From Candidatus Versatilivorator sp. (GTDB lineage Bacteria > Acidobacteriota > Terriglobia > Versatilivoradales > Versatilivoraceae), in assembly GCA_965207735.1 (NCBI GenBank), contig OZ242296.1, positions 2,144,001-2,208,000 of the forward strand: DNA of 64,000 bases, written 5' to 3'. The position numbers were made by a program, and so were the translations under genes. The notes beneath the pieces were generated by a model, which worked only from the letters and a program-made list of their open reading frames with translations, was not told the origin of the DNA and did not search any database. Positions within the stretch are counted from its first letter, which is position 1. Every line of letters begins with the position of its first letter. Positions 1-64,000 of the stretch are shown here, piece after piece.

Positions 1-190
1 AATCAACCTCCAGCGCGTTGCGATGCTTCTCGGGAAGTTCCAGCCAGGCCTTGAGCAACTCGTCCGGCCGGGTCTCTCTCATGGCTGTAAAGTCCAGCTC
101 CCCGAACAGGCCTCGGTCCTTGAAGCAGCGTGCCAGCAGAACATTTGGAATCTGTCGAAAAAAGCTCCGGGACGAGTAATGACGGGCCAT
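1..190 (-). CDS. conserved-looking hypothetical protein, N-terminus only (runs off left window edge)
   Basis: Not in the ORF track. Minus strand: GGAGG RBS, then ATG at 190, MARHYSSRSFFRQIPNVLLARCFKDRGLFGELDFTAMRETRPDELLKAWLELPEKHRNALEVD, open to the edge. Confidence 0.65.
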   Translation of the reverse strand, partial: MARHYSSRSFFRQIPNVLLARCFKDRGLFGELDFTAMRETRPDELLKAWLELPEKHRNALEVD

Positions 191-379
191 CGGTCCTCCA
201 CCGAACCGGCTCGTTCCGAATCGTGAGGGTGTCCGGCTGTCGTGGTGCAAATATCCGTCAGCGGAATCTGTCCCGTGACATTTCCGATGTTGATCGTGGA
301 TATGAAGATGAAATTCGTGTTTTGACAGGAATAATCGCGATTGTTCCTGTCTTTGACGGGTAGAGCGTCCTTCGTCCTA

Positions 380-3300
380 TTATTCCCGTGCCGGCACATA
401 GGCCCCATCTCCGCTGCGTTCTCCCGGAGCCCCGCCGTCATTGACCACACCATAGGCCAGGAACGGGTTCTCCCCCGACACCTTCTCGATCCGGATATAC
501 CCCTGACGGGTCTCGGCTGAGGCTCGCCCCAAAATCCCGTTGATCTGATGCCAGCCCCGCGCCGGGATGGCTTTCGTCACCACCGTATCCGCCAGCATCC
601 CCGTCTCCCCGTTGTAAATCTCCAGATGGAAAACACTCGGGCTCCCGTCCACCTCCCCCGTGTTGACCAGCGCCAGGTTGCTTCGGTTCTCCTCGTTCTG
701 CTGCAATCCATTTACCCAAGCCTCCCGGGAGAAGGCCTCGCCGAAGGGCACCGCGACGTAGAAGACACTGTATTGCCCACCGCCTCCCTTCGAGCCCGTC
801 CTGGCCCCAATCACAATCCCGCTCAGGTCTCCCTCTTCGGCCGTGACGAACAACGGCCCCAGGTAGAAGCCCCGACTCGTGCCCAGCCCAGCCATCCCCT
901 CCAAGCGCAACTCCTCCACCAGCTCGGGAACGATCTGCTGTTCGCCCCCTTCCAGCACCATGCTGAACTCCACCCCCTTGTCGTCTCCCTTGATCTGCTC
1001 CGACACAAACTCCAGGTCCAGCCTCCTCGGCTCCTCCGAGAAGTTCGTCACCGTCAGCTCGCTGGTGAAGTCTCTCGTCTCCACGATCACCGGCAAGGCC
1101 TGCGCCACCTTCCCCTCCAGCGAACTGGCCGTCACCGGAAAGATGAACGACCCGTCCGAGTTCTCCTGGTCGTTGATCACCCCGTAGGCGTAGAAGGGCG
1201 CCTCTCCCTCTACCCGCTCCACCTTCACGTAGCCGTTCTCCACACTGCCCAGCAGCCCCGAGTACTGGTGAAACCCTCCCGGCTCCAGCGTTACATCGTC
1301 CAGCTCCCGGGGGCTGGTGTCGGATGCCTCGCCCGAGTAGACCGTGGTCTTGAGCGTGATCGCACCCTCTTCTGAGGTCCCCATGTTCTGGAAGGCCACG
1401 TTCGAGCGGTCCTGGCTGTTCTGTCTGAGGCCGCACAGATAGACCGGTTCGTCAAAGCCTTCTTCCTCCGCCACCCCAAGGTAGGCCAGCCCCGCCCTTC
1501 CCTCAGGCACCAGCGTCGTGGTCCGCACCACCGCCTCCACCTCGGACTTCACTGCGACCTCCACTCTCAATGTCCCGATCCGGTTCCCGGTTGCGGGAAT
1601 CGGTACCCCCAGACCCCTCAGATAGTCCAGGGCGTCGATCTCGATCTTCTGCCGACCTGCGTCGAGCCGGTCGGTGGCCGTGCCGCTTCCCCCACCTGCA
1701 TCCGCCGTGTAGATGTAGTGGAGGGTGGCCTCTTCCATCCCACGGTTGGTCAGCGTCAGCTCCGAGGTGAAAAAGGAGTTGTTCCGCCCCGCCGAGGACA
1801 GGATCACCGGAACGAACGGCGACCCCGTCGTCAGCCGGAAGCTCCCCTCGGCCACCTCCCCCTCCCCGCAGTCATAGACGAACCTGCCCTCTCCCAACTC
1901 GGTGAAGGTCAGCGAAACTTCACAGGAACTCCCGTCATCGTAGTCCAGCCCCAGCCTTCCCTTGCGCGGACCTGTCCTCTCATAGGTGTAGGCGCCCGTT
2001 CGGGAAGCGCCCTCGGTCCTGGTCGCAGTTTGCTCTCCGCCCGACTCCATCTGCTCGAACCGGTTGTCCTCTCCGAACCGCAGCTCAAGGCTGCCGGCGG
2101 GCTCCTCCCCACCCGTGAGCCGTAACCTCAACCGTCTGCCCTCCAGGTCCTCCCCGGTGAAGTCCGAGGGATCGTCCGAGTCGGGCTCCTCCCCTCCCGT
2201 CCTCCCTTCCCCCGGCTGCGACCACTCACCCCTCCCCTCTTCGTTCACGGCCCTCACCTCCACCCGGTAGAGCCTCTCCTCCTCCAGGCCCGTCAGCGTC
2301 AACATGAGTCCCGTCCCCTCATGCCCCCCGTCCCGGTAGCCTTCCTCTCCCTCCTCCCGGTAGCGCACCTCATAGCCGGTGATCTCAGGCCCACGGTTCT
2401 CAGGCTCGGACCAGCTCACCTTCAGGCTGTCCGTGCCCTCCGCTCTCACCTCCGGAGCCGCCACCGCCCCCGGCGGCTCCTCCTCGTCCGTCACCCGCAC
2501 CCGTATGGCCCTCTGCCTCCTCCGTTCCCTCTCTCCCTCCCCGCTCCTCGCCTCCACCACCACCACGTATTCGTTGTCTCCCGCTCCGCTTGCCGGGTCG
2601 GTGCCAGCCGCATCGGCAGGCCTCTCATAGTCCGGCGCCTCCGTGAAGCTCAGCTCTCCCGTCTGCTCAACTACCCTAAACAGCGCCCCGTCCGCTCCCC
2701 CCGCAATCCCGTAGCCGGCAACCTCGTCCCCCTCGTCGGAGTCCACCGCCTCCAGCCGCACTACCTTCCTCTGGTTCTCCACCACCTCGAACTGCCCCGG
2801 GCTCGTGATCTCAGGCACCCGGTTCAGCTCGCTCAGCCGGAAGCTCCCCTGTCCCTGCAACCCGCCCCCGCAGCGGTAGCTGTAGCTGCCTTCTCCCACT
2901 CCGCCGAAGCTCATCCGCAGTTCGCACGTCTCCCCCCCGTCGTAGTCCAGGCTCAGCTCTCCCGTCGTCCGGCTGGTGTAGCGGTACCGGTAGCTCCCCA
3001 TGCGGGTCGCCGTCACTTCCCCCGCTGCATCCAGCTCCCTCTCCTCAAACCGCAGACCCCCTCCAAACCTCACCTTCAGACTCCGCCGGCTTCCTCCAAA
3101 CGGCGTCCACTCCAATCCGACCTCTCCACCCTCCAGGTCCTCCGCCCGGAAGTTCGACCGATAGGCCGGGTCCAGAGGCATCACCGCCTCCACCGCCTCC
3201 GTCTCCCGCCCGTTGCCGATCTGGTTGACCCCACGCAGCTCGAAGACATAGACCGTCCCGTTGAGAAGCCCCATGAGGGTGTAGCCGGAGGCGTTGACCT

Positions 3301-6300
3301 CCCCGGGGGCGCTGTCCGGGATGGGTGTCCACTCGCCGAACTCGCCCAGGCCTTCTTTGAGGCGGTACTCATAGCGCAGGATCTCGGCGCCCCCGTCGCT
3401 TTCCGGCGGACTCCACGCCAACCGCACCGCCCCGTCCCCGGGTGTCGCCGTCAGGACTGCCGGCGTCTCCGGCGCAAACAGCAGGCCACCTCCTCCTCCG
3501 CCTCCGCCTCCTCCGCCTCCTCCACCGCTACCATTGCCGCCACCAGCCACCGGAGTGGCCATCGCCGTCTCAACTCCCCCCTTGCCCAGGGCATTGACCG
3601 CCCGCGCCTCGATGACATATTCCCGGCCGTTGATCAGGCCTCCCACCGTCACCCCGCTCGACCCCGCTCCCACGTTCTCCCACTCGCTCCACGCCTCCCC
3701 GGTGGCCGCGTACCGGTACTCGTAGCGGATGATGGGAGAGCCTCCGTTATCCGAGGGCCGGGTCCAGCGCAACCTCACCGACCCGTTTGCCCCATTGGCT
3801 CCCAGACTCAATGTCGAAATCGGTTCGGGTGAACCCGGCGGTGACACCCGGACCCTCAAGATCCCTTCCTCGTTACCCTGCCCACTTGCCGCCGACGCCA
3901 CTGTGTCAGCCAGCACATGAAGACTTAACTGGTAGCTGTGGGCCACCCGGTCGGTCCAGGGCGCCACCCTGGCCGTGAATACCCGATTGTCTCCCGTCTG
4001 CAACCCGATGATCTGCGGGTTGCAGTTGACCGTATTGTTCTGGTCGTCCACGCAGGCCGGATCCTGTCTGGAGTCGACATCGCTGGTGCTGAACCCCGTC
4101 ACCTCCTCGGAAAAGCTCAACCGCATCCCGAATTCCCCCGACACCGGCGACTCTTCCATGGTCTCCATCTCAAGCGTCAGCAATGCAATCGTCATCCCCT
4201 CACCCAAGGGCGACCAACCACCGATCCCCTCATCGTTGGTCGCGCTTACCTGCACCTCGTAGTCCGTCCCCGGCTTGAGGCTGGAGAGCGTCGCTGTGAG
4301 ACCCGGTCCCTCGTGCCCCGCGTCGCTGAAACGCCCCTGGCCTGCTTCCCGGTACTGTAGGTCATAGTCGGTGATGGGAGGGCCGGTGTTGTCCGGCTCG
4401 CTCCAGTTCACCGTCAGGCTGTCGGCCGTCTCCCCCGAAAACGTGGGTGCGTCCGGAACACCAGGAGGTTCCCGCTCGTCGGTCACCGTGATCGTGAACG
4501 TCTTCTCCACCGTCAGCTCCCTGGCTCCCGTCCCGCTGGTCGCTTCCACCGTCACCTCGTACTCGTTGTCTCCGGGAGCTTCGAAATCGGGCGGAGCCCG
4601 GAAGCTCAGCTCTCCCGTATCGGAAGCAAGCGAGAACTCGGACTGGTCGGCCCCGCCCGTAATCGCCCATCCCGTCACTTCGTCCCCCGGGTCGGTGTCC
4701 CTGGCCGCCAGACGCCTCGCCGCCGTCTGGTTCTCCGGAACGTCGAACGAACTTGGACTCGTGATCTCCGGATCCGTGTTCGGCGCTCCCGTCGTGTTGG
4801 TCACCGACCGGTTGCTCAACCCCGCCGCGTCATTGCCCACCTCATCCTGGATCGGGTTGGTCCCTCCTGTGTAGCTCACCCGAATTTCGGTATCCCCGTG
4901 CTCGACCGCCGGGTTGAGCGTCAGTGTCACCACGCTCCCGTTGATCGACACTCCTGAAACCGTTCTCGTAGACCCATCCACCGTCACCGCGAAGTCCCCC
5001 GACGCGGGCCTCGACCCCCCATCCAGCGCCTCCCGGTAAGTCAGCGTCAGCGAGGCCCCGTCCACCGCCGCGCTCACAAATGCCGGCCGGACTCCGTCCA
5101 CCTGGTGCCCGAGGTCGGCTGCTACGGCCTCATGGGCCAGCTCGGCCGCATTCTCGGCTTCGTCCTTGATGGTTCCTCCATTGAGCCTCAGTTGGTTCGC
5201 CCGCACACTGACCCCGGCGGTGTCTTCGTCGCCATCGGCTACCTCATAGGCAAACACCAGCGCCTCCGTATCCGTACCTCTGTCGTAGCCGGCCGGCCGG
5301 TTCCGGCTCCCCACTCTCAGACTCAACTGCGGCGTCCCCGTCACCTTGACCGTCTCGTTGAAGGTCACCGTCACCTCGATCTCGTCCTCCATCGCATAGG
5401 TCTGGTCAGCTCCCGGGTTCGAACTGATGGCCAGACTGTTTACCTCCGGAGCTGTCGTGTCGGGCGTTTCGTTCGTCACCGCTTCGCGGCTGAGCGCCTC
5501 CGCTTCGTTGCCGGGCACGTCCCGGATCTTGTTCGTCCCTGGCGTGTAGCTCACCTGAATCCCCGCCTCCAGATGCTCGGCCCCCGTATCCAGCGTCAGC
5601 ACGACCGTGCTGCCGCTCACCAAAACGCGGGAGACGGTCCGCATCTGGTCCCCTCCCGACACCGTGAAGTCTCCCGACGCAGGGGTCGAGCTCCCGTCGA
5701 GCGGTTCGTCGTAGGTCAGTGTCAGCGTCGTCCCGTCCACCACCGCGCCGCCGGCCGTTGCCAGCTCCGGCTTGACCCCGTCCACCTTGTGGTTCGAGTC
5801 TGCAGCCAATCCGTCATGGTCAAGCTCCGCTGGATTGTCCGAGGTGTCCTCGATCGTCCCGCCCGACAGGCTGTCGGCCTCGACCCCCACCCCGTCGGTG
5901 TCGCTCTCCCGGTCGGCCACCTCGTAGGCAAAGACCAGGGCTGCTGTGCCCGACCCGCCTTCGTAGGTCGCCGTTCGGCTCCCCCCTCCCAGTTCCAGAC
6001 TCAACTGTGGCGTCCCCGTCACTTCCACTGTCTCGCTGAAAGTCACCGTCACCTGGATCTCGTCATCTGCCGCGTAGGTCCGGTCCGTCCCGGGGTTCGA
6101 GGTGATCTCGACCTTGCTTACCGTTGGAGCGGTGTCGTCCACATCCCGAAGCCTCACAGTGAGGGCCGCCTCCACCGGATTAGCGCCGTCGCTCACCTGC
6201 ACCGTGACCTCGTAGCCGCCGTCCCTATTGTCGTCGTCCGGCTCCTCGAAATCCTTCGCCTCCGCGAAGGTGAGCTCGCCGTCAGCCGTCAAAATGAACT

Positions 6301-9300
6301 TGTCCCGATCCGCCCCGCCCGTGATCGCCCATGTCAGATCCTCCACCCGGTCATCCCCGTCCGTCGCCGTAAGCGTCACGACCGCCGTCTCATTCTCCGC
6401 CACGAAAATCAGGTCGTCCGTCGTGATCACCGGCGCCTCGTCGTCATCGGTGATCCGAATCGTTTTGGCAGTGCCCACCCTGCGGGATCCATGCTTAGCC
6501 GTAACCAGGACAGTCTCGGCGTCATCGTCAATCTTGTCGTCGATCGCCGTGACGTCGGTCGTGATCTCGCTGTGCTTCGCCTCCAGCGTGAGCGTCTCAG
6601 ACCCCACCCTGTAGTCCGTATTCTTATCCGCCGTCCCTTCAAGAGTGAGGGTGATTGTCTGATTCTGCGCAAAGGTAACGCGGTTCGTGACCTCGACCTT
6701 TACCGTCGCCGTTCCCCCCGCTTCCTCGATCTCCTCCGGATCGACCGACAGGGACAACTCTGGCACCGCATCGTCATCCCGGATCGTCAGCATCACCGCA
6801 GACGGCCCGATCACTCCCTCGCTGTTGCCGGATGTGCCCGACACACGCACGGACTTATCGGGCGTGTCTACATTGTTGTTGTGGGCGGTGATCGTCACTG
6901 TCCCGGTGCTGACGGTCTCGCCTTCCGTAATCGTCAGTGTCTTGTTCGCGCTCAGCGTGAAGTCCGCCGCCACTGCAGGGGCCAACGCCGCTGCCGATAC
7001 CGTTATGGTTGTCTCCTCGCTCGACGCACGGTTCAGTCTCGCCGTCACCGTGGCGCTGGCCCCGTTCTCACTAATTGCATTCGGCGTTAGCTCAAGCGTT
7101 ACTGTCAGTGGCGCCATTCCCACGTCCACTGAAACTGGTGCGCTACGCGTCGCTACGCCTCCTGAGACTAAAGCCGCCACCTGATAGATATAAGTCTCAC
7201 CGGCGGTCACGTCGCTGTCGGTGTAAGTAAGCCCCGTCAGGTTCTCCGCAATGTTTTCGAGCGTCGTGCCGTCGTCACGGTAGAGGGTGTAAGTGACTGA
7301 CGGTGCCGGGTTCCAGTGGCTGGTGTCCACCGCAGTCCAGGTCAACGTCACTCCAGTCGCTCCGGCTGCCGCCTGCAGGGTCGGCCCTTCCCGCAACTGG
7401 TGGCCAAACTCCGGCCAGCTCGCCGAGCCTTGTCCATCGAAGTTCACCTTCAGCACCGGGTACTGGCCGCTCGTGCCGAAGTGCCAGTAGTCCTCGTTCG
7501 TGCCGTCCCCGTCCAGGTCCACGTTCCACTGCGAATAGATCCCGCTGTATCCGCTCGGCGTCTGCAGCGCTGCGTTATTCTGTCCCTGGCCTTCCGCTCC
7601 AGTGGCAAGCCCCGAGGTCGTGGTGTCCCAGTAGCTGGCGGTGACCGTGCCGCTGTTGCTGCCGGCGAGCCCTCCAACGTCGGACTTGCCTGACACAGGT
7701 CCGGTCGCGTAGCCGGCCGTCACCGTGCCGCTGTTGCTGCCAACCAGCCCCCCTACATTGACATCGCCCGCTGCTCGGCCCGTCGCATAGCTCGCTGTTA
7801 CGGTCCCGTGATTCGCGCCGACCAGCCCGCCGACGTCGTCGCCGCCCGTGACCTCGACCGCGGCATAGCTGGCGACGACGGAGCCTCTGTTATCACCTAC
7901 CAGGCCGCCGACCTCCGCGCCGGTCCCGGACACCGTGCCGGTCACGTAGCTGGCAATGACCGAACCGCTGTTGAGTCCCGCCAGCCCGCCGACGTAATTG
8001 GTGCCCGAAACCGCGACGCCGATCAGACCGACGTGTCGAATGACGCTCGACGGCCCGGTCACGCCGAACAGCCCTTTGGTGAAGAAACTATCGACAAACA
8101 GATTGGAGATGGTGTGCCCGTTGCCCTCGAACACCGCCTGAAAGGGATTGCTGTAGCCGCCGATCCCGCTCCATCCCAGCCCGCGATTCCAATGCGCATC
8201 GTCCTTATCGGCCACCCCGTTGCCGTTGGTGTCGAAGTCCAGATCGGCCTTGAGCTCGTAGCCCACGCAATCGGTGAGTCCGCCGCAGCCCTGCCGACTG
8301 TCGACACCCGGAAACGCACTTCTATAAAGGCGAAAGGAGTCTCTCCCCGGGTCACCGTCCCCGTCCAGGTCATTAAGAACGGCCTCAAGCTGCTGGAGGT
8401 TCGTGATCTCGATCAGACCGTCGTCGTCCGTGTCGTAGTCGATCGCGCTCGACGCCAGAACCGTCACCGTAAACGTATGCGTTCCGCTCCCGGTCGACCC
8501 GCCCGCGTCGGTGGCCGTCACCGTGATCGTCGCCGTGCCGGCCGCCACCGGCGTGAGCGTCACCCGCGTGCCCGACAGGCTCACCGTGGCGACGCTTGTC
8601 GCCGACGAGGCAACCGCGTAGGTCAGCGCGTCGGTCTCCGGATCCTCGAACGCCTCCCCCAACTCGACCCCCGCCGCGTCGCCCACGTGCAGCCACCGGT
8701 CCGGCAGCGTCCCTATCGCAACCGGCGGCGAGTTACCGGGTGTGCTCACTACGAGCACGCTACGGATTGCCTCGCCGCCGTCGATTAACGCCGCCACCCG
8801 ATAGGTGTAGGTGGCGCCGGCCCGCGCAGCTGAATTGGTATACAGAAGTTCCCCGAGGTCCTCCGCCAAAGTCTCGACCGTGGCTCCATCGGTGCGGGTG
8901 ACAGTGTAGGTCACATCCGGTGCCGGATCCCAGTGGCTAGTTTCGACGGCGATCCAGGTCAGGGCGACCTGCGCACTCCCTGGCGTCGTCTCCATCGACG
9001 TCGCCGTCAGAGTCGGGCCGGCCCGCAACTGGTAGCCGAACTCCTGCCACGTCGCCGACGCCTGCTTGTCGAAGTTCACCTTCAGCGCGGGATACTGACT
9101 GCTCGTGCCGAAGTCCCAGGAACTGTCATTCCAGTTCTCATAAAGGCCGGAACTGTCCATCGGCGCCTGCAGCGCCGATGTCGTCTGTCCTGCCCCCGCC
9201 GCGCTGCTCGAAAGACCCGAGGTGACCGTGTCCCAGTAGCTGGCGGTGACGGCGGCGGCGGAGCAGCCGTCGGTCGACCCGATCAGCCCGCCGACGTGGC

Positions 9301-12300
9301 TGCCGCCCGAGACGGTCCCTGTAGCGTAGCCGGCTGTGAGCGAGCCGCAATGGAGTCCAATCAACCCGCCGACTTCATCGCCTCCCGAGACAGGGCCGGT
9401 CGCATAGCTGGCGCGGACTGCCCCAGAGTTGACTCCGACCAAGCCGCCGATTAGGCCGTCCTCACCCGTCACCTCCGCTGTGGAATAGCTGGTCGTGATC
9501 GTCCCACTGTCCCATGAGTTTCCGGCGAGACCGCCAACCGAGGAGCCCCTCCCAGACACGCGGCCCGTCACGTAACTGGAATGGATTTCACCTCTGTTTT
9601 GGGAAACCAGCCCACCCACCGTTGTACCGCCCGACACATCGACATCGATCAGCCCCACCCGGCGGATGACGCCCCCGTTCCCTCCGAACAAACCTGCGCT
9701 GAAATAGCGACTGAACAGGTTCCTGATGGTGCGGCCGTTGCCCTCGAAAGTCGCATTTAAGGGATAACCGACGCGGCCGATCGGATCCCAGCCCAGCCCG
9801 CCGTTCCGGTACTCGTCACCCGCGTCCACACTCCCGTCGCCATTGGTGTCGAAGTCCAGGTCCGTTTCCAGCTCGTACCCCGTGCATCCACCACTGGATG
9901 GGCACCCCATTCCGGTCGCGGCGAGGGGAAACGCCATCGCATAGGTCGCCATCCCCGACTGGTCCGGGATACCGTCCCCGTTAGGGTCATGGCGAATTGC
10001 ATCCAGTTGAGCCAGGGTGAAGATGTCGATCAACCCGTCATTGTCCGCATCGTAGTCAACACCGGTCCCTGTCCACACGGTGACCCGAAAGCGCTGGCTG
10101 ACGCTCAGGTTCGTGCTGCTGGATTCGGTTGCCGTCACGGTGATCGTGGTCCGCCCCGTAGCGACCGGCGTAATCGTCACCTGGGAGTCCGACACGCTGA
10201 CCGTCGCTACGTCCACGTCGGAGGATGACGCCGCATAGGTCAAGGTGTCGTCCAGATCCGAAAACGCCCCTGCCACCGCCACGACCTCCGCCGTGCCCAC
10301 CTTAAGCAAACGATCCGGCAGCGTGCCCACCACGACCCGGGGCGGCTGGTTGGCCACGCCCGCGACGACCTCGACCAGCGCGCTGCGTGTCGCAGCGCCG
10401 CCATATACCAGAGCAGACACTTGGTAAGTGTAGGTGGAGCCAGCCGTCACAGCCGAGTCGGTGTATTGGAGCCCCGTGAGGTTCGTCGCAAGGATTTCCA
10501 CCGTCGTGCCGTCGTCACGGATCAGCGTGTAGGCAACCGCCGGTACCGGATTCCAGGGGCTGGTATCCACGGCGGTCCACGTCAGGGTCACTCCCTGCCC
10601 CACACTCGTCGCAGCCGTCAGCGCCGGACCGGCCCGCAACTGGTAGCCGAACTCCTGCCACGTCGCCTCCCCATTGCCGTCCAGATCCGCCACCACGGCC
10701 GGGTACTGGGCGCTCGTGCCGAAGTCCCAGGGAGCGTCGGTCTCGGTGTCGCCGTCCAGATCCAGGTTCCAGGTCTGATAGATCCCGCTGTAATCCGTAG
10801 ACGCCTGCAGCTCCACCGTGGTGCGGCCGCCTGTCCCAATCGCATGTCCAGAGGTGCGCGTGTCCCAGTAACTCGCCGACAGTTTTTCCGATGCGGTTCG
10901 AGTGTCCCGCCCGACCAGCCCGCCGACACTCTCATCCCCCCAGACGAGGCTCGTCGCGTAGCTCGCCGTGATCGTGCTCGTCACGGTAGCCCAGCCGACC
11001 AGTCCCCCGACTTCGTCTCCCCCCTCGATGTGCCCGGTCGCGTAGCTGGCCGTGACGGGGCCGTCGCTGCGCCCCACCAGTCCGCCGACGCTCTCGGTCC
11101 CCTTGACGTGCCCGGTCGCGTAGCTCGCCGTAACCTCGCTCGTATTAACGCTGAGCCCGACCAGCCCGCCCACGTCGTCACGTCCCGACACTTCGGCGGT
11201 GGAATAGCTGGCGGTGATGGCGGAATGGGACTCGTCGTTGTAGAAGAACACGCCGCTACGTCCGACCAGTCCGCCGACATAGTCATCCCCCGACACGCTG
11301 CCCGTCACAGAGCTGTGGCTAATCTCTCCGTCACTGCTGTACCCGACCAGCCCGCCGACATAGGAACCGCCCGTCACAGAGACATCGGCCAGCCCGATGG
11401 CGCGGACGACGCCGTCCTGGATCCTCCCGAACAGCCCCGCGGGAAAGAAGCTGCTGGAATCGATGAATTCGATAAAGAGATTGCTGACGGAATGCCCGTT
11501 GCCATCGAAAGTCGCTGTGAACGGATTGAATGCGCTGCCAACGGGCGTCCAGCCATCCCCGTCGTTCCAGTAGGCGTCGTTTGAGTCGACATCGCCGTCG
11601 CCGTCGGTGTCGAAGTCCAGATTCGTCGTCAATTCGTAGCCAATACAGCCGTCGGGGCACCCCATGCCCGCCGTTCCCTCGACGAACGCCGCATGGTACT
11701 GGCTCCAATTGGCCGGCTCGTCCGCCAAACCGTCGCCGTTCAGGTCGTAGCGCACGGCGTCAAGCTGCGCCAGAGTGGCGACATCGATGAGGCCGTCATC
11801 ATCCGGGTCGTAGTCGCGAGTACCCACCTGGACCGCGACTCCGATGGTCAGCACGGCGCTCAGGCCCTCCGGATCGGTCGCGACCACCGTCACTTCCATG
11901 AGGCCGGGAGAGAGCGGCGTCAGCGTAAACGCCGTCCCTGTCAGGGCGCCGACCGACAGCCGCTCGGCGTCGCTCGACCATACCGTGTAGGTCAACATGT
12001 CGTTGTCAGGATCGGAAAAGACCCCGGCCAGACCAATCTCCACGACGCCGCCACCGGGCGTCAGCGTCCGGTTGGCCGGCGCGTTGGCCACGGTCGGCGC
12101 CCCATTACGATCTGAAACAGCGACGTCCAGCTCATCGACCGCGCCGGAGGCCATCACGATGCCGGCACCGGAATCGCGATCAACGCCTGTCGCCTCGATG
12201 TCGAGCGCCGCCCCGGTCATGGCCGTGCGCAGTTCGTCTTGCGTGACGTTGGCCGGACCGCCAGCTGCCTCCAGCACCAGGGCCGCAATCCCAGCCGCGT

Positions 12301-14917
12301 GCGGTGCGGCCGCCGAGGTGCCATGGAACGTCGCAAAGCCGGCGGCCGAGGTCGAGACCCCGTCGGCCGCGGTTAGGTCCGGCTTCTGCAACACCCGCCC
12401 GCCAGTGGACGAAAAATTCCCCGGCGTGATTGGCGTGCCGTCGGCCTCGAAGAATATCCGGCGCAGCCCGTCGGAGCTGAACGTCTCGACCGACTCCGTG
12501 CCGTTGAAGACGCCGCCCGTTCCGCCAGCATCCGCGACATCGACGGCGGCCACGCCGATGGCATCCTGCGAAGCGGAATGGCCGAAGGTGTGGCCGGCCG
12601 TCGTGATCGCCAACCCCTCTCGCGCGTAGGTGAGACGCAGAAAGCGGTCTGCAGCGCCCGCGTTCTTGACGATGACGATACGATCACCCACACGGTCAGG
12701 CGTGCACGGGCTTCCGATTCCCTCGATGGGATCCTGCGTTCCGTCCTGGGTATTGGTCGAACTGGCGACTACGATGCCATTCGCATCGACCAGGAAGAGG
12801 TCGTAATCGTTGACCGACCCACCGACCGGATCGGCCCATTGCAGAATGATGGGGAGGGTGCTGTCCGTCATGATCTCATTACCGACCACGCCGCCACCGA
12901 AGTCGTGGTAGGTGGCTCCAGAGCCCACGGCGCGTAGGTCCAGCGCCGGTCCGGCGGCGAAATCCCCCTCCCAGACGCTGGCCGTGCCGTCGTTCTTGTT
13001 GCCGCCGTTGCCGGCCGCCGAGAAGTAGTGACAACCGTTGGCGACCGCCGTGCTGATCGCCTGGGCGATGACACCGTCCTGAAAAGCCGGCGCCAGAAAA
13101 TAGATGAGATCGTCGACAATGACGTCGGCGCCAGCCGTGCAGAGGTCCTCGATGTTCTGCGCCATCTGCGCTTGCCCGCCCGTGCCGGTGGAGAAAAACA
13201 GCTCGGCGGCCGGCGCCAGATCGTGGACGATCTCGAGCATCGCCGACCCCTCCGTGCCTTTGCTCCTCCCACCGCAGGACAATGGAATAGAGCCCCCCTC
13301 CTGACCGGGCAGAACGGTGACTCGCGACGGTAGGTCGCCCGTCGCTTGCTGGTCACCGAGCATTTCAACACCGTCAGAGATCACGCCGATGCCGATGCCC
13401 ATGCCGTTTACGCTGTGAGTCTGGCGTGCTACATTCGCTCGGTGGGCAACGTCACCCTCAGTGGTATTGACCTTGCTTGCCGCAACTGCTGTCCTTGCGG
13501 TGCCTGACCGCTCCAGCACTTGGCTCGTGATCGGTCGTTCGGCAGGCCGAATGGACTGGACATCTTCGAGCGTGGCAAGCGGCTCCAGAGCATCAAGCGG
13601 TAGCCGTGCGCGGATGGCCCGATACTTGGGGACGCTGTTGACGACCGTGCCGCCCAAGGTTCGGATGCTCGCCAGAACGGCGGGCGTTACGTCGGCCTGG
13701 ATGTCCACCATCACCAGTCCTTGAGGAGCGCCCGCGTCCGTGGCGTCCGCGCGCGCTTCGGCCGAGGCCCGCTCAGGCGGCGTTATTCCGTCCTTCAGAA
13801 GCCGGGAGCTTACCTTCCGTTGCGCAGGTGTCCGCTGCGCTTTCTCGGCCAGCAGCGTCTCGATCTGACGCACGGCCCGCATCGGAAGTCCACCGCCGGC
13901 CCGGTCCTCACCTTCCCCGACCCGGTTGGTCACCGCCTGTTCCGTGAAACCGGAGGCGTGATTACCCGCTAGGTCTCGGATCGGCCGTGCTTCGGCTTCC
14001 GTATCGGCCGCGTAGCTCACCGTCACCGAATCGCCGGCTTCCACGGCTGAGGCCAGACCCAGCCTTACCGTGTTCCCTCCGACCACGGCCGAGGTGACAT
14101 ACCGAGTCTGACCCTCTACAGTCACCCTGAAATCATCCACCGCAGGAATTGCGGACCCGTCGAGTGCCTCGGCGAAGGTCAGCATCAGCGTGTCCTTGTT
14201 GATCGACGCTTCCCTGCCGGCATCCAGCGCGGGCCTGATCCCGTCCACCTTATGACTCTGATCGTCTCCCAGCCCTTCATGGTTCAGCACGGCGTCATTC
14301 CCCAATTCATCCCGAATTGACCCATCCTCGACCAACAGGCTGTTCGCATTGACGCTGATCCCGTCGGTGTCTTCATCCCCCTCCTCCACCCGGTAGACGA
14401 ACACCAGCTTCGAGGAGTCCGGTCCGCTTTCGTAGACGGCTTGCTTCGTATCCTCTCCAACGCGCAGTCCAAGGATTGGTGTTCCCGACACCGCTACCTG
14501 CTCGCTGAACTCTACGACTGCCGAAAGTAAATCGCCTATCCCGTAGGCGGGCCGCCCCCCCGGCAGAGTCGAAACAATTTCCACAGTGCGCAGGTACGGC
14601 ATCGCCTCGCCCGCGTGATCGTCCTTCCCGCTTCCGGCGACCCTAACAGTTTGCGTCTCGGTTCCGTCAGGTCTCTCCACGATCCGACGACCAGGCCTTG
14701 CATTTGATTTATCGTTCGGCTTCCGGTCACCCTGGTGCACTTCCAGGTTATGCCGCTCCGAAACTGCGATCTCAGGAGAGCGTTCGGTGTCCAGTCCCTG
14801 TCCACTGACCAGCAGAAGCGCACTCACTAATCCAAGGAGAGCGACCACCCAGTTGAGCCTTGCCAGCCGCAGGTGTTGCTGCATGACCTCTTGGATCCTC
14901 GCAGCTGGTGTCAACAC
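380..14917 (-). CDS. giant secreted/surface protein: S8 subtilase-like domain plus GLUG, cadherin-like, FN3, SwmB-like and other Ig-like repeats
   Basis: 4845-aa ORF, GTG start with AAGGAG RBS and an N-terminal hydrophobic segment. Protease motifs GVISDG / TEGSAMLEIVHD / SAAGN / FHGTSAAAPH; repeated VGGLVG (GLUG); DFEAP/DYERP cadherin motifs; W..P..G...I..Y FN3 motifs. Confidence 0.92.
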   Translation of the reverse strand: MLTPAARIQEVMQQHLRLARLNWVVALLGLVSALLLVSGQGLDTERSPEIAVSERHNLEVHQGDRKPNDKSNARPGRRIVERPDGTETQTVRVAGSGKDDHAGEAMPYLRTVEIVSTLPGGRPAYGIGDLLSAVVEFSEQVAVSGTPILGLRVGEDTKQAVYESGPDSSKLVFVYRVEEGDEDTDGISVNANSLLVEDGSIRDELGNDAVLNHEGLGDDQSHKVDGIRPALDAGREASINKDTLMLTFAEALDGSAIPAVDDFRVTVEGQTRYVTSAVVGGNTVRLGLASAVEAGDSVTVSYAADTEAEARPIRDLAGNHASGFTEQAVTNRVGEGEDRAGGGLPMRAVRQIETLLAEKAQRTPAQRKVSSRLLKDGITPPERASAEARADATDAGAPQGLVMVDIQADVTPAVLASIRTLGGTVVNSVPKYRAIRARLPLDALEPLATLEDVQSIRPAERPITSQVLERSGTARTAVAASKVNTTEGDVAHRANVARQTHSVNGMGIGIGVISDGVEMLGDQQATGDLPSRVTVLPGQEGGSIPLSCGGRSKGTEGSAMLEIVHDLAPAAELFFSTGTGGQAQMAQNIEDLCTAGADVIVDDLIYFLAPAFQDGVIAQAISTAVANGCHYFSAAGNGGNKNDGTASVWEGDFAAGPALDLRAVGSGATYHDFGGGVVGNEIMTDSTLPIILQWADPVGGSVNDYDLFLVDANGIVVASSTNTQDGTQDPIEGIGSPCTPDRVGDRIVIVKNAGAADRFLRLTYAREGLAITTAGHTFGHSASQDAIGVAAVDVADAGGTGGVFNGTESVETFSSDGLRRIFFEADGTPITPGNFSSTGGRVLQKPDLTAADGVSTSAAGFATFHGTSAAAPHAAGIAALVLEAAGGPANVTQDELRTAMTGAALDIEATGVDRDSGAGIVMASGAVDELDVAVSDRNGAPTVANAPANRTLTPGGGVVEIGLAGVFSDPDNDMLTYTVWSSDAERLSVGALTGTAFTLTPLSPGLMEVTVVATDPEGLSAVLTIGVAVQVGTRDYDPDDDGLIDVATLAQLDAVRYDLNGDGLADEPANWSQYHAAFVEGTAGMGCPDGCIGYELTTNLDFDTDGDGDVDSNDAYWNDGDGWTPVGSAFNPFTATFDGNGHSVSNLFIEFIDSSSFFPAGLFGRIQDGVVRAIGLADVSVTGGSYVGGLVGYSSDGEISHSSVTGSVSGDDYVGGLVGRSGVFFYNDESHSAITASYSTAEVSGRDDVGGLVGLSVNTSEVTASYATGHVKGTESVGGLVGRSDGPVTASYATGHIEGGDEVGGLVGWATVTSTITASYATSLVWGDESVGGLVGRDTRTASEKLSASYWDTRTSGHAIGTGGRTTVELQASTDYSGIYQTWNLDLDGDTETDAPWDFGTSAQYPAVVADLDGNGEATWQEFGYQLRAGPALTAATSVGQGVTLTWTAVDTSPWNPVPAVAYTLIRDDGTTVEILATNLTGLQYTDSAVTAGSTYTYQVSALVYGGAATRSALVEVVAGVANQPPRVVVGTLPDRLLKVGTAEVVAVAGAFSDLDDTLTYAASSSDVDVATVSVSDSQVTITPVATGRTTITVTATESSSTNLSVSQRFRVTVWTGTGVDYDADNDGLIDIFTLAQLDAIRHDPNGDGIPDQSGMATYAMAFPLAATGMGCPSSGGCTGYELETDLDFDTNGDGSVDAGDEYRNGGLGWDPIGRVGYPLNATFEGNGRTIRNLFSRYFSAGLFGGNGGVIRRVGLIDVDVSGGTTVGGLVSQNRGEIHSSYVTGRVSGRGSSVGGLAGNSWDSGTITTSYSTAEVTGEDGLIGGLVGVNSGAVRASYATGPVSGGDEVGGLIGLHCGSLTAGYATGTVSGGSHVGGLIGSTDGCSAAAVTASYWDTVTSGLSSSAAGAGQTTSALQAPMDSSGLYENWNDSSWDFGTSSQYPALKVNFDKQASATWQEFGYQLRAGPTLTATSMETTPGSAQVALTWIAVETSHWDPAPDVTYTVTRTDGATVETLAEDLGELLYTNSAARAGATYTYRVAALIDGGEAIRSVLVVSTPGNSPPVAIGTLPDRWLHVGDAAGVELGEAFEDPETDALTYAVASSATSVATVSLSGTRVTLTPVAAGTATITVTATDAGGSTGSGTHTFTVTVLASSAIDYDTDDDGLIEITNLQQLEAVLNDLDGDGDPGRDSFRLYRSAFPGVDSRQGCGGLTDCVGYELKADLDFDTNGNGVADKDDAHWNRGLGWSGIGGYSNPFQAVFEGNGHTISNLFVDSFFTKGLFGVTGPSSVIRHVGLIGVAVSGTNYVGGLAGLNSGSVIASYVTGTVSGTGAEVGGLVGDNRGSVVASYAAVEVTGGDDVGGLVGANHGTVTASYATGRAAGDVNVGGLVGSNSGTVTAGYATGPVSGKSDVGGLAGSNSGTVTASYWDTTTSGLATGAEGQGQNNAALQTPSGYSGIYSQWNVDLDGDGTNEDYWHFGTSGQYPVLKVNFDGQGSASWPEFGHQLREGPTLQAAAGATGVTLTWTAVDTSHWNPAPSVTYTLYRDDGTTLENIAENLTGLTYTDSDVTAGETYIYQVAALVSGGVATRSAPVSVDVGMAPLTVTLELTPNAISENGASATVTARLNRASSEETTITVSAAALAPAVAADFTLSANKTLTITEGETVSTGTVTITAHNNNVDTPDKSVRVSGTSGNSEGVIGPSAVMLTIRDDDAVPELSLSVDPEEIEEAGGTATVKVEVTNRVTFAQNQTITLTLEGTADKNTDYRVGSETLTLEAKHSEITTDVTAIDDKIDDDAETVLVTAKHGSRRVGTAKTIRITDDDEAPVITTDDLIFVAENETAVVTLTATDGDDRVEDLTWAITGGADRDKFILTADGELTFAEAKDFEEPDDDNRDGGYEVTVQVSDGANPVEAALTVRLRDVDDTAPTVSKVEITSNPGTDRTYAADDEIQVTVTFSETVEVTGTPQLSLELGGGSRTATYEGGSGTAALVFAYEVADRESDTDGVGVEADSLSGGTIEDTSDNPAELDHDGLAADSNHKVDGVKPELATAGGAVVDGTTLTLTYDEPLDGSSTPASGDFTVSGGDQMRTVSRVLVSGSTVVLTLDTGAEHLEAGIQVSYTPGTNKIRDVPGNEAEALSREAVTNETPDTTAPEVNSLAISSNPGADQTYAMEDEIEVTVTFNETVKVTGTPQLSLRVGSRNRPAGYDRGTDTEALVFAYEVADGDEDTAGVSVRANQLRLNGGTIKDEAENAAELAHEAVAADLGHQVDGVRPAFVSAAVDGASLTLTYREALDGGSRPASGDFAVTVDGSTRTVSGVSINGSVVTLTLNPAVEHGDTEIRVSYTGGTNPIQDEVGNDAAGLSNRSVTNTTGAPNTDPEITSPSSFDVPENQTAARRLAARDTDPGDEVTGWAITGGADQSEFSLASDTGELSFRAPPDFEAPGDNEYEVTVEATSGTGARELTVEKTFTITVTDEREPPGVPDAPTFSGETADSLTVNWSEPDNTGPPITDYDLQYREAGQGRFSDAGHEGPGLTATLSSLKPGTDYEVQVSATNDEGIGGWSPLGEGMTIALLTLEMETMEESPVSGEFGMRLSFSEEVTGFSTSDVDSRQDPACVDDQNNTVNCNPQIIGLQTGDNRVFTARVAPWTDRVAHSYQLSLHVLADTVASAASGQGNEEGILRVRVSPPGSPEPISTLSLGANGANGSVRLRWTRPSDNGGSPIIRYEYRYAATGEAWSEWENVGAGSSGVTVGGLINGREYVIEARAVNALGKGGVETAMATPVAGGGNGSGGGGGGGGGGGGGGLLFAPETPAVLTATPGDGAVRLAWSPPESDGGAEILRYEYRLKEGLGEFGEWTPIPDSAPGEVNASGYTLMGLLNGTVYVFELRGVNQIGNGRETEAVEAVMPLDPAYRSNFRAEDLEGGEVGLEWTPFGGSRRSLKVRFGGGLRFEERELDAAGEVTATRMGSYRYRYTSRTTGELSLDYDGGETCELRMSFGGVGEGSYSYRCGGGLQGQGSFRLSELNRVPEITSPGQFEVVENQRKVVRLEAVDSDEGDEVAGYGIAGGADGALFRVVEQTGELSFTEAPDYERPADAAGTDPASGAGDNEYVVVVEARSGEGERERRRQRAIRVRVTDEEEPPGAVAAPEVRAEGTDSLKVSWSEPENRGPEITGYEVRYREEGEEGYRDGGHEGTGLMLTLTGLEEERLYRVEVRAVNEEGRGEWSQPGEGRTGGEEPDSDDPSDFTGEDLEGRRLRLRLTGGEEPAGSLELRFGEDNRFEQMESGGEQTATRTEGASRTGAYTYERTGPRKGRLGLDYDDGSSCEVSLTFTELGEGRFVYDCGEGEVAEGSFRLTTGSPFVPVILSSAGRNNSFFTSELTLTNRGMEEATLHYIYTADAGGGSGTATDRLDAGRQKIEIDALDYLRGLGVPIPATGNRIGTLRVEVAVKSEVEAVVRTTTLVPEGRAGLAYLGVAEEEGFDEPVYLCGLRQNSQDRSNVAFQNMGTSEEGAITLKTTVYSGEASDTSPRELDDVTLEPGGFHQYSGLLGSVENGYVKVERVEGEAPFYAYGVINDQENSDGSFIFPVTASSLEGKVAQALPVIVETRDFTSELTVTNFSEEPRRLDLEFVSEQIKGDDKGVEFSMVLEGGEQQIVPELVEELRLEGMAGLGTSRGFYLGPLFVTAEEGDLSGIVIGARTGSKGGGGQYSVFYVAVPFGEAFSREAWVNGLQQNEENRSNLALVNTGEVDGSPSVFHLEIYNGETGMLADTVVTKAIPARGWHQINGILGRASAETRQGYIRIEKVSGENPFLAYGVVNDGGAPGERSGDGAYVPARE

Positions 14918-15197
14918 CGGTTCTCCTTTCCCGAGCTTGCTTGAGAATGGGTCAAGAGCTCAACAACCAGAACCCGGCAGTGCACTTCACAGCGACACGG
15001 GGATGGCCACCTGCGCGCTTCGGACAATTTGAATCACTGGATTGCATTCGGCTTTCAGGAACCAGTCCTGCGGCCAGTGGCGCAGAGCGACGGCGGCAAC
15101 TGCAGCAATAAAAACCACAATTCCTAGCAGGCGTTTGAGAACCGGAAACCGAATGGTTGCTGCAGAAACAATCTCGCCTGGAACCCAACCTCCTCGG

Positions 15198-15803
15198 TTA
15201 TTCCAACTCGGCTATCAACAGCACCAACCGCACCAGGTCCGCCTGCCGCGAGATGTGAAGCTTCTGGTAGATCCGCTTCAAGTGCCAATAGACAGCTCCT
15301 TTCGTGTTTCCCGCAGCCTCGGCCATTTCCTGCACGGTCTTGCCTTCCGCCAACCAGGCCGCCACCCGACCCTCCCCCCGCGTCAGCCCCAGAGCCGCCG
15401 CCACCATGCCGGGATCGACACGGTGCGGGCTTTTCGGATCGACAATCAGGACCAGCGCGGCCACGCACCACCCCTGGCAATCCGGTTGCGGGAACCCCGC
15501 GGGTTTGACCTGCACCACCAGCGGCGGCAAACCGGACCCGCGGCGTAGCCGCATCCATCCGCCAACCCCGGAGGCCGCCGCCGCGCCGGCCACCAGACGC
15601 TCGAGACCGAGATGATCCTCAGGGCCGGCCGCTCGCAGCACCCCGTCCCGGTCCGACAACACATCGTCCCGCCGGAAAATGGCGCGGGCGCCGGCATTGA
15701 CCGCCACGATCCGCCCTCGCCGGTCCAGGTGAACGACGCCTATCCATCGACTGTCGAGCAGGCTGGCCGCCGTCATGGCGCATGTTCCCGCGGGGAGCGC
15801 CAT
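15198..15803 (-). CDS. PAS-like plus LuxR-type HTH transcriptional regulator (probably N-terminally truncated)
   Basis: IGVVHLDRRGRIVAVN (PAS-like) and LGLTRGEGRVAAWLAEGKTVQEMAEAAGNTKGAVYWHLKRIYQKLHISRQADLVR (LuxR HTH). Confidence 0.8.
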   Translation of the reverse strand: MALPAGTCAMTAASLLDSRWIGVVHLDRRGRIVAVNAGARAIFRRDDVLSDRDGVLRAAGPEDHLGLERLVAGAAAASGVGGWMRLRRGSGLPPLVVQVKPAGFPQPDCQGWCVAALVLIVDPKSPHRVDPGMVAAALGLTRGEGRVAAWLAEGKTVQEMAEAAGNTKGAVYWHLKRIYQKLHISRQADLVRLVLLIAELE

Positions 15804-16011
15804 GGCGTGTCACAAACTTCATCGGCCTTGTAACTCGCCGCGCCAAGCGTCACCGCTCGGATTGAAGTTGAACGTCCCGCGCTCCAGAGGCTGCAGGCCG
15901 GTGCTGATTTCAGCCGCGCCAAGGGTGCCTGGAAGCAATGAGCCTACAGTTTGCAAGAAAATATATGAGAAAGGTGTGATATATTAGTTGAAATAGTGAG
16001 TTTTTAGTGAT

Positions 16012-18024
16012 GTGGTCCCGGACCTGAGCCCGCCGCAAACAATTCCGCACCGGGGCGCACCGATGGCGCCGCGCCTTTCCGGACCGAATCCCGGCCGGCA
16101 GGGAGGCTCAGCAGGGGGTAGACCGTTGAACCGCCAAGAGGAACCGGGGCGGAAGATCGAGGCACTGGAAGGCGCCTGCGTGCCGAACGGCGGCGAGCGC
16201 CTGCGTGCCGAACTCGAGACCCTGGTCGACACTGCGCCTGTGGGTGTGGTGGTTTTCGATGCCGGAACCGGCAACTTGCTCTGGGTTAACCGCGAAGCCA
16301 AGCGCTTGGTCGAAGGGCTGCGCATGGCCGCCCGCACGTCCGAGCAAATGCTCGAGGTGTTCACTGTCCGGCGCGCCGACGGACGCGAGATCGACTTGGC
16401 CGAATCCCCGCTGTCAAGCCAGCTGAGCACCGGCGAGACGGTCCGCTCCGAGGAGATCGTGGTCTCGGCCCCCGACGGACGCAAGGCCACCCTGCTGGTC
16501 AACGCGACGCCGGTCCGATCCGCCGAGGGGAAGGTCGCCTCAGTGGTCGTCACCATGCAGGACCTCGCACCGATTCAAGAGCTGGAACGCCTGCGGGCCG
16601 AGTTTCTGAGCATGGTCAGCCACGAGCTGCGCGCGCCGCTTACCTCTATCAAGGGCTCGGTCGCCACGCTGCTGGAGACTTTCTCGGACCTGGACCCGGC
16701 TGAGATGCGCGAGTTCTTCCGCATCATCGCCGATCAGGCCGATCACATGCGCGGTCTCATTAGCGATCTGCTCGATGCGGGACGCATCGACTCGGGAACG
16801 CTGTCAGTGTCTCCGGAGCCCTCGGATCTGGCCTTTCTGGTGGACCGGGCGAGGAATACGTTTCTCAGCGGCGGCGGGCGGCACGCCGTCCTGGTCGACC
16901 TTCCGCCGGAACTGCCCGGGGTGATGGCCGACCGGCGCCGCATCGTGCAGGTGTTGAACAACCTTTTCTCCAACGCCGCCAGGCATTCCCCCGAGTCCTC
17001 GCCCATCCGGGTTGCCGCGGTGCGCGACGGTGTGCACGTCTCGGTATCGGTTTCTGACCAAGGCAGGGGTGTGCCGCCGGAGCGGCTGCCGAAGCTGTTT
17101 CAGAAGTACACCGGCGCCGGAGCGAAAGACGGCAAGCGCGGGCTTGCGGCAACGGGCCTGGGCCTGGCCATCTGCAAAGGGCTGGTGGAAGCTCACGGAG
17201 GCCGGATCCGAGCCGAGAGCGGCGATTTCGGGAAAGGCACCCGGTTCACTTTCACCGTCCCGGTGGCCGAGGAGGCGGGCGCCGGCCGCCCTTCTGCTCC
17301 CAGCCGCCCGGGTCCGCGCCTACACACCTCCGAACAGGCGCCGGTCCTCGTCGTCGACGACGACCCCCAGACTCTTCGCTACGTGCGCGACGCCTTGACC
17401 ACTGCAGGCTACGCGCCAATCGTAACCGGCGACCCCCGCCAGCTGTCCGAGATCATCAAGAAGGAGAAACCGCGACTGGTCGTACTCGACCTGATGCTGC
17501 CCGAGACCGATGGCATCGAGTTGATGCAACGCATCCCCGAGTTGGCCGACCTGCCGGTCATCTTCATCTCCGCATACCGCCGGGACGAAACCATCGCCAG
17601 AGCTCTTGAGGCCGGTGCGGCCGACTATATCGTCAAGCCCTTCTCGACAACCGAGCTGACAGCGCGCATCCAAGCGACGCTGCGGCGGCGGGCCGAGCCC
17701 AATCCCTTCGTGCTCGGCGCTCTGGCCATCCGCTACGAACAGCGCCAGGTCAGCCTGGACGGCCGCCCGATCGAGCTTACGGTAAGCGAGTACAAGCTGC
17801 TGCGGGTGCTCTCGCTCAACGCCGGCCGCGTATTGACCTACCAATCCCTGCTGCGCCAGGTTTCGGGCAAGCGCGATGCCCCCTCTGCCAAGGCCGCCCT
17901 GCGAGCTCTGGTCAGGAACCTCCGCCGCAAGCTCGGCGATGACGCCGGCGACCCGATCTATGTCTTTAACGAGCGCGGCGTCGGCTACCGCATGCTCAAC
18001 CCCAACGAACCGGGACGACCCTGA
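16012..18024 (+). CDS. hybrid PAS-histidine kinase-receiver-OmpR winged-helix protein (true start may be TTG 16126)
   Basis: H-box SHELRAPLTSIKG, N-box QVLNNLFSNAARH, G-boxes DQGRGV and GLGLAICK, receiver VVDDD...DLMLP...KPF, C-terminal LRRKLGDD...ERGVGY. Confidence 0.9.
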   Translation: MVPDLSPPQTIPHRGAPMAPRLSGPNPGRQGGSAGGRPLNRQEEPGRKIEALEGACVPNGGERLRAELETLVDTAPVGVVVFDAGTGNLLWVNREAKRLVEGLRMAARTSEQMLEVFTVRRADGREIDLAESPLSSQLSTGETVRSEEIVVSAPDGRKATLLVNATPVRSAEGKVASVVVTMQDLAPIQELERLRAEFLSMVSHELRAPLTSIKGSVATLLETFSDLDPAEMREFFRIIADQADHMRGLISDLLDAGRIDSGTLSVSPEPSDLAFLVDRARNTFLSGGGRHAVLVDLPPELPGVMADRRRIVQVLNNLFSNAARHSPESSPIRVAAVRDGVHVSVSVSDQGRGVPPERLPKLFQKYTGAGAKDGKRGLAATGLGLAICKGLVEAHGGRIRAESGDFGKGTRFTFTVPVAEEAGAGRPSAPSRPGPRLHTSEQAPVLVVDDDPQTLRYVRDALTTAGYAPIVTGDPRQLSEIIKKEKPRLVVLDLMLPETDGIELMQRIPELADLPVIFISAYRRDETIARALEAGAADYIVKPFSTTELTARIQATLRRRAEPNPFVLGALAIRYEQRQVSLDGRPIELTVSEYKLLRVLSLNAGRVLTYQSLLRQVSGKRDAPSAKAALRALVRNLRRKLGDDAGDPIYVFNERGVGYRMLNPNEPGRP

Positions 18025-18221
18025 GGGGCCCCTTCCCCTGACCCAAGCCACGCGTGTGAAGATCGGTCCAGGGAAGGGAGCCCCACGGCAGGCGTCGTGG
18101 CGGGGTGTGCCGTGACCAACTGCAGAGAGGGATTGAAGGCCGGTCGATCGGGGGAATAGGGAAGGAATATAGAGCTACATAAATAAGGACATAACGTTTC
18201 ATTGTTCCCATGAAGCAGACG

Positions 18222-18440
18222 GCATGCCCGCTCCAGGTCTTCGTGCCGCTGTCCCCGGAGGTAGAACCCGACGGTGAGTACCCTGATGCCGTCCTTCGGG
18301 CCTTCGCTGACCGCCAGGCAATTGCCCGTCAGGCCGCAGGCCTCGTCGATCAGGGCCGAGGTCCCCGGCCAGTGGGTATCGTCGAGCATGGCGTCGGACA
18401 ACGACACCAGGATCCGCAGGTACGCATCTTGGTCGCTCAT
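18222..18440 (-). pseudogene. orphan N-terminal fragment of a LuxR-type regulator family
   Basis: AAGGA RBS, then MSDQDAYLRILVSLSDAMLDDTHWPGTSALIDEACG...RGQRHEDLER, after which the sequence becomes AT-rich and non-protein-like. Resembles N-termini of PAS-LuxR regulators (recognition, not search). Confidence 0.55.
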
Positions 18441-18732
18441 GAGGATTCCTTCTTTACTAATGAGAACTGACGCCACCGAGTCGAGCCGGGTTGTGTTGTG
18501 ACTCCGACCGGCACCGGTGGGTAACTCCGACAGATCCTGAAGAAGGCAATCCGGCCGGCGGTCTTCAAGTGGCCGCAACCGGGGGCGGGAAAACGCAGCA
18601 CAGGGCCAGTGTGAGCGTTCCATTGGCGCGGGTCCGGCTTGCAAGACGTGATCAGGCTGGGTAGGGCTCATCCGTTCCTTCACCAAGACCTCCGATGCCG
18701 TCCCCGGGCGAGCCAGGGCAACCCAAGAGGTA

Positions 18733-18770
18733 AGCGCCCTGGCGGCGGGTCGACCCGCTGCCAGGGCGCT
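18733..18770 (-). terminator. near-perfect GC hairpin just after the stop of the 18777-19031 gene
   Basis: AGCGCCCTGGCGGCGGG-TCGA-CCCGCTGCCAGGGCGCT. Confidence 0.5.
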
Positions 18771-18776
18771 GCGGTT

Positions 18777-19031
18777 TCACGCAGCCTGTCCGGATTCGTC
18801 TTCACTCTGCTGCAGCTCGAAGATGCGTGAGTGAGCCTGATCGGCGACCTTGGCCAGAACCAGCAGGTCGTTGCGCCCGAAGCTCTGCGTCGTTTTCCAC
18901 TGACCCTCCGCATCGCGGTAGATCTGGGAGAAGGTGACGCTGTAGCGCGTCTTGCCTGCAACCTCGTTCTGCCAAATCGCTGCCTTGACAGTACCGATCC
19001 GAACTTCGTCGGGGGGTTCTTGGTTAGCCAT
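18777..19031 (-). CDS. small mobile-element protein, putative ssDNA-binding (PC4/SSB-like)
   Basis: AGGAGG RBS; IGTVKAAIW.N...YSVTFSQIYRD..GQWKTTQSF...DLL pattern with an acidic tail. Confidence 0.7.
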   Translation of the reverse strand: MANQEPPDEVRIGTVKAAIWQNEVAGKTRYSVTFSQIYRDAEGQWKTTQSFGRNDLLVLAKVADQAHSRIFELQQSEDESGQAA

Positions 19032-19628
19032 TTCTTGTGTCCTCCTGGACGTTAAAGGGTTTGTGAGCGTCGCCGCTCACCCAAGACAGGCGGCGACGGC
19101 CAAGCCCGGCGACGGGAGGTCGAAGCCAAGCCCAGTGCAGGGCCGCGCAGACAGCCGGCATGGGCAAGTCAATGCCAAACGACCCGAAGGGTGAGCGTCA
19201 GCGTTCTGGCAGCCGGCTTGCGCCGGCCTGCCGACCCAAGCGCCAAGCCAGCGGCAGGAGGCAACCAAGGACCCAAGAGGAAGGATGGTACGGGTAGGCA
19301 CGTTTGTTTGGGAGGCTGCAGGCGGCGCAGTCACCACAGGAGGAGACGTGAGGAGAGTGGAGATTTCGGCGCCAGGGATCAAACGGGAGCGTTGGTGGGA
19401 AGCCAGGAGAAGGATCGGAGAGAAACGCCGAGGATGAGCAGGCTGCGTGAAACCGCGGCGCCCCCGTCGCAGCGTTTCCTGCAGATTACCGGAAAAGCCC
19501 TCCAGGTAGCAGAAGGACCCGGGGGCGGTACGGATTGCCCTTCCATCAGGAATCCTCTTTCATGCCTCACCGCGTTCCAGCATCGGCGTAACCGTCGCAA
19601 CCGCTCATTCCACCTCAAAGGCCGACTG

Positions 19629-20861
19629 CTAAGTGACAGTATTCACCTGAATACCTCGGCTGATGGTGTCTCCTCCGGCAGACTTGAGTTGGTCCAGGTA
19701 ATCGGCCCACGCTTGCATCATCTTTCGACGTTCCGGCAAGTGAGCCGTTCGGTTGTAGGCCCGCCCGAGAGGATCACGCACCACATGTGCCAATTGGTGT
19801 TCGATGTAGTCGGGTCTAAAGCCCAACACTTCATCTAGGAGGGTTCTTGCCATGGCTCGAAAGCCATGCCCGCTCATTTCTTCCTTGCCGATATCCAGGC
19901 GACGCAGTGCGGCAAGAACGGCATTCTCGCTCATTGGACGATCTCCCCTTGGCGTGCGACCGCTCGGGAAGACAAAGCGTCCGTGTCCGGTCAGCGGGTA
20001 GAGTTCACGCAGAACCTCCACCGCCTGGCGGGATAAGGGCACGAGATGCGAGGTCTCAGTCTTGGTGACGGTAAAACGCCATTCGGCCGCTTCCAGGTCG
20101 ATATCGGACCATTCGGCTCTGCGTAGCTCGCCAGGCCGGACGAAAACCAATGGAGCCAGCCTGAGGGCACAGCGCACAATCAGTGACCCTTCGTAGCCGT
20201 CCAGCACTCTCAGCAAGGGACCAACCTTCTTGGGATCGGTGAGTGCAGCAAAGTGCTTTTTCTTTACGGGGGACAATGCGCCGCGCAAGTCTGCTGACAG
20301 GTCTCGCTCGGCGCGCCCCGTCGCCACGGCGTAGCGGAACACCTGTCCACAGTTCTGAAGGACCCGATGAGCGGTTTCCAGGACCCCGCGTTGTTCGATA
20401 CGGCGCACGACCTCCAACAACTGGGACGCGTTGATGTCGGCAATCGGATTGCCTCCCAACCAGGGGAAGATGTTTCTCTGAAGCCGACTCATAATCAGGC
20501 TGGAATGACTGGTTGCCCAGATCGGAGCCTGCTTGGTAAACCACTCGCGAGCTACGGCTTCAAAGGTGTTCGAGTCACGTTGCGCTTTAGCGGCCTTCTG
20601 GGCTTGGCGGTGTGCGCTTGGATCGACTCCCCCGGCCAATAGCCGTCGGGCATCTTCGCAGCGCCGCCGGGCTTCTTTGAGTGAAACGTCAGGATAGACT
20701 CCGAGAGAGATCCGTTTGTCCTTGCCTTCGAAGCGGTATTTTACTCGCCACCACTTGCCTCCTCGGGGTGAAACTTCAAGATATAGTCCACGCCCGTCGA
20801 ACATCTTTCTGGACTTCTTGCTTAGCTGAGCACGACGAATTGCAACATCGGTTAGGGGCAT
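19629..20861 (-). CDS. P4-like tyrosine integrase with arm-binding domain
   Basis: N-terminal DGRGLYLEV...LGVYPDVSL; catalytic R (VRPGE), HGFR, HQLAH, AYNR. Confidence 0.95.
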   Translation of the reverse strand: MPLTDVAIRRAQLSKKSRKMFDGRGLYLEVSPRGGKWWRVKYRFEGKDKRISLGVYPDVSLKEARRRCEDARRLLAGGVDPSAHRQAQKAAKAQRDSNTFEAVAREWFTKQAPIWATSHSSLIMSRLQRNIFPWLGGNPIADINASQLLEVVRRIEQRGVLETAHRVLQNCGQVFRYAVATGRAERDLSADLRGALSPVKKKHFAALTDPKKVGPLLRVLDGYEGSLIVRCALRLAPLVFVRPGELRRAEWSDIDLEAAEWRFTVTKTETSHLVPLSRQAVEVLRELYPLTGHGRFVFPSGRTPRGDRPMSENAVLAALRRLDIGKEEMSGHGFRAMARTLLDEVLGFRPDYIEHQLAHVVRDPLGRAYNRTAHLPERRKMMQAWADYLDQLKSAGGDTISRGIQVNTVT

Positions 20862-21025
20862 TTGGGGGCAACTCCTTTCAACGCCTTCTAATATACCCCA
20901 AATGTTGCCCCATTTTTCCCTCGGTTGTTAAGGGATATTATAAAACGAGGATAGACTATAAAATTTTTAAGTCTTTAACTAATAGTAATTTACTGGATAT
21001 TATTGGACGGCTTTGGAAGGATGTT

Positions 21026-21115
21026 TGGCGGAGGCGGTAGGATTCGAACCCACGGTACCCGTCAAGGTACAACGGTTTTCAAGACCGCCGCAATCGACCA
21101 CTCTGCCACGCCTCC
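21026..21115 (-). tRNA. tRNA-Ser(TGA)
   Basis: GGAGGCGTGGCAGAGTGGTCGATTGCGGCGGTCTTGAAAACCGTTGTACCTTGACGGGTACCGTGGGTTCGAATCCTACCGCCTCCGCCA; long variable arm, encoded CCA. Confidence 0.97.
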
Positions 21116-21257
21116 ACGATCGCACACCATTTTAGCCCGCATTTCCCGGCGGGGCGCCGGAAATATCCGCAAGGATCGTTGACCGTCAGGAGCTTACAGG
21201 ACCGGATTGGAAGGCTTGGGAGGAGCGGCGGGAGAATGGAGGATTGTGCGGGCGAGG

Positions 21258-22289
21258 CTACTGGCTGTCCAGGAGCTTCTCGGCCAGCACGTTTCTGATT
21301 TGGGCTTCGTTGCGGATGACTTCCAGGAAGGCCGTTTTCAGCAGGGTTTCCTTGCGGTTGAAGATGGTCTGGCGAACATCCGCCTGGACCTGCGGTTCGC
21401 TCAGTTCATGCTGGCCGCCGCGTTCCTTGGCCAGGAGCTTGACCAGGTGGTAGCCGTAGCCGATGCGGATGGGCCGGGGAAAGACCTGCTCCACCTTGAG
21501 GTTCTGGACCGTTTTCTTGAGCTCGGGGCTGACGGTCTCCATTTGCTGCTCGGTGACGAATCCCAGGTCCCCGCCCCGCGGGGCGGACTCGGCGTCCTCG
21601 GAGTACTCCACCGCCAAGCGGGCGAAATCCTCTCCGTTCAGCAGGCGCCGCATCAGAATCTGAGCCTTTTTTCTGGCCTCGGCGGGAGTGGAGGCGTCGT
21701 CGCCGCGGGAATTGTTGATCCCGGACTCCTTGGTGTCCGTAATCAGAATATGGGCGAGACGCCAACCCTTGGGCAGGTTGTAGTTGGACTTGTTCTCTTC
21801 GAAGTGCTGCTCGATCTCGGCTTCGGTCACCGATATCTTGGAAGTGATTTCCTTGTTATAGAGCTTCTCGATGGTGGCAGCCTTGCGCAGGGTCTGCTTG
21901 AACTCCTCCTCGCTGACCCCCTGCTCCTTGAGGAATTCCTGAAACTTCTCCTCGGTGTAGTTCTTCTTGAAGTCGGTGAACCGGGTGCTGACCTCGGCGT
22001 CGCCGGCGGTCAGATTGTCGGCGGCAGCCCACTGCATGAGGATTTCATCGTTGATGAGCTGGCTCAGGATGCTGAGCTTGAAGGTGGAAGCCTCCTCGGG
22101 AGACGGGGCTCGGGGGCTCTGCCGTAGTTGGGCGTCGAAGCGCTTGTCGACCTCGGAGATCTTGATTTCCGCTTGATTGACAATGGCCGCGGTATCGGAA
22201 CTCACCTTGGGTCCCGAGCTGCAGCCCCCTGCAATCAGGAGAAGCACCGCCAGAACCGACGCGCCGTTTCGCTTGCAGGAAAATATCAT
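21258..22289 (-). CDS. SurA/PrsA-like parvulin peptidyl-prolyl isomerase (lipoprotein)
   Basis: Lipobox-like IAGGC; SurA N-domain; LAHILI...FARLAVEYSED...GGDLGF...GYHLVK. Start moved to ATG 22289. Confidence 0.88.
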   Translation of the reverse strand: MIFSCKRNGASVLAVLLLIAGGCSSGPKVSSDTAAIVNQAEIKISEVDKRFDAQLRQSPRAPSPEEASTFKLSILSQLINDEILMQWAAADNLTAGDAEVSTRFTDFKKNYTEEKFQEFLKEQGVSEEEFKQTLRKAATIEKLYNKEITSKISVTEAEIEQHFEENKSNYNLPKGWRLAHILITDTKESGINNSRGDDASTPAEARKKAQILMRRLLNGEDFARLAVEYSEDAESAPRGGDLGFVTEQQMETVSPELKKTVQNLKVEQVFPRPIRIGYGYHLVKLLAKERGGQHELSEPQVQADVRQTIFNRKETLLKTAFLEVIRNEAQIRNVLAEKLLDSQ

Positions 22290-22499
22290 GGGAACTCGAT
22301 CCGGGCGGAATGACACGGCTTCACCCGCGCGGCTCACCGGAGGCTGAAGGCAAGCCCGTTTCCGTCCATACCCGAAGACCGGCCGCACAACGGGGAGCAT
22401 CTCAACTAGCCTAGCACCCCCTCCAGCCAGTGACAACACTGTTCTTTGCTGCTCTCCTCGGCCATAATTGGTGGCTGATCCGGCAGGAAGGATCGGGCC

Positions 22500-23396
22500 T
22501 TGCATCTCCTATCGATCATTCCCGGCGCCATCGGCGACTTCGTTCTGACGCTGCCCGCGGTGGCTTGGCTGCAGTCCCACTTCCACCCGGACCGGCTGGA
22601 ACTGTGGGTGCCCCGGGGCAATCTTTCGCTGGCCCGATCGCTCGGCTACGTCGACGCCGCCGAGGCACTGCAGGACACCGGCATCGAGAGCTATCCGCCC
22701 GGGCAGGGGGGCCTGAGGCGCATGCAGACCTTCGACAGGATCGTCTCCTGGTGGGGGAGCGGCAATCCGGAATTGGTGGGCCGCGTCCGGGCAATCCACC
22801 CCCGGGTCGACTTTCTTCGGGCGCTGCCCCGGGAGTCCGGCCTCCACATGATCGAGTTCAGGCGGGCTCAACTGAACCGGACCTTTGGCTCCACCCCGGG
22901 GTTTTCTCCCACTCCTCGAATCCACTGGACCGAGGATGTGGACCGATTTGCCGAGAGTTTTTGGGCCACGCGCCCGGGAGACCCCAGAGTCGCGATCCAT
23001 CCGGGTGCCAGCGGTGCACGCAAGCGATGGCCGGCCCAGCACTTCGCCGGGGTGCTGCGCAGCCTGTCCCGCGATCCCAACTGCCGCCTCCTGCTGTTGG
23101 AAGGACCGCTGGACGGTGAGGCGGTGAAGGAGGTTCGGCACGGACTGGCCGAGGACTCGGCCCGCTGGGAGACGGTGCGCATCGAGAACCTGGGCCGGCT
23201 GGCAGCCGTCCTGAGCCGCTGCCGGCTCTACATCGGCAACGACAGCGGGATCACCCACCTGGCGGCAACCCTGGGAGTCCGCACCATCGCCCTGTTTCTG
23301 GAAACCGACCCCCGGGTCTGGGCTCCCCGGGGCCCTCGAGTTCAACTTCTGTGCCGGCCCAATGTCGAGCAGGTGCTTTCCATCATCCGGTCTTGA
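22500..23396 (+). CDS. glycosyltransferase family 9 (heptosyltransferase-like)
   Basis: GAIGDFVLTLP, IHPGASGARKRWP, YIGNDSGITHLAA. Confidence 0.9.
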   Translation: MHLLSIIPGAIGDFVLTLPAVAWLQSHFHPDRLELWVPRGNLSLARSLGYVDAAEALQDTGIESYPPGQGGLRRMQTFDRIVSWWGSGNPELVGRVRAIHPRVDFLRALPRESGLHMIEFRRAQLNRTFGSTPGFSPTPRIHWTEDVDRFAESFWATRPGDPRVAIHPGASGARKRWPAQHFAGVLRSLSRDPNCRLLLLEGPLDGEAVKEVRHGLAEDSARWETVRIENLGRLAAVLSRCRLYIGNDSGITHLAATLGVRTIALFLETDPRVWAPRGPRVQLLCRPNVEQVLSIIRS

Positions 23397-23412
23397 GCCC
23401 GCGAGGACCATC

Positions 23413-24702
23413 GTGTCCCAACCTCCCGCATCCGGCCGTCTCCCACCCCTGGCAGTGATCGCCGACGATCTGACCGGCTCCTGCGACACCGCCGCCCAGT
23501 TTTGCCGGTACGGCATGCGGGTGGCCATGACCGGCGCCGCCGCCCCGGAACTTGACCTGGACCTCGATCTGCTGGTGGTCAATACGGCTTCGCGAGGGCT
23601 GCCCGTCGAAGGGGCTCGACAAGTGTCCGCCCGCTCGGCCAGGTCGCTGCTGAATTCCGGCTGCCGTCCGGTCTACAAGAAGATCGACTCGACCCTCAAG
23701 GGCCCCTGGTGCCAGGAGTTGGCCGCGGTCATGGCAGTGGTGCGGCCCGATTTCGCCATTGTGGCGCCCGCCTTCCCGGCCTGGGGAAGGACCAGCCGGG
23801 ACGGAAAGCTGCTGATGGACGGCCGGCCCATGCCGCCGAGGCCCGACCGGGGCACCGGGGCTTCAGGCATCGACCGCGCGGACCTCCTGGGCCGGCTGCG
23901 GGCCGAGTTCGGCTCCCAGGCCGAGCTGCTGCCCCGTGACCTGCTGCGCCGCGCGCCGGCCGTCATCGAAAAGCACATCCGGACCGCCTTCCACAAGGGC
24001 CATCGGGTGCTCTTGTTCGATATCGAATCCGAGGGCGACCTGGAGCGGCTGACCCTGACGGGTCGCCGACTGGACGAAGCCGTCTTGTGGGTGGGATCGG
24101 CCGGACTGGCCCGGTTTCTTCCCCTGGTCTGGGGGCGCTCGCCCTCCCGAGCAGACCTGTCCGGCCCCGAAGCCCAAGAACCGGTGCTGCTGATATGCGG
24201 GAGCCTCAACCCGGTCAACAAGCCCCAATTGGAACAGCTCGGCCAGCGGAGCCTGGCTGCCGTCATCACCCTTTGGGACGAGGACACCGAATCCTTGACC
24301 CGCACGGAAAGCAAGCTGAAGCCGGCCTTGGAGGCACTGGCCCAAAAACAATCGGTGGCCTTGAGCCTGCGCCTGGAACAGCGAATTCGCTCCCGTAGCC
24401 ACCTGCAGCGGCTGCAGCAGGCGCTGCAATGGGCCGCCGGCCGGCTGATCGAAACCGGGGCGCCGGAAGCAGCCATCCTGGTGGGAGGGGATACGGCTCT
24501 GAAGGTCTACGAGCAGTGCGGCGCCCGGGGCATCCGCATTCTGGGAGATGTGCAACCGGGCATCCCCTGGGGCCGATGGATCGGAGGCCGGATGGATGGA
24601 CTGCCTCTGGTCACCAAGGCCGGAGGCTTCGGGAACCCGGACACGCTCTGCGACATCGCTCATTTCCTGACCGGGCGCTCTCCCGCGGAGGATGTGCTAT
24701 GA
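23413..24702 (+). CDS. four-carbon acid sugar kinase (DUF1537, DtnK/OtnK family)
   Basis: IADDLTGSCD, YKKIDSTLKG, APAFP, GGDTA, VTKAGGFG; GAGGA RBS before GTG 23413. Confidence 0.9.
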   Translation: MSQPPASGRLPPLAVIADDLTGSCDTAAQFCRYGMRVAMTGAAAPELDLDLDLLVVNTASRGLPVEGARQVSARSARSLLNSGCRPVYKKIDSTLKGPWCQELAAVMAVVRPDFAIVAPAFPAWGRTSRDGKLLMDGRPMPPRPDRGTGASGIDRADLLGRLRAEFGSQAELLPRDLLRRAPAVIEKHIRTAFHKGHRVLLFDIESEGDLERLTLTGRRLDEAVLWVGSAGLARFLPLVWGRSPSRADLSGPEAQEPVLLICGSLNPVNKPQLEQLGQRSLAAVITLWDEDTESLTRTESKLKPALEALAQKQSVALSLRLEQRIRSRSHLQRLQQALQWAAGRLIETGAPEAAILVGGDTALKVYEQCGARGIRILGDVQPGIPWGRWIGGRMDGLPLVTKAGGFGNPDTLCDIAHFLTGRSPAEDVL

Positions 24703-24748
24703 TCCTCGACCCTACCGCCAGCTACACCGGCAGCGGCGGCCTTTCTCC

Positions 24749-25810
24749 ATGCCCATGAACCGGAAACCCCGTATCGGCATCACCCTGGGCGACGTGGCCG
24801 GCATCGGCCCAGAGGTGGCCCTCAAGGCACTGCTGGACCCGGCCGTGGAGCAGCAGTGCGTCCCTGTCATCATCGGGGAAGAGACCACCGTAGCCCACTA
24901 CGCCGCGCGGCTGCTTCCCGAGCGGCGGCTTCATCCGGTGGCGGAAGCGGGGGCGGCTGCTCCCGATCCCACCAGCATCCACCTGCTGGACCTCGAGAAC
25001 ATCCGCTTTCCCGAGGTGGAGCTGGGACGGGTCAGCCGGGAGTGCGGCAGAGCCAGCCTGGAATTCATTCGGGCGGGAGTGTCCGGCTGCCTGGACAAGA
25101 GGCTGGATGCCCTGGTGACCGGCCCCATTCACAAGGAAGCGGCCCAGTTGGCGGGTATCGGCGTTCCGGGACACACCGAGTATCTGGCCGCCCTTTGCAG
25201 GGTGGCCGAAGTGCGCATGCTGCTGGTGGTGGACCACCTCCGGGCCATCCACGTCACCACCCACCTGGCGCTGCGCCAGGCCCTGGAAAGGATCCGGACG
25301 CCTCGCATCCTGGAAACCATCCGGTTCGGCCGCCTGGCCCTGAAGCAACTGGGCATAGGGCGCAGCCGCATCGCCGTGGCCGGACTCAATCCCCACGCCA
25401 GCGAAGGGGGCCTGTTCGGCACCGAGGAAGCCGACGAGATCCTGCCCGCCATCGAAGCGGCCCGGAACGAGGGGCTCGAGGCTGAAGGACCCATTCCCCC
25501 CGACACCGTTTTCCACCGCATGAATCGTGGCGAGTTCGACCTGGTGGTGGCCCTCTACCACGACCAGGGCCACATCCCCTTGAAGCTGATGGGTTTCGAC
25601 AGCGGCGTCAATATCACCATCGGCCTGCCCATCGTCCGCACCTCGGTGGACCACGGCACCGCCTTCGACATCGCCGGTCAGCTCAAGGCCAACCCGGCCA
25701 GCATGGTCAAGGCCATCCACCTGGCCTGCACCATGGCGGGACACACTCAGCCCTTCTTCCCCATGCAGCCGTCAATGGACCAGTCGCCGCCGCCCTTGGC
25801 CGCCAGGTAG
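24749..25810 (+). CDS. pdxA: 4-hydroxythreonine-4-phosphate / D-threonate-4-phosphate dehydrogenase (PdxA2 type)
   Basis: GDVAGIGPE, GHTEYL, GLNPHA, YHDQGHIP, RTSVDHGTAFDIAG; adjacent to the DUF1537 kinase. Confidence 0.93.
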   Translation: MPMNRKPRIGITLGDVAGIGPEVALKALLDPAVEQQCVPVIIGEETTVAHYAARLLPERRLHPVAEAGAAAPDPTSIHLLDLENIRFPEVELGRVSRECGRASLEFIRAGVSGCLDKRLDALVTGPIHKEAAQLAGIGVPGHTEYLAALCRVAEVRMLLVVDHLRAIHVTTHLALRQALERIRTPRILETIRFGRLALKQLGIGRSRIAVAGLNPHASEGGLFGTEEADEILPAIEAARNEGLEAEGPIPPDTVFHRMNRGEFDLVVALYHDQGHIPLKLMGFDSGVNITIGLPIVRTSVDHGTAFDIAGQLKANPASMVKAIHLACTMAGHTQPFFPMQPSMDQSPPPLAAR

Positions 25811-26142
25811 AGGAAGACGAAGCAGTAGAGGGCGGCCAGCTCTCCCTGGTTGAGAATCGGCCAGAAGGCCTTGGTGCCGTGGGCCAGCCAATAGGCGGCT
25901 GCCATCAGGCCGGACAGCACGAAGGCCACCGGGCGGGTGTAAAAGCCCAGCAGAATCGCCAGCCCTCCAAAGAATTCCAACACCCCGGCAACCCCCGGAA
26001 GCGAGGCCAGAGGCACGGCCTCCCGTCCCAGGGCTCCGAAGAGCTTCTGCGCCCCGTGCGGCATCATCAGAAATCCGGTCATGATGCGCAGGGCATTGAG
26101 AGTGATCTCGTTACAATCCTTGCCGGCAAATGTTCGAACCAT
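25747..26142 (-). CDS. DoxX family membrane protein
   Basis: GGAGG RBS; LRIMTGFLMMPHGAQKLFG, LEFFGG, NQGELAALYCF, GGGDWSID. Confidence 0.88.
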   Translation of the reverse strand: MVRTFAGKDCNEITLNALRIMTGFLMMPHGAQKLFGALGREAVPLASLPGVAGVLEFFGGLAILLGFYTRPVAFVLSGLMAAAYWLAHGTKAFWPILNQGELAALYCFVFLYLAAKGGGDWSIDGCMGKKG

Positions 26143-26191
26143 GGTTTTCCTCCTCAGGATTGACCAACCAAAACTTCCAAAAAAAACTCTT

Positions 26192-26350
26192 CTATCACTC
26201 CCCCCTTGAGGGGGAGTCGCAGAAGCCGAGCCGAATGGCGAAGGCTGATGCGGTGGGGGGCAGACGCGGCGTCCCGTTGGCGAAGCCCGCAGTCGAGCCG
26301 GTGGGGGGGCCGACGCGGCGTCCCGTTGGCGAAGCCCGCAGTCGAGCCGG
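26192..26350. repeat. REP-like family A element (half unit) plus a short tandem duplication
   Basis: TATCACTCCCCCCTTGAGGGGGAGTCGCAGAAGCCGAGCCGAATGGCGAAGGCTGATGCGGTGGGGGG, followed by two copies of GACGCGGCGTCCCGTTGGCGAAGCCCGCAGTCGAGCCGG. Confidence 0.85.
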
Positions 26351-26399
26351 GGCGGGGCAACTCCGGCGGAACTGGCTGGAACCGCCGGCGCCTTCCGCC

Positions 26400-27374
26400 C
26401 TAACCCTTTCGCTTCAGAACTTCCCGGTTCACCAGGTAGGTCGGGACCTCGCCCCGGAGCACCTGAACCACCTGGCGAGCGGCTTTCTCGCGGACCTCCA
26501 CGTAGGCCTCCTCGGTGTAGGAGGCATAGTGCGGGGTGAGTACCACGTTGTCCAGACCCAGGATCGGATCCCGCGGGTCGGGTGGCTCCTTTTCCAGGAC
26601 GTCCAGGCCCGCTCCGGCGATCCACCCCTCCTGCAGAGCCCGGGTCAGGGCTTTCTGATCCACTACCGGTCCCCGAGAGGTGTTGACCAGGTAGGCGGTG
26701 GGCTTCATCAGGCGCAACTGAGGTTCCCCGATCATATGACGGGTCTCCGCGCTCAGCGGCACGTGTATGGACAGCACGTCCGACCGGGCCAGCAACTCCT
26801 CCAGTCCCACCAGTTCCACCGGCTGGCCGGCCAGATTGTCGGGCTGAACATAGGGATCGTGAGCCAGGACGCGGAAGCCGAACGGCGCGGCCTTCCTGGC
26901 CACTGACCGGGCGATGCGGCCGAAGGCCAGCAGCCCCAACGTCTGTCCGCGGGCCTTGTAAACGGGCATGGCCAGCTTGCGGTTGTAGACGCCCCGGGAA
27001 ACCAGGGAGTGCATCCTGACCACCTTGCGAGTCACCGCCAGGATCAGGCTCATGGCCGTATCCGACACCTCGTCATAGCAGAAATCGGGCACATTGGTGA
27101 CAAGGATCCCGTGATCGGTGGCTGCTTCCAGATCCACCGTGTCCACTCCGATGCCGTAGCGGGCGATCACTCTGGTCCGACTCCAGGAGGCAATGACCCG
27201 CCGGGTGATCGGGCTGAGGGAGACCAGCAAGGCGTGGGCGTCCGGGGTGGCCCGGATGACGTCCTCTTCGCCGTGGCAGTCGGCCGTAACGAGCTCGGCG
27301 CCGGCTTCGGCCAGAATCTCCTTCTCCACGGTGGGAACCATTCGCACTGAATCGACCGCTACAACCTTGAACAT
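26400..27374 (-). CDS. D-isomer-specific 2-hydroxyacid dehydrogenase (CtBP/SerA-like)
   Basis: RYGIGVDTVD, LAFGRIA, VNTSRG, LDVLEKEP, LTPHYA. Confidence 0.9.
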   Translation of the reverse strand: MFKVVAVDSVRMVPTVEKEILAEAGAELVTADCHGEEDVIRATPDAHALLVSLSPITRRVIASWSRTRVIARYGIGVDTVDLEAATDHGILVTNVPDFCYDEVSDTAMSLILAVTRKVVRMHSLVSRGVYNRKLAMPVYKARGQTLGLLAFGRIARSVARKAAPFGFRVLAHDPYVQPDNLAGQPVELVGLEELLARSDVLSIHVPLSAETRHMIGEPQLRLMKPTAYLVNTSRGPVVDQKALTRALQEGWIAGAGLDVLEKEPPDPRDPILGLDNVVLTPHYASYTEEAYVEVREKAARQVVQVLRGEVPTYLVNREVLKRKG

Positions 27375-27489
27375 GATCCCTCCCTCTTCTCTCCTCGCCG
27401 GGGGTCGGTCTCGACGCGACGCCGGAGCAACGTCCGACAAGGGGAAACCCCGCAACGGGGGGCTGTCCGCCCCCCGCCGGCCCGGCGGT

Positions 27490-28746
27490 TCAGAGCAGGT
27501 TCTTCAGATTGCCCCGCCCGTCGAAATCCAGTTCTCCCAGGTTCTCCAGGACCTGAAGATCCCGGTGGCGCTCCACTTCGTCCAGCAGGGCCTCGGAGGC
27601 CACCAAGCGGTCCAGCTTCAGGGTATTGCGGATCCAGACCATGCGGCAGTCTTCTCCGCTGGTGGCGCCGCTGGTGGAGATGGCCGTCTCCAGCGCCTCG
27701 CGATCGGAATCCACCGTCACCGGAATGCGGACGCTCTCCAGGTTGGTGCTGGTGAGGGCATTCACGTAGGTGGGTCGGGTGTCGATCTTGTCCACCAGGC
27801 GGCGGGTCACCACGTCGGCCATCCCCACCCCGATGGCGTTGCCGTAGGACTCCGGGGTCAGGTCCCGCACCACGATGCGGGAGAAGCGGGGAGCCCCGGC
27901 GAAGGGCTCGCCCGCGCCGGCGCGCCTGCCGATGACGTTGGTATCCATGCCGGTCCCGCTGACGTTTTTCCCCATCTCATCCACCAGCAGCAGGTCCCCG
28001 CGGTCGAAGGGAATGCGGGCCAGCCAGGACTTGGCTACTTTCAGCAGCCGCTTTTCGACGTCGAACAGCTCGGCCGAGGTCATCGCCTCGATCATCCCCG
28101 TCTGGTCGTAGCCGTTCTCCACGATGCCCAATGCCAGCAGGATGCTGCAGCGCCGCCTGACCACCTCGGCCACTCCGGTCAGCACCCGATAGTAACCATA
28201 GCGCTTGTTGGCGCGGTGATAGCGGATGGCGCCCTGGTGCTTCCCCAGGCCGATGGCCAGCATCTTGGTGAGGCCGCTCTCGATCTCGGCGTCGAAGTCG
28301 GTGTGGGGCTTGATGCGGTTGACCACGGCGATGTGGTCGGCTTCCAGGACGTTCCTGTCCAGCACCACCGGGATCCCCTCAGGGGTCTCTCCAATGGGAA
28401 GCGTCTCCATGGTGGCCCGGATGGGCACGCCCATGGCGGCCTCGGTGATGCCGTAGCGCTCCAGCACGCCGCGTTGCCCGGCGGCCGTTCCGCCCCCGTG
28501 ACTTCCCATGGCGGGAACGATGAAGGGCCGCGCCCCCCGCTTTTTAAGCTCCTCCGCCAGGCTGCGGGTGATGGCGGCGATGTTGGCCACGCCCCGGCTT
28601 CCGGATGTGATGGCGACGCTGTCCCCCGGTTTCAAGCGGCCGCTCAGGTCGAGCCGGGCGACTTCCCGGGCCACTCCTGCCGGAATGTCCTCCACCCGGG
28701 TCGAGTGGAAACGCTGCCTGACCCGAAACACCCTGGGGAATGCCAT
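27490..28746 (-). CDS. lactate racemase (LarA)/DUF2088-domain protein
   Basis: GSRGVANI, VPAMGSHGGGTAAGQ, NRIKPHTDF, ESGLTKMLAIGLGK, GKNVSGTGMDTNVIGR. Confidence 0.75.
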   Translation of the reverse strand: MAFPRVFRVRQRFHSTRVEDIPAGVAREVARLDLSGRLKPGDSVAITSGSRGVANIAAITRSLAEELKKRGARPFIVPAMGSHGGGTAAGQRGVLERYGITEAAMGVPIRATMETLPIGETPEGIPVVLDRNVLEADHIAVVNRIKPHTDFDAEIESGLTKMLAIGLGKHQGAIRYHRANKRYGYYRVLTGVAEVVRRRCSILLALGIVENGYDQTGMIEAMTSAELFDVEKRLLKVAKSWLARIPFDRGDLLLVDEMGKNVSGTGMDTNVIGRRAGAGEPFAGAPRFSRIVVRDLTPESYGNAIGVGMADVVTRRLVDKIDTRPTYVNALTSTNLESVRIPVTVDSDREALETAISTSGATSGEDCRMVWIRNTLKLDRLVASEALLDEVERHRDLQVLENLGELDFDGRGNLKNLL

Positions 28747-28953
28747 GCCCGCTCCCGGAAGACCGCTGGAGACAACCCGTCGGTCCGCTCACCGCCTGAA
28801 AATGCCGATCAATATACCAAAAAATGCTGCCGCCGCCGCAACAGCCCTATAAAATCCAGTGATGTCTAGAGCCGTCCAGTAGAGTCTATAACTGTCTTAT
28901 TTATGAGTGTCTTACATAAGTCCTGCCGTGGCTTGTCTTGCTACCAACATCCC

Positions 28954-28982
28954 TTGCAATCCACTGTCATCCCCCATATAAT
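28954..28982 (+). promoter_or_regulatory. sigma70-type promoter of the second integrase (leaderless-type)
   Basis: TTGCAA-17 bp-TATAAT, with ATG 6 nt downstream. Confidence 0.7.
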
Positions 28983-28988
28983 GGGGGG

Positions 28989-30212
28989 ATGGATACTGTA
29001 ACGGACTTCGCACCTGCCCGACCCAAGACGAAACCCACCGGCTGCCACCCCAGCAACGCCCTTTCGGCCGCCTTCCTACGCTCCGCTCCGCCCGGAAGAT
29101 ACGCCGATGGAAACGGATTGTACCTCTTCGTCCAGCCCAGCGGAACCCGCAGTTGGATTCAACGCCTCGTCGTCCGTGGCCGTCGCCGGGAGTTCGGTCT
29201 CGGCAGCGTTGCCCTGGTCTCCCTGGCCGAGGCCAGGGAGAAGGCCCTGGCTAACCGCAAGCTCGCCCGCCAGGGCGGAGACCCTCTTGCCGAGAAGCGC
29301 CGCGCCGAGGGCATCCCCTCCTTTGCGGAAGCCGCCTCACGTGTGCTGGAACAGAAGCGGGACGGATGGCGAGGCCGGCGTCACCACCGCGAGTGGATGT
29401 CGAGCCTGAGGCGGTACGCTTTCCCCCGCATCGGCAAGATGCCGGTCTCAGAGGTCACCAGCGCCGACCTGCTTGAGATCCTCACCCCTATCTGGCACCG
29501 GAAGGCCTCCAGCGCGCGGCGGGTGCGCCAGCGCCTGCGGGCGGTCCTGGAATGGGCCGTAGCCATGGAGTACAGGATCGACAACCCCTGCGACAGGATC
29601 GGCCCGGTCCTGGGTCCCCAACAGGACGTTACCGAGCATATGCGGGCCTTGCCCCATCGGGAGGTGGCCGCGGCCATCCGGACGGTGCAGGCAGCGACGG
29701 CGCCGGAGGTGGCCAAGCTGGCCTTCGAGTACCTGGTTCTGACGGCAGCCAGGTGGAGCGAGGTGCGCTGGGCCGAGTGGGCGGAGATCGATCGGGACGC
29801 AGGTGTATGGACCGTCCCGGCCAGGCGGATGAAGGCCAACCGCCGGCACCCGGTGCCGCTCTGTGGACGTGCCCTGGAGATTCTCGAGGCGGCACGGACC
29901 CTGGGCGAGGGAGCCGGTACTCTGGTGTTCACCCGTGGGGAAGGGAAGCCGCTCAGTGACAAGGAGCTGCGGTGGCTGGTCCGCGAGCAGGGGATTGCAG
30001 CGGTGCCGCACGGGTTCCGCTCCAGTTTCCGGGACTGGGCGGCCGAAGAGACCGATCATCCCCGGGAGGTGATCGAGGCGGCCCTGGCGCATGTGGTTCG
30101 GAACCGGGTCGAGGCGGCCTATGCCCGCTCCGACCTGTTCGAGCGCCGGCGTCGGCTCATGGATGACTGGGCCGGCTACCTGGCCGGCCCGAGCCGAGGG
30201 CCGCAGGCCTAA
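28989..30212 (+). CDS. P4-like tyrosine integrase with arm-binding domain
   Basis: YADGNGLYLFVQPSG...GLGS...VSLAEARE; TAARWSE, PHGFRSSFRDW, ALAH, AAYARSD. Confidence 0.93.
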   Translation: MDTVTDFAPARPKTKPTGCHPSNALSAAFLRSAPPGRYADGNGLYLFVQPSGTRSWIQRLVVRGRRREFGLGSVALVSLAEAREKALANRKLARQGGDPLAEKRRAEGIPSFAEAASRVLEQKRDGWRGRRHHREWMSSLRRYAFPRIGKMPVSEVTSADLLEILTPIWHRKASSARRVRQRLRAVLEWAVAMEYRIDNPCDRIGPVLGPQQDVTEHMRALPHREVAAAIRTVQAATAPEVAKLAFEYLVLTAARWSEVRWAEWAEIDRDAGVWTVPARRMKANRRHPVPLCGRALEILEAARTLGEGAGTLVFTRGEGKPLSDKELRWLVREQGIAAVPHGFRSSFRDWAAEETDHPREVIEAALAHVVRNRVEAAYARSDLFERRRRLMDDWAGYLAGPSRGPQA

Positions 30213-30278
30213 GCAGAGCTCGATGGCCGTGCGGGGCGGGGACAGCGGGGCCGGCGGCGCACCGCGTAGTGCCGGGGA

Positions 30279-30340
30279 GCCAGCCTACCCAATGTAATAC
30301 ATTGGGGCTGGCGAGGGGCTCCGGCCCCTTCGAACCCCCG
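30279..30340. other. oriT-like hairpin
   Basis: GCCAGCC-TA-CCCAATGTA-A-TACATTGGG-GCTGGC, followed by GGGGCTCCGGCCCC..GAACCCCC. Confidence 0.4.
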
Positions 30341-30416
30341 ACCGGGGAGAGCTCTCCCCTGGCCCCTCCATCACCCCCGCCGCTCCCTTCTCCCTCTCCC
30401 ATGACGGAGGCCTCGA

Positions 30417-30697
30417 TGGCGCGAGTAGCGACAGCGAACGAGCGTGTGTGGAGCATCCCGGCCCCGCGCACGAAGGGGAATCGCGAGCACCGGGTCCCGC
30501 TGTGCCGTCGCGCCCTGGAGATTCTGGAGGAGGCGCGAGGTGGCGGAGGCTGCGCTGGCGCACAAGGTCCGCAACAGATCGAGGCGGCCTACCGGCGCCC
30601 GGACCTGTTCGAGCGTCCCCGCCGGCTCATGGAGGACTGGGCCGCCTACCTGGCCGGCGGAAGTCGAGGGCCGGACCGGCCGGTTGATCGGCCCTGA
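30417..30697 (+). pseudogene. degenerate 3' fragment of a paralogous integrase
   Basis: VWSIPAPRTKGNREHRVPLCRRALEILEEAR, then (frameshifted) EVAEAALAHKVRN..IEAAYRRPDLFER..RLMEDWAAYLAG; the HGFR segment is deleted. Confidence 0.85.
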
Positions 30698-30714
30698 CCT
30701 CGGCAGCGCTCGAT

Positions 30715-31170
30715 GGCCTTCCCGCCAGGGATCACTGTGGAGGGAGCGACCCCCGCACGGGGGAGGCAAAGGGTGTCCGGATCCCTGTCCACCTTTGCCC
30801 TCCCCCGTGGCGCACCAGCGGCCAAAAAGGGGGGGTCGCTCCCTCCACCAGCACCCCTCTCGTGCGGCGCGCGGGCGTGCCGGGCGAGGGGGGACACGCG
30901 AGGCGCAGCCTCGCTTCGCTTCTCCGCAATGGTCGCGGGGAATCCGTGTCGTCCCGCGTCTGGTGCGGCGTTTCGTGAAAGTCGCCAACCACAACGGCGA
31001 GGGGCTCCGCCCTCCGAGAAGAGGCGTTGTGCGGATCAAGATCATGTCCCCCTTTGATGTCACCCCCCCCTTCTGAAAGGGTGACACCCATCTGACGGCA
31101 TCTGCTTGACCCCCAGCGGTGGAAATCGTCGATCATTCCAGGGTCATTGGGTGAGCCTGTTTCTTGCTCC
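30715..31170 (+). repeat. left copy of a ~460-bp diverged, structured inverted repeat
   Basis: Aligns by eye in blocks to the reverse complement of 32341-32810 (e.g. GGCCTTCCCGCCAGGGATCACTGT, GCACCAGCGGC, TCTGAAAGG, CTTGACCCC, GGAAATCGTCGATCAT). Confidence 0.85.
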
Positions 31171-31396
31171 GATTCATCCCCACGCCTGCAGGGAACAGGA
31201 CCCTGACCAGTATTCCGAATGGCTGAAGACGGACCATCCTTTACGTCTCTCGCGGAAATGTCGCTGTCCGCATGAACCGTGCCATCACTTTGCTCAAGCG
31301 CCGCATTGATGCACGCACTCAATCCGTTTCGCCCAAAGGCTCCAGACAGTCCTGAACAGTCCCATCTGAAAAAAATTGTCGGTACTGAGGGAAAAT

Positions 31397-31603
31397 ATGA
31401 AGCGCTGCGACCCAGGATCAGGCGGGGAATCTTGCAGGGCTGGATGCAAGATAGCTAAAGAGATCTGCCTAATACGGGCAGGCAAAGCCTATTGCGCAGA
31501 CAAGAGTGATTGTTGCTGGTATAAGAACCCGGGACGGCCCCATCCGGGCTCGTGGCCCTGCTACTACTACGACAACAATTGCCCCGCTGCTTGTTGTGCC
31601 TGA
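31397..31603 (+). CDS. 68-aa cysteine-rich peptide (11 Cys), function unknown
   Basis: GAGGG RBS and ATG 31397; lower-GC segment; MKRCD...CC...CPAACCA. Confidence 0.55.
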   Translation: MKRCDPGSGGESCRAGCKIAKEICLIRAGKAYCADKSDCCWYKNPGRPHPGSWPCYYYDNNCPAACCA

Positions 31604-31632
31604 AAGCCCCATGGAGCAATAGGAGGGGACAC

Positions 31633-31884
31633 ATGACACGTTTCTTCGCCGGAGTAGGGATTGGCGCATTCGTTGTTTTGTTGCTGGTTTCTCTCTGGTT
31701 TCTCCATTGGAGTCTAGTATCTAACCCCGAAGATGAGCTATTCAGTCAAGTTCTGATTCAATGGGTGCTGTTTCTGATCCCCGAGGTGATTCTGCTACTC
31801 CTGCTTTGGCGGGTGTGGAAGGCTCTTGTCGGGATCCAGCTCGAGTTGGGGAAGATTCGTCGCGGCGTGGATGATCGGGAGTAA
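31633..31884 (+). CDS. small two-TM membrane protein
   Basis: Strong AGGAGG RBS; two hydrophobic helices followed by a basic amphipathic tail. Confidence 0.7.
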   Translation: MTRFFAGVGIGAFVVLLLVSLWFLHWSLVSNPEDELFSQVLIQWVLFLIPEVILLLLLWRVWKALVGIQLELGKIRRGVDDRE

Positions 31885-31906
31885 GGGCATATCCTATGAA
31901 CGCTAC

Positions 31907-32602
31907 ATGATTACCGGAATAGTCGTTGACGTCGCCGTTGCCCTGCTGTGGGGCATCATCTCAGCCCTGAACCACCGGTATGACGCCCCGGAGCGGCCCT
32001 GGTCGCCACCCCAGCAAGACGACCAGGGAGGGTGCTGGACTGGCACCCCCGGGAAAAAACAGATTTCCCTGGCTCTTCGTGGCCGTATCGGGACGGTTAG
32101 CCCGGACCGAATGGCGACCACGGGACCGCTGAGCGAGCCGACCCGTCCGGTTTCCCCACAGGCGGCGAGACCTGCGGTCCCTGAGATGGAAATCCGTCCA
32201 GGAGGCGTTTCCGGGTGCTCTGCTATGCCAGGGAGTGAGAAAGTCCAGCCTGCCCCCCGCAAAGCTCGCGGATTCAGGGGTCAGGACACGATCGAACGCC
32301 ATGGCGGCCTCGGTGTCGTCATGGAGAAGATCGACCAATGGGAGCAGGAAGACCCGGCCTCCAACGGCCGCGACATGATCGACGATTTCCGCCTCCCGGG
32401 GTCAAGGACGTGGCGTCGTATGGGTGGCCACCTTTCAGACGGGGGGTGGCTCACACAGGTGGCGCACCAAGTGGCTCACGCTTTGGACCACCCCAACGCT
32501 CCACTCTCAGAGGGCGAAGCCCTCGCCGCCGTGGTCCAGGCTGTTCCCGGAAACCCGCATTGGACGCGGGTTGGCACGGATTTCCCAAATCCTATGGGGT
32601 AA
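31907..32602 (+). CDS. possible hypothetical protein with an N-terminal hydrophobic segment; reads into the right inverted repeat
   Basis: MITGIVVDVAVALLWGIISAL...; weak RBS; may be a chimeric remnant. Confidence 0.25.
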   Translation: MITGIVVDVAVALLWGIISALNHRYDAPERPWSPPQQDDQGGCWTGTPGKKQISLALRGRIGTVSPDRMATTGPLSEPTRPVSPQAARPAVPEMEIRPGGVSGCSAMPGSEKVQPAPRKARGFRGQDTIERHGGLGVVMEKIDQWEQEDPASNGRDMIDDFRLPGSRTWRRMGGHLSDGGWLTQVAHQVAHALDHPNAPLSEGEALAAVVQAVPGNPHWTRVGTDFPNPMG

Positions 32603-32810
32603 AGCCCCGTGGGGCGTCGGCATCGCGTGTCCGCCCCCTCGCCCGGCGCGTCGTGGGGCCGCACAGGAGGGGGGGAAGTGGAGGGAGCGACCCCCCTCCT
32701 TTTGCCGCTGGTGCAGCACCGGGGAGTGTTCACCGGCGCGTACAGTGGCGCGCGGTGAACACTCCCCTGCGGGGGTCGCTCCCTCAACAGTGATCCCTGG
32801 CGGGAAGGCC
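32341..32810 (-). repeat. right copy of the ~460-bp structured inverted repeat
   Basis: See the left copy; same outer stem GGAGGGAGCGACCCCC/GGGGGTCGCTCCCTC, different inner stem. Confidence 0.85.
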
Positions 32811-33055
32811 TCCAGCGCCTCCTCACCGAGCGGCACCTCAACGTCGGCTCCCGGCTGCGCGCCCTCGTCGATGAGGCCCTCGAAGAACAGAAGACCACAG
32901 ATGGCCAGAGGCCGAGAAGGACAAGGCTGGAGGATGCTCACAACCCGATATCTCCGATCCGAAGCACGGACAGCCTACCACCCCGCTCGACGGTCTCCGA
33001 CGCAGAGTCTCGGGGGTTGAACATCGTAAGACCTGTCCACCAACGTCCTGAATAG
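32810..33055 (+). pseudogene. start-less fragment resembling a ribbon-helix-helix protein
   Basis: LQRLLTERHLNVGSRLRALVDEALEEQ begins exactly at the repeat boundary; high-GC3 codons. Confidence 0.35.
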
Positions 33056-33153
33056 TCCAGTGGATTCCCGTTCAAATAGAGGGATATAATGAGGGGATTA
33101 CAACAGGGCTAACCACAGTAAGTCTAATATAATGAACAGTTACAAGTTTTCTG

Positions 33154-33250
33154 ATGTAGTCGCCGCCTACGCGGCTCGACACCCATACGCGACGTTTCCC
33201 ATGGGCTGACGCCCACGGCTAAGTGCTGCCGCGGCCTACTCGGCTCCACT
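33154..33250. repeat. REP-like family B element
   Basis: GTCGCCGCCTACGCGGCTCGAC...CCATGGGCTGACGCCCACGGCTAAGTGCTGCCGCGGCC; similar to 42499-42592. Confidence 0.8.
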
Positions 33251-33284
33251 CGATTCTCTGACATTCACTCCCGGGACGCCGCGT

Positions 33285-34385
33285 TTGCCCCCCACCGCAT
33301 CAGCCTTCGCCATTCGGCTCGGCTTCTGCGACTCCCCCTCAAGGGGGGAGTGATACCGGGCACTAACCGGGACCGGCGTTGACACATTGGACCGGGAACA
33401 TGGTTTACATCCCGCCCGGGAAACGGGCAAGACGCCCCATGCAAGCCTCAAGTATCACTCCCCCCTTGAGGGGGAGTCGGAGAGACAAGGGCGCAGCCCG
33501 CAGTCGATCCGGAGGGGGGCAGACTCGGCGTCCCGAAAGTGGCAATCGGCAGTACTCGCAGAGCCACAAAGCGAGACGGACCTGCTTCAACGGCACGCGT
33601 TGCCCCAAAGCCGCGCCGGCGACCGCCCCCCACCGCATCAGCCTTCGCCATTCGGCTCGGCTTCTGCGACTCCCCCTCAAGGGGGGAGTGATATCGGGCA
33701 CTAACCGGGAACGGCGTTTACACTTTAGACCGGGAACATGGTTTACACCCTGCCCGGGAAACGGGCAAGGCGCCCCATGCAAGCCTCAAGTATCACTCCC
33801 CCCTTGAGGGGGAGTCGGAGAGACAAGGGCACAGCCCGCAGTCGATCCGGTGGGGGGCAGACTCGGCGTCCCGTAAAAGCCGATCAGCGGCACTCACAGA
33901 GCCACAAAGCGAGATGGACCTGCTTCAACGGCACGCGTCGCCCCAAAGCCGCGCCGGCGTCTGCCCCCCACCGCATCAGCCTTCGCCATTCGGCTCGACT
34001 TCTGCGACTCCCCCTCAAGGGGGGAGTGATACACGGGCACTAACCGGCAACGGCGTTTACACATTGGACCGGGAACATCGTTTACATCATGCCCGCGAAT
34101 CGGGCAAGGCGCCCCATGCAAGCCTCGAGTATCACTCCCCCTTGAGGGGGAGTCGGAGAGACAAGGGCACAGCCCGCAGTCGATCCGGTGGGGGGCCAAC
34201 GCGGCGTCCCGTAAAAGCCGATCAGCGGCACTCACAGAGCCACAAAGCGAGACGGACCTGCTTCAACGGCACGCGTTGCCCCAAAGCCGCGCCGGCGTCC
34301 GCCCCCCACCGCATCAGCCTTCGCCATTCGGCTCGGCTTCTGCGACTCCCCCTCAAGGGGGAAGTGATACACGGGCACTAACCGG
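33285..34385. repeat. tandem array of family A REP-like composite units, period 338-339 bp (about 3.3 units)
   Basis: ATCACTCCCCC(C)TTGAGGGGGAGTCGGAGAGACAAGGG at 33454, 33792 and 34131; each unit is closed by an inverted copy. Confidence 0.93.
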
Positions 34386-34458
34386 GACGGCACTCCCGGG
34401 AGCGCGGGCGTCCCGCCCGCCTCCTGTCCCGACCAACGCTATCGTCCCTCCCCCGCCG

Positions 34459-36774
34459 CTACCAGGCCAGGCGGAGGCCGCTGGTGATCATCCGGGGGGG
34501 GCCGATGCCCAACACCAAGGTGTTCGAGACCGGAATCCGGCGGTTGAGCAGGTTCTCCACGGCAAGGGTCAGAACCAGGTTGCGGTGCACCCTCTTGGAG
34601 ACCTGAAGGTCCAGCAGAGTGGTGTTGGCCAGCGGCCGGAGGTTGCGGTCGTCGTCAAACTGCAGCCCCAGGAAACGGGCCAGCAGGAAGGCGTTGAGGA
34701 CTCCGGGGCGTGCATAGCTCAGCGAGGCCGTGAGCCGGTGGCGGGGCACCTGGGGCAACCGGTTCGACTCCACCCCGGGGTTCTCCGGAAAGCGGCCGAA
34801 GGTGGAATCGGCCAGCAGGTAGCCTCCTCGCAGCCTCCAGTCCCGGTTCAACCGCAGCGTCAGATCCGCGTCCAGGCCCCGGGCGTTGACACGACCCACG
34901 TTCTGCCGCTGTCGGGTAATGAGCGCGGGGGTGGTCCCCAGGGTGATGTTGGAAATGGCCTGGCTCAGGTCGTTCCAGTAGGCCGTCAGCCGCCCTCTGA
35001 CCCGGGATCCGCCGTACCAGTCCACACCGGCCTCGGCGCCCCTGAGTGTTTCCGGTCGCAGGTTCTCGTTGGCCAGGGTCACCACGTTGCCCACCCGAAA
35101 TCCGCGGTAGAGCTCGTTGAGGGTGGGCGCCCGGAAGCTGCGGTAGACGGCTCCCCTGAAGGTGAGGGCCTCGGTGGCGTGATAGGAGACCCCGCCCCTG
35201 GGACTGAGCATGCCGCCCCCGCGCCGGGAAAACTCGAGGACGGTGGAGGTTCCGGACGGCAGCGGGACCTGATCGCGGGCGGCATCGTGGTTGAACCAAC
35301 CGTCCAGCCGGGCGCCGAGCTGCAGCTGCCAGCGGGATCCCAGGTCCACCAGGTCCTGGAAGTAGACCCCGCCCAGTTGCTGATGGCCACCCAGCACCTG
35401 AAACTGAGCCGGCATCCCCGAGCGGAAACCGGTCTCCCGGCTGTGGCCCCTCACCCATTGCCAATCCACTCCGGAAGTCATCAGGTGGCGCTGTCCCAGC
35501 AGGCCCGTCCACTGCAGGGAACCGCCGGCGCTGCGGGCCGGCACCTGCTGTTCGCGGGTCAGGAACTCCGAGCGCCGGTGGGAAGGAACGGCGGTAAAGC
35601 TGCTGTCGAAGGTCTGGGTCAGGCCGTAGGCGCTGAGCTGCCACTCCCTCCCCCGGTCGTCTTTCCGTCGGTAGAGACCCCGAACCCGGGTCACATCGGT
35701 GGCGTTCGCCCTCAGCGGGGTTCCGTTTCCCCGATCTTCGCCGAAGTGCTCCAACCGCAGCGTCGCCTGCCCCCCTCGGCCGGGTTGGTAGAACGCCGCC
35801 GCCCGGACCGAGTAGGCGCGGGAGTTGGCCGGCAGGTCCACCGGGCCGCGATCCTCCGGAGCCACCACCTGATATCCGCCGGTGCGAAAGAAAGAGCCGG
35901 AAACCAGACCGCTCCAGCGTTCTCCTCCAACCGAGCCCAGCAGGTCGGCCCGGGCCGTTCCCAGAGAGCCGCCCCGGAGGTCCAGCTCGAACCGCGGGAA
36001 CCGGGGCGCCTTGGAAAAGGCCTGGATCACGCCCCCCAGAGCGGAGCTCCCGTAGAGGCTGGAGCCACCCCCGGGGACCACCTCGATGCGTTCCAGGCTG
36101 CTCTTATCCAGCTGGCTCCAATAGACCCATCCTCCAAAGGGATCGTTGAGCGGTGTCCCGTCCCACAACACCAGCGTGCGGCTGACGCCGCTGGGTCCGA
36201 TCCCCCGCAGGGACACCCCCTGGCTGGTGGGATGGGCCACCAGGCTGCTGCTGCGCCGAAAGAGGCTGAAAGACGGAATCCGGCGCAAGAGGTCGTCGAC
36301 GGTGATTGCCGGGGATTGACCCAACTCCGGTTCTCCCAGCACCGTGACGGCCGAGGGAATGTTTCTCAAGGTGCGCGGGGTGCGGGTGGCGGTGACCGTC
36401 AGCGACTGCTCCACCCGCCGGGGAACCAGTGTGAAAGCGGTCTTCCAGTCGCCGAGGGGTTGAACCAGGTCCTCGAAGTCCGGATGACTCAGTCTCAGGG
36501 CCTGGGCCGCCGGAGAAACCGTCTCGAATTGGAAGCCGCCTTGGGGGCCGGTGGCGGTTTGCGCCAGCACACGCCCCTGCGCTGAAACCAGCATTACCCG
36601 GACTCCAACAATGGCCCTGAGGTCGGAATCCACGACCTGGGCGTGAAGGGGCGGCGGGGCGGCTGCTTCCGTGCCGGAATCGCCTTGGCTTTCGGCCAGG
36701 AGGCCGGCCGGGAAAGAGAGAGAAACCAGGAGCAGGGCTGAGGCGAGGCTGCAAGAGGTGGACAATGGAGGCAA
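34459..36774 (-). CDS. TonB-dependent receptor
   Basis: Signal peptide, LTVTATRTP, plug SLRGIG...LERIEVVPGGGSSLYGSSALGGVI, C-terminal aromatic residue (RLAW). Confidence 0.93.
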   Translation of the reverse strand: MPPLSTSCSLASALLLVSLSFPAGLLAESQGDSGTEAAAPPPLHAQVVDSDLRAIVGVRVMLVSAQGRVLAQTATGPQGGFQFETVSPAAQALRLSHPDFEDLVQPLGDWKTAFTLVPRRVEQSLTVTATRTPRTLRNIPSAVTVLGEPELGQSPAITVDDLLRRIPSFSLFRRSSSLVAHPTSQGVSLRGIGPSGVSRTLVLWDGTPLNDPFGGWVYWSQLDKSSLERIEVVPGGGSSLYGSSALGGVIQAFSKAPRFPRFELDLRGGSLGTARADLLGSVGGERWSGLVSGSFFRTGGYQVVAPEDRGPVDLPANSRAYSVRAAAFYQPGRGGQATLRLEHFGEDRGNGTPLRANATDVTRVRGLYRRKDDRGREWQLSAYGLTQTFDSSFTAVPSHRRSEFLTREQQVPARSAGGSLQWTGLLGQRHLMTSGVDWQWVRGHSRETGFRSGMPAQFQVLGGHQQLGGVYFQDLVDLGSRWQLQLGARLDGWFNHDAARDQVPLPSGTSTVLEFSRRGGGMLSPRGGVSYHATEALTFRGAVYRSFRAPTLNELYRGFRVGNVVTLANENLRPETLRGAEAGVDWYGGSRVRGRLTAYWNDLSQAISNITLGTTPALITRQRQNVGRVNARGLDADLTLRLNRDWRLRGGYLLADSTFGRFPENPGVESNRLPQVPRHRLTASLSYARPGVLNAFLLARFLGLQFDDDRNLRPLANTTLLDLQVSKRVHRNLVLTLAVENLLNRRIPVSNTLVLGIGPPRMITSGLRLAW

Positions 36775-36847
36775 CCGTTACGGTCTTGCCGGGATGACCG
36801 GCTCCCGGGGCGGGTGGCCGCCCAGGCGGGACGGCGAGGGGACAGCC

Positions 36848-37093
36848 TTATTTCAATGAGGACAACTGCTCGTTGATGGCGGCCAGAGACGTTCCCAGCA
36901 GGTCCCTGTATCGGTCGTTGGCAGTGGCGTGCATTTCATTCAGGATGCGTGTCTTGGCCAACAGGAGGGAGTGGCGTTCTCGCGAGATTTCTCCAGCGGC
37001 TGTTCTCGAGGCTGCCTTGCCCTTCCGGAATTCGTCCCTGGCCTCTTCAATCTGAGCCTCAACCGCCTTGCTCTCCCATCCTCTAGCCATCAT
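36848..37093 (-). CDS. small hypothetical protein (MARGWESK type)
   Basis: GAGGA RBS; helical sequence recognised as a family seen in Acidobacteria. Confidence 0.7.
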   Translation of the reverse strand: MMARGWESKAVEAQIEEARDEFRKGKAASRTAAGEISRERHSLLLAKTRILNEMHATANDRYRDLLGTSLAAINEQLSSLK

Positions 37094-37098
37094 TTTCC

Positions 37099-37491
37099 TC
37101 AATAGCCGAACGACCCCTGGATTCCCGACCATGCCACGCCGGTGGCTACCTCATGCAGCGCCGGAAATTTCTCTTTCAGCGCCGCACGGTCGATTTCCCG
37201 GGCTAAAAGGACCCCCTTGTCGTCATGCACCGTATATTTCGGAGAGCGTACTCCGCCATACACGCTGATCCGATGGCGACGTGTCCGCAGAACCAGAATC
37301 AGCCGGCTCTCATCGGCCCCGGGGCCGGGTTGGGCTACAGCCGTCTTGGAAGGACCCTTGGCGTCGGAAGAGACCGGCGGCGCCTCGGTTCCGGTGGATT
37401 CGGCCGGAGGGGCCGGTTCCGAGGTCGACACGGCCACCATCAGGAGCAGCAACCCCAGCAGGGGTAGCATCTTCTTTGCTTTCACCATCAT
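37099..37491 (-). CDS. hypothetical exported protein
   Basis: GGGAG RBS, signal peptide MLPLLGLLLLMVAVS, Pro/Ala linker, small globular C-domain. Confidence 0.65.
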   Translation of the reverse strand: MMVKAKKMLPLLGLLLLMVAVSTSEPAPPAESTGTEAPPVSSDAKGPSKTAVAQPGPGADESRLILVLRTRRHRISVYGGVRSPKYTVHDDKGVLLAREIDRAALKEKFPALHEVATGVAWSGIQGSFGY

Positions 37492-37605
37492 ATTGAACTC
37501 CCCCGTTGACGAAATTCGGCTGGTGTCCTTGGGTCCCATTATAGCGCAGCCGCTTCCGGGCAATGTGATAATGTTCTACCCATTTGGCGGAGACAGGGAC
37601 AGGCT

Positions 37606-38379
37606 ATGCGCGACTATCCGGCGGTTGCCGTGGAAGCGGCCAGGCTGGGCGGAGACATCCTGCGGGAACATTACCGGCGGGTGAAGACGATCGAGTTCAA
37701 GGGCGAAGCCGACCTGGTCACCGAAGTCGACAGGCAATCGGAAAAGGAGATCGTCGATCTGCTTGCCTCACGTTTCCCCCACCACTCCATCCTGGCCGAA
37801 GAGGGCACCGCCACTGAGAAGAGCTCGGAGTTCAAGTGGGTCATCGACCCGCTGGACGGCACCACCAACTACGCCCACGGATACCCGGTCTTCTGCACTT
37901 CGGTAGCCCTGGAGCAGAACGAAGACATCCTGGCGGCCGCCGTCTATCAACCCATGACCGACGAATTGTTCGTGGCCGAACGGGGCGGCGGAGCCTTTCG
38001 AAACGGGAGGAGGATCGAAGTGTCCCAAGTGGCGGAGCTGAAGGGGGCTCTGCTGGCTACCGGGTTTCCACCCCAGGTGCGGCAGAGCCCGGAGCAGGCC
38101 CTGAGACATTTTTCCGCCTTTGTGAGCCGAGCCCAGTCCATCCGGCGGGACGGCTCGGCGGCCCTCAACCTGTGTTGCGTGGCCTCGGGGCTGTTCGACG
38201 GTTTTTGGGAAGTCCATCTGAAGCCCTGGGACACGGCCGCCGGCCTCCTGGTGGTCCGGGAAGCCGGCGGCCTGGTGAGCCGGTTCAGCGGCCGCGACTA
38301 TTCCATCTACCAACCGCAGACGCTGGCGACCAACGGCCTGATTCATGAAGAGATGCAGCAGGTGCTGGGGGAGCTGTGA
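37606..38379 (+). CDS. suhB: inositol monophosphatase family protein
   Basis: DLVTEVD, AEEG, WVIDPLDGTTNYAHG, GSAAL, LKPWDTAAG. Confidence 0.93.
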   Translation: MRDYPAVAVEAARLGGDILREHYRRVKTIEFKGEADLVTEVDRQSEKEIVDLLASRFPHHSILAEEGTATEKSSEFKWVIDPLDGTTNYAHGYPVFCTSVALEQNEDILAAAVYQPMTDELFVAERGGGAFRNGRRIEVSQVAELKGALLATGFPPQVRQSPEQALRHFSAFVSRAQSIRRDGSAALNLCCVASGLFDGFWEVHLKPWDTAAGLLVVREAGGLVSRFSGRDYSIYQPQTLATNGLIHEEMQQVLGEL

Positions 38380-39437
38380 TCATATGGATCCGCCGGCTTG
38401 GCCTCGCCGCCGCCATCACCCTGCTGGCCGCATCGACATCCCGGGCCCACACCACCGGAGTCAGCTACTCCGACATCCGGGTCGAGGGACGGACGGCTGA
38501 ACTGCGGCTGCGGATCAATCTGCGGGACCTGGACTTCGTGGACCAACTGGACCTCGACCGGGACCGCCTCATCTCCCAGGAAGAGGTCAGCCGGGCGCTT
38601 CCCCGCCATCTTCCACGCCTGATGGACAACTATCGGATCGGGTCCGCCGAAGACGAGGGCCGCGCCGAGCTGGTCTACTGGCGCCAGGGTCCCGGTCCGG
38701 GCGAACTGGAATGCCGGGTCCAATACCACTTCGGGGACGAGGTCCAGCGCTTGCAGTTTACGGTGACCCTGCCGAGCCTCACCGACTCGGGCCACTGGAA
38801 CCTGGCCAGGGTGCGCCATCCCGGAGGTCTGGCCGACCTCAACTTCAACCTGGAGAACCCGACCGCCAGCCTGGAAGTAGGCCGGGGATGGAGGCTGCGG
38901 GCCGGCAGGATAGCGGGGGGGCTGGCCCTGGGCGCCAGACAGGCGGCCACCTCTCTCATTCTCATCGGGTTCCTCCTGGGGTTGCTGTTGACGGTCCCCG
39001 GCCCGGACGGCGCCGCCCGGGTGGCGGGAGCCTTCCTGGCCGTTCAGGGACTGATGGTCCTGCTGGCTGTCCTGGTACCGATCCAGCTCCCCGCATCCTT
39101 TCTGGCATCGGCCACCGCTCTCAGCCTGGCCTACATCGCGGCCGAAAACCTGCTGGTGAAGGAGACCGCCAACCGCTGGGCCATCGGCGGCTGCTTCGGA
39201 CTGCTGTTCGGGGTCGACCTGGCCTCGGGGCTGCTTGCCCGTGGAGCCCAGGTTTCGGCCTGGGGGATCATGGGCTGGATCCTGGGGCTTACTTGCGCCC
39301 TGGCCCTGGCGGCGGCGCTGATTTTCCTGCTCAACCGAGCCTGCCGGACGCGGTCCTGGCACCCGTGGTATGTGCGGCTGGCCTCGGGGCTGCTGCTGGG
39401 AGCCGGTCTGATCGGCTTCTTCTACAGGGTTCTCTAA
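38376..39437 (+). CDS. HupE/UreJ-like membrane protein with periplasmic N-domain (divergent)
   Basis: Signal peptide ending SRA-H; ALSLAYIAAENL...RW...FGLL motif; multiple TM helices; GTGA overlap with suhB. Confidence 0.65.
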   Translation: MIIWIRRLGLAAAITLLAASTSRAHTTGVSYSDIRVEGRTAELRLRINLRDLDFVDQLDLDRDRLISQEEVSRALPRHLPRLMDNYRIGSAEDEGRAELVYWRQGPGPGELECRVQYHFGDEVQRLQFTVTLPSLTDSGHWNLARVRHPGGLADLNFNLENPTASLEVGRGWRLRAGRIAGGLALGARQAATSLILIGFLLGLLLTVPGPDGAARVAGAFLAVQGLMVLLAVLVPIQLPASFLASATALSLAYIAAENLLVKETANRWAIGGCFGLLFGVDLASGLLARGAQVSAWGIMGWILGLTCALALAAALIFLLNRACRTRSWHPWYVRLASGLLLGAGLIGFFYRVL

Positions 39438-39537
39438 AGCCCGCGGGGGAGCGCAAGGCCTGACCGCGGGCTTCAACGGCAATGGCATCCCGGAAGCGCA
39501 CCCATCTCCCGGAACACTGAACTGGAGGTTGTTTCCC

Positions 39538-40587
39538 ATGAACACTCTTCGCTTGGCCTCGCGGCCGCCCATCGCCGCTTTCTGTTCCAGGCACCCTCGC
39601 CCGAGAGCCTGGAGACTCCTGATCCCCCTTGCCTTCGGACTGCAACTGGCCTGCTCGGGACGCGGGGGGCCGGAGGAGAATACCACCGACTCCTCCCAGC
39701 CTGGACAGGGCGGAGTGGTCCTGAAACAGGGCGACCGGCAGGTCGACATCCTGGTCGACGGCAAACCCTTCACCTCCTACCATTTCCAGGGCTACAACAA
39801 GCCCATCTTCTTCCCGCTGCGCTCGGCCACGGGGACAGTGGTCACGCGGGGCTTTCCCATGATCGAGGATATTCCAGGAGAGAGCCGCGACCACCGCCAC
39901 CACACCGGCGCCTGGTTCACCCACGGAGACGTCAACGGCGTGGATTTCTGGAGTGAGACGCCGGAATGCGGAACCATCCGCCACCAGGAATTCGAGCGGG
40001 TCGAGAGCGGGGCCGAGGTGGGCGTGCTCAGGTCCCGCAATCACTGGCTGACCCGCGAGGGAGAACTGGTGCTCACCGAGACCCGGGAGGTCCGAATTTA
40101 CAACCGGCCCGAATCCCGGGTCATGGACCTGGACGTGCAGCTCACGGCTGCCGGCGGACCGGTGAAGTTCGGCGACACCAAGGAGGGATCCTTCGGCATG
40201 CGGCTGGCCGAGCCCTTCACCGAGAAGGCAGGGCTGCTGATCCGGAATTCAGAGGGCGCCCGGGGCGAGGCCGGATGCTGGGGCAAGCCGGCCCGCTGGG
40301 TGGACTACACCACCCGGGTGGGTTCGGAGACCCTGGGAGTGGCCATTCTCGACCATCCCGGCAGCTTTCGCCATCCCACCCACTGGCATGCCCGGGGCTA
40401 TTCCCTGTTTGCCGCCAACCCCTTCGGGCTACACGATTTCTACGACGACGAGACCAGGGACGGCAGCCACCTGCTGCCCGAGGGAGAGACCCTGCGCTTC
40501 CACTACCGGGTCTACATCCACTCCGGCGACGCCGACCAGGCGGGAGTCGAGCAGGAGTTCCAGGCTTTTGCCGGGGAGGAGAATTAG
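39538..40587 (+). CDS. DUF6807/'PmoA-like' beta-sandwich lipoprotein
   Basis: Lipobox LQLAC; KPIFFPL, DHRHH.G.WF.HGDVNG.DFW, FGDTKEG, WHARGY.LFAANPFG. Confidence 0.75.
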   Translation: MNTLRLASRPPIAAFCSRHPRPRAWRLLIPLAFGLQLACSGRGGPEENTTDSSQPGQGGVVLKQGDRQVDILVDGKPFTSYHFQGYNKPIFFPLRSATGTVVTRGFPMIEDIPGESRDHRHHTGAWFTHGDVNGVDFWSETPECGTIRHQEFERVESGAEVGVLRSRNHWLTREGELVLTETREVRIYNRPESRVMDLDVQLTAAGGPVKFGDTKEGSFGMRLAEPFTEKAGLLIRNSEGARGEAGCWGKPARWVDYTTRVGSETLGVAILDHPGSFRHPTHWHARGYSLFAANPFGLHDFYDDETRDGSHLLPEGETLRFHYRVYIHSGDADQAGVEQEFQAFAGEEN

Positions 40588-40593
40588 TCCCCA

Positions 40594-41391
40594 TCACCCT
40601 TCCAGCGCCAAACCGACCAGGCTCAGAAGGCACAGGGTGGTGTTGTAGGCCAGGTGCAGCAGGAAGGCCGGAAGGAGGGCGCCGGTCAGAGCTCGCGCCA
40701 GCGACAACGCCAGTCCGACCAGCAGGATCAGGCTGACGGCCATCCAGCTTCCCCAGAGCTGTGTGACGTGCAGGGAGGTGAACATCAGCGCCGTCAGCAG
40801 CACCGCGGCCACCGGCCCCCACCGCCGTTCCAGCACCGGAAAGATGAATCCGCGGAAGACTACCTCTTCCACCAGGGGCGCCACCGCAATGGCCGTCACG
40901 CCCAGGAACACGGCGGTTTGGGCGTGGCGCAGCAGCCCGGAGACGGGAAGATCCTCGATGCCGGGGATACGGCTGGAGAGAGCACCCATGACCAACGCCA
41001 GCAAGGCTCCCAACACCAGGAAGAGGCCGGGCGGGATCGATGTCGGACCCTTCCATTTGAGTGAGGACCAGAACGGGGACCGGTACTTCACGGTGACGGT
41101 GCGATAGATGAAAAACAGCACCAGCCCGTTCAGCAGGTTGGTCATCAGGATCTGAGCCATGCCCAGATAGACCGGGTCGGCGGTCAAGGCCGGCAGCCCC
41201 AGGTAGCGGGTGAGCAGGGACCCGGCGGCCTGGGCGGCCAGCATCAACACAATCAGGCCCAGGCAGAAGAAACCGGCCAACTCCAGCAGGTCGCGTCCGT
41301 TCCACACCGGGAAGGACACCGGCAAAGGGGTTCGAGACCCGGCAGATGGGCTCGGGGTCGTGAAGGGATCCTTGGACATGGTGTCGTCCAT
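40594..41391 (-). CDS. CPBP/Abi (CAAX) intramembrane metalloprotease
   Basis: APLVEEVVFRG, FTSLH, LHLAYN. Confidence 0.9.
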   Translation of the reverse strand: MDDTMSKDPFTTPSPSAGSRTPLPVSFPVWNGRDLLELAGFFCLGLIVLMLAAQAAGSLLTRYLGLPALTADPVYLGMAQILMTNLLNGLVLFFIYRTVTVKYRSPFWSSLKWKGPTSIPPGLFLVLGALLALVMGALSSRIPGIEDLPVSGLLRHAQTAVFLGVTAIAVAPLVEEVVFRGFIFPVLERRWGPVAAVLLTALMFTSLHVTQLWGSWMAVSLILLVGLALSLARALTGALLPAFLLHLAYNTTLCLLSLVGLALEG

Positions 41392-41455
41392 TAGGCAGGA
41401 ATCGGGAAGGTCGGGCCACCCGACAATGCTCGTCCGGAACGTGGACGGAGAGGAT

Positions 41456-42418
41456 CTATCCCTGGTCGCGCTCCACCAGCGCCGCGGCCAGCAGCGGGAT
41501 CATCAACTCGTGGTGGCCGGTGAGGGCGATTCCCTTCCCTGACCCCTGGGTGGGCCGCTGCACCACGTTCCGGGTCGGCCGGTAATGCTGCAGAAAGTCC
41601 AGGTTGACGGTGGTGAAGGCTTCCAGGGGATGCCCCAGGTTGCGCACCAGGTTGACTGCCTTGAGAAAGACCTCAGGCAGGATGACGGCGGAGCCGCAAT
41701 TGAGGTAGACCCCGCCGTCGTGCAAGTCGCGCGTGATGGAAGCCAACAGGCGAAAATCCCGCAAGGTTCCCTGGCCCAGAGCCTCCCCGTCCGCCGAGGG
41801 GTGGTAATGGGTGGTGTCGGTCCCCAGGGCCACATGCACGGTCACCGGAACCTTGCGCTGCAGGGCGCAGGCCAGCAGGCTGTGTCCGGCGTGGGGAAAG
41901 TCTGCCGGGCGGTCCTGAATCCACTCCCCCAGGGCTTGTCCCATGCCCTTGCCCTCGCCGGCTCCGCGGGCCACGGCCGCGTTCATCTCCCGGCCGGTCT
42001 CCTCGCTCACCCCGAATTCCCCTTCGGCCAGGTCCTTCTCCACCTCTTCGGAAGTGGCCCCCGCCAGGGCGATCTCGAAATCGTGGATGGCGGTGGCGCC
42101 GTTCATGGCCAGAGCCGAGACGAAACCCCGCTGCATCAGATCGACGATGACGGCATTGAGGCCGCACTTCACCACGTGCCCCCCCAATCCCCAGACCATG
42201 GCGCGTCCCTCTCGCCTGGCCCCCTCCAGGGCCTTTACCGCTTCCATAAAATCGGTTCCCGCCAGGATCCCGGGCAGCGACCGCATCCAGCCCTCAAGAC
42301 CCTCGCCCTTGCGGTAGGGGCGCGCGAAAGCCGCAAGATCCACCTTGCTGGGCCGCCCCTTGATGGAGCGGGTGCGCAGGGAGTCGGTCTCCAGGGGACG
42401 GTAAGGATAGAGTGACAT
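41456..42418 (-). CDS. conserved protein, deoxyhypusine-synthase-like fold
   Basis: GGHVVKCGL, AMNGATAIHDFE, VHVALGTD, GSAVILPEVFLKA, GHHELMIPL. Confidence 0.65.
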   Translation of the reverse strand: MSLYPYRPLETDSLRTRSIKGRPSKVDLAAFARPYRKGEGLEGWMRSLPGILAGTDFMEAVKALEGARREGRAMVWGLGGHVVKCGLNAVIVDLMQRGFVSALAMNGATAIHDFEIALAGATSEEVEKDLAEGEFGVSEETGREMNAAVARGAGEGKGMGQALGEWIQDRPADFPHAGHSLLACALQRKVPVTVHVALGTDTTHYHPSADGEALGQGTLRDFRLLASITRDLHDGGVYLNCGSAVILPEVFLKAVNLVRNLGHPLEAFTTVNLDFLQHYRPTRNVVQRPTQGSGKGIALTGHHELMIPLLAAALVERDQG

Positions 42419-42425
42419 GGCAGGC

Positions 42426-42454
42426 ATTATCCGAAGGGCCCGTCCCGATTGCAA
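42426..42454 (-). promoter_or_regulatory. sigma70-type promoter, probably leaderless
   Basis: Minus strand TTGCAA-17-GATAAT, then 7 nt to ATG 42418. Confidence 0.55.
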
Positions 42455-42498
42455 CTCATTCTTTTGGGTTGCGCCGCGGGGGTGGGTGTTGGGCCGAT

Positions 42499-43072
42499 TG
42501 CTGTCGCCGCCTTCGCGGCTCGACGCTTACCCTAACCGTATCCATGGGCTGACGCCCACGGCTACCTGCTGCCGCCGCTTCGCGGCTCCACTCGAGCCCC
42601 GGGCTGACGCCGGGGGAACAAAATGTTCTTTTCCGAGGCCGGCGTTGGTCCCCGTCCGGCTCGACGGCGGGCTGCGCCTTTATGGTAGTCACGCACGGGG
42701 CGCCGAGTTTGCCCCCCTCCGGATCGACTGCGGGCTGGCGCCCTTGTCTCTCCGACTCCCCCTCAAGGGGGGAGTGATACTTGAGGCTTGCAAGAGGCGC
42801 CGTGCCCAATTCCTGGGTGCGATGTAAACCATGTTCCCGGTCTAATGTATAAACTCCGTTCCCTCTTCATAACACGGATATCACTCCCCCCTTGAGGGGG
42901 AGTCGCAGAAGTCGAGCCGAATGGCGAAGGCTGATGCGGTGGGGGGTTCGCACAAGGCGAGCCACAGGCGAGATCTTGTGCGCCGTAGCGGTAACCGCCG
43001 GCGTGCGTCGGTTGCGGTGGGGGAGTCGCAGAAGCCGAGCCGAATGGCGAAGGCCGATGCGGTGGGGGGTGG
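42499..43072. repeat. intergenic mosaic of family B (42499-42615) and family A (42710-43072) REP-like elements
   Basis: Same palindromic motifs as at 33154-34385. Confidence 0.88.
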
Positions 43073-43145
43073 ACGCCGCCAGTCAGACCGCGGTGCGGGG
43101 CCCCACCGCCCCTCCAAACCCCTGTCAGCCGGCCCGGGCGCCCTT

Positions 43146-43175
43146 TTGACTTTTCTCCGGGGAGTAGGCTAATAT
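43146..43175 (+). promoter_or_regulatory. sigma70-type promoter for accD-folC
   Basis: TTGACT-18-TAATAT upstream of the GGGAG RBS. Confidence 0.55.
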
Positions 43176-43203
43176 CCTCGCCTTCAATCGGGAGACCGCC
43201 CTC

Positions 43204-44046
43204 ATGGCCTGGTTCAAGAAGGAAAAGGCGCCCATCGTACCCATCCGCGACCGGACGGTGCGCACCGAGGGACTGTGGCAGAAGTGCGAAGGGTGCAATC
43301 AGACCCTTTGGAAGAAGGACCTGGAGCCCACCTTCCACGTCTGTCCCCAGTGCAATTTCCACTTCCGGGTCAGCGCCCGCGAACGCCTGGAGCGCCTCTT
43401 CGATCAGGGTCGGTTCAAGGAGTACGACCGCGATCTCCAGTCGAACGATCCGCTGCAGTTCGTGGACAAGAAATCCTACCGCCAGCGCCTGCGCGATATG
43501 GAGGCGGCCTCCGGCATGAAGGACGCCCTGCTGGCGGCGGAAGGAAGGGTCGGCGGCAAGACCGTCTGCGCCTGCGCCATGGAACCCTCCTTCATCAGTG
43601 GATCCATGGGGGTGGTGGTGGGAGAAAAGATCACCCGGGCCATCGAGCGCTGCCTGGAAAAACAGCATCCGCTGATCATCATCTCCTGCTCAGGAGGAGC
43701 CCGCATGCAGGAGGGTGTCCTGAGCCTCATGCAAATGGCCAAGATCACGGCCGCCCTGGCCCGCATGGACCAGCAGCGCCTGCCCTACATCTCGGTGATG
43801 ACCCATCCCACCACGGGAGGCGTCACCGCCAGCTACGCCATGCTGGGAGACCTGAACATCGCGGAACCGGGTGCGCTCATTGGATTTGCAGGCCCCAGGG
43901 TGATCGAGCAGACCATCCGCCAGAAGCTGCCGCCCGGTTTTCAACGGAGTGAGTTTCTGCTGCAGCACGGCATGCTGGACGCCATCGTCCCGCGCACGGA
44001 CCTGAAGGACTACTGCATCCAGGCGCTGGAGTTCTTCGGCGCCTAG
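43204..44046 (+). CDS. accD: acetyl-CoA carboxylase carboxyltransferase beta subunit
   Basis: EGLWQKC..C zinc finger, GSMG.VVGEKI, SGGARMQEG, PTTGGVTAS, IGFAGPRVIEQT. Confidence 0.97.
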   Translation: MAWFKKEKAPIVPIRDRTVRTEGLWQKCEGCNQTLWKKDLEPTFHVCPQCNFHFRVSARERLERLFDQGRFKEYDRDLQSNDPLQFVDKKSYRQRLRDMEAASGMKDALLAAEGRVGGKTVCACAMEPSFISGSMGVVVGEKITRAIERCLEKQHPLIIISCSGGARMQEGVLSLMQMAKITAALARMDQQRLPYISVMTHPTTGGVTASYAMLGDLNIAEPGALIGFAGPRVIEQTIRQKLPPGFQRSEFLLQHGMLDAIVPRTDLKDYCIQALEFFGA

Positions 44047-44289
44047 CCCGCATTTCTCGCCAGGTCGCTGGTGCCATGACGAAAAGCAGTTTGTCTTCAG
44101 TACTTTGATTGGCTCCCTGGGAAGGGCTTGTGGGTAACAGACGGCGCTGGGCATGCCTTGGCTTGTCTTTTTCCCTTCAGCCCGCACATGCTCCCTCGCG
44201 CGTAGTGACCGCTACGCTCTTCGGTCGCGAGCACGCGCTGAAGGGAAATATCCTGCGCCATGTTCATGCCCCCTGGTGAGAAATGCGGG
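44047..44289. mobile_element. 243-bp non-autonomous MITE with IS1380-type ends
   Basis: TIRs CCCGCATTTCTCGCCAGG / CCTGGTGAGAAATGCGGG; CTAG duplicated at 44043-46 and 44290-93. Confidence 0.9.
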
Positions 44290-44295
44290 CTAGCT

Positions 44296-45777
44296 ATGGA
44301 TTACCACCAAGCGGTATCCTATCTCTATTCCCTCGGCAACGAAGTGGCCACCGCCAAGCTGGGGCTGGACAACATCCGGCGCCTGATGAGCTTCCTGGGC
44401 GATCCCCAGGACCGCTTTCCCTCGGTGCTCATTGCCGGCACCAACGGGAAAGGATCGGTGGCCGCCTTCTGTGAGTCGGTTCTGCGCACCCAGGGATACA
44501 GGACCGGCCTCTACACCTCCCCTCACCTGATCCGCATCCAGGAGCGCATCCGCATCGGCGGGCGAGAGATCCTCCCGCAGGAGCTGGCCCGCCTGACGGC
44601 CACCGTCAAGGAGGCGGTGGGCCAACTGCTGGCCGGGACCTCCCGCAACGGCCGCCGCCTGAAGCTGGACCGTCACCCCACCTACTTCGAGATGGTGACG
44701 GCCATGGCCTTTCTCCATTTCGCCGAAAAGCAGGTGGACCTGGCCATCCTGGAGGTCGGCCTGGGGGGACGTCTGGACGCCACCAACCTGGTCGATCCCA
44801 TCGTCTCGGTGATCACGCCCGTCAGCTACGACCATCAGGCCAGCCTGGGAACCAACCTGCAAGCCATCGCCGGCGAGAAGGCCGGGATCGTCAAGCCCCG
44901 CAGGCACTCCCGTCCGGAGAAGCAGCAACCGCTCGCCGTGGTGTGCAGCAACCAGGAGGAAGCGGTCCTGGAGGTGATACGAAAGCAGTGCCGTGCCGCC
45001 GGGGCTCGCTGGCTCCCAGCCTTTCAGCAGCTGGAATGCCGGGAGGTCGCCCACCGGCTGGAAGAATCGGTTCTGGAACTTCAGCCGGTGCTGGGAACCC
45101 CGTTGAAGCTGAGGGTCCCTCTTCCCGGAAGGCACCAGGTCGGAAACGTTGTAGCTGCGGTCCGGACCCTGGAGGTGCTGCACGACTCCGGCTTTCCGCT
45201 GAAGCCGGAGGCCATCGAGCAGGGAATCGCCCGAACCCGCTGGCCGGGCCGGCTGGAAGTGCTTCCCGGGCAGCCCCGGGTCGTGGTGGACGGCGCCCAC
45301 AACCCGGCGGCAGCCGAGTCGGTGGCCCGGCACATCCGGACCTTCCTGCCCCCGCGGCAGGTCCTCCTCCTCTACGGCTCGCTGAGGGACAAGGACATCC
45401 CCGGTGTGTTCTCCCGCCTGAGCCCCCTGGCCCGAGAGGTGATCCTGACCCGTCCCGAATCCGAGCGCGCAGCGGAGCCCCGGGACATCGTGCGCAACGG
45501 TTGGACCGGAGGCCGCGCGGTCCGCTGCAGAGCCCGGCTGGAGGATGCCTGGGATTTGGCCCGCACTCTGGCCCGACCGGAAGACACGCTGCTGGTGGCG
45601 GGTTCGATCTATCTTGTGGGAGACTTCAAACGCCGCCTGGCCGAATGCGACCGGCCGCGGACCGCGCCGGAAGCCGCCGGCGCCGGCACATCCGTTGGCT
45701 CCCCGGGGCGAAGGGGCCAACCAGCGGCCTTCGCCGCCGGCAGCGCCGGCGCCCATCCCCCAGCGACAACATCCTGA
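44296..45777 (+). CDS. folC: folylpolyglutamate/dihydrofolate synthase
   Basis: IAGTNGKGS, YTSPHL, LEVGLGGRLDATN, WPGRLE, DGAHNP; follows accD. Confidence 0.95.
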   Translation: MDYHQAVSYLYSLGNEVATAKLGLDNIRRLMSFLGDPQDRFPSVLIAGTNGKGSVAAFCESVLRTQGYRTGLYTSPHLIRIQERIRIGGREILPQELARLTATVKEAVGQLLAGTSRNGRRLKLDRHPTYFEMVTAMAFLHFAEKQVDLAILEVGLGGRLDATNLVDPIVSVITPVSYDHQASLGTNLQAIAGEKAGIVKPRRHSRPEKQQPLAVVCSNQEEAVLEVIRKQCRAAGARWLPAFQQLECREVAHRLEESVLELQPVLGTPLKLRVPLPGRHQVGNVVAAVRTLEVLHDSGFPLKPEAIEQGIARTRWPGRLEVLPGQPRVVVDGAHNPAAAESVARHIRTFLPPRQVLLLYGSLRDKDIPGVFSRLSPLAREVILTRPESERAAEPRDIVRNGWTGGRAVRCRARLEDAWDLARTLARPEDTLLVAGSIYLVGDFKRRLAECDRPRTAPEAAGAGTSVGSPGRRGQPAAFAAGSAGAHPPATTS

Positions 45778-45806
45778 TCACCCACTGACCCATCGAGGCG
45801 AACTCC

Positions 45807-47084
45807 TTGGCCCTATTCCGACCCGCTACCGATCCCACGCCCAATCCCGGCGAGCTCGCTCCCGAGACGGCCTTCGCCGAAGCCGCCCATCCCGAGGAGT
45901 CTCTCCGGCGCCGGGATCGAACCACCATTGCCTCCCTCTCGGGGGCCCATTTCGTCAACGATACCTACGCCAACTTTCTGGGCCCACTGCTGCCTCTGAT
46001 CGTGGGCAAGCTGAGCCTGACCATCGCCCAGGCGGGCTGGCTGGGAGCTGTGCTGACGGTCTCCTCCTGCTTCATGCAGCCCGTCTACGGCTACCTTTCG
46101 GACCGCTACCTGGTGCGCTTCTTTGTCGTCTTCAGCCCGCTGATCACCACCGTCTTCATGTCCTGCATCGGGATAGCCCCCAATTTCACGGTGCTGGCCC
46201 TGCTGCTGGCCGCCGCCGGCGTCGGGATAGCCTCCTTCCATCCCCAGGGGGCCGCCATGATCGGCGCGGCCAGCCGGGACCGGAGCGGCCTGGGGATGTC
46301 CATCTTCATCGGCGCCGGAACCCTGGGCTTTGCTCTCGCCCCGATCATCGCCCCCTATGCAGTGGAACTGTTCAGCCTGGAACGGTCCTATTTCATCGTG
46401 ATTCCCGGGGTGCTGGCTTCTGCCGTCCTCTACTTTCTTATCCCGAACGACCCTCCCCAAACCGTCGCCCCTCGCTCCCGGACGGACCTGAAGGACTTAC
46501 TGCTCCCGATGTGGCGTCCGCTGCTGATCCTCTACCTGCTGGTGGTAATCCGTTCCATGGTCCAGATCGGGTTTGTCCATTTCCTGCCACTCTACTTCTT
46601 CCAACAGGGAAACGACCTGATCGCCAGCGGCCGCCTGGCCTCCCTGTTCACGCTCTTCGGCGCCATGGGCGGGTTTACGGGAGGCTTGCTCTCCGACAAG
46701 GTCGGCGGCCGCAGGGTGATCGTCTATTCCAATCTGCTGGCCCCGCCGTTCCTGGCCGGCTTCTTTCTGACCGAGGGGGTTCTCTCGGCCGCCTGCCTGG
46801 CCTCGGGAGCGGCCCTGCTGCTCTCCACCCTGCCGGTCAACGTGGTGATGGCCCAGAAGATGCTGCCGCAACGGACCAGCATCGCCTCCTCCTTGATGAT
46901 GGGGTTCGCCTGGGGAATGGCCGGATTGGCCATCCCGGTGGTGGGCGCGCTGGCCGACCGCATCGGCCTGGGCTCGGCCCTGCTGCTGGTGGTCGGCCTG
47001 GGGGCGTTCGGCTTCCTGCTCTCCCTGTTCCTCCCCAAGGACGCCTGTGAAGAAGGGGATATCGGACAGATCACGTGTCACTGA
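45807..47084 (+). CDS. MFS transporter (Fsr-like)
   Basis: HFVNDTY, QPVYGYLSDR, SFHPQG, GLLSDKVGGR; many TM helices. Confidence 0.9.
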   Translation: MALFRPATDPTPNPGELAPETAFAEAAHPEESLRRRDRTTIASLSGAHFVNDTYANFLGPLLPLIVGKLSLTIAQAGWLGAVLTVSSCFMQPVYGYLSDRYLVRFFVVFSPLITTVFMSCIGIAPNFTVLALLLAAAGVGIASFHPQGAAMIGAASRDRSGLGMSIFIGAGTLGFALAPIIAPYAVELFSLERSYFIVIPGVLASAVLYFLIPNDPPQTVAPRSRTDLKDLLLPMWRPLLILYLLVVIRSMVQIGFVHFLPLYFFQQGNDLIASGRLASLFTLFGAMGGFTGGLLSDKVGGRRVIVYSNLLAPPFLAGFFLTEGVLSAACLASGAALLLSTLPVNVVMAQKMLPQRTSIASSLMMGFAWGMAGLAIPVVGALADRIGLGSALLLVVGLGAFGFLLSLFLPKDACEEGDIGQITCH

Positions 47085-47202
47085 AACCGGTTGACTTCAA
47101 GTACGACCGGCAAACCGTTGAAGGCCTGGTCGATTTTCAAAGAAACCGGGATCTGCTAAACTGAGTCTCCGGCGGCGCCTATGCGTCGTCCCGCCAACCC
47201 AC

Positions 47203-47279
47203 GCGCCCGTAGCTCAGCTGGATAGAGCGACAGCCTCCGGAGCTGTAGGCCGCAGGTTCGAATCCTGCCGGGCGTACCA
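47203..47279 (+). tRNA. tRNA-Arg(CCG)
   Basis: GCGCCCGTAGCTCAGCTGGATAGAGCGACAGCCTCCGGAGCTGTAGGCCGCAGGTTCGAATCCTGCCGGGCGTACCA. Confidence 0.97.
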
Positions 47280-47291
47280 CACCTCAAGGGT

Positions 47292-48770
47292 TCAGATAAT
47301 CTGGTGGATGGGGTCGGCCCCTTCGACGCCCACCAGCTTCTGATCCAGACCGCTGTAGAAATAGGTGAGACGGCCCGGGTCCATACCCATCTGGTGCAGG
47401 ATGGTGGCGTGCAGGCGCCTGACGTGGAAGGGATCTTCGACGGCGGCGCTGCCCAGTTCGTCGGTCCGGCCCACGCTGATGCCGCCCTTGATGCCGCCGC
47501 CGGCCATCCACATGGTAAAGCCGTAGGCGTTGTGGTCGCGGCCGGTGCCCTTTTCGTATTCGGCGGTGGGCTGACGGCCGAACTCGCCGCCCCAGACCAC
47601 CAGGGTCTGCTCCAGCAGGCCCCGCTGCTTCAGGTCCTTCAGCAGTCCGGCGATGGGCTTGTCGGTCTCGAGGGCATGCAGGTCGTGGTTGGATTTGAGG
47701 TCTCCGTGGGCGTCCCAGTTGGCGTCCCCGTGGTTGCCACCCGAATAGATCTGAACGAAGCGGACCCCCCGCTCCACCAGCCTCCTGGCCAGCAGGCACT
47801 GTCTCCCGAAACCTTCCGTCTCCTTGCGGTCCATCCCGTAGAGGGCCAGCGTCCGGGGGTTCTCCCGCGAGAGGTCGACCGCCTCGGGGGCGTGGCGCTG
47901 CATCCTGAAGGCCAGCTCGTAGCTGGCGATTCGCGCGGCCAGGTTGGAGTTGTCCCCGCGGGCCCGGTAGTGCTCCCGATTGTAGGCGCCCAGGCTGTCG
48001 AGCATTTGCCGCTGCATTTCGGGGCTGACGCCGTCCGGAGGAGCCAGGTCCAGAATGGGCTTGCCTCGGGAACGCATGACCGTGGCCTGATAGGTGGCCG
48101 GCATGTAGCCGCTGCTCCAGTTCTTGGCCCCGCTGATGGGACCGCCCCGCGGATCCAGCATGACCACGAAGCCGGGCAGATTCTCATTGGCCGTGCCCAG
48201 GCCGTAGTTGATCCAGGAGCCCAGGCAGGGGCTGCCGCTGAGGATCCGGCCCGAGTTCATCATCAGCATGGCCGACCCGTGGATGGGGGAGTCCGCCGTC
48301 ATGGATTGGAGGAAGGCGATGTCGTCCACGCAGGTGCCCAGGTGGGGAAACAGGTCGGAGACCCACTTGCCGCACTGTCCGTACTGCTTGAAGCTCCAGC
48401 GGGGTTCCACGATCCGGCCGCTCTGCCTGTGGCCGGCGCGGCCGAAGGTCTTGACCTCGACCGTCTTGTTGTCCATCCCCTTCATGGCCGGCTTGTAGTC
48501 GAAGGTATCGATCTGGCTGGGTCCGCCGTACATGAAGAGAAAAATGACCGACTTGGCCCGGGCCGGGTAATGGGAGGGCCTGGATCGCAATGGATTGGGG
48601 AAGGTGGTGAGGCTGTCGGCCGCCAGCGCCTGGCGCTGCAGGAAGCCGTCGTCCCCCAGGGCGGCCGCCAGGGCGACCCCGGTGAACCCGCCCCCGGCCT
48701 CCCACAGAAACTCGCGCCGGGTGCGGCCGCAGAAGTCGCCCCCCCGCTTGCGGATTTTCCTGGTCTCCAT
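47292..48770 (-). CDS. DUF1501 family protein (Tat signal)
   Basis: GAGGAGG RBS; TRREFL; AKSVIFLFMYGGPSQIDTFDYKP; ARRLVERGVRFVQ; WGGEFGR. Confidence 0.92.
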   Translation of the reverse strand: METRKIRKRGGDFCGRTRREFLWEAGGGFTGVALAAALGDDGFLQRQALAADSLTTFPNPLRSRPSHYPARAKSVIFLFMYGGPSQIDTFDYKPAMKGMDNKTVEVKTFGRAGHRQSGRIVEPRWSFKQYGQCGKWVSDLFPHLGTCVDDIAFLQSMTADSPIHGSAMLMMNSGRILSGSPCLGSWINYGLGTANENLPGFVVMLDPRGGPISGAKNWSSGYMPATYQATVMRSRGKPILDLAPPDGVSPEMQRQMLDSLGAYNREHYRARGDNSNLAARIASYELAFRMQRHAPEAVDLSRENPRTLALYGMDRKETEGFGRQCLLARRLVERGVRFVQIYSGGNHGDANWDAHGDLKSNHDLHALETDKPIAGLLKDLKQRGLLEQTLVVWGGEFGRQPTAEYEKGTGRDHNAYGFTMWMAGGGIKGGISVGRTDELGSAAVEDPFHVRRLHATILHQMGMDPGRLTYFYSGLDQKLVGVEGADPIHQII

Positions 48771-48792
48771 GACTTCCTCCTCAGCCGACAAT

Positions 48793-48826
48793 GAATTGTT
48801 GATTTCCGATTGAAGATTGTTGATTG
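48793..48826. repeat. short 7-bp-period AT-rich repeat
   Basis: Minus strand AATCAAC AATCTTC AATCGGA AATCAAC AATTC. Confidence 0.6.
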
Positions 48827-48948
48827 GGTGGTAGGACCCTACATTGTGCCCCGGATCCGCAATTTTCAATGGAGAGTAGGGACGCTGCATTCGCGTAACT
48901 TCGTGGACGCCTCTTTTCTCCGAACCGTTGGTCCGTGGCGCGCCCTCC

Positions 48949-51516
48949 TTAATCCAGATAGACAAACTCGTTCAGGTTCAGCGCCACCAGGCAGAACAGT
49001 TCCAGGGCCTTGTCCTGGACGGTCCGGTGGTTTTGCCGGAGCGATGCCATCAAGTCCACCCCACGGGCCACCTCTGTCCCCGTCGGAGGCCGCTGCAGCA
49101 CCCGGTTGAGGGCCACCCGGACCTGGGCGGCCGGGTCGCTCCCGCCCTCTTCCCTGACGAAGCCGGCCAGCACACGGGCCTGCCGGTTCATGAACTCGCC
49201 GTTGAGGGTGTGCAGGGCCTGGGTGGGCTGAGTGGTGGAGAAGCGCACCGGGCAGGTGGCGTCGGGGTCGGCTCCGTCGAAGGCCGCGATGAGCGGCACG
49301 ATCAGGGAACGCTTGGTGTGGATGTAGATGCTCCGGCGGGTCAGATCCCGCGGCGAGGAATCCCACCAGTTATGGCCCGGCACCGATTGCCCTGCCAGGA
49401 CCTCCTCGGGAATGACAGGATAGATGCTGGGACCGGTCATGGTCAGGTTGAGACCGCCGTTGACCGCCAGCACCGAGTCTCGAATCTCCTCGGCCGCCAG
49501 CCGCCGCATATCGAACCGCCACAGCAGGCGGTTCTCGGGGTCTCGGGCCAGGGCCTTCTCTTGAGGCCTGGACGACATCCGATAGGCACTGGACAACAGG
49601 ATCATCCGGTGGATGGGCTTCAGGCGCCAGCCGCCTTGGACCCATTCCACCGCCAGCCAGTCCAGCAGCCCGGGATGGGTGGGTGCAGCACCCCGAAAAC
49701 CGAAGTCGTTGGGCGTCCGCACCAGGCCGCGCCCGAAATGGAATTGCCAAACCCGGTTGACCATCACCCGCGCCGTAAGGGGATTTTCGGGACTGGCAAT
49801 CCAGCGGGCCAGCGCCAACCGCCGCCCCGAGGTCTTCCCGTTGCTCGGCGCCGGACCGAGCCGGGGCCGGGGAGGCGAAAGGACGGAAGGGAATCCCGGC
49901 TCGACCCGCTCTCGCCTGGCCCGATGGCTGCCGCGGCCCAGCACGAAGGTCTCCCGGGGCTCCGGCCCCACCTCGGTCACGCAAAGGGCTTGCAGATCCT
50001 GACTGGCCGCGGCCTTCCTCATCCACTCCAGGCGTTTTCCGTATTCCGCATAGTTCTCGAGCTGGCCATCGCTCACCAGCCCGGGCACCCGGGTGGCCAG
50101 AATCCCCGCCCGGTTCTCTTCCTTGCGGAAGGCTTCCTTCTCCTCCGCCGTCAGGTCGTCGGCCACCAGCTTCTCTATCTTCTCCAGCTCGCGCAGGACC
50201 GGGGCGGCCTGCCGCCGGAATGTTCGCCCCCTCCACCCAGCTTCCAGGAGCCTGCGAGGTTCCCGGGGTGGGCCGATGTCGCAAAGCGAGGCCTCGGCCA
50301 CGGTCTCGGGCTTGCGCACCCCATAGCGCTTCATGCCGTGGAAGAAAGCCAGAAAGCGATAGTAGTCCCGCTGGGGAAGCGGGTCCAGCTTGTGGTCGTG
50401 GCAGCGGGCGCAGTTGAGCGTCAGGCCCAGGAACACCTGGCTGGTGGTGGTGACGACATCGTCCAGGTCCTCGTAGAGCTCCTGCACCGGGTCCACCGGC
50501 TCGTCCTGCCAGAGACCCAGGCGGTAGAAGCCGGTGGCGATGATGTTCTCGGGAGTGGACGGATGCAGCTCGTCGCCCGCCAACTGCTCCAGGATGAAAC
50601 GGTCGTAGGGCTTGTCCTGGCTGAAGGCGCGGATGACGTAGTCGCGGTAGCGCCAGACCAGCGGCTTGGGACCGTCCCGCTCGTAGCTGTTGGACTCGGC
50701 GTAGCGGACCAGGTCGAGCCAGTGCCTGGCCCAGCGCTCACCGTACTGGGGCGAGGCCAGCAGTCGGTCCACCACCCGGGCGAAGGCGCCGGGGGAAGAG
50801 TCGGCCAGGAATGCCTCCACCTCGTCCGGAGTGGGGGGCAGACCGATCAAGTCGTAGTAGGCGCGGCGCAACAGCACCCGCTTGCCGGCCGCTGGAGAGG
50901 GTTCCAGCCCGGTGGCTTCCAGCTTGGCCAGAATGAAACCGTCGATGGGGGTCCGAACCCAGCCCTGCCGCTCCACCCGGGGGACTTCGGGCCGCCGGGG
51001 CGGCTGGAAGGACCAGAAATGCCGGCTCTCCTCCACCCCGGGGGAACTGCCGTTTTCCTCAACCCCCGTCGGGCCGGCGCTCTCCTCCTGCTCGGCAAGC
51101 TCCGGCGGCTCCCGCCGCTCTTCCGGCCAGGGCGCTCCCAGTTTCACCCACCGGGTCAGCAGGTCGACCTGCTCCGGCGGCAGCGGCCCCCCGGGCGGCA
51201 TCCTGGGGCCTGCGTAGTTGATGGCGCGAATCAGCAGGCTGGAGGCCGGATTCTCCGGATCGACCGCGGGGCCCTGCCGCCCGCCCTGCAGAATGGAGTC
51301 CCGGCTGGTCAGGCGCAGCCCGGCCTGCACGGTAGGCTGACCGCCGTGACAGCCGTAGCAGCGGGTCTCCAGGATGGGCCGGACCTGTTTCCGGAAAAAG
51401 GCCGCCGGATCATCCTCCGGCTGCTGAGCCCGGACCCATTGGGACCCGGCCGGCGACAGCAGCGCCAGCACCCCCAGGGTCCAGCTCAGGAGCGAGGGCA
51501 GCAAGGCGGGTCTCAT
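48949..51516 (-). CDS. planctomycete-type cytochrome c plus DUF1549/DUF1553 (PSD1) protein
   Basis: CYGCH, HFWSFQP, YGERWARHWLD, CARCHDHK, TARVMVNRVWQ.HFGRG, LNLNEFVYLD. Confidence 0.93.
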   Translation of the reverse strand: MRPALLPSLLSWTLGVLALLSPAGSQWVRAQQPEDDPAAFFRKQVRPILETRCYGCHGGQPTVQAGLRLTSRDSILQGGRQGPAVDPENPASSLLIRAINYAGPRMPPGGPLPPEQVDLLTRWVKLGAPWPEERREPPELAEQEESAGPTGVEENGSSPGVEESRHFWSFQPPRRPEVPRVERQGWVRTPIDGFILAKLEATGLEPSPAAGKRVLLRRAYYDLIGLPPTPDEVEAFLADSSPGAFARVVDRLLASPQYGERWARHWLDLVRYAESNSYERDGPKPLVWRYRDYVIRAFSQDKPYDRFILEQLAGDELHPSTPENIIATGFYRLGLWQDEPVDPVQELYEDLDDVVTTTSQVFLGLTLNCARCHDHKLDPLPQRDYYRFLAFFHGMKRYGVRKPETVAEASLCDIGPPREPRRLLEAGWRGRTFRRQAAPVLRELEKIEKLVADDLTAEEKEAFRKEENRAGILATRVPGLVSDGQLENYAEYGKRLEWMRKAAASQDLQALCVTEVGPEPRETFVLGRGSHRARRERVEPGFPSVLSPPRPRLGPAPSNGKTSGRRLALARWIASPENPLTARVMVNRVWQFHFGRGLVRTPNDFGFRGAAPTHPGLLDWLAVEWVQGGWRLKPIHRMILLSSAYRMSSRPQEKALARDPENRLLWRFDMRRLAAEEIRDSVLAVNGGLNLTMTGPSIYPVIPEEVLAGQSVPGHNWWDSSPRDLTRRSIYIHTKRSLIVPLIAAFDGADPDATCPVRFSTTQPTQALHTLNGEFMNRQARVLAGFVREEGGSDPAAQVRVALNRVLQRPPTGTEVARGVDLMASLRQNHRTVQDKALELFCLVALNLNEFVYLD

Positions 51517-51647
51517 GGAATTTACGGTATTTCTTCAGTGGGAATCCTGGGATAGGATACACCTCTCTAGCGCAAAAAGGAACCAGCGGGGCGGAGGCAG
51601 CCGGTCCCGGGACCCGGTCCGGCAATCCACCCCCCGAAAGAGCGGCC

Positions 51648-52913
51648 ATGGCCACCCGACGGCGCCCCATTCACACCAGGAGGCAGGTATTGACGGCCGG
51701 GATCCTGGGCCTGGCGGGCATGGAGAAACCTGCTCTCTCCAGCGGCCGGGCGGCCCCGCAGGGTGCTTCCACCGCCAGTCCCGAGCCTGCCCCCCGCTCC
51801 GACGCCTTCCCCGTTCTCCGACCCGGAGCAGCGGCCGAGGTGGGAATGTCGGCGGCCCGCCTCCACCGGATCGCCGACCGCCTGGGGGAGGAAACCTCCG
51901 AGGGCGGTGTCGGATCGGCCTCCATCCTGGTGGCCCGCCACGGCAAGGTGGTTCTCCACCAGGGATTCGGAAAGCTGAACCGGCACCCCGGCGCCCCCGC
52001 CACCCGGCCGGACACCATCTACATAGTGGCCTCCATCAGCAAGCCGGTGAGTGTCTGCGGGCTGATGCTGCTGGTGGAAGAGGGCCGGGTGGCCCTTGCC
52101 GACCGGGTGCAGCGCTACCTGCCCGAGTTTCAAGGCAGGCTCAAGGAAAGGGTCCTGGTCAGCCACCTGCTCTCCCACACCTCCGGCCTGCCCGACATGG
52201 TGCCGGAAAACACCCAACTGCGCCGGGCACATGCGCCGCTGAGCCAATTCGTGGCAGCGGCCCTGCGCACCCCGCTGCTTTTCGAGCCCGGCACCCGGCT
52301 CTCCTACCAGAGCATGGGGACGCTGCTGGCCGCCGAGATCGCCGAGCGGGTCTCGGGCATGCGCCTGAGAGACCTGCTGCGATCCAGGATCTTCCGGCCG
52401 CTGGGCATGCAACGCACCATGCTGGGCCTGGAGGGCCTGAAGGTCGAAGAAACGGCCATCTTCCAGGAAGACCGGGAAAGCGAGGATTCCAGGCGCTGGG
52501 GGCCCAACTCGCCCTACTGGCGTGCCATGGGCCACCCCTGGGGCGGCCTCCACACAACCACCGGCGACCTGGGAGCCCTGCTGCAGACCTTTCTGAACGG
52601 CGGCCGCTACGGAGAGGCGCGGGTCTTCTCGCCGGCCACCGCGGAGGCCATGACCCGGGACCGGAACGGCGACCTGGGAGCTCCCTGGGGATACGGATGG
52701 GCCCTGCGGGACTCTCCGGTGTGGAACTATTTCGGAAACCTGGGAACCGCCGGCACCTTCGGCCACGTGGGCATCAGCGGCACCGTGGCCTGGGCCGACC
52801 CCGGTCGCCAACTGATCTGCGTCCTGCTGAGCACCCGCACAGCCGCCCATCGGGAGGGCTTCCTGCTCAAGAGCCTCTCCAACATGGTGCATGCCGCGGT
52901 TGTTGGGAGATGA
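51648..52913 (+). CDS. serine hydrolase, beta-lactamase-like family (Tat-like signal)
   Basis: ASISK (SxxK), LLSHTSGL, YQS, FGHVG. Confidence 0.9.
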   Translation: MATRRRPIHTRRQVLTAGILGLAGMEKPALSSGRAAPQGASTASPEPAPRSDAFPVLRPGAAAEVGMSAARLHRIADRLGEETSEGGVGSASILVARHGKVVLHQGFGKLNRHPGAPATRPDTIYIVASISKPVSVCGLMLLVEEGRVALADRVQRYLPEFQGRLKERVLVSHLLSHTSGLPDMVPENTQLRRAHAPLSQFVAAALRTPLLFEPGTRLSYQSMGTLLAAEIAERVSGMRLRDLLRSRIFRPLGMQRTMLGLEGLKVEETAIFQEDRESEDSRRWGPNSPYWRAMGHPWGGLHTTTGDLGALLQTFLNGGRYGEARVFSPATAEAMTRDRNGDLGAPWGYGWALRDSPVWNYFGNLGTAGTFGHVGISGTVAWADPGRQLICVLLSTRTAAHREGFLLKSLSNMVHAAVVGR

Positions 52914-54148
52914 ACGCCATGGACCGCAGAAACTTTCTCAAGCTGGCAGGAACCGCGGCAGCGGCTGCCGTTGCGCCCTGGCCGCTGCCGGCAGGGGCCT
53001 CGGCACCCCGGAAGATCGCCGCCCTGGCCACCACCTACCACGTCCGCTCCCACGCCGACAACTTCATCACCCGCTTCCTGGAAGGCTACTGGATCAACGA
53101 CCGCTACTACCCGCCTCCCTGCCAGGTGGCCTCGCTCTACGTGGAGCAGGAGCACCCTGCCGACATCAGCGCCCGCCTGGCCCGAAGCTGGGGAGTGGCC
53201 CGCTACCCGACCATCCGGGAGGCGCTCACCCTGGGCGGAGACACCCTGGCGGTGGACGGAGTGCTGCTGATTGCCGAGCACGGCGACTACCCCACCAACG
53301 TCAGGAACCAGAAGCTCTACCCCCGCTACCGATATATGGAGGAGATCGTGAAGGTCTTCCGCCATTCGGGTCGGGCGGTGCCGGTCTTCAACGACAAGCA
53401 GCTCTCCTACGACTGGGACCAGTCCAGGCAGATGGTCGACTGGTCCAGGGAGCTGGGATTCCCGCTGATGGCGGGCTCCTCGGTATCGGTCACCTTCCGC
53501 CGGCCCGAGCTGGACTTCCCCTTGGAGGCCCCCTTGGAGGAGGCTATGGCGGTGGGCGGGGGCTGGGTGGCCGACGGCGGGCTGTTCCACCTGCTGGAAA
53601 CCCTGCAGTGCTTCGCCGAGCGCCGCAAGGGCGGCGAGACCGGGGTGAAGGCGGTGCAGTTGCTGGCCGACGAGGCCGTGTGGAAGGCGGCGGCCGAAGG
53701 ACGGTTCAACCGGGGCCTGCTGGAAGCCGCCCTTGCACGCGGAGCCAAGGTGACGCCGGGCCCGGCAGAGGAGAAGGCCCGACAGCCGGTGGCCTGCCTG
53801 GTGGAATACAGCGACGGCTTTCGCGGCAGCGCCCTGGCCCTGGGCGGCAAGGCGGCCGAGTACCTGGCCGCCGTCCGCATGGAGGGACGGGCGGAACCCC
53901 GGTCCACCCTCTGCTACATCCCCATCGAGAACTCCAACAACTTCAGTCCGCTGGTGGACTCCATCGGGCGCATGTTCACCCGGGGCACCCTCGACTACCC
54001 GGTCGAGCGAACTCTGCTGACCAGCGGAACCCTCTCCTTTCTGATGGAGTCCTGGCACCGCGGCCAGGTTCGCATCGAGACGCCCATGCTGAACATCGCC
54101 TACCGCGGACCCGAAACCTCCTACTACGCCCGTGGCCGGGGGTCCTGA
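52910..54148 (+). CDS. Tat-exported conserved hypothetical protein (oxidoreductase-like fold possible)
   Basis: ATGA overlap with the upstream stop; MDRRNFLK; LAVDGVLLIAEHGDYP, PVFNDK, MAGSS, YPVERTLLTSG. Confidence 0.8.
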   Translation: MNAMDRRNFLKLAGTAAAAAVAPWPLPAGASAPRKIAALATTYHVRSHADNFITRFLEGYWINDRYYPPPCQVASLYVEQEHPADISARLARSWGVARYPTIREALTLGGDTLAVDGVLLIAEHGDYPTNVRNQKLYPRYRYMEEIVKVFRHSGRAVPVFNDKQLSYDWDQSRQMVDWSRELGFPLMAGSSVSVTFRRPELDFPLEAPLEEAMAVGGGWVADGGLFHLLETLQCFAERRKGGETGVKAVQLLADEAVWKAAAEGRFNRGLLEAALARGAKVTPGPAEEKARQPVACLVEYSDGFRGSALALGGKAAEYLAAVRMEGRAEPRSTLCYIPIENSNNFSPLVDSIGRMFTRGTLDYPVERTLLTSGTLSFLMESWHRGQVRIETPMLNIAYRGPETSYYARGRGS

Positions 54149-54149
54149 G

Positions 54150-55088
54150 ATGAGAGCGCCGGGAATCTACGCCAACAACACCCGACTCTTCGACCTGGTG
54201 GGGCGCCGCGCCCCCATCCTGAAGGTGGCCGGTGGTTTCGGGCGCTTGAGCGGGCCGCTGTTCAGCCGCATCGGCTACCTGCTGTTCAGCGATACCCACG
54301 GCGGCAGGATCTGCCAGTGGACCATTCCCCCCTGGGAAGAAGAGCCCCTGGGAGGCAGGCTCACCACCTATCGGGTCCGCTCCGGCGAACCCCAGGGGAT
54401 CACCTTCGACCATCAGGGCCGGCTGCTGGTGTGCGAAAGGAATCCCGCCAGAGTGGTTCGCCTGGAAAAGGACGGCAGCACCACCGTGCTGGCTGAAAAC
54501 CACCGCGGCCGGCCCCTGGGAGCACCCGACGACCTGGTCTACAACATCGACGGCAGCATCTTCTTCAGCGCCGCCCCCGCGCCCGATAGCTTCCGAGTCC
54601 GCCCCCCGGGAGACCGGCAGGACGTCACCTCCACGCCCCGGCCGGCCGTCTACCGCATCCCCCGTTCCCAGATCCCCGGCCCCTTGGGGCTGGAACGGGT
54701 CTCCGGGGAATGCAGCCGGCCCACGGGCGTGGCCCTGGGACCCAAACATAACCGGCTCTTCGTAGCCGATGCCGGCCGGCGGAACATCCGAGTCCATCCC
54801 ATCCGGGACGACGGCACCCTGGACGGCGGCCGGATCTTCGCCGAGTTCCCCTCGCAGGACCCCGGAATCCCGGGCGGCCTCAAGACCGACGAACAGGGCC
54901 ACCTCTATGCCTGCGGTCCGGGCGGCCTGTGGGTCTTCTCCCCCGAGGGCGCCCACCTGGGCACCATCGTCACCCCCGAGCCGCCGACCAACTGCGGTTG
55001 GGGCCGAGGTTTCCGGGGGCTCTACCTCACCACCGGGACGTCTCTCTATTACGTGGGAACCAGGGTGTCGGGAAGCCGCACCTATTGA
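54150..55088 (+). CDS. SMP-30/gluconolactonase family protein
   Basis: LLFSD, GITFD.QGRL.VCE, GLKTD.QG.LY, PTNCGWG. Confidence 0.88.
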   Translation: MRAPGIYANNTRLFDLVGRRAPILKVAGGFGRLSGPLFSRIGYLLFSDTHGGRICQWTIPPWEEEPLGGRLTTYRVRSGEPQGITFDHQGRLLVCERNPARVVRLEKDGSTTVLAENHRGRPLGAPDDLVYNIDGSIFFSAAPAPDSFRVRPPGDRQDVTSTPRPAVYRIPRSQIPGPLGLERVSGECSRPTGVALGPKHNRLFVADAGRRNIRVHPIRDDGTLDGGRIFAEFPSQDPGIPGGLKTDEQGHLYACGPGGLWVFSPEGAHLGTIVTPEPPTNCGWGRGFRGLYLTTGTSLYYVGTRVSGSRTY

Positions 55089-55098
55089 CGGAGGGTAC

Positions 55099-55920
55099 TC
55101 ACTTCCAGTAGAGGCGGGAGGCGTTGCCACCCATGATGGCCCAAATCTCCTCTCCGGAAAGGAAGGGGGCAAGACGCTCCAGCCACTTCACGGCCCTGAG
55201 GTAGCCGGACTTGAGCAGCACGTGGGGAAAATCGCTGCCCCAGATCAGCCGGCCGGGACCGAACTGATCGTAGAGAACCCGCAGCAACTCGGCGCAGTCC
55301 TGGTGGGGATAAGGCTGGCGCGAGCAGTAGTAGGCCCCTGAAACCTTGACCCGGACGTTGGGGAGATCGGCCAGTTGGAGCAGCGGCCGATAGACCGCCG
55401 TCCTGGGGCCGGCTCCCACGGGCGGGTGGGCCATGTGGTCGATGACGATCCGCACATGGGGAAAGCGCCGGGCCAAGGCCGCCGCCGCAGGCAGGTGGGC
55501 GAACCCCGTCAGCAGGTTCACCACCACTCCCAGCCGCCCCGCCGCCTCCCACAGTCCGAAAGTGGAGGAATGGCCGAAGACCTCGCCCTCCCCGGACACC
55601 TCGGGGCGGAGCCTAAGTCCCTTGCACCCTCTCTCCCCGGCCCAGTACTCCAGCCGTTCGGCCGCGTCCGGCTTGCGGGGATCCACCACGCACACTGCCT
55701 TGTAGCGTTCGGGCTCGCCCGCGGCGGCGTCGGCCACGTAGCTGTTGTCCTCTCCCGGATAGAGCGGCTGCACCAGCACCCCCCGGCTCACCCCGTACTC
55801 CTCCATGTACTGGGCGAACAACTCCAGGGGCACGTCGCACTGGGGGCTGACGGTGGTGGCTCCCGGGTTGGGATAGTCGGGCGCCGGTTTCCACACGTGT
55901 AGATGGGCATCCACGATCAT
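55099..55920 (-). CDS. amidohydrolase_2 family protein
   Basis: IVDAHLHVW, IVIDHMA, KVSG, WGSDFP. Confidence 0.92.
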   Translation of the reverse strand: MIVDAHLHVWKPAPDYPNPGATTVSPQCDVPLELFAQYMEEYGVSRGVLVQPLYPGEDNSYVADAAAGEPERYKAVCVVDPRKPDAAERLEYWAGERGCKGLRLRPEVSGEGEVFGHSSTFGLWEAAGRLGVVVNLLTGFAHLPAAAALARRFPHVRIVIDHMAHPPVGAGPRTAVYRPLLQLADLPNVRVKVSGAYYCSRQPYPHQDCAELLRVLYDQFGPGRLIWGSDFPHVLLKSGYLRAVKWLERLAPFLSGEEIWAIMGGNASRLYWK

Positions 55921-56089
55921 CGCCGCCTCCGGTTCGATTTACTGAATGGGGAGAACATTCTATGGGAGATCGTTGACGGAGGCAAGAGAGACAAGGTGAA
56001 ATAACCGCATAAAGTTTCACCGCGGCTCAGCCCATCGGCTGGCGCCCGGGGGCGTGCGTGCTGTCGCCGCCTTCGCGGCTCGACACTAA

Positions 56090-57787
56090 CCCGCATTTCT
56101 CACCAGAGGTAGGAAGCATCGGTTCTCGGAATCTGGTAAAATACTCTTGTCTAAGGAGTTAACCAGATTCTTAAAGGAGAACCGATGCCGACACAGTGTA
56201 ACACCAAACCCCTGGAGTTTGAACCCCACGGCCGCCGCCGCGTGGTGGCTGATTTCGACGGCGGTCCCATCACTTCCGATGCCGGCTCCCTGCTGTTGCG
56301 CCGGGTGGATCGGGGCTTATCTCTCTCCGACCAGGTGGCCGACTGTTTCACCGATCACCGCGACCCCAAGCGGACCCAATACAGCCTGCGCACCCTCATC
56401 GCTCAGCGCATCCGTGGCATCGCCCTCGGCTACGAGGATCTCATCGACCACGACCAACTCCGTCACGATCCCCTCATGGCCTTGTTTTCAGAGAAAGGCC
56501 GTCGTGGCGACTCGCCTCCCCTGGCAGGCAAGAGCACCCTCAACCGACTCGAACACGCCCCCACCCAAGGCCCCACCCGCTACCACAAGATTGACCACGA
56601 CCCCGAGGCCTTGCAAGCCCTCCTGGTGAAACTGTTTCTGCAAGCCCATCCCCAACCCCCCGATGAGATCATCCTCGACCTCGACGCCACTGACGATCCC
56701 CTCCACGGGGAACAAGAGGACCGCTTCTTCCACGGCTACTACCGAGGCTACTGCTACCTGCCCCTCTACATCTTCTCGGGCCGCCATCTGCTCTCGGCCC
56801 TGCTCAGACCCGCCAACATCGATGCCTCCGCCGGCGCTCTGGAGCAGGTCCAGCGCATCGTCTCCCGCCTACGGCGTGTCTGGCCTCAGGTCAAGATCCT
56901 GCTGCGGGCCGACTCCGGCTTTGCCCGTGAGGAGCTGATGGGGTGGTGTGAGCAGCATCAGGTCGACTATCTCTTCGGCCTGGCCCGCAACTCCCGCCTC
57001 CAAGACGCCATCGCCCCCGAGTTGGCTCAGGCCCAGGCCCTCTCAGACCAGCAACAGCAGCCCGCCCGGATCTTCACCGACCTCTCCTACCGCACTCACA
57101 AGAGCTGGTCCCACGAGCGCCGCCTGGTCGCCAAAGCCGAGGTCCTGCCCCGCGGCCCCAACCCCCGCTTCGTCGTCACCTCTCTGTCGGTCCAGGACTA
57201 CCCCGCCCAGTTCCTCTATGAGAAGATCTACTGTGCCCGCGGTGAGATGGAAAACCGCATCAAGGAGCAGCAACTCGACCTGTTTGCCGATCGCACCTCC
57301 ACCCACTCCTTCCGGGCGAATCAGCTCCGGCTCCTGATGACCTCTTTCGCCTATGTGCTGGTGGAGGGCTTGCGCCGGCGGGCGCTGCAATCCACCTGCC
57401 TGGCCCGGGCCACCGTCGGTTCCATCAGACTCAAACTGCTCAAGATCGGCGCTCAGGTCACCATCTCGGTCCGTCGCATCAAGGTCGCCATGGCTTCCGG
57501 ATGTCCTTACCAGAGGGAGTTCCGCATCGCTTGGGCTCACCTGCCGCCCTGAGGTGCCCTGACCCGACCGTCACTCCTGGCCCTTGAAGACGCGGCCACC
57601 AGGCCCGATGGCAGAGGTGTCGCTGTTTTCGAGGGAAAATGCCGCCTGAGGTTCCTCGGAGAGCCTCAGAAGCCTCCGCTGTTGGCCTTTGCCTACCGAT
57701 CCAGCCACCAACGTTGTTAAACTCGGCCTCAAATGCCTCCATGGCCCCTTTTACCGCTCCTGTGCGAACTCTGGTGAGAAATGCGGG
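56090..57787 (+). mobile_element. IS1380-family insertion sequence
   Basis: 19-bp TIRs CCCGCATTTCTCACCAGAG / CTCTGGTGAGAAATGCGGG; CTAA target duplication at 56086-89 and 57788-91. Confidence 0.95.
56185..57552 (+). CDS. IS1380-family DDE transposase
   Basis: FDGGPITSDAG, GYEDL.DHD.LRHDP, LDLDATDDPLHGEQE, RADSGF, YCARGEMENRIKE. Confidence 0.96.
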   Translation: MPTQCNTKPLEFEPHGRRRVVADFDGGPITSDAGSLLLRRVDRGLSLSDQVADCFTDHRDPKRTQYSLRTLIAQRIRGIALGYEDLIDHDQLRHDPLMALFSEKGRRGDSPPLAGKSTLNRLEHAPTQGPTRYHKIDHDPEALQALLVKLFLQAHPQPPDEIILDLDATDDPLHGEQEDRFFHGYYRGYCYLPLYIFSGRHLLSALLRPANIDASAGALEQVQRIVSRLRRVWPQVKILLRADSGFAREELMGWCEQHQVDYLFGLARNSRLQDAIAPELAQAQALSDQQQQPARIFTDLSYRTHKSWSHERRLVAKAEVLPRGPNPRFVVTSLSVQDYPAQFLYEKIYCARGEMENRIKEQQLDLFADRTSTHSFRANQLRLLMTSFAYVLVEGLRRRALQSTCLARATVGSIRLKLLKIGAQVTISVRRIKVAMASGCPYQREFRIAWAHLPP

Positions 57788-57909
57788 CTAACGCTACGCT
57801 TTCCATGGGCTTACGCCCACGGCTACCTGCTGCCGCGGCTTCGCCGCTCGGCTCGAAGCCCGGGCCGGCGCCCTGCACCCCCGACGCGACGCTGGCTCTC
57901 ACTTACGAA

Positions 57910-58778
57910 ACGCCGCGTTGGCCCCCCTCCGGCGCGGCTTTGGGGCAACGCGTGCCGTTGAAGCAGGTCCGTCTCGCTTTGTGGCTCTGTGAGCACTGCC
58001 GATCGGCTCTTACGGGACGCCGAGTCTGCCCCCCTCCGGATCGACGGCGGGCGGAGCCCTTGTCTCTCCGACTCCCCCTCAAGGGGGGAGTGATACTTGA
58101 GGCTTGCATGGGGCGCCTTGCCCGTTTCCCGGGCGGGGTGTAAACCATGTTCCCGGTCTAAAGTGTAAACGCCGTTCCCGGTTTGTTCCCGTGTATCACT
58201 CCCCCCTTGAGGGGGAGTCGCAGAAGTCGAGCCGAATGGCGAAGGCTGATGCGGTGGGGGGCGGTCGCCGGCGCGGCTTTGGGGCGACGCGTGCCGTTGA
58301 AGCAGGTCCGTCTCGCTTTGTGGCTCTGTGAGTGCCGCTGATCGGCTCTTACGGGACGCCGAGTTTGCCCCCCTCCGGATCGACGGCGGGCGGAGCCCTT
58401 GTCTCTCCGACTCCCCCTCAAGGGGGGAGTGATACTTGAGGCTTGCATGGGGCGCCTTGCCCGTTTCCCGGGCAGGGTGTAAACCATGTTCCCGGTCTAA
58501 AGTGTAAACGCCGTTCCCGGTTTGTTCCCGTGTATCACTCCCCCCTTGAGGGGGAGTCGCAGAAGTCGAGCCGAATGGCGAAGGCTGATGCGGTGGGGGG
58601 CGGTCGCCGGCGCGGCTTTGGGGCAACGCGTGCCGTTGAAGCAGGTCCGTCTCGCTTTGTGGCTCTGTGAGTGCCGCTGATCGGCTCTTACGGGACGCCG
58701 AGTTTGCCCCCCTCCGGATCGACGGCGGGCGGAGCCCTTGTCTCTCCGACTCCCCCTCAAGGGGGGAGTGATACTTGA
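57910..58778. repeat. tandem array of family A REP-like units, period 339 bp, opposite orientation to the 33.3-kb array
   Basis: Near-identical units offset by 339 bp (e.g. 58104 vs 58443). Confidence 0.93.
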
Positions 58779-59160
58779 GTTTCTTGAAGGACGTTTTGCC
58801 AATTTGGGGAGCAGACGCCCGGAGATAATCAATTGAAAATCCTATACACCGGCAGTGTCGTGGGTTACGGGAGAGCCGCGTATGCGGCGGTTGGCGTGGG
58901 TCGTCCGAAGAAACGTCCCCTGCAAGCCATCCTTATAGAGCAGCGTAGCTGCGGCCTCGTGTAGCCCCGGGCGGAAGCCCGGGGGCGCGTGAGTTCTGCG
59001 CCAACCTAGCCGCGTAGGCGGCGAATCAAGAGCCTCCTCCCTGATCGCACGGCCTTCACAGAACGTCGCCAACCACACTTCCGGTTGACGCCCCTCGGGT
59101 GGCTTCCTTAAGATGGGTGGCTTCGCCTTGGCCTGAGACCTGCCGGGGCCGCCTGTTTCC

Positions 59161-61275
59161 ATGCGCATCGGCATCGACATCGGAGGGACCTTCACCGACA
59201 TCGTGTGCGTCACCCGGCAGGGGTCCCTGCTGGTGCGCAAGGTTCCCTCCACCCCCGACGACTACAGCCGGTCGGTGCTGGAATGCCTGCCCGGCCTCTT
59301 CGAGGAGGCGGGGTCGGGACCGAGCCAGGTCCAGGAGGTCATCCACGGGACCACGGTGGCCACCAACGCCCTCCTGCAGGGCAGCGGGGCCCGCACCGCC
59401 CTGATCACCACCGAGGGGTTTCGAGACGTGCTGGAGCTGCGGCGCATCCGCATGCCCGAGCTCTACAACTGGGACTGGGACAAGCCGCCCGACCTGGTCC
59501 CCCGGCGCCTGCGCCGGGAAGTCCGGGAACGGATGGACGCTCAGGGCGCGGTGCTTCACCCCCTGGATTGCCCCCAGGCCGAGCGGGTGATCGACGAGAT
59601 CACCGTCGGCGGCGTCGAGTCCCTGGCCGTCTGCCTGATCAACTCCTACGCCAACCCGGAGCACGAGGAGAAGCTGGCCGTCATGATCCGGCAGAAGCAT
59701 CCCGACCTGCCGCTCAGCCTTTCCAGCCACATCCTGCGGGAGGTGCGGGAGTACGAGCGCACGGCAACCACGGTGGTCAACGCCTACGTGCTTCCCATCG
59801 TGCAGCGCTACGTCCAGTCGCTGCAAGCGGCCTTCGCGCGGCTGGGCATGGGGGCGCCCCTGCTCATCATGCAGTCCAACGGCGGTGTGATGACCGCCGA
59901 GGCCTGCCGGCGGCAACCCGTCTACATCATCGAGTCGGGCCCGGCGGCCGGGGTGATCGCCTCCCAGGAACTGGCCAGGCGCATGAACCTGGACAACGTC
60001 ATCACCTTCGACATGGGGGGCACCACCGCCAAGGCCTCCATCATCGAAGAGGGCGCCCTCCAGATCGCCGCCGAGTACGAGGTGGGGTCCTCGCTCTCCA
60101 GCGTCAGCCGCCTGATCAAGGGAGGCGGGCACCTGATCCGCATTCCGGCCATCGACGTGGCCGAAGTGGGGGCCGGGGGAGGCAGCATCGCCTGGCTGGA
60201 CGCCGGCGGGGCCCTGAACATCGGCCCGCGCAGCGCCGGGTCCTCTCCGGGTCCGGTCTGCTACGACCAGGGGGGGACCGAGGCCACCATCACCGACGCC
60301 AACCTGGTGCTGGGCTACATCAATCCCGAGGGACTGGTGGGCGGCGGCCTGCCCCTCAATCGCCGCAAGGCCGAGCAGGCCCTCTCGGAACAGGTCGCCG
60401 AGCCCCTGGGCCTGGACCTGATCCAGGCGGCCTACGGCGTGCACCTGTTGGCCAACGCCGCCATGATCCGGGCGGTGCGGGCCGTCTCCACCGAGCGTGG
60501 CCGTGACCTGAGGGAGGCGGTCCTGTTCGCCTTCGGCGGCAGCGGCCCCATCCACGCCTGCGGCATGGCGGGCTCCCTGGAAATGACCCGGGCGGTAGTC
60601 CCCCTCCACCCCGGACTCTTCAGCGCTTTCGGGCTGCTGTCGGCCGACATCGAGCACCATCGGGTCCAGACCTGCTACCAGGACTCCCGTACCGCCGACC
60701 TGGAACGCCTCAACCAACTCATGGAGCGCATGCAGTCCGAGGTGACGCGGCTGCTGGAGGAAGAGGGGTTCGCTGCCGGCGAGATCCGCATCCTGCGCAA
60801 AGCCGATCTGCGCTATACCGGCCAGTCCTTCGAGCTGTCCCTGCCCCTTCCCGAGGGCCCCCTGGACGCCGGCGTCATCCGCGGCCTGGAACAGGCCTTC
60901 GACGAGGAGCACCACAAGACCTACGGGCATCGAGCCCGTCCGGGAGAGGCCTATACGCTGGTCAACCTCCGCTTGATCGGCCGGGTGGCTCAGCGGCGCA
61001 GCCTGCTTGGCGACGGCGCCCCGGCTGCCGGCCGCTCCGCCCGCTCCCGCCGCAGAGCCTACTTCGGTCCCGATCAAGGGTGGATGGAGTGCCCGCTGCT
61101 GGCCAGAATCAACCTGAAGAGCTCCCGCCAGGGGCCCCTGCTGATCGACGAGTTCGACACCACCATCGTGGTCCCTCCCGGCTGGCAGGCCCGGGCCGAC
61201 GGCTCCGGCAACCTGTCGCTACGCCTGACCGAACCCTCCAGCGAGGAAAACCGGTCCGGAAAGGTCCTGCCATGA
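59161..61275 (+). CDS. hydantoinase/oxoprolinase subunit A
   Basis: IGIDIGGTFTD, HGTTVATNA, ESGPAAG, DMGGTT, GAGGGS, SAGSSPGP. Confidence 0.95.
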   Translation: MRIGIDIGGTFTDIVCVTRQGSLLVRKVPSTPDDYSRSVLECLPGLFEEAGSGPSQVQEVIHGTTVATNALLQGSGARTALITTEGFRDVLELRRIRMPELYNWDWDKPPDLVPRRLRREVRERMDAQGAVLHPLDCPQAERVIDEITVGGVESLAVCLINSYANPEHEEKLAVMIRQKHPDLPLSLSSHILREVREYERTATTVVNAYVLPIVQRYVQSLQAAFARLGMGAPLLIMQSNGGVMTAEACRRQPVYIIESGPAAGVIASQELARRMNLDNVITFDMGGTTAKASIIEEGALQIAAEYEVGSSLSSVSRLIKGGGHLIRIPAIDVAEVGAGGGSIAWLDAGGALNIGPRSAGSSPGPVCYDQGGTEATITDANLVLGYINPEGLVGGGLPLNRRKAEQALSEQVAEPLGLDLIQAAYGVHLLANAAMIRAVRAVSTERGRDLREAVLFAFGGSGPIHACGMAGSLEMTRAVVPLHPGLFSAFGLLSADIEHHRVQTCYQDSRTADLERLNQLMERMQSEVTRLLEEEGFAAGEIRILRKADLRYTGQSFELSLPLPEGPLDAGVIRGLEQAFDEEHHKTYGHRARPGEAYTLVNLRLIGRVAQRRSLLGDGAPAAGRSARSRRRAYFGPDQGWMECPLLARINLKSSRQGPLLIDEFDTTIVVPPGWQARADGSGNLSLRLTEPSSEENRSGKVLP

Positions 61276-63026
61276 CCCCTCAACGCGATTCCAGGGTCGA
61301 CCCCATTACCCTGGGCTTGATCCGAAACACTCTCAGCAGCGTCGCCGACGAAATGGCCAACACCGTGATCCGGACAGCCTACTCCACGGTGATTCGAGAC
61401 TGCATGGATTTTTCCACGGCCCTGTGCGACCGCGAAGGCCGGATGATCTCCCAGGGGGTGACCATCCCCTTCCAGTTGGGATCCATTCCCTTCGCCCTGG
61501 CGTCCACCCTGAACAAGTACCGGGGCCGGGTGCGTCCGGGCGACGTGTTCATCATGAACGATCCCTTCGATGGAGGCATCCACCTGCCCGACATCTTCAT
61601 TTTTCAACCCGTCTTCCACCGGGATTCCCTGGTGGGTTTCTCGGCGGTGGTAGCCCACCACCTGGACGTCGGCGGACGGGTGCCGGGCAGCGCCGCCTGC
61701 GACAACACCGAGATCTTCCAGGAAGGGCTGCGCCTGCCGCCTCTGAAGCTCTACGAGGAAGGCCGCCCCTCGGAAAGCATCTTTCAGATCCTGGAGAAGA
61801 ACGTCCGCGTCCCGGTGATGACCCTGGGAGACATCCGGGCCAAGCTCTCGGCCTGCAAGACCGGCGAGAAGGGCCTGCTCAAGCTGGTGGACCGCTACGG
61901 GTCCGAGGTCCTGGACCGCTACTACGAAGAGCTCCTGGATCTGACCGAGAGGGTGGTGCGGGCCGAGATCCGTTCCTGGCCCGACGGGGAATATGTCTTC
62001 GAGGATTACCTGGACAACGACGGAGTGGACGCGGGGACCATTCCGCTCAAGGTCAAGCTGGGCGTGCGGGGGGACTGCCTGGAAATCGACTTTACCGGGA
62101 GCAGCCCCCAGGTGAAGGGCGGCATCAACTCGCCCTTCCCCTTCACCGTCTCCTGCTGCGGGTACGCGGTGCGCTCCATGATGCGGGCCGACATCCCCAA
62201 CACCTCGGGTTTCTTCCGACCCCTGGAGGTCATCGCCCCGGAGGGCTCCATCCTGAACCCGGTCATGCCGGCCGCCTCCAGCATGCGGGGCGTGGTGGGC
62301 TTCCGCCTGTCGGACGCCCTGTTCGGCGCCCTGGCCCAGGTGCTGCCCGACCGGGTGCCGGCCGCGGGCGAGGGAGGCAACTCCCTGATCGTGATCGGCG
62401 GCTACCGCAAGGGACGGGATCCCTTCGTCATGTTCGACCTGGTGGCCGGGACCTGGGGCGCCCGTCCCAACAAGGACGGCAACGACGGCCTGACCAACCC
62501 CGGGGCCGTCATCTCCAACATCCCGGCCGAGCTGATGGAGCTGGAATACCCGGTGCGGCTGGAACAGTACGCCCTGGCCGCTGACAGCGGCGGGGCCGGC
62601 CGCTACCGGGGCGGCCTGGCCGTGGTCCGGGACTGGCGCTACCTGGGGGAGGAACCGGCCAACCTGACCATCCGCTCCGACCGCCGGGAGCATCTGCCCT
62701 TTGGCCTCTACGGCGGCCAGCCCGGATCGGGCTCCATGAGCATCCTGAATCCGGGGCGGGAGGACCAACGCACCCTCCCCACCATGGTGACCGAGACCAT
62801 GCAGCCGGGGGAGCTCATCCGTCACATCCAGCCCGGAGGCGGCGGCTGGGGGGACGCCATGATCCGGGACCCGGAAGCCGTCCGCCAGGACGTCCTGGAC
62901 GGCAAGGTGTCCGCCGAGGCGGCCAGGGAGTCCTACGGGGTGGTCCTGCGTCCGGGAAGCCTGGAGATCGACCGGGAAGCCACCCGCAAGCGACGCGAGG
63001 GGATCCGCGAAGGGCGTGACGGCTAA
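61272..63026 (+). CDS. hydantoinase B/oxoprolinase subunit
   Basis: ATGA overlap; RTAYS.VIRD..DFS, NDPF.GG.HLPD, HHLDVGG, EIFQEG, DSGGAGRYRGG, PGGGGWG. Confidence 0.95.
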   Translation: MTPQRDSRVDPITLGLIRNTLSSVADEMANTVIRTAYSTVIRDCMDFSTALCDREGRMISQGVTIPFQLGSIPFALASTLNKYRGRVRPGDVFIMNDPFDGGIHLPDIFIFQPVFHRDSLVGFSAVVAHHLDVGGRVPGSAACDNTEIFQEGLRLPPLKLYEEGRPSESIFQILEKNVRVPVMTLGDIRAKLSACKTGEKGLLKLVDRYGSEVLDRYYEELLDLTERVVRAEIRSWPDGEYVFEDYLDNDGVDAGTIPLKVKLGVRGDCLEIDFTGSSPQVKGGINSPFPFTVSCCGYAVRSMMRADIPNTSGFFRPLEVIAPEGSILNPVMPAASSMRGVVGFRLSDALFGALAQVLPDRVPAAGEGGNSLIVIGGYRKGRDPFVMFDLVAGTWGARPNKDGNDGLTNPGAVISNIPAELMELEYPVRLEQYALAADSGGAGRYRGGLAVVRDWRYLGEEPANLTIRSDRREHLPFGLYGGQPGSGSMSILNPGREDQRTLPTMVTETMQPGELIRHIQPGGGGWGDAMIRDPEAVRQDVLDGKVSAEAARESYGVVLRPGSLEIDREATRKRREGIREGRDG

Positions 63027-63094
63027 AAAGGGCAATCCACGAAGGAAGTGTCGAGCCAAGCCGCGCGTCGCGGCCTGACACGCCCCGGCGTCCG

Positions 63095-63512
63095 CCCCCG
63101 ACCGCATCAGCCTTCGCCATTTGGCGCTGCCGTTCGGAGGCGCCGCGTTGGCCCCCCTCCGCATCAGCCTTCGCCATTCGGCTCGACTTCTGCGACTCCC
63201 CCACCGCAACCGACGCACGCCGGCGGTTACCGCTACGGCGCACAAGATCTCGCCTTTGGCTCGCCTTGTGCGAACCCCCCTCCGCATCAGCCTTCGCCAT
63301 TCGGCTCGGCTTCTGCGACTCCCCCTCAAGGGGGGAGTGATACCCGTGTTATGAAGAGGCAACGGAGTTAATGCGGTAGACCGGGAACATGGTTTACATC
63401 CTGCCCAGGAATCGCGCAATAAGCCCTCTACAGGCCACAGTATCACTCCCCCCTTGAGGGGGAGTCGGAGAGACAAGGGCGCAGCCCGCAGTCGATCCGG
63501 AGGGGGGCAGAC
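63095..63512. repeat. family A REP-like mosaic
   Basis: Repeated CCGCATCAGCCTTCGCCATT and CTCCCCCTCAAGGGGGGAGTGATA; largely the reverse complement of 42710-43072. Confidence 0.88.
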
Positions 63513-63595
63513 TCGGCGCCCCTTGAGTGCAGGGTAGCGGCGTGTGGGCGGTGTCGTTCTGGTAAGGCTGTGGGTTTCGGGACGGCGCTCTTGAT

Positions 63596-63925
63596 TCGCC
63601 GCATTCGCGGCTGCGTTAGCGCGGAATTCATACGACCCCGGGCTCCCGCCCGGGGCTACACGAGGCCGCAGCTCCGCAGCTCTAAAAGGATGGCTTGTAG
63701 GGGACGTCTCGCCAGGTTACCGACTCCAACCGCAGCTTCGCAGCTCCCCCCAACCCACGACACTGCAAGCAGAAACGTGCTTTTTTTGGATAATGGCCCA
63801 GGGGTTCGAGTGGAGCGGTGTGGCCGGGATTGATGGTTCGCACCCGAGAAAACACCGCTCGTGCCGGCTTCCTTTTCGAGCGGCGAAGCCGCGGCAGCAG
63901 GTAGCCGTGGGCGTAAGCCCATGGA
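63596..63925. repeat. family B-related REP-like elements
   Basis: CCCCGGGCTCCCGCCCGGGGCTACACGAGGCCGCAGCT (inverse similar to 58940-58990) and GCGGCAGCAGGTAGCCGTGGGCGTAAGCCCATGGA. Confidence 0.7.
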
Positions 63926-64000
63926 TCAGGTTGGTGATCGAAGTTATTCCAGTAATTCAACAACGTCCCCTATTTGCGTCCTAAGTTGACGGCCCTGCGG

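Follow-up and report, generated by a model that had tools for sequence, protein, structure and literature searches.

Tyrosine integrases of the IntSXT subgroup and the P4 cluster have been described as inserting beside conserved genes, such as tRNA genes, guaA and prfC (PMC8138268). As far as they are characterized in that source, the clade analysed here has in common with them an N-terminal DUF4102 domain, the RKHRH-Y catalytic set, an integrase gene adjoining attL, and a short overlap. In contrast to them, it uses a multi-copy repeat with a fast turnover, with up to 15 copies of one type per genome.

Both the targeting of REPs by insertion sequences (IS) and the targeting of a repeat by a serine integrase have already been published. 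The repeat in the latter case, REP13E12, is long and present in few copies, and is not known as a Y1-associated hairpin REP. It contains the attB of phiRv1 of Mycobacterium tuberculosis, which resembles the elements described here in combining a site-specific recombinase with a repeated chromosomal target, but is a prophage with a serine recombinase (PMC9317374). The REP-targeting insertion sequences, i.e., IS621, IS1594, IS1397, ISPa11, ISPpu9/10, and ISPsy8, follow the same ecological strategy by exploiting many safe intergenic REP landing sites (PMC3184786, PMC1525189). However, as presented there, they use IS110 or IS3 enzymes and have neither an arm-binding tyrosine integrase nor a multi-gene island cargo. 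The integrases of helper-embedded PICIs are another clade described as repeatedly evolving new sites in mobile DNA, with subclades that correspond to site groups; these satellites target late genes of prophages (PMC10111431), whereas the elements analysed here target REPs, dispersed gene relics, paralogous genes, and genes of their own family. The VIPR preprint mentions REPs only as guide-RNA targets, and a literature search yielded no case of a tyrosine integrase targeting a REP.

In Ca. Versatilivorator, a family of tyrosine-integrase elements sits at one 7-bp point of a multi-copy intergenic REP, and it is highly probable that the integrase placed these elements by site-specific recombination of the lambda/P4 type with the REP as attB.

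The island and its boundaries

The island in the 64-kb stretch of DNA analysed (the window) measures 4.3 kb (28838-33160) and is one of 15 related paired elements in the genome. The host gene on its left (27490-28746, minus strand) encodes a protein with a Lar_N domain and has an orthologue in 13/13 genus relatives, and the one on its right (34459-36774, minus strand) encodes a TonB-dependent receptor. attL (28825-28842, plus strand) consists of REP-derived TGCTGC (28825-28830), the 7-bp overlap CGCCGCC (28831-28837), and the element-side core GCAAC. In attR (33155-33176, plus strand), the element-side core TGTAGT (33155-33160) is followed by the overlap (33161-33167) and REP-derived TACGCGGCT. 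All flank strings quoted in the initial annotation are present at their positions, and the DNA homology of 13 other copies to the island starts at 28822-28825. A contig of X19/X20 (runs of a single sample, which may be the source of the assembly) spans the left junction without any difference. The right REP part (33168-33250, plus strand) comprises a spacer, a GTAG-type hairpin on the minus strand (33199-33221), and a second hairpin unit from 33224. An intact, unoccupied target REP is located at 42499-42590 (plus strand); the REP motif has three matches in the window against none in 100 shuffles.

The reported lack of a tRNA gene near the integrase was borne out: the only tRNA genes of the window are at 21026 and 47203, the nearest 7.7 kb from the island, and an Rfam search of 27000-35000 gave no match. 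For all 22 elements that the genome contains when types other than A are included, the nearest tRNA gene is at least 3.2 kb away, compared with 228 bp for a control integrase, and only 2 of 75 GTDB loci have any tRNA gene, neither at attL. The attB in a tRNA or tmRNA gene that marks P4-cluster islands was not found in these elements.

Apart from the integrase, no ORF of the island belongs to a Pfam family. Its low-GC cargo (31240-32045; 53-55% GC) includes a small hydrophobic ORF (31633-31884, plus strand), and the same cargo was found inside a type-C element of a relative (G013). Internal repeat X is present as a direct copy (30706-31240, plus strand; core 30706-31139), forming a long hairpin with 18-bp arms, and as an inverted copy (32046-32818, minus strand; core 32375-32818). 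As many as 52 of its 59 genomic copies reside within the 22 elements, and comparison with viral contigs gave only three matches of 17-18 bp each. A truncated ORF relic (32810-32900, plus strand) without Pfam match represents a short ORF that many elements retain close to their right end; presumably, it resembles a ribbon-helix-helix regulator.

A family sharing one insertion point

The 15 paired type-A elements range from 2 to 44 kb. Their left ends read TGCTG(C/T)-CGCCGCC-GCAAC, two of them with one change in the overlap, and their right ends TGT(A/G)GT-CGCCGCC-T(A/T)CGCGGCT. When boundaries were compared as had been proposed for homologues of the integrase, all 15 left ends and 16/16 right ends in this genome proved to have their boundary in the same CGCCGCC of the REP. 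Since 15 elements share this 7-base point, the phage-type integrase likely uses the REP as its landing site. In relatives, the same heptamer marks the boundary of 26/50 distinct left and 24/45 right ends. In three genomes (G003, G006, and G010), several ends carry CGCCGCA or CGCCGCG, as does the local REP. Most remaining ends use two other dispersed repeats, and 7/50 left and 6/45 right ends fall outside all three repeat classes. Directly to the left of the overlap, 11 of the 15 left ends have C and 4 have T, whereas all 15 right ends have T; therefore, the 7-bp overlap is the best centre for the core (TGTAGT-CGCCGCC-GCAACA). The dyad symmetry proposed for the circle junction was retained in this 7-bp-centred form, and the 6-bp-centred version was dropped.

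The genome contains 4,575 copies of the heptamer CGCCGCC alone. The complete REP site is found 62 times exactly and 96 times with at most one mismatch, and not at all in a shuffled genome; about 96 copies are free. Among units with the full overlap, 15 are occupied and 62 free, versus 0 and 72 among variant units (Fisher p 3e-5, with sites that are not independent of each other). For 7 of the 15 type-A elements, rejoining the flanks rebuilds subtype-specific intact repeats present elsewhere in the genome (91-97% over 162-213 bp). The copies are 90-97% identical, so that the family may or may not be active at present, and integrase-deleted copies of 2 kb are present at five sites. The suggestion of transposon-like spread is supported by the 15 occupied sites, by these integrase-deleted copies, and by the observation that, of 11 sites tested, the closest relative has none occupied at the corresponding place.

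In that relative (G002), the REP is intact across the empty junction at 6 of the 11 tested sites (A1, A3, A6, A8, A12, and A13); the empty A1 site is 96% identical across -1514 to +1213, and at A6 the REP spacer differs. No empty REP was found there at A4, A7, A11, and A15: 5/5 relatives have neither the repeat block nor the element at A4, and at the other three sites other sequence is present. Reciprocally, this genome matches the flanks of a 27-kb element of G002 (98.6% over 2,593 bp) and those of an element of G009 (87.6% over 2,173 bp). Of the 14 type-A pairs from relatives, only 2 have a continuous orthologous span in this genome. The attL/attR direct repeat and the precise empty sites in relatives are those of a site-specific element. 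The proposal that a REP rather than a tRNA gene serves as attB is supported by the shared boundaries and by empty sites with the boundary at the same base. It had further been proposed that removal of the island yields an intact REP like that at 42499. The real empty alleles of the island's locus (relative G002 and run X24) consist of one hairpin unit without the 63 bp at 33161-33223; therefore, the sequence left after deletion of the island is not exactly the ancestral one here.

Sister integrases have similar arms and a changed 7-bp overlap. Their targets are all multi-copy: relics of GxxExxY genes, the same REP hairpin reversed, as in type C, and each other's genes. A type-D sister targets the 5' end of repeat X. 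Integrase clades track the target class in a quick tree and a FastTree tree, both built without clade test.

Integrase, target repeat, and searches for mobility genes

The integrase gene (28989-30212, plus strand) is intact and encodes a 407-residue protein with an arm-binding domain (DUF4102/PF13356), a core-binding and a catalytic domain (PF22022 and PF00589), as in IntSXT/P4-type enzymes. Its catalytic set (R255, K282, H341, R344, H368, and Y378) reads R-K-H-R-H-Y and is invariant in the alignment. The closest solved structures include the arm domain of a CP4-like integrase, and the score of 143 bits is below the curated cut-off of 434 of NCBIfam PRK09692. Judged from dN/dS (0.15 among nine type-A copies), the gene is under purifying selection. 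A degenerate second copy of its 3' end (30444-30673, plus strand) was recognized by direct repeats D1 and D2 (77-80%) and tblastn. A DEDD or DDE transposase is not the element's own enzyme, the gene beside attL being that of the tyrosine integrase; some elements contain DDE genes as internal passengers.

AT-rich tracts were confirmed at both inner ends, at 28889 and 33119, and so was box GGGATATAATG at 33081. The left tract (28889-28914, plus strand) contains a box, TATGAGTGTCTTA (28902-28914), which we take to be IHF-like. Of the 22 elements, 21 have such a box at +64/+65 from the overlap, versus 0.09 expected per 160 bp; it may bind IHF. The GGGGGA-type boxes at 28969-28988 (plus strand), which overlap the integrase start region, have fixed offsets of ~131 and/or 143 from attL across the 22 elements and are candidate arm sites of the integrase. 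On the right (33080-33142, plus strand), GGGGA-type boxes at 33080 and 33091 precede the AT-rich tract (33119-33142); their offsets from attR are 81-82 and 70-71 in 22/22 elements.

The target REP is a multi-copy, GTAG-preceded hairpin (96-107 copies versus none in a shuffle) located mostly outside long frames: stop-free frames of great length make up 80% of the genome but contain only 18 of the 120 REP-site matches. In two relatives (G002 and G011; loci L141 and L142), inverted copies flank a Y1 HUH transposase gene, an arrangement that, together with the GTAG-preceded hairpin, is also described for REPtrons and TnpA-REP (PMC8266576). Unlike in REPtrons, this Y1 protein scores as IS200 in NCBIfam (NF033573, 80-85 versus a cut-off of 55) and below the cut-off of the REP-associated (RAYT) model (NF047646, 30 versus 80). 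No REP-flanked Y1 gene is present in the genome studied here, which has one weak match without REPs.

The designation as P4-like holds for the integrase, but not for the rest of the island, where no satellite genes were seen. Unlike in the P4 cluster, neither AlpA nor P4 satellite genes were found in the scanned part of the elements: AlpA, primase, Psu/Sid, and capsid-morphogenesis genes are absent among 91 ORFs of at least 215 residues from 14 of the 22 elements. No AlpA-type excisionase was detected in any of the 22 elements, and the only AlpA of the genome lies outside them. Genes for relaxases or type IV secretion are likewise absent among the 91 ORFs. Also iOriT genomic islands are presented as integrase-only, with defence cargo and without a relaxase (10.64898/2026.01.13.699239). 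The conserved internal hairpin of the elements could be a transfer origin, a candidate counterpart of the oriT of those islands; the coupling protein PF02534 is found in 1 of 14 genus genomes, which is not this one. The attP circle junction was not found in the genome, the fetched loci, and the 13 joints listed for four runs, and all five motif matches in metagenome and viral collections were due to chance, in a search of assembled contigs, which drop rare variants. In the viral collection, the best match to the integrase is only 52% identical; therefore, no phage carrier was found.

Mechanism, alternatives, and significance

In the proposed mechanism, the integrase would bind the arm boxes and the IHF-bent end of the element and excise a circle with attP TGTAGT-CGCCGCC-GCAAC, which could reinsert at any REP unit with a matching overlap. 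Additional copies may result when an element leaves one sister chromosome and inserts into the other, or when it enters again from another cell. Integrase-deleted copies would be moved in trans, and new targets may arise when an off-target insertion swaps the overlap.

That the integrase recognizes the REP as a folded single-strand hairpin, as in integrons, rather than as a duplex core site, is unlikely. A GC-rich stem-loop (z -2.25) contains the overlap in one of its arms and is used by type C from the other side, but the enzyme has an arm-binding domain, the elements carry phased arm and IHF-like boxes, and hairpin-forming variant units are unoccupied. Moreover, type B and out-of-genus relatives insert in coding motifs without such a hairpin. 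In all classes, also those with non-REP targets, the boundaries fall on a tyrosine-recombinase core, which makes it very unlikely that the integrase is a passenger of islands placed by the Y1 transposase of the REP or by RecA conversion between REP-flanked copies. The REP-flanked Y1 genes of G002 and G011 would fit such a process, as would the 75 bp from 33161, which best match the attR flank of A11 (98.7%) and suggest conversion or a carried-in flank at the window locus. Against it are the lack of such a gene in this genome and the dN/dS of the integrase.

The absence of repeat block and element at A4 in all five relatives, and of the 63 bp from the empty alleles at the window locus, could also mean that the REP halves are the element's own carried ends and that insertion is otherwise unspecific. 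Nevertheless, the flanks differ by REP subtype, their left and right halves match each other, and intact REPs occupy orthologous empty sites, so that this explanation is already largely refuted and highly improbable. A low-specificity integrase with a mere preference for a GC-rich heptamer would be compatible with the many different targets of the wider clade. However, 15/15 insertions are in ~110 REP units out of the 4,575 heptamers, which refutes a coincidental match and leaves this idea a negligible chance.

The integrase likely moves defence and host-interaction genes around the chromosome much like a transposon. More broadly, it is fairly probable that a clade of P4-type integrases in marine and sponge-type symbionts gave up single-copy conserved targets for multi-copy DNA and retargets by swapping the 7-bp overlap while keeping the arms; 18 runs with a small share were left out as habitat evidence. 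In Ca. Versatilivorator, it would have colonized REP hairpins and dispersed gene relics, and the resulting family would resemble a transposon, comprise autonomous, non-autonomous, and hyperparasitic members, cover ~7% of the chromosome, and shuffle anti-phage systems as well as ankyrin, LRR, and Sel1 proteins. If so, it would be a naturally occurring integration system with multiple sites that is programmable through the overlap.

Arm-binding tyrosine integrases are described as one-site, conserved-gene enzymes; the use of ~110 interchangeable intergenic sites by one family blurs the distinction between genomic island and transposon. Because REP turnover makes and removes landing sites, two selfish systems are tied together. 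Enzymes that are 80-94% identical and have different 7-bp overlaps and targets form a natural series for testing how integrase specificity changes, and the integrase, whose attB is very short, is a candidate tool for integration in multiple copies. For these bacteria, the family offers a testable vehicle for their defence systems and eukaryote-like repeat proteins and, if the broader scenario is true, a route by which such proteins would spread in symbionts.

An integrase island at a REP and its family

The island extends from window position 28838 to 33160, between a gene for a Lar_N-domain protein on the left and a TonB-dependent receptor gene on the right, and codes for a single intact tyrosine integrase of 407 aa, which includes an arm-binding domain. 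The initial annotation described it as a P4-like integrase island that appears to use a REP repeat, not a tRNA, as its chromosomal target (attB). All the strings it quoted are present at the positions it assigned to them, and the absence of a tRNA near the integrase was borne out, the closest one lying 7.7 kb from the island. The left junction is crossed with 0 differences by one contig from sequencing runs X19/X20 (a single sample, possibly the assembly's source). The island itself carries a small, unnamed cargo, which is found again in a type-C element (see below) of the genus relative G013. Between the island and the receptor gene, 3-4 tandem units of ~338 bp (33280-34430) constitute another palindromic repeat, a shorter version of which is present in G002, the closest relative. 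A conventional integrase adjacent to tRNA-Ser (window 19695-21115; 29% identical) served as a control.

The complete 5.26-Mb genome contains ~20 near-full relatives of the island's integrase, and profiles of the two inner ends detected 26 left and 30 right ends genome-wide. Like the window island, 15 left and 16 right ends are of type A, i.e., located at CGCCGCC of the REP, and these make up 15 pairs, 2.06-44.4 kb long, and leave one right end orphaned. Right ends without a matching left end are found at G000:C1 (whole-genome coordinates) 3351768 for type A and 1336138 for type B. All 15 type-A left ends read TGCTG(C/T), then CGCCGCC (13 exact, two with one change), then GCAAC; their 15 right-end partners all have TGT(A/G)GT, CGCCGCC, T(A/T)CGCGGCT. 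Since 11 of the 15 left ends have a C immediately before the heptamer and every right end has a T there, the left crossover lies at or after that base, and the overlap is at most 7 bp. The mv4 integrase is described as exchanging a region of 7 bp between its core sites (10.1101/2023.11.06.565760). Together, the 22 paired elements (types A-C) amount to 357 kb, or 6.8% of the genome. In nearly all of them, GGGGA-type boxes and an IHF-like box lie at fixed distances from the cores. This layout is the anatomy expected of an attP of the lambda/P4 type, in which these boxes would be bound.

The REP target and its empty sites

The target repeat combines a GC hairpin unit with a hairpin on the opposite strand that is preceded by GTAG. 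Whilst the two strands of the whole genome together hold 4,575 copies of the CGCCGCC heptamer, the full site TGCTGN-CGCCGCC-TWCGCGGCT has 62 exact matches, 96 when one mismatch is allowed, and none in a shuffled genome, and this REP class holds all 15 type-A insertions. Only 18 of 120 REP-site matches lie within long reading frames, which cover 80% of the genome. Units with a perfect heptamer are occupied in 15 cases and free in 62, as against no occupied unit among the 72 counted with a 6-bp or altered heptamer (sites that are not independent of each other). In the relatives G003, G006, and G010, the heptamer at several ends is CGCCGCA or CGCCGCG, the same as in the local REP. The unoccupied variant units and the matching end variants are both consistent with a requirement for overlap homology.

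In G002 and another relative, G011, a Y1 HUH transposase gene has inverted REP copies on both sides, which is the REPtron layout as presented in PMC8266576. NCBIfam classifies this protein as IS200-type, with a score under the REP-associated cut-off; no such REP-flanked gene was found in the window's genome. The Y1 transposases between inverted REPs, of two families, at loci L141, L142, L143, and L146 score as IS200-type and not as REP-associated.

When the flanks of type-A elements are rejoined, they rebuild a repeat of the matching subtype that is intact elsewhere in the genome, with 91-97% identity over 162-213 bp for seven of the 15 elements and a 77-84% match for the other eight. Of the 15 sites, 11 were checked in five relatives, and none of these was occupied by a type-A element in the corresponding position. 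G002 has an intact REP across the junction at A1, A3, A6, A8, A12, and A13, and other sequence at A7, A11, and A15; at A4, the whole repeat block is missing with the element in all five relatives. Conversely, two of 14 type-A pairs of the relatives have continuous orthologous matches in the window's genome (98.6% over 2,593 bp and 87.6% over 2,173 bp), as do one type-B and one gene-targeting pair; the remaining pairs differ in the repeat region. At these loci, the REP is largely absent from more distant relatives, from which it follows that REPs turn over quickly.

At the window locus, all 13 relatives lack the island. The empty site sought between the larA-like gene and the TonB receptor gene was found in G002, where one hairpin unit agrees with the left flank up to and including the overlap before the match resumes at ~33221, and in a contig of run X24, which joins 28763 directly to 33224; both lack 33161-33223. 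As the best match of the 75 bp from 33161 is the flank of element A11 (98.7%), we infer that this segment arose by gene conversion between element ends or was carried in as a flank. Its loss in the two relatives is a possible alternative. The cores of the window island are unaffected by the difference.

Sister integrases and their targets

Integrases that are ~80-84% identical have similar arms but a different overlap. Type B (five pairs) has a CCGTGCA-like overlap and targets the dispersed 5' relics of GxxExxY/PF13366 genes in the window's genome; type C (two pairs, overlap CGCGTAG) uses the same hairpin as type A from the opposite side. Relatives contain intact GxxExxY/PF13366 genes between ATCCTGT arrays (L425-L429), of which the window's genome has only partial matches. 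Element B3 (G000:C1 2004797-2009007) combines a type-B integrase and target with a right end 92% identical to that of type A, a chimera suggesting that the target may be set by the overlap rather than the arm.

More distant members target the internal repeat X of the elements (type D) or the family's integrase gene. Type-D integrases are 65-67% identical and insert in repeat X at a point equivalent to window 30711-30730; their elements are a hyperparasite of the family. Type-D ends lie at G000:C1 636439, 1013922, 1124585, and 2498744 (left) and 1111396 and 1540957 (right). Family members occupy several fixed points within the family's integrase gene (G000:C1 3871645-3885286, 1534561, 1144145, and 4237544; L025, L113), and such insertions account for the many 3' integrase fragments, e.g., window 30444-30673.

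The expectation that homologues have their boundary at the same REP point held for the 26 of 50 distinct left ends and 24 of 45 right ends in genus relatives that are type A; the others are B (14 and 8), C (3 and 7), or other (7 and 6). In integrase trees, built by quick methods without a clade test, grouping follows the target, with one type-B and three 82-84% REP-A sequences unresolved within a clade of support 99. The closest named integrase records are from Ca. Versatilivorator (Acidobacteriota), to which the host would accordingly be assigned, and relatives at 65-76% are from Gemmatimonadota, Vicinamibacterales, and Bryobacterales. Read from flanking codons, the left ends of the latter presumably lie in ArdC-like, surface-repeat, PQQ-dehydrogenase, TPR, HNH, and integrase genes. 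Integrases of Vicinamibacterales (L293, L295, L317, L322), Bryobacterales (L308, L325, L326), and Gemmatimonadota (L273, L282, L283, L294) appear inserted in conserved motifs of paralogous genes, which we take to encode PQQ-dehydrogenase-like proteins and surface-protein repeats. A tRNA was present at attL in none of 75 loci and anywhere in the locus in two. The enzyme resembles P4-cluster island integrases in its way of working but differs in lacking the tRNA target of that group.

Cargo, movement and known systems

The 91 ORFs from 14 elements include genes for ankyrin, LRR, Sel1, TPR, and LDL-receptor-repeat proteins, as well as genes of restriction-modification systems, insertion sequences (IS), and group II introns. 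A defence scan of 40 ORFs gave matches including a Zorya II system that looks complete (ZorA, B, E; L168:15002-18104), in A3, and a 1,486-aa fusion of reverse transcriptase and nitrilase in A11, which also has type IIG restriction-modification genes (L177:9464-19146). The copies of a 1,487-bp IS in A7, A10 (three copies), B1, B4, B5, and C1 are 99.7-100% identical and thus much younger than the islands. The 440-bp repeat X is present in all 22 elements, which contain 52 of its 59 copies; it is possibly a transfer origin, but just one of 14 genomes yielded a coupling protein.

Judging from the att anatomy and the established behavior of arm-binding tyrosine integrases, elements would be excised and then reinserted. 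No circle junction was found in metagenome and viral collections, assembled contigs, the genome, or fetched loci, and no AlpA-type excisionase in the 22 elements. One internal integrase deletion recurs at five REP sites (three copies of 2,062 bp, 90-95.5% identical), which implies movement in trans. The dN/dS of nine intact type-A integrases is 0.15.

Earlier reports describe REPs as targets of IS elements (PMC3184786; PMC1525189), a serine integrase, of phiRv1, that uses a repeated sequence (PMC9317374), insertion beside conserved genes for the subgroup of the island's enzyme (PMC8138268), and an integrase clade repeatedly retargeting within prophages (PMC10111431); site-promiscuous clades are mentioned without detail in PMC12884075. 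Searches of the open-access literature found no tyrosine integrase that uses a REP for its attB. Altogether, the REP-targeting integrase island is real and well supported.

Follow-up and report, generated by a model that had tools for sequence, protein, structure and literature searches.

To our knowledge, MOB_C is among the least understood relaxase families, and few origins of transfer (oriTs) are known outside clinical taxa. In CloDF13, pMET1/HPI-ECOR31/ICEKp1, and pAD1, the MOB_C oriT lies upstream of VirD4 in a system with a VirB-type channel, a nick-like GG(G/T)G/GTCG occurs in one or both arms of a long inverted repeat, and direct repeats stand apart from the nick; the relaxase is a winged-helix PD-(D/E)XK protein. 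Published layouts have the oriT before the coupling protein (bioRxiv 2024.01.30.577996; PMC2262945) or, alternatively, between the MPF genes and the relaxase (bioRxiv 2026.01.13.699239). For pMET1/HPI-ECOR31, PMC2262945 reports an inverted repeat with two nic sites, and the CloDF13 nic is GGGTG/GTCGGG as quoted second-hand in PMC5935869. TraX, the pAD1 relaxase, binds the direct repeats itself (PMC12857230). For pWBG749, PMC8136818 describes a conserved relaxase combined with several oriT subtypes, specificity set by SmpO residues, and repeated switching. At the level of mobile islands, oriT-only IMEs (iOriTs) consist of an integrase island with an oriT and neither relaxase nor channel (10.64898/2026.01.13.699239; review, PMC5704250), and some IMEs carry an accessory factor only, e.g., MobI of MGIVchHai6.

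The locus analyzed here lies in a 64,000-nucleotide stretch of Candidatus Versatilivorator sp. DNA (the window). Its predicted oriT shares the MOB_C arrangement just outlined, and its candidate relaxase, P0270, can be likened to the MOB_C enzymes by a winged helix and conserved acidic residues. Unlike in pAD1, the repeats track a second protein, here called X, while the start of the relaxase helix is fixed. The combination of one relaxase, several oriT subtypes, an accessory protein that likely sets specificity, and nonconjugative elements with oriT copies recalls pWBG749. However, SmpO is small and plasmid borne, whereas X is a winged-helix and nuclease-like protein of 315 to 331 amino acids carried by chromosomal elements. 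As in iOriTs, an integrase island carries an oriT-like module, and hitchhikers outnumber the helper. In contrast to iOriTs, 46 copies of at least six subtypes occur on one chromosome, two of them on one 4.3-kb island, and the insertion is into a REP-like repeat; the phylum Acidobacteriota had no mention in the iOriT passages searched. In the literature searched, mostly outside subscription journals, no description of X or of the X-virD4 spacer was found.

Two diverged inverted modules lie on a 4.3-kb integrase island

A first-pass annotation of the window had described two diverged inverted repeats that bracket a small cassette. The ordered blocks said to be common to both were recovered by pairwise alignment of positions 30715 to 31170 with the reverse complement of 32341 to 32810 (70% identity; BLAST E value, 1.7e-45). 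Both copies also contain the outer stem and inner hairpin that had been noticed, with RNA folding z scores of -4.7 and -4.8 and 0/100 shuffles of each as stable. Outer-stem pairing was scored on 82/83 nonredundant homologous hairpins. Each position of the core AGCG/CGCT was paired in 81 to 82 of the 82, the flanking positions showed two to four Watson-Crick pair types, and the outer 6 bp had a mean of 5.72 paired positions compared to 3.99 in shuffles (0/10,000, relatedness uncorrected). Covariation of the outer stem is therefore real, with a near-invariant core and compensatory flanks, and selection on the stem structure is supported. Codon-level selection on a common reading frame had been named as the competing account. 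That frame is the decayed tail of gene X (tblastn), and codon selection does not explain the likeness, since identity between copies 1 and 2 is higher in the outer noncoding part (77%) than in the ex-coding tail (64%).

The ends of the surrounding island were located by comparison. Homology upstream of most close integrase copies starts at position 28825, and the right segment common to about 20 copies ends near 33167. The congener G019, which lacks the island, is contiguous from the left att core straight to 33221, and an empty-site joint (28763-33224) is present in sequencing runs X3 and X6, which come from other studies. Its 4.3 kb include an integrase with an open frame, remnants of another integrase, two oriT-like copies that differ in subtype, a small ORF, and a truncated RHH-like ORF. 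It carries neither relaxase nor MPF genes, and a helper ICE is found in the same genome; with its integrase, its att boundaries, and its absence from G019, the island has the layout of an oriT-only IME. The features are as follows.

28825 to 28837, plus strand: left att core of the 4.3-kb island, TGCTGCCGCCGCC, in a REP-like dispersed repeat; common start of the upstream homology
28989 to 30212, plus strand: P4-type tyrosine integrase, open frame (PF13356, PF22022, PF00589)
30213 to 30400, no strand assigned: noncoding module common to such islands (24 further BLAST matches in the genome, 0 in the ICE region)
30446 to 30673, plus strand: 3′-end fragments of a second integrase (tblastn, amino acids 273-300, 359-373, and 372-405)
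30715 to 31190, minus strand: copy 1, X tail and predicted oriT module, box subtype GG(T/G)GACA (85% to congener spacers)
30717 to 30732, minus strand: conserved terminal motif of copy 1, ATCCCTG(G)CGGGAAGG on the gene strand (exact matches in distant genomes)
30737 to 30848, no strand assigned: outer inverted repeat of copy 1, predicted nick site GGGG/GTCGC in both arms
30834/30835, plus strand: candidate cut in copy 1, by likeness to the CloDF13 nic
31045 to 31086, minus strand: box array of copy 1, two direct boxes and one inverted (second stem of the first-pass annotation)
31065 to 31190, minus strand: decayed 3′ tail of X in copy 1, amino acids 287-328, stop lost (tblastn 45%, E value 2e-7)
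31633 to 31884, plus strand: cargo ORF, small putative membrane protein of no family (no Pfam match above cutoff)
32285 to 32455, plus strand: decayed 3′ tail of X in copy 2, amino acids 275-331 (tblastn 58%, E value 4e-15)
32285 to 32810, plus strand: copy 2, X tail and predicted oriT module, box subtype GTGGC(T/G)C
32424 to 32478, plus strand: box array of copy 2, one inverted and three direct boxes in 12- to 13-bp steps
32678 to 32788, no strand assigned: outer inverted repeat of copy 2, predicted nick site
32691/32692, minus strand: candidate cut in copy 2, by likeness to the CloDF13 nic
32793 to 32808, plus strand: conserved terminal motif of copy 2
32804 to 32900, plus strand: RHH-like ORF, 5′ truncated and fused to the motif through a deletion spanning AAGGCC
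33159 to 33167, plus strand: right att core, GTCGCCGCC; point where the right segment stops in about 20 copies

The right boundary had been said to cut an RHH-like gene, and this was confirmed by the intact start (MLHRVPLHI...) present at other copies. The label "RHH-like" was assigned by eye; the ORF has no profile match, and longer versions with a start are found at other copies. The cargo occurs in sequencing runs X3, X4, X6, and X8, elsewhere with a different left context, and is thus not defined by the window pair.

Copies of the module accompany integrases across the genome

A profile search of the 5.26-Mb genome yielded 95 matches, 46 of them near full length and the rest partial. Tabulation of neighbors, as the first-pass annotation had proposed, placed 40 of the 46 near-full copies within 6 kb of a match to the P4-type integrase (79 tblastn matches genome-wide, whole or partial), compared to 8.6% of random positions. 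At least six box types (see below) are represented among the 46: 26 copies have the type of copy 2, which is also that of four elements composed of an integrase and X, and 7 have the type of copy 1. Neighboring copies within 8 kb form 13 pairs, of which 5 are direct, 5 inward, and 3 outward; the window pair is therefore one arrangement among several. We also considered junctions at CCCTGCGG as scars of nick sites and rejected this idea, because another integrase family ends in the same core.

The repeat derives from gene X and the X-virD4 spacer of an ICE with a MOB_C-like relaxase

Each repeat is the 3′ tail of the unannotated gene X plus the spacer between X and virD4. The intact arrangement is found in ICEs of many Acidobacteriota and, in this genome, in its single complete ICE, whose order is integrase, AlpA, primase-helicase, VirB2, B4, B10, VirB5-like, B6, B8, X, spacer, VirD4, VirB11, RepB primase, ArdC, and P0270; the genome has one P0270 gene and one whole virD4, both in this ICE. 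The window copies are 75% and 69% identical to the resident spacer, and copy 1 is 85% identical to the X-virD4 spacer of two congener ICEs.

P0270 matches PF13814 (Replic_Relax) weakly (E value of 0.002, below cutoff), and just 5 of its 33 homologues match that family. Residues H110-D111, P185-D186, and E204 are invariant in 33/33 homologues, and the protein carries a winged helix, the only fold that fold searches revealed; its matches filled the lists in which a restriction-endonuclease fold of the C-terminal domain, as in MOB_C relaxases, was looked for. Homologues of P0270 are found in 15/17 X-bearing genomes, and in close families the relaxase gene lies 6 to 11 kb from the spacer. With the winged helix, the invariant residues, and the weak Replic_Relax match, P0270 fits MOB_C as described in PMC12857230.

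Several observations indicate that the spacer is probably a MOB_C oriT; a transfer origin was one option listed in the first-pass annotation and is now supported by position, stem pairing, and nick-site likeness. The spacer is intergenic and upstream of the coupling protein gene, as in MOB_C oriTs. The order X, motif, VirD4 recurs in 12/12 ICE regions, which were chosen around relaxase and motif, and MOB_C, X, spacer, and VirD4 lie side by side in more distant families. The terminal 15-mer has 74 exact matches, compared to 0 for the control, in 13/13 distant X-bearing genomes. An inverted repeat with a GGGG/GTCGC core was detected behind 93/117 X segments and none behind 21/117, several of the latter being search misses. 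This near-invariant stem core, present in both arms, resembles the nick site of CloDF13, where a long inverted repeat carries the nic in its 3′ arm, although this is a likeness only. The nick pattern occurs once in CloDF13, yet it is matched in 58/200 shuffles; being so short, the match counts only together with its context. Among 20 extra motif loci, 19 keep remnants of X and/or virD4 and 13 have an integrase. Against the oriT reading, some ICEs have no spacer, and X abuts virD4 (L059, L060, L128, and L148).

As for the arm that would be cut, the X-proximal one is only favored. It is the more conserved (GGGGGTCGC in 77 versus 43 of 93), and four arm-mismatched chimeras identified by eye all cross there. 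A scan of breakpoints and linkage decay gave several minima, no single hot spot, and neither arm singled out. The GGAAGG of the terminal motif lies at ribosome-binding distance from the virD4 start in the window's genus, while in other families this start is about 50 nucleotides from the motif.

A box array in the spacer changes together with gene X

Within the spacer, 7-bp boxes are arrayed in direct and inverted orientation; their sequence is specific to each element and changes in concert, and more than 10 box types were observed overall. One inverted pair in this array corresponds to the second covarying stem of the first-pass annotation. The covariation reported there stands, but direct copies of the box covary too and cannot pair with each other, which argues for binding-site coevolution. 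The second stem is better read as a set of coevolving boxes, predicted to bind a protein.

We compared boxes in 28 elements, obtained from 29 of 75 that were picked by eye as sharing one spacer architecture, after the duplicate L086 was dropped. In this subfamily one box is inverted, two are direct and about 22 bp apart, one lies in a hairpin loop, and another is upstream; in the window's genus, the boxes are spaced by 11 to 13 bp. Boxes had 4.1 to 4.6 of 5 core letters in common within an element and 2.8 between elements (0/10,000; n = 28). With overall identity removed, the box was best predicted by 5-residue windows of X at the beginning of the recognition helix (r = 0.50) and in the wing (r = 0.41), a link reached in 4/2,000 permutations (n = 28). 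On the same 21 elements, the permutation counts were 0/1,000 for X and, for the linked proteins, 69 (VirB8) and 155 (VirB6). The relaxase helix start reads GHPY(A/T)(A/T)RRA in 12/12 elements with eight box types, and one later relaxase window reached 35/1,000. A replicate in the window's own genus again ranked the wing and the helix highest (0/1,000; n = 23, many of them close kin).

Relatedness was taken into account with 11 independent tree pairs, in which box change tracked change in helix plus wing (rho = 0.76, P = 0.007), with windows picked on the same data; the rho for distance was 0.14, and the helix alone gave a P value of 0.08. Seven distant pairs with the same box had on average 4.4/7 helix residues in common, compared to 2.5 in 182 others. 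A first helix/box test with automatic and partly wrong box anchors was negative (760/1,000), and it was later redone on aligned boxes. The code is not one to one, as L156/L160 and L157/L159 have the same or nearly the same helix and different boxes, and L177/L179 have the same box and different helices. In the window, the boxes of copy 2 match four resident X genes with the helix YAKSSANR, and those of copy 1 match an X with the helix LTRRTAQR that is intact in congeners only (three loci).

Statistically, then, residues of X covary with the predicted oriT subtype, as those of SmpO do. X likely sets oriT specificity, since the boxes track its recognition helix and wing, whereas the helix start of the relaxase hardly varies. 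X probably binds the boxes, whereas the chances that it also licenses the relaxase appear evenly balanced.

X is a predicted winged-helix protein with a putative nuclease-like second domain

The genome has five intact copies of X: one belongs to the ICE, and each of the other four directly follows an integrase. There are 1,988 homologues; X is present in 42/401 genomes of the phylum Acidobacteriota, in 11/13 congeners, and in 0/17 other members of the family. Searches of Pfam, PHROGs, NCBIfam, and PDB sequences gave no significant match, no homologue was found on 72,556 plasmids, and an Atlas search returned only unnamed clusters and a lead (0.86) to DUF5697. The structural model (pLDDT of 79.5) comprises a MarR-like winged helix followed by a restriction-nuclease-like domain. 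Foldseek gave no match to this model at an E value of ≤0.001, and the best VIA match was SdaI (Z of 7.6, rmsd of 4.2, 121 aligned). Because this Z lies within the range of common arrangements, the nuclease-like fold of the second domain is assigned with moderate confidence, with several tied matches in its favor (NucS, AF1548, RPB5, and BstEII). X has no PD catalytic motif; K-x-P-(I/V)-A and F-V-Y-x-D occupy the strands that correspond by eye. X itself was considered as the MOB_C relaxase and ruled out, as it lacks the catalytic PD...(D/E), and P0270 was found instead. Profile likeness between X and P0270 extends over the winged helix only (probability of 7.7%).

Discussion

We consider it fairly likely that the module is a MOB_C oriT, that X determines its specificity, and that it is carried by an island hitching on the resident ICE. 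The origin could instead be one of replication, with X as initiator on the boxes and the ICE primases acting at the hairpins. Direct repeats bound by a winged-helix protein recall plasmid iterons, the repeats are phased (about 22 bp in one subfamily and 11 to 13 bp in the window's genus), coevolution of box and initiator would be equally expected, the ICE encodes a RepB-type primase and a primase-helicase, and elements made of integrase, X, and spacer arose more than once. We find this unlikely, as the module sits inside the transfer operon, its stem core resembles a MOB_C nick site, the window copies contain no AT-rich unwinding region (the 1-kb segments with the spacers have 72% and 66% GC), and the plasmid search for X was empty. 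Slightly less probable still is that X is a transcription factor for virD4-virB11, with the boxes as operator and the hairpin acting in the transcript. The MarR-like winged helix of X, the position of the boxes upstream of virD4, and GGAAGG at its ribosome-binding distance would suit such a role, but the greater distance to virD4 in other families would not, and the role leaves unexplained why the whole spacer is kept on islands without virD4 and why the stem core is invariant across families at about 30% X identity. An operator function is compatible with an oriT and could be a second role of the same spacer.

That the module is a structured noncoding RNA spread as a dispersed repeat is improbable: stable folds and compensatory pairs speak for it, yet the outer stem has almost no G-T pairs, isolated mismatches show no clear strand (23 G-T versus 36 A-C), direct repeats covary as well as inverted ones, and comparison with Rfam found no family at gathering score (S-element at an E value of 0.75 only). 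We give least credence, and very little, to the two copies being recombination ends of an invertible or transposable cassette, as the first-pass annotation had also suggested. Their inverted orientation around about 1.1 kb, the adjoining tyrosine recombinase, and the inward orientation of 5/13 neighboring pairs are in line with that view, but 8/13 pairs are direct or outward, the copies are only 70% identical, belong to two subtypes, and have inner ends at different points in X, and the island ends lie elsewhere, at the att cores (28825 and 33159-33167). No inversion joint was seen among contigs of six sequencing runs, a weak check because rare forms are lost from contigs. The pair in the window is ordinary debris of a transfer system and not a new cassette; in the best explanation, its copies differ because they represent two specificity subtypes united by nested insertion and deletion.

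For the MOB_C oriT read by X, the following mechanism may be proposed. The integrase would excise the island at its GCCGCC att cores. An X protein, provided in trans by the ICE or by any of the four intact integrase-plus-X elements, would use the recognition helix and wing of its winged helix to bind the 7-bp boxes specific to the subtype. Bound X would assist P0270 in nicking GGGG/GTCGC in one arm of the outer repeat, and the strand would be transferred by VirD4 and the VirB channel, both encoded by the single complete ICE. By analogy, this system would work like that of SmpO and its oriT subtypes, built on a MOB_C origin. SmpO is a ribbon-helix-helix protein, and X stands outside its family. 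More tentatively, at somewhat less than even chances, X may represent a new class of relaxosome factor, a nuclease-dead protein with a relaxase-like winged helix, whose target is a fast-evolving 7-bp address next to a MOB_C nick site that stays fixed.

For a widespread family of acidobacterial ICEs, these results provide a candidate oriT whose nick site is predicted to the base, and they suggest what the about 2,000 proteins of an unannotated family may do. They would also explain how one ICE could serve dozens of small islands per chromosome, and the helix/box pairs make who mobilizes whom testable by swapping a few residues. If the proposal is true, acidobacterial ICEs would diversify their transfer specificity with an unchanged relaxase, minimal elements of integrase, X, and oriT would bring no more than an address reader of their own to hijack an ICE, and the roughly 2,000 natural X/box pairs would constitute a readable protein-DNA code.

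Insertions at a hairpin-forming terminal motif

The terminal motif that closes the predicted transfer origin (oriT; window 30717-30732 and its homologues) folds as a mini-hairpin with a stem of 3-4 bp. Among 139 loops counted, with a search pattern that biases these numbers, GCA (87) and GCCA (30) were accompanied by GGA, GTA or GCAA. Stable hairpins in single-stranded DNA typically have loops of the G-N-A type, and a primase site is a possible function of the mini-hairpin. At two of the X-bearing loci, L039 (~7310-8060) and L156, a group II intron-like insert lies exactly within the conserved motif, with CCCTGCG on one side and GGAAGG on the other; its first bases are GTGCG, and in L039 it terminates in domain V/VI-like sequence.

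CCTTCCCGCAGGGA was found at the end of a second integrase family, located in the organism's own genome (G000:C1) and at further loci as follows.

Second integrase family with its associated copies and loci
G000:C1 636624, 1014107, 1123238, 2497557: upstream ends of the integrase family
G000:C1 639328, 1016811, 2495752, 1110928: copies
L009, L010, L014: further loci

This family seems to target the oriT terminal motif for insertion, splitting it at CCCTGCGG. IMEs (integrative and mobilizable elements) with oriT as their insertion target provide a comparison for such an insertion.

Other features of the window and genome

Additional features of the window
19695-21115, -: another integrase (30% identity), adjoining tRNA-Ser
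26190-26370 and 33160-34430: REP-like repeats in tandem with long perfect hairpins
30213-30400: hairpin-bearing non-coding module
31376-31603, +: cargo ORF of 75 aa, rich in cysteine, without a Pfam match

All of the roughly 25 occurrences of the non-coding module fall within these integrase islands, and the ICE has none. The att core of the island falls inside one REP-like repeat, which has a sub-threshold Acido-Lenti-1 match at 33199-33245. The cysteine-rich ORF may be spurious. A broken second virB4 homologue lies outside the ICE, at G000:C1 2786000-2789200.

X and spacer variants in other ICEs

Homologues of X, the winged-helix and nuclease-like protein, are fused to ArdC/MPTase anti-restriction domains in proteins P0139, P0140, and P0172. 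In distant families (loci L138-L149), the hairpin of the spacer is separated from virD4 by a small conserved ORF that looks RHH-like by eye. In the ICEs of L059, L060, L128, and L148, virD4 directly adjoins X without a spacer; the oriT of these ICEs must be located elsewhere.
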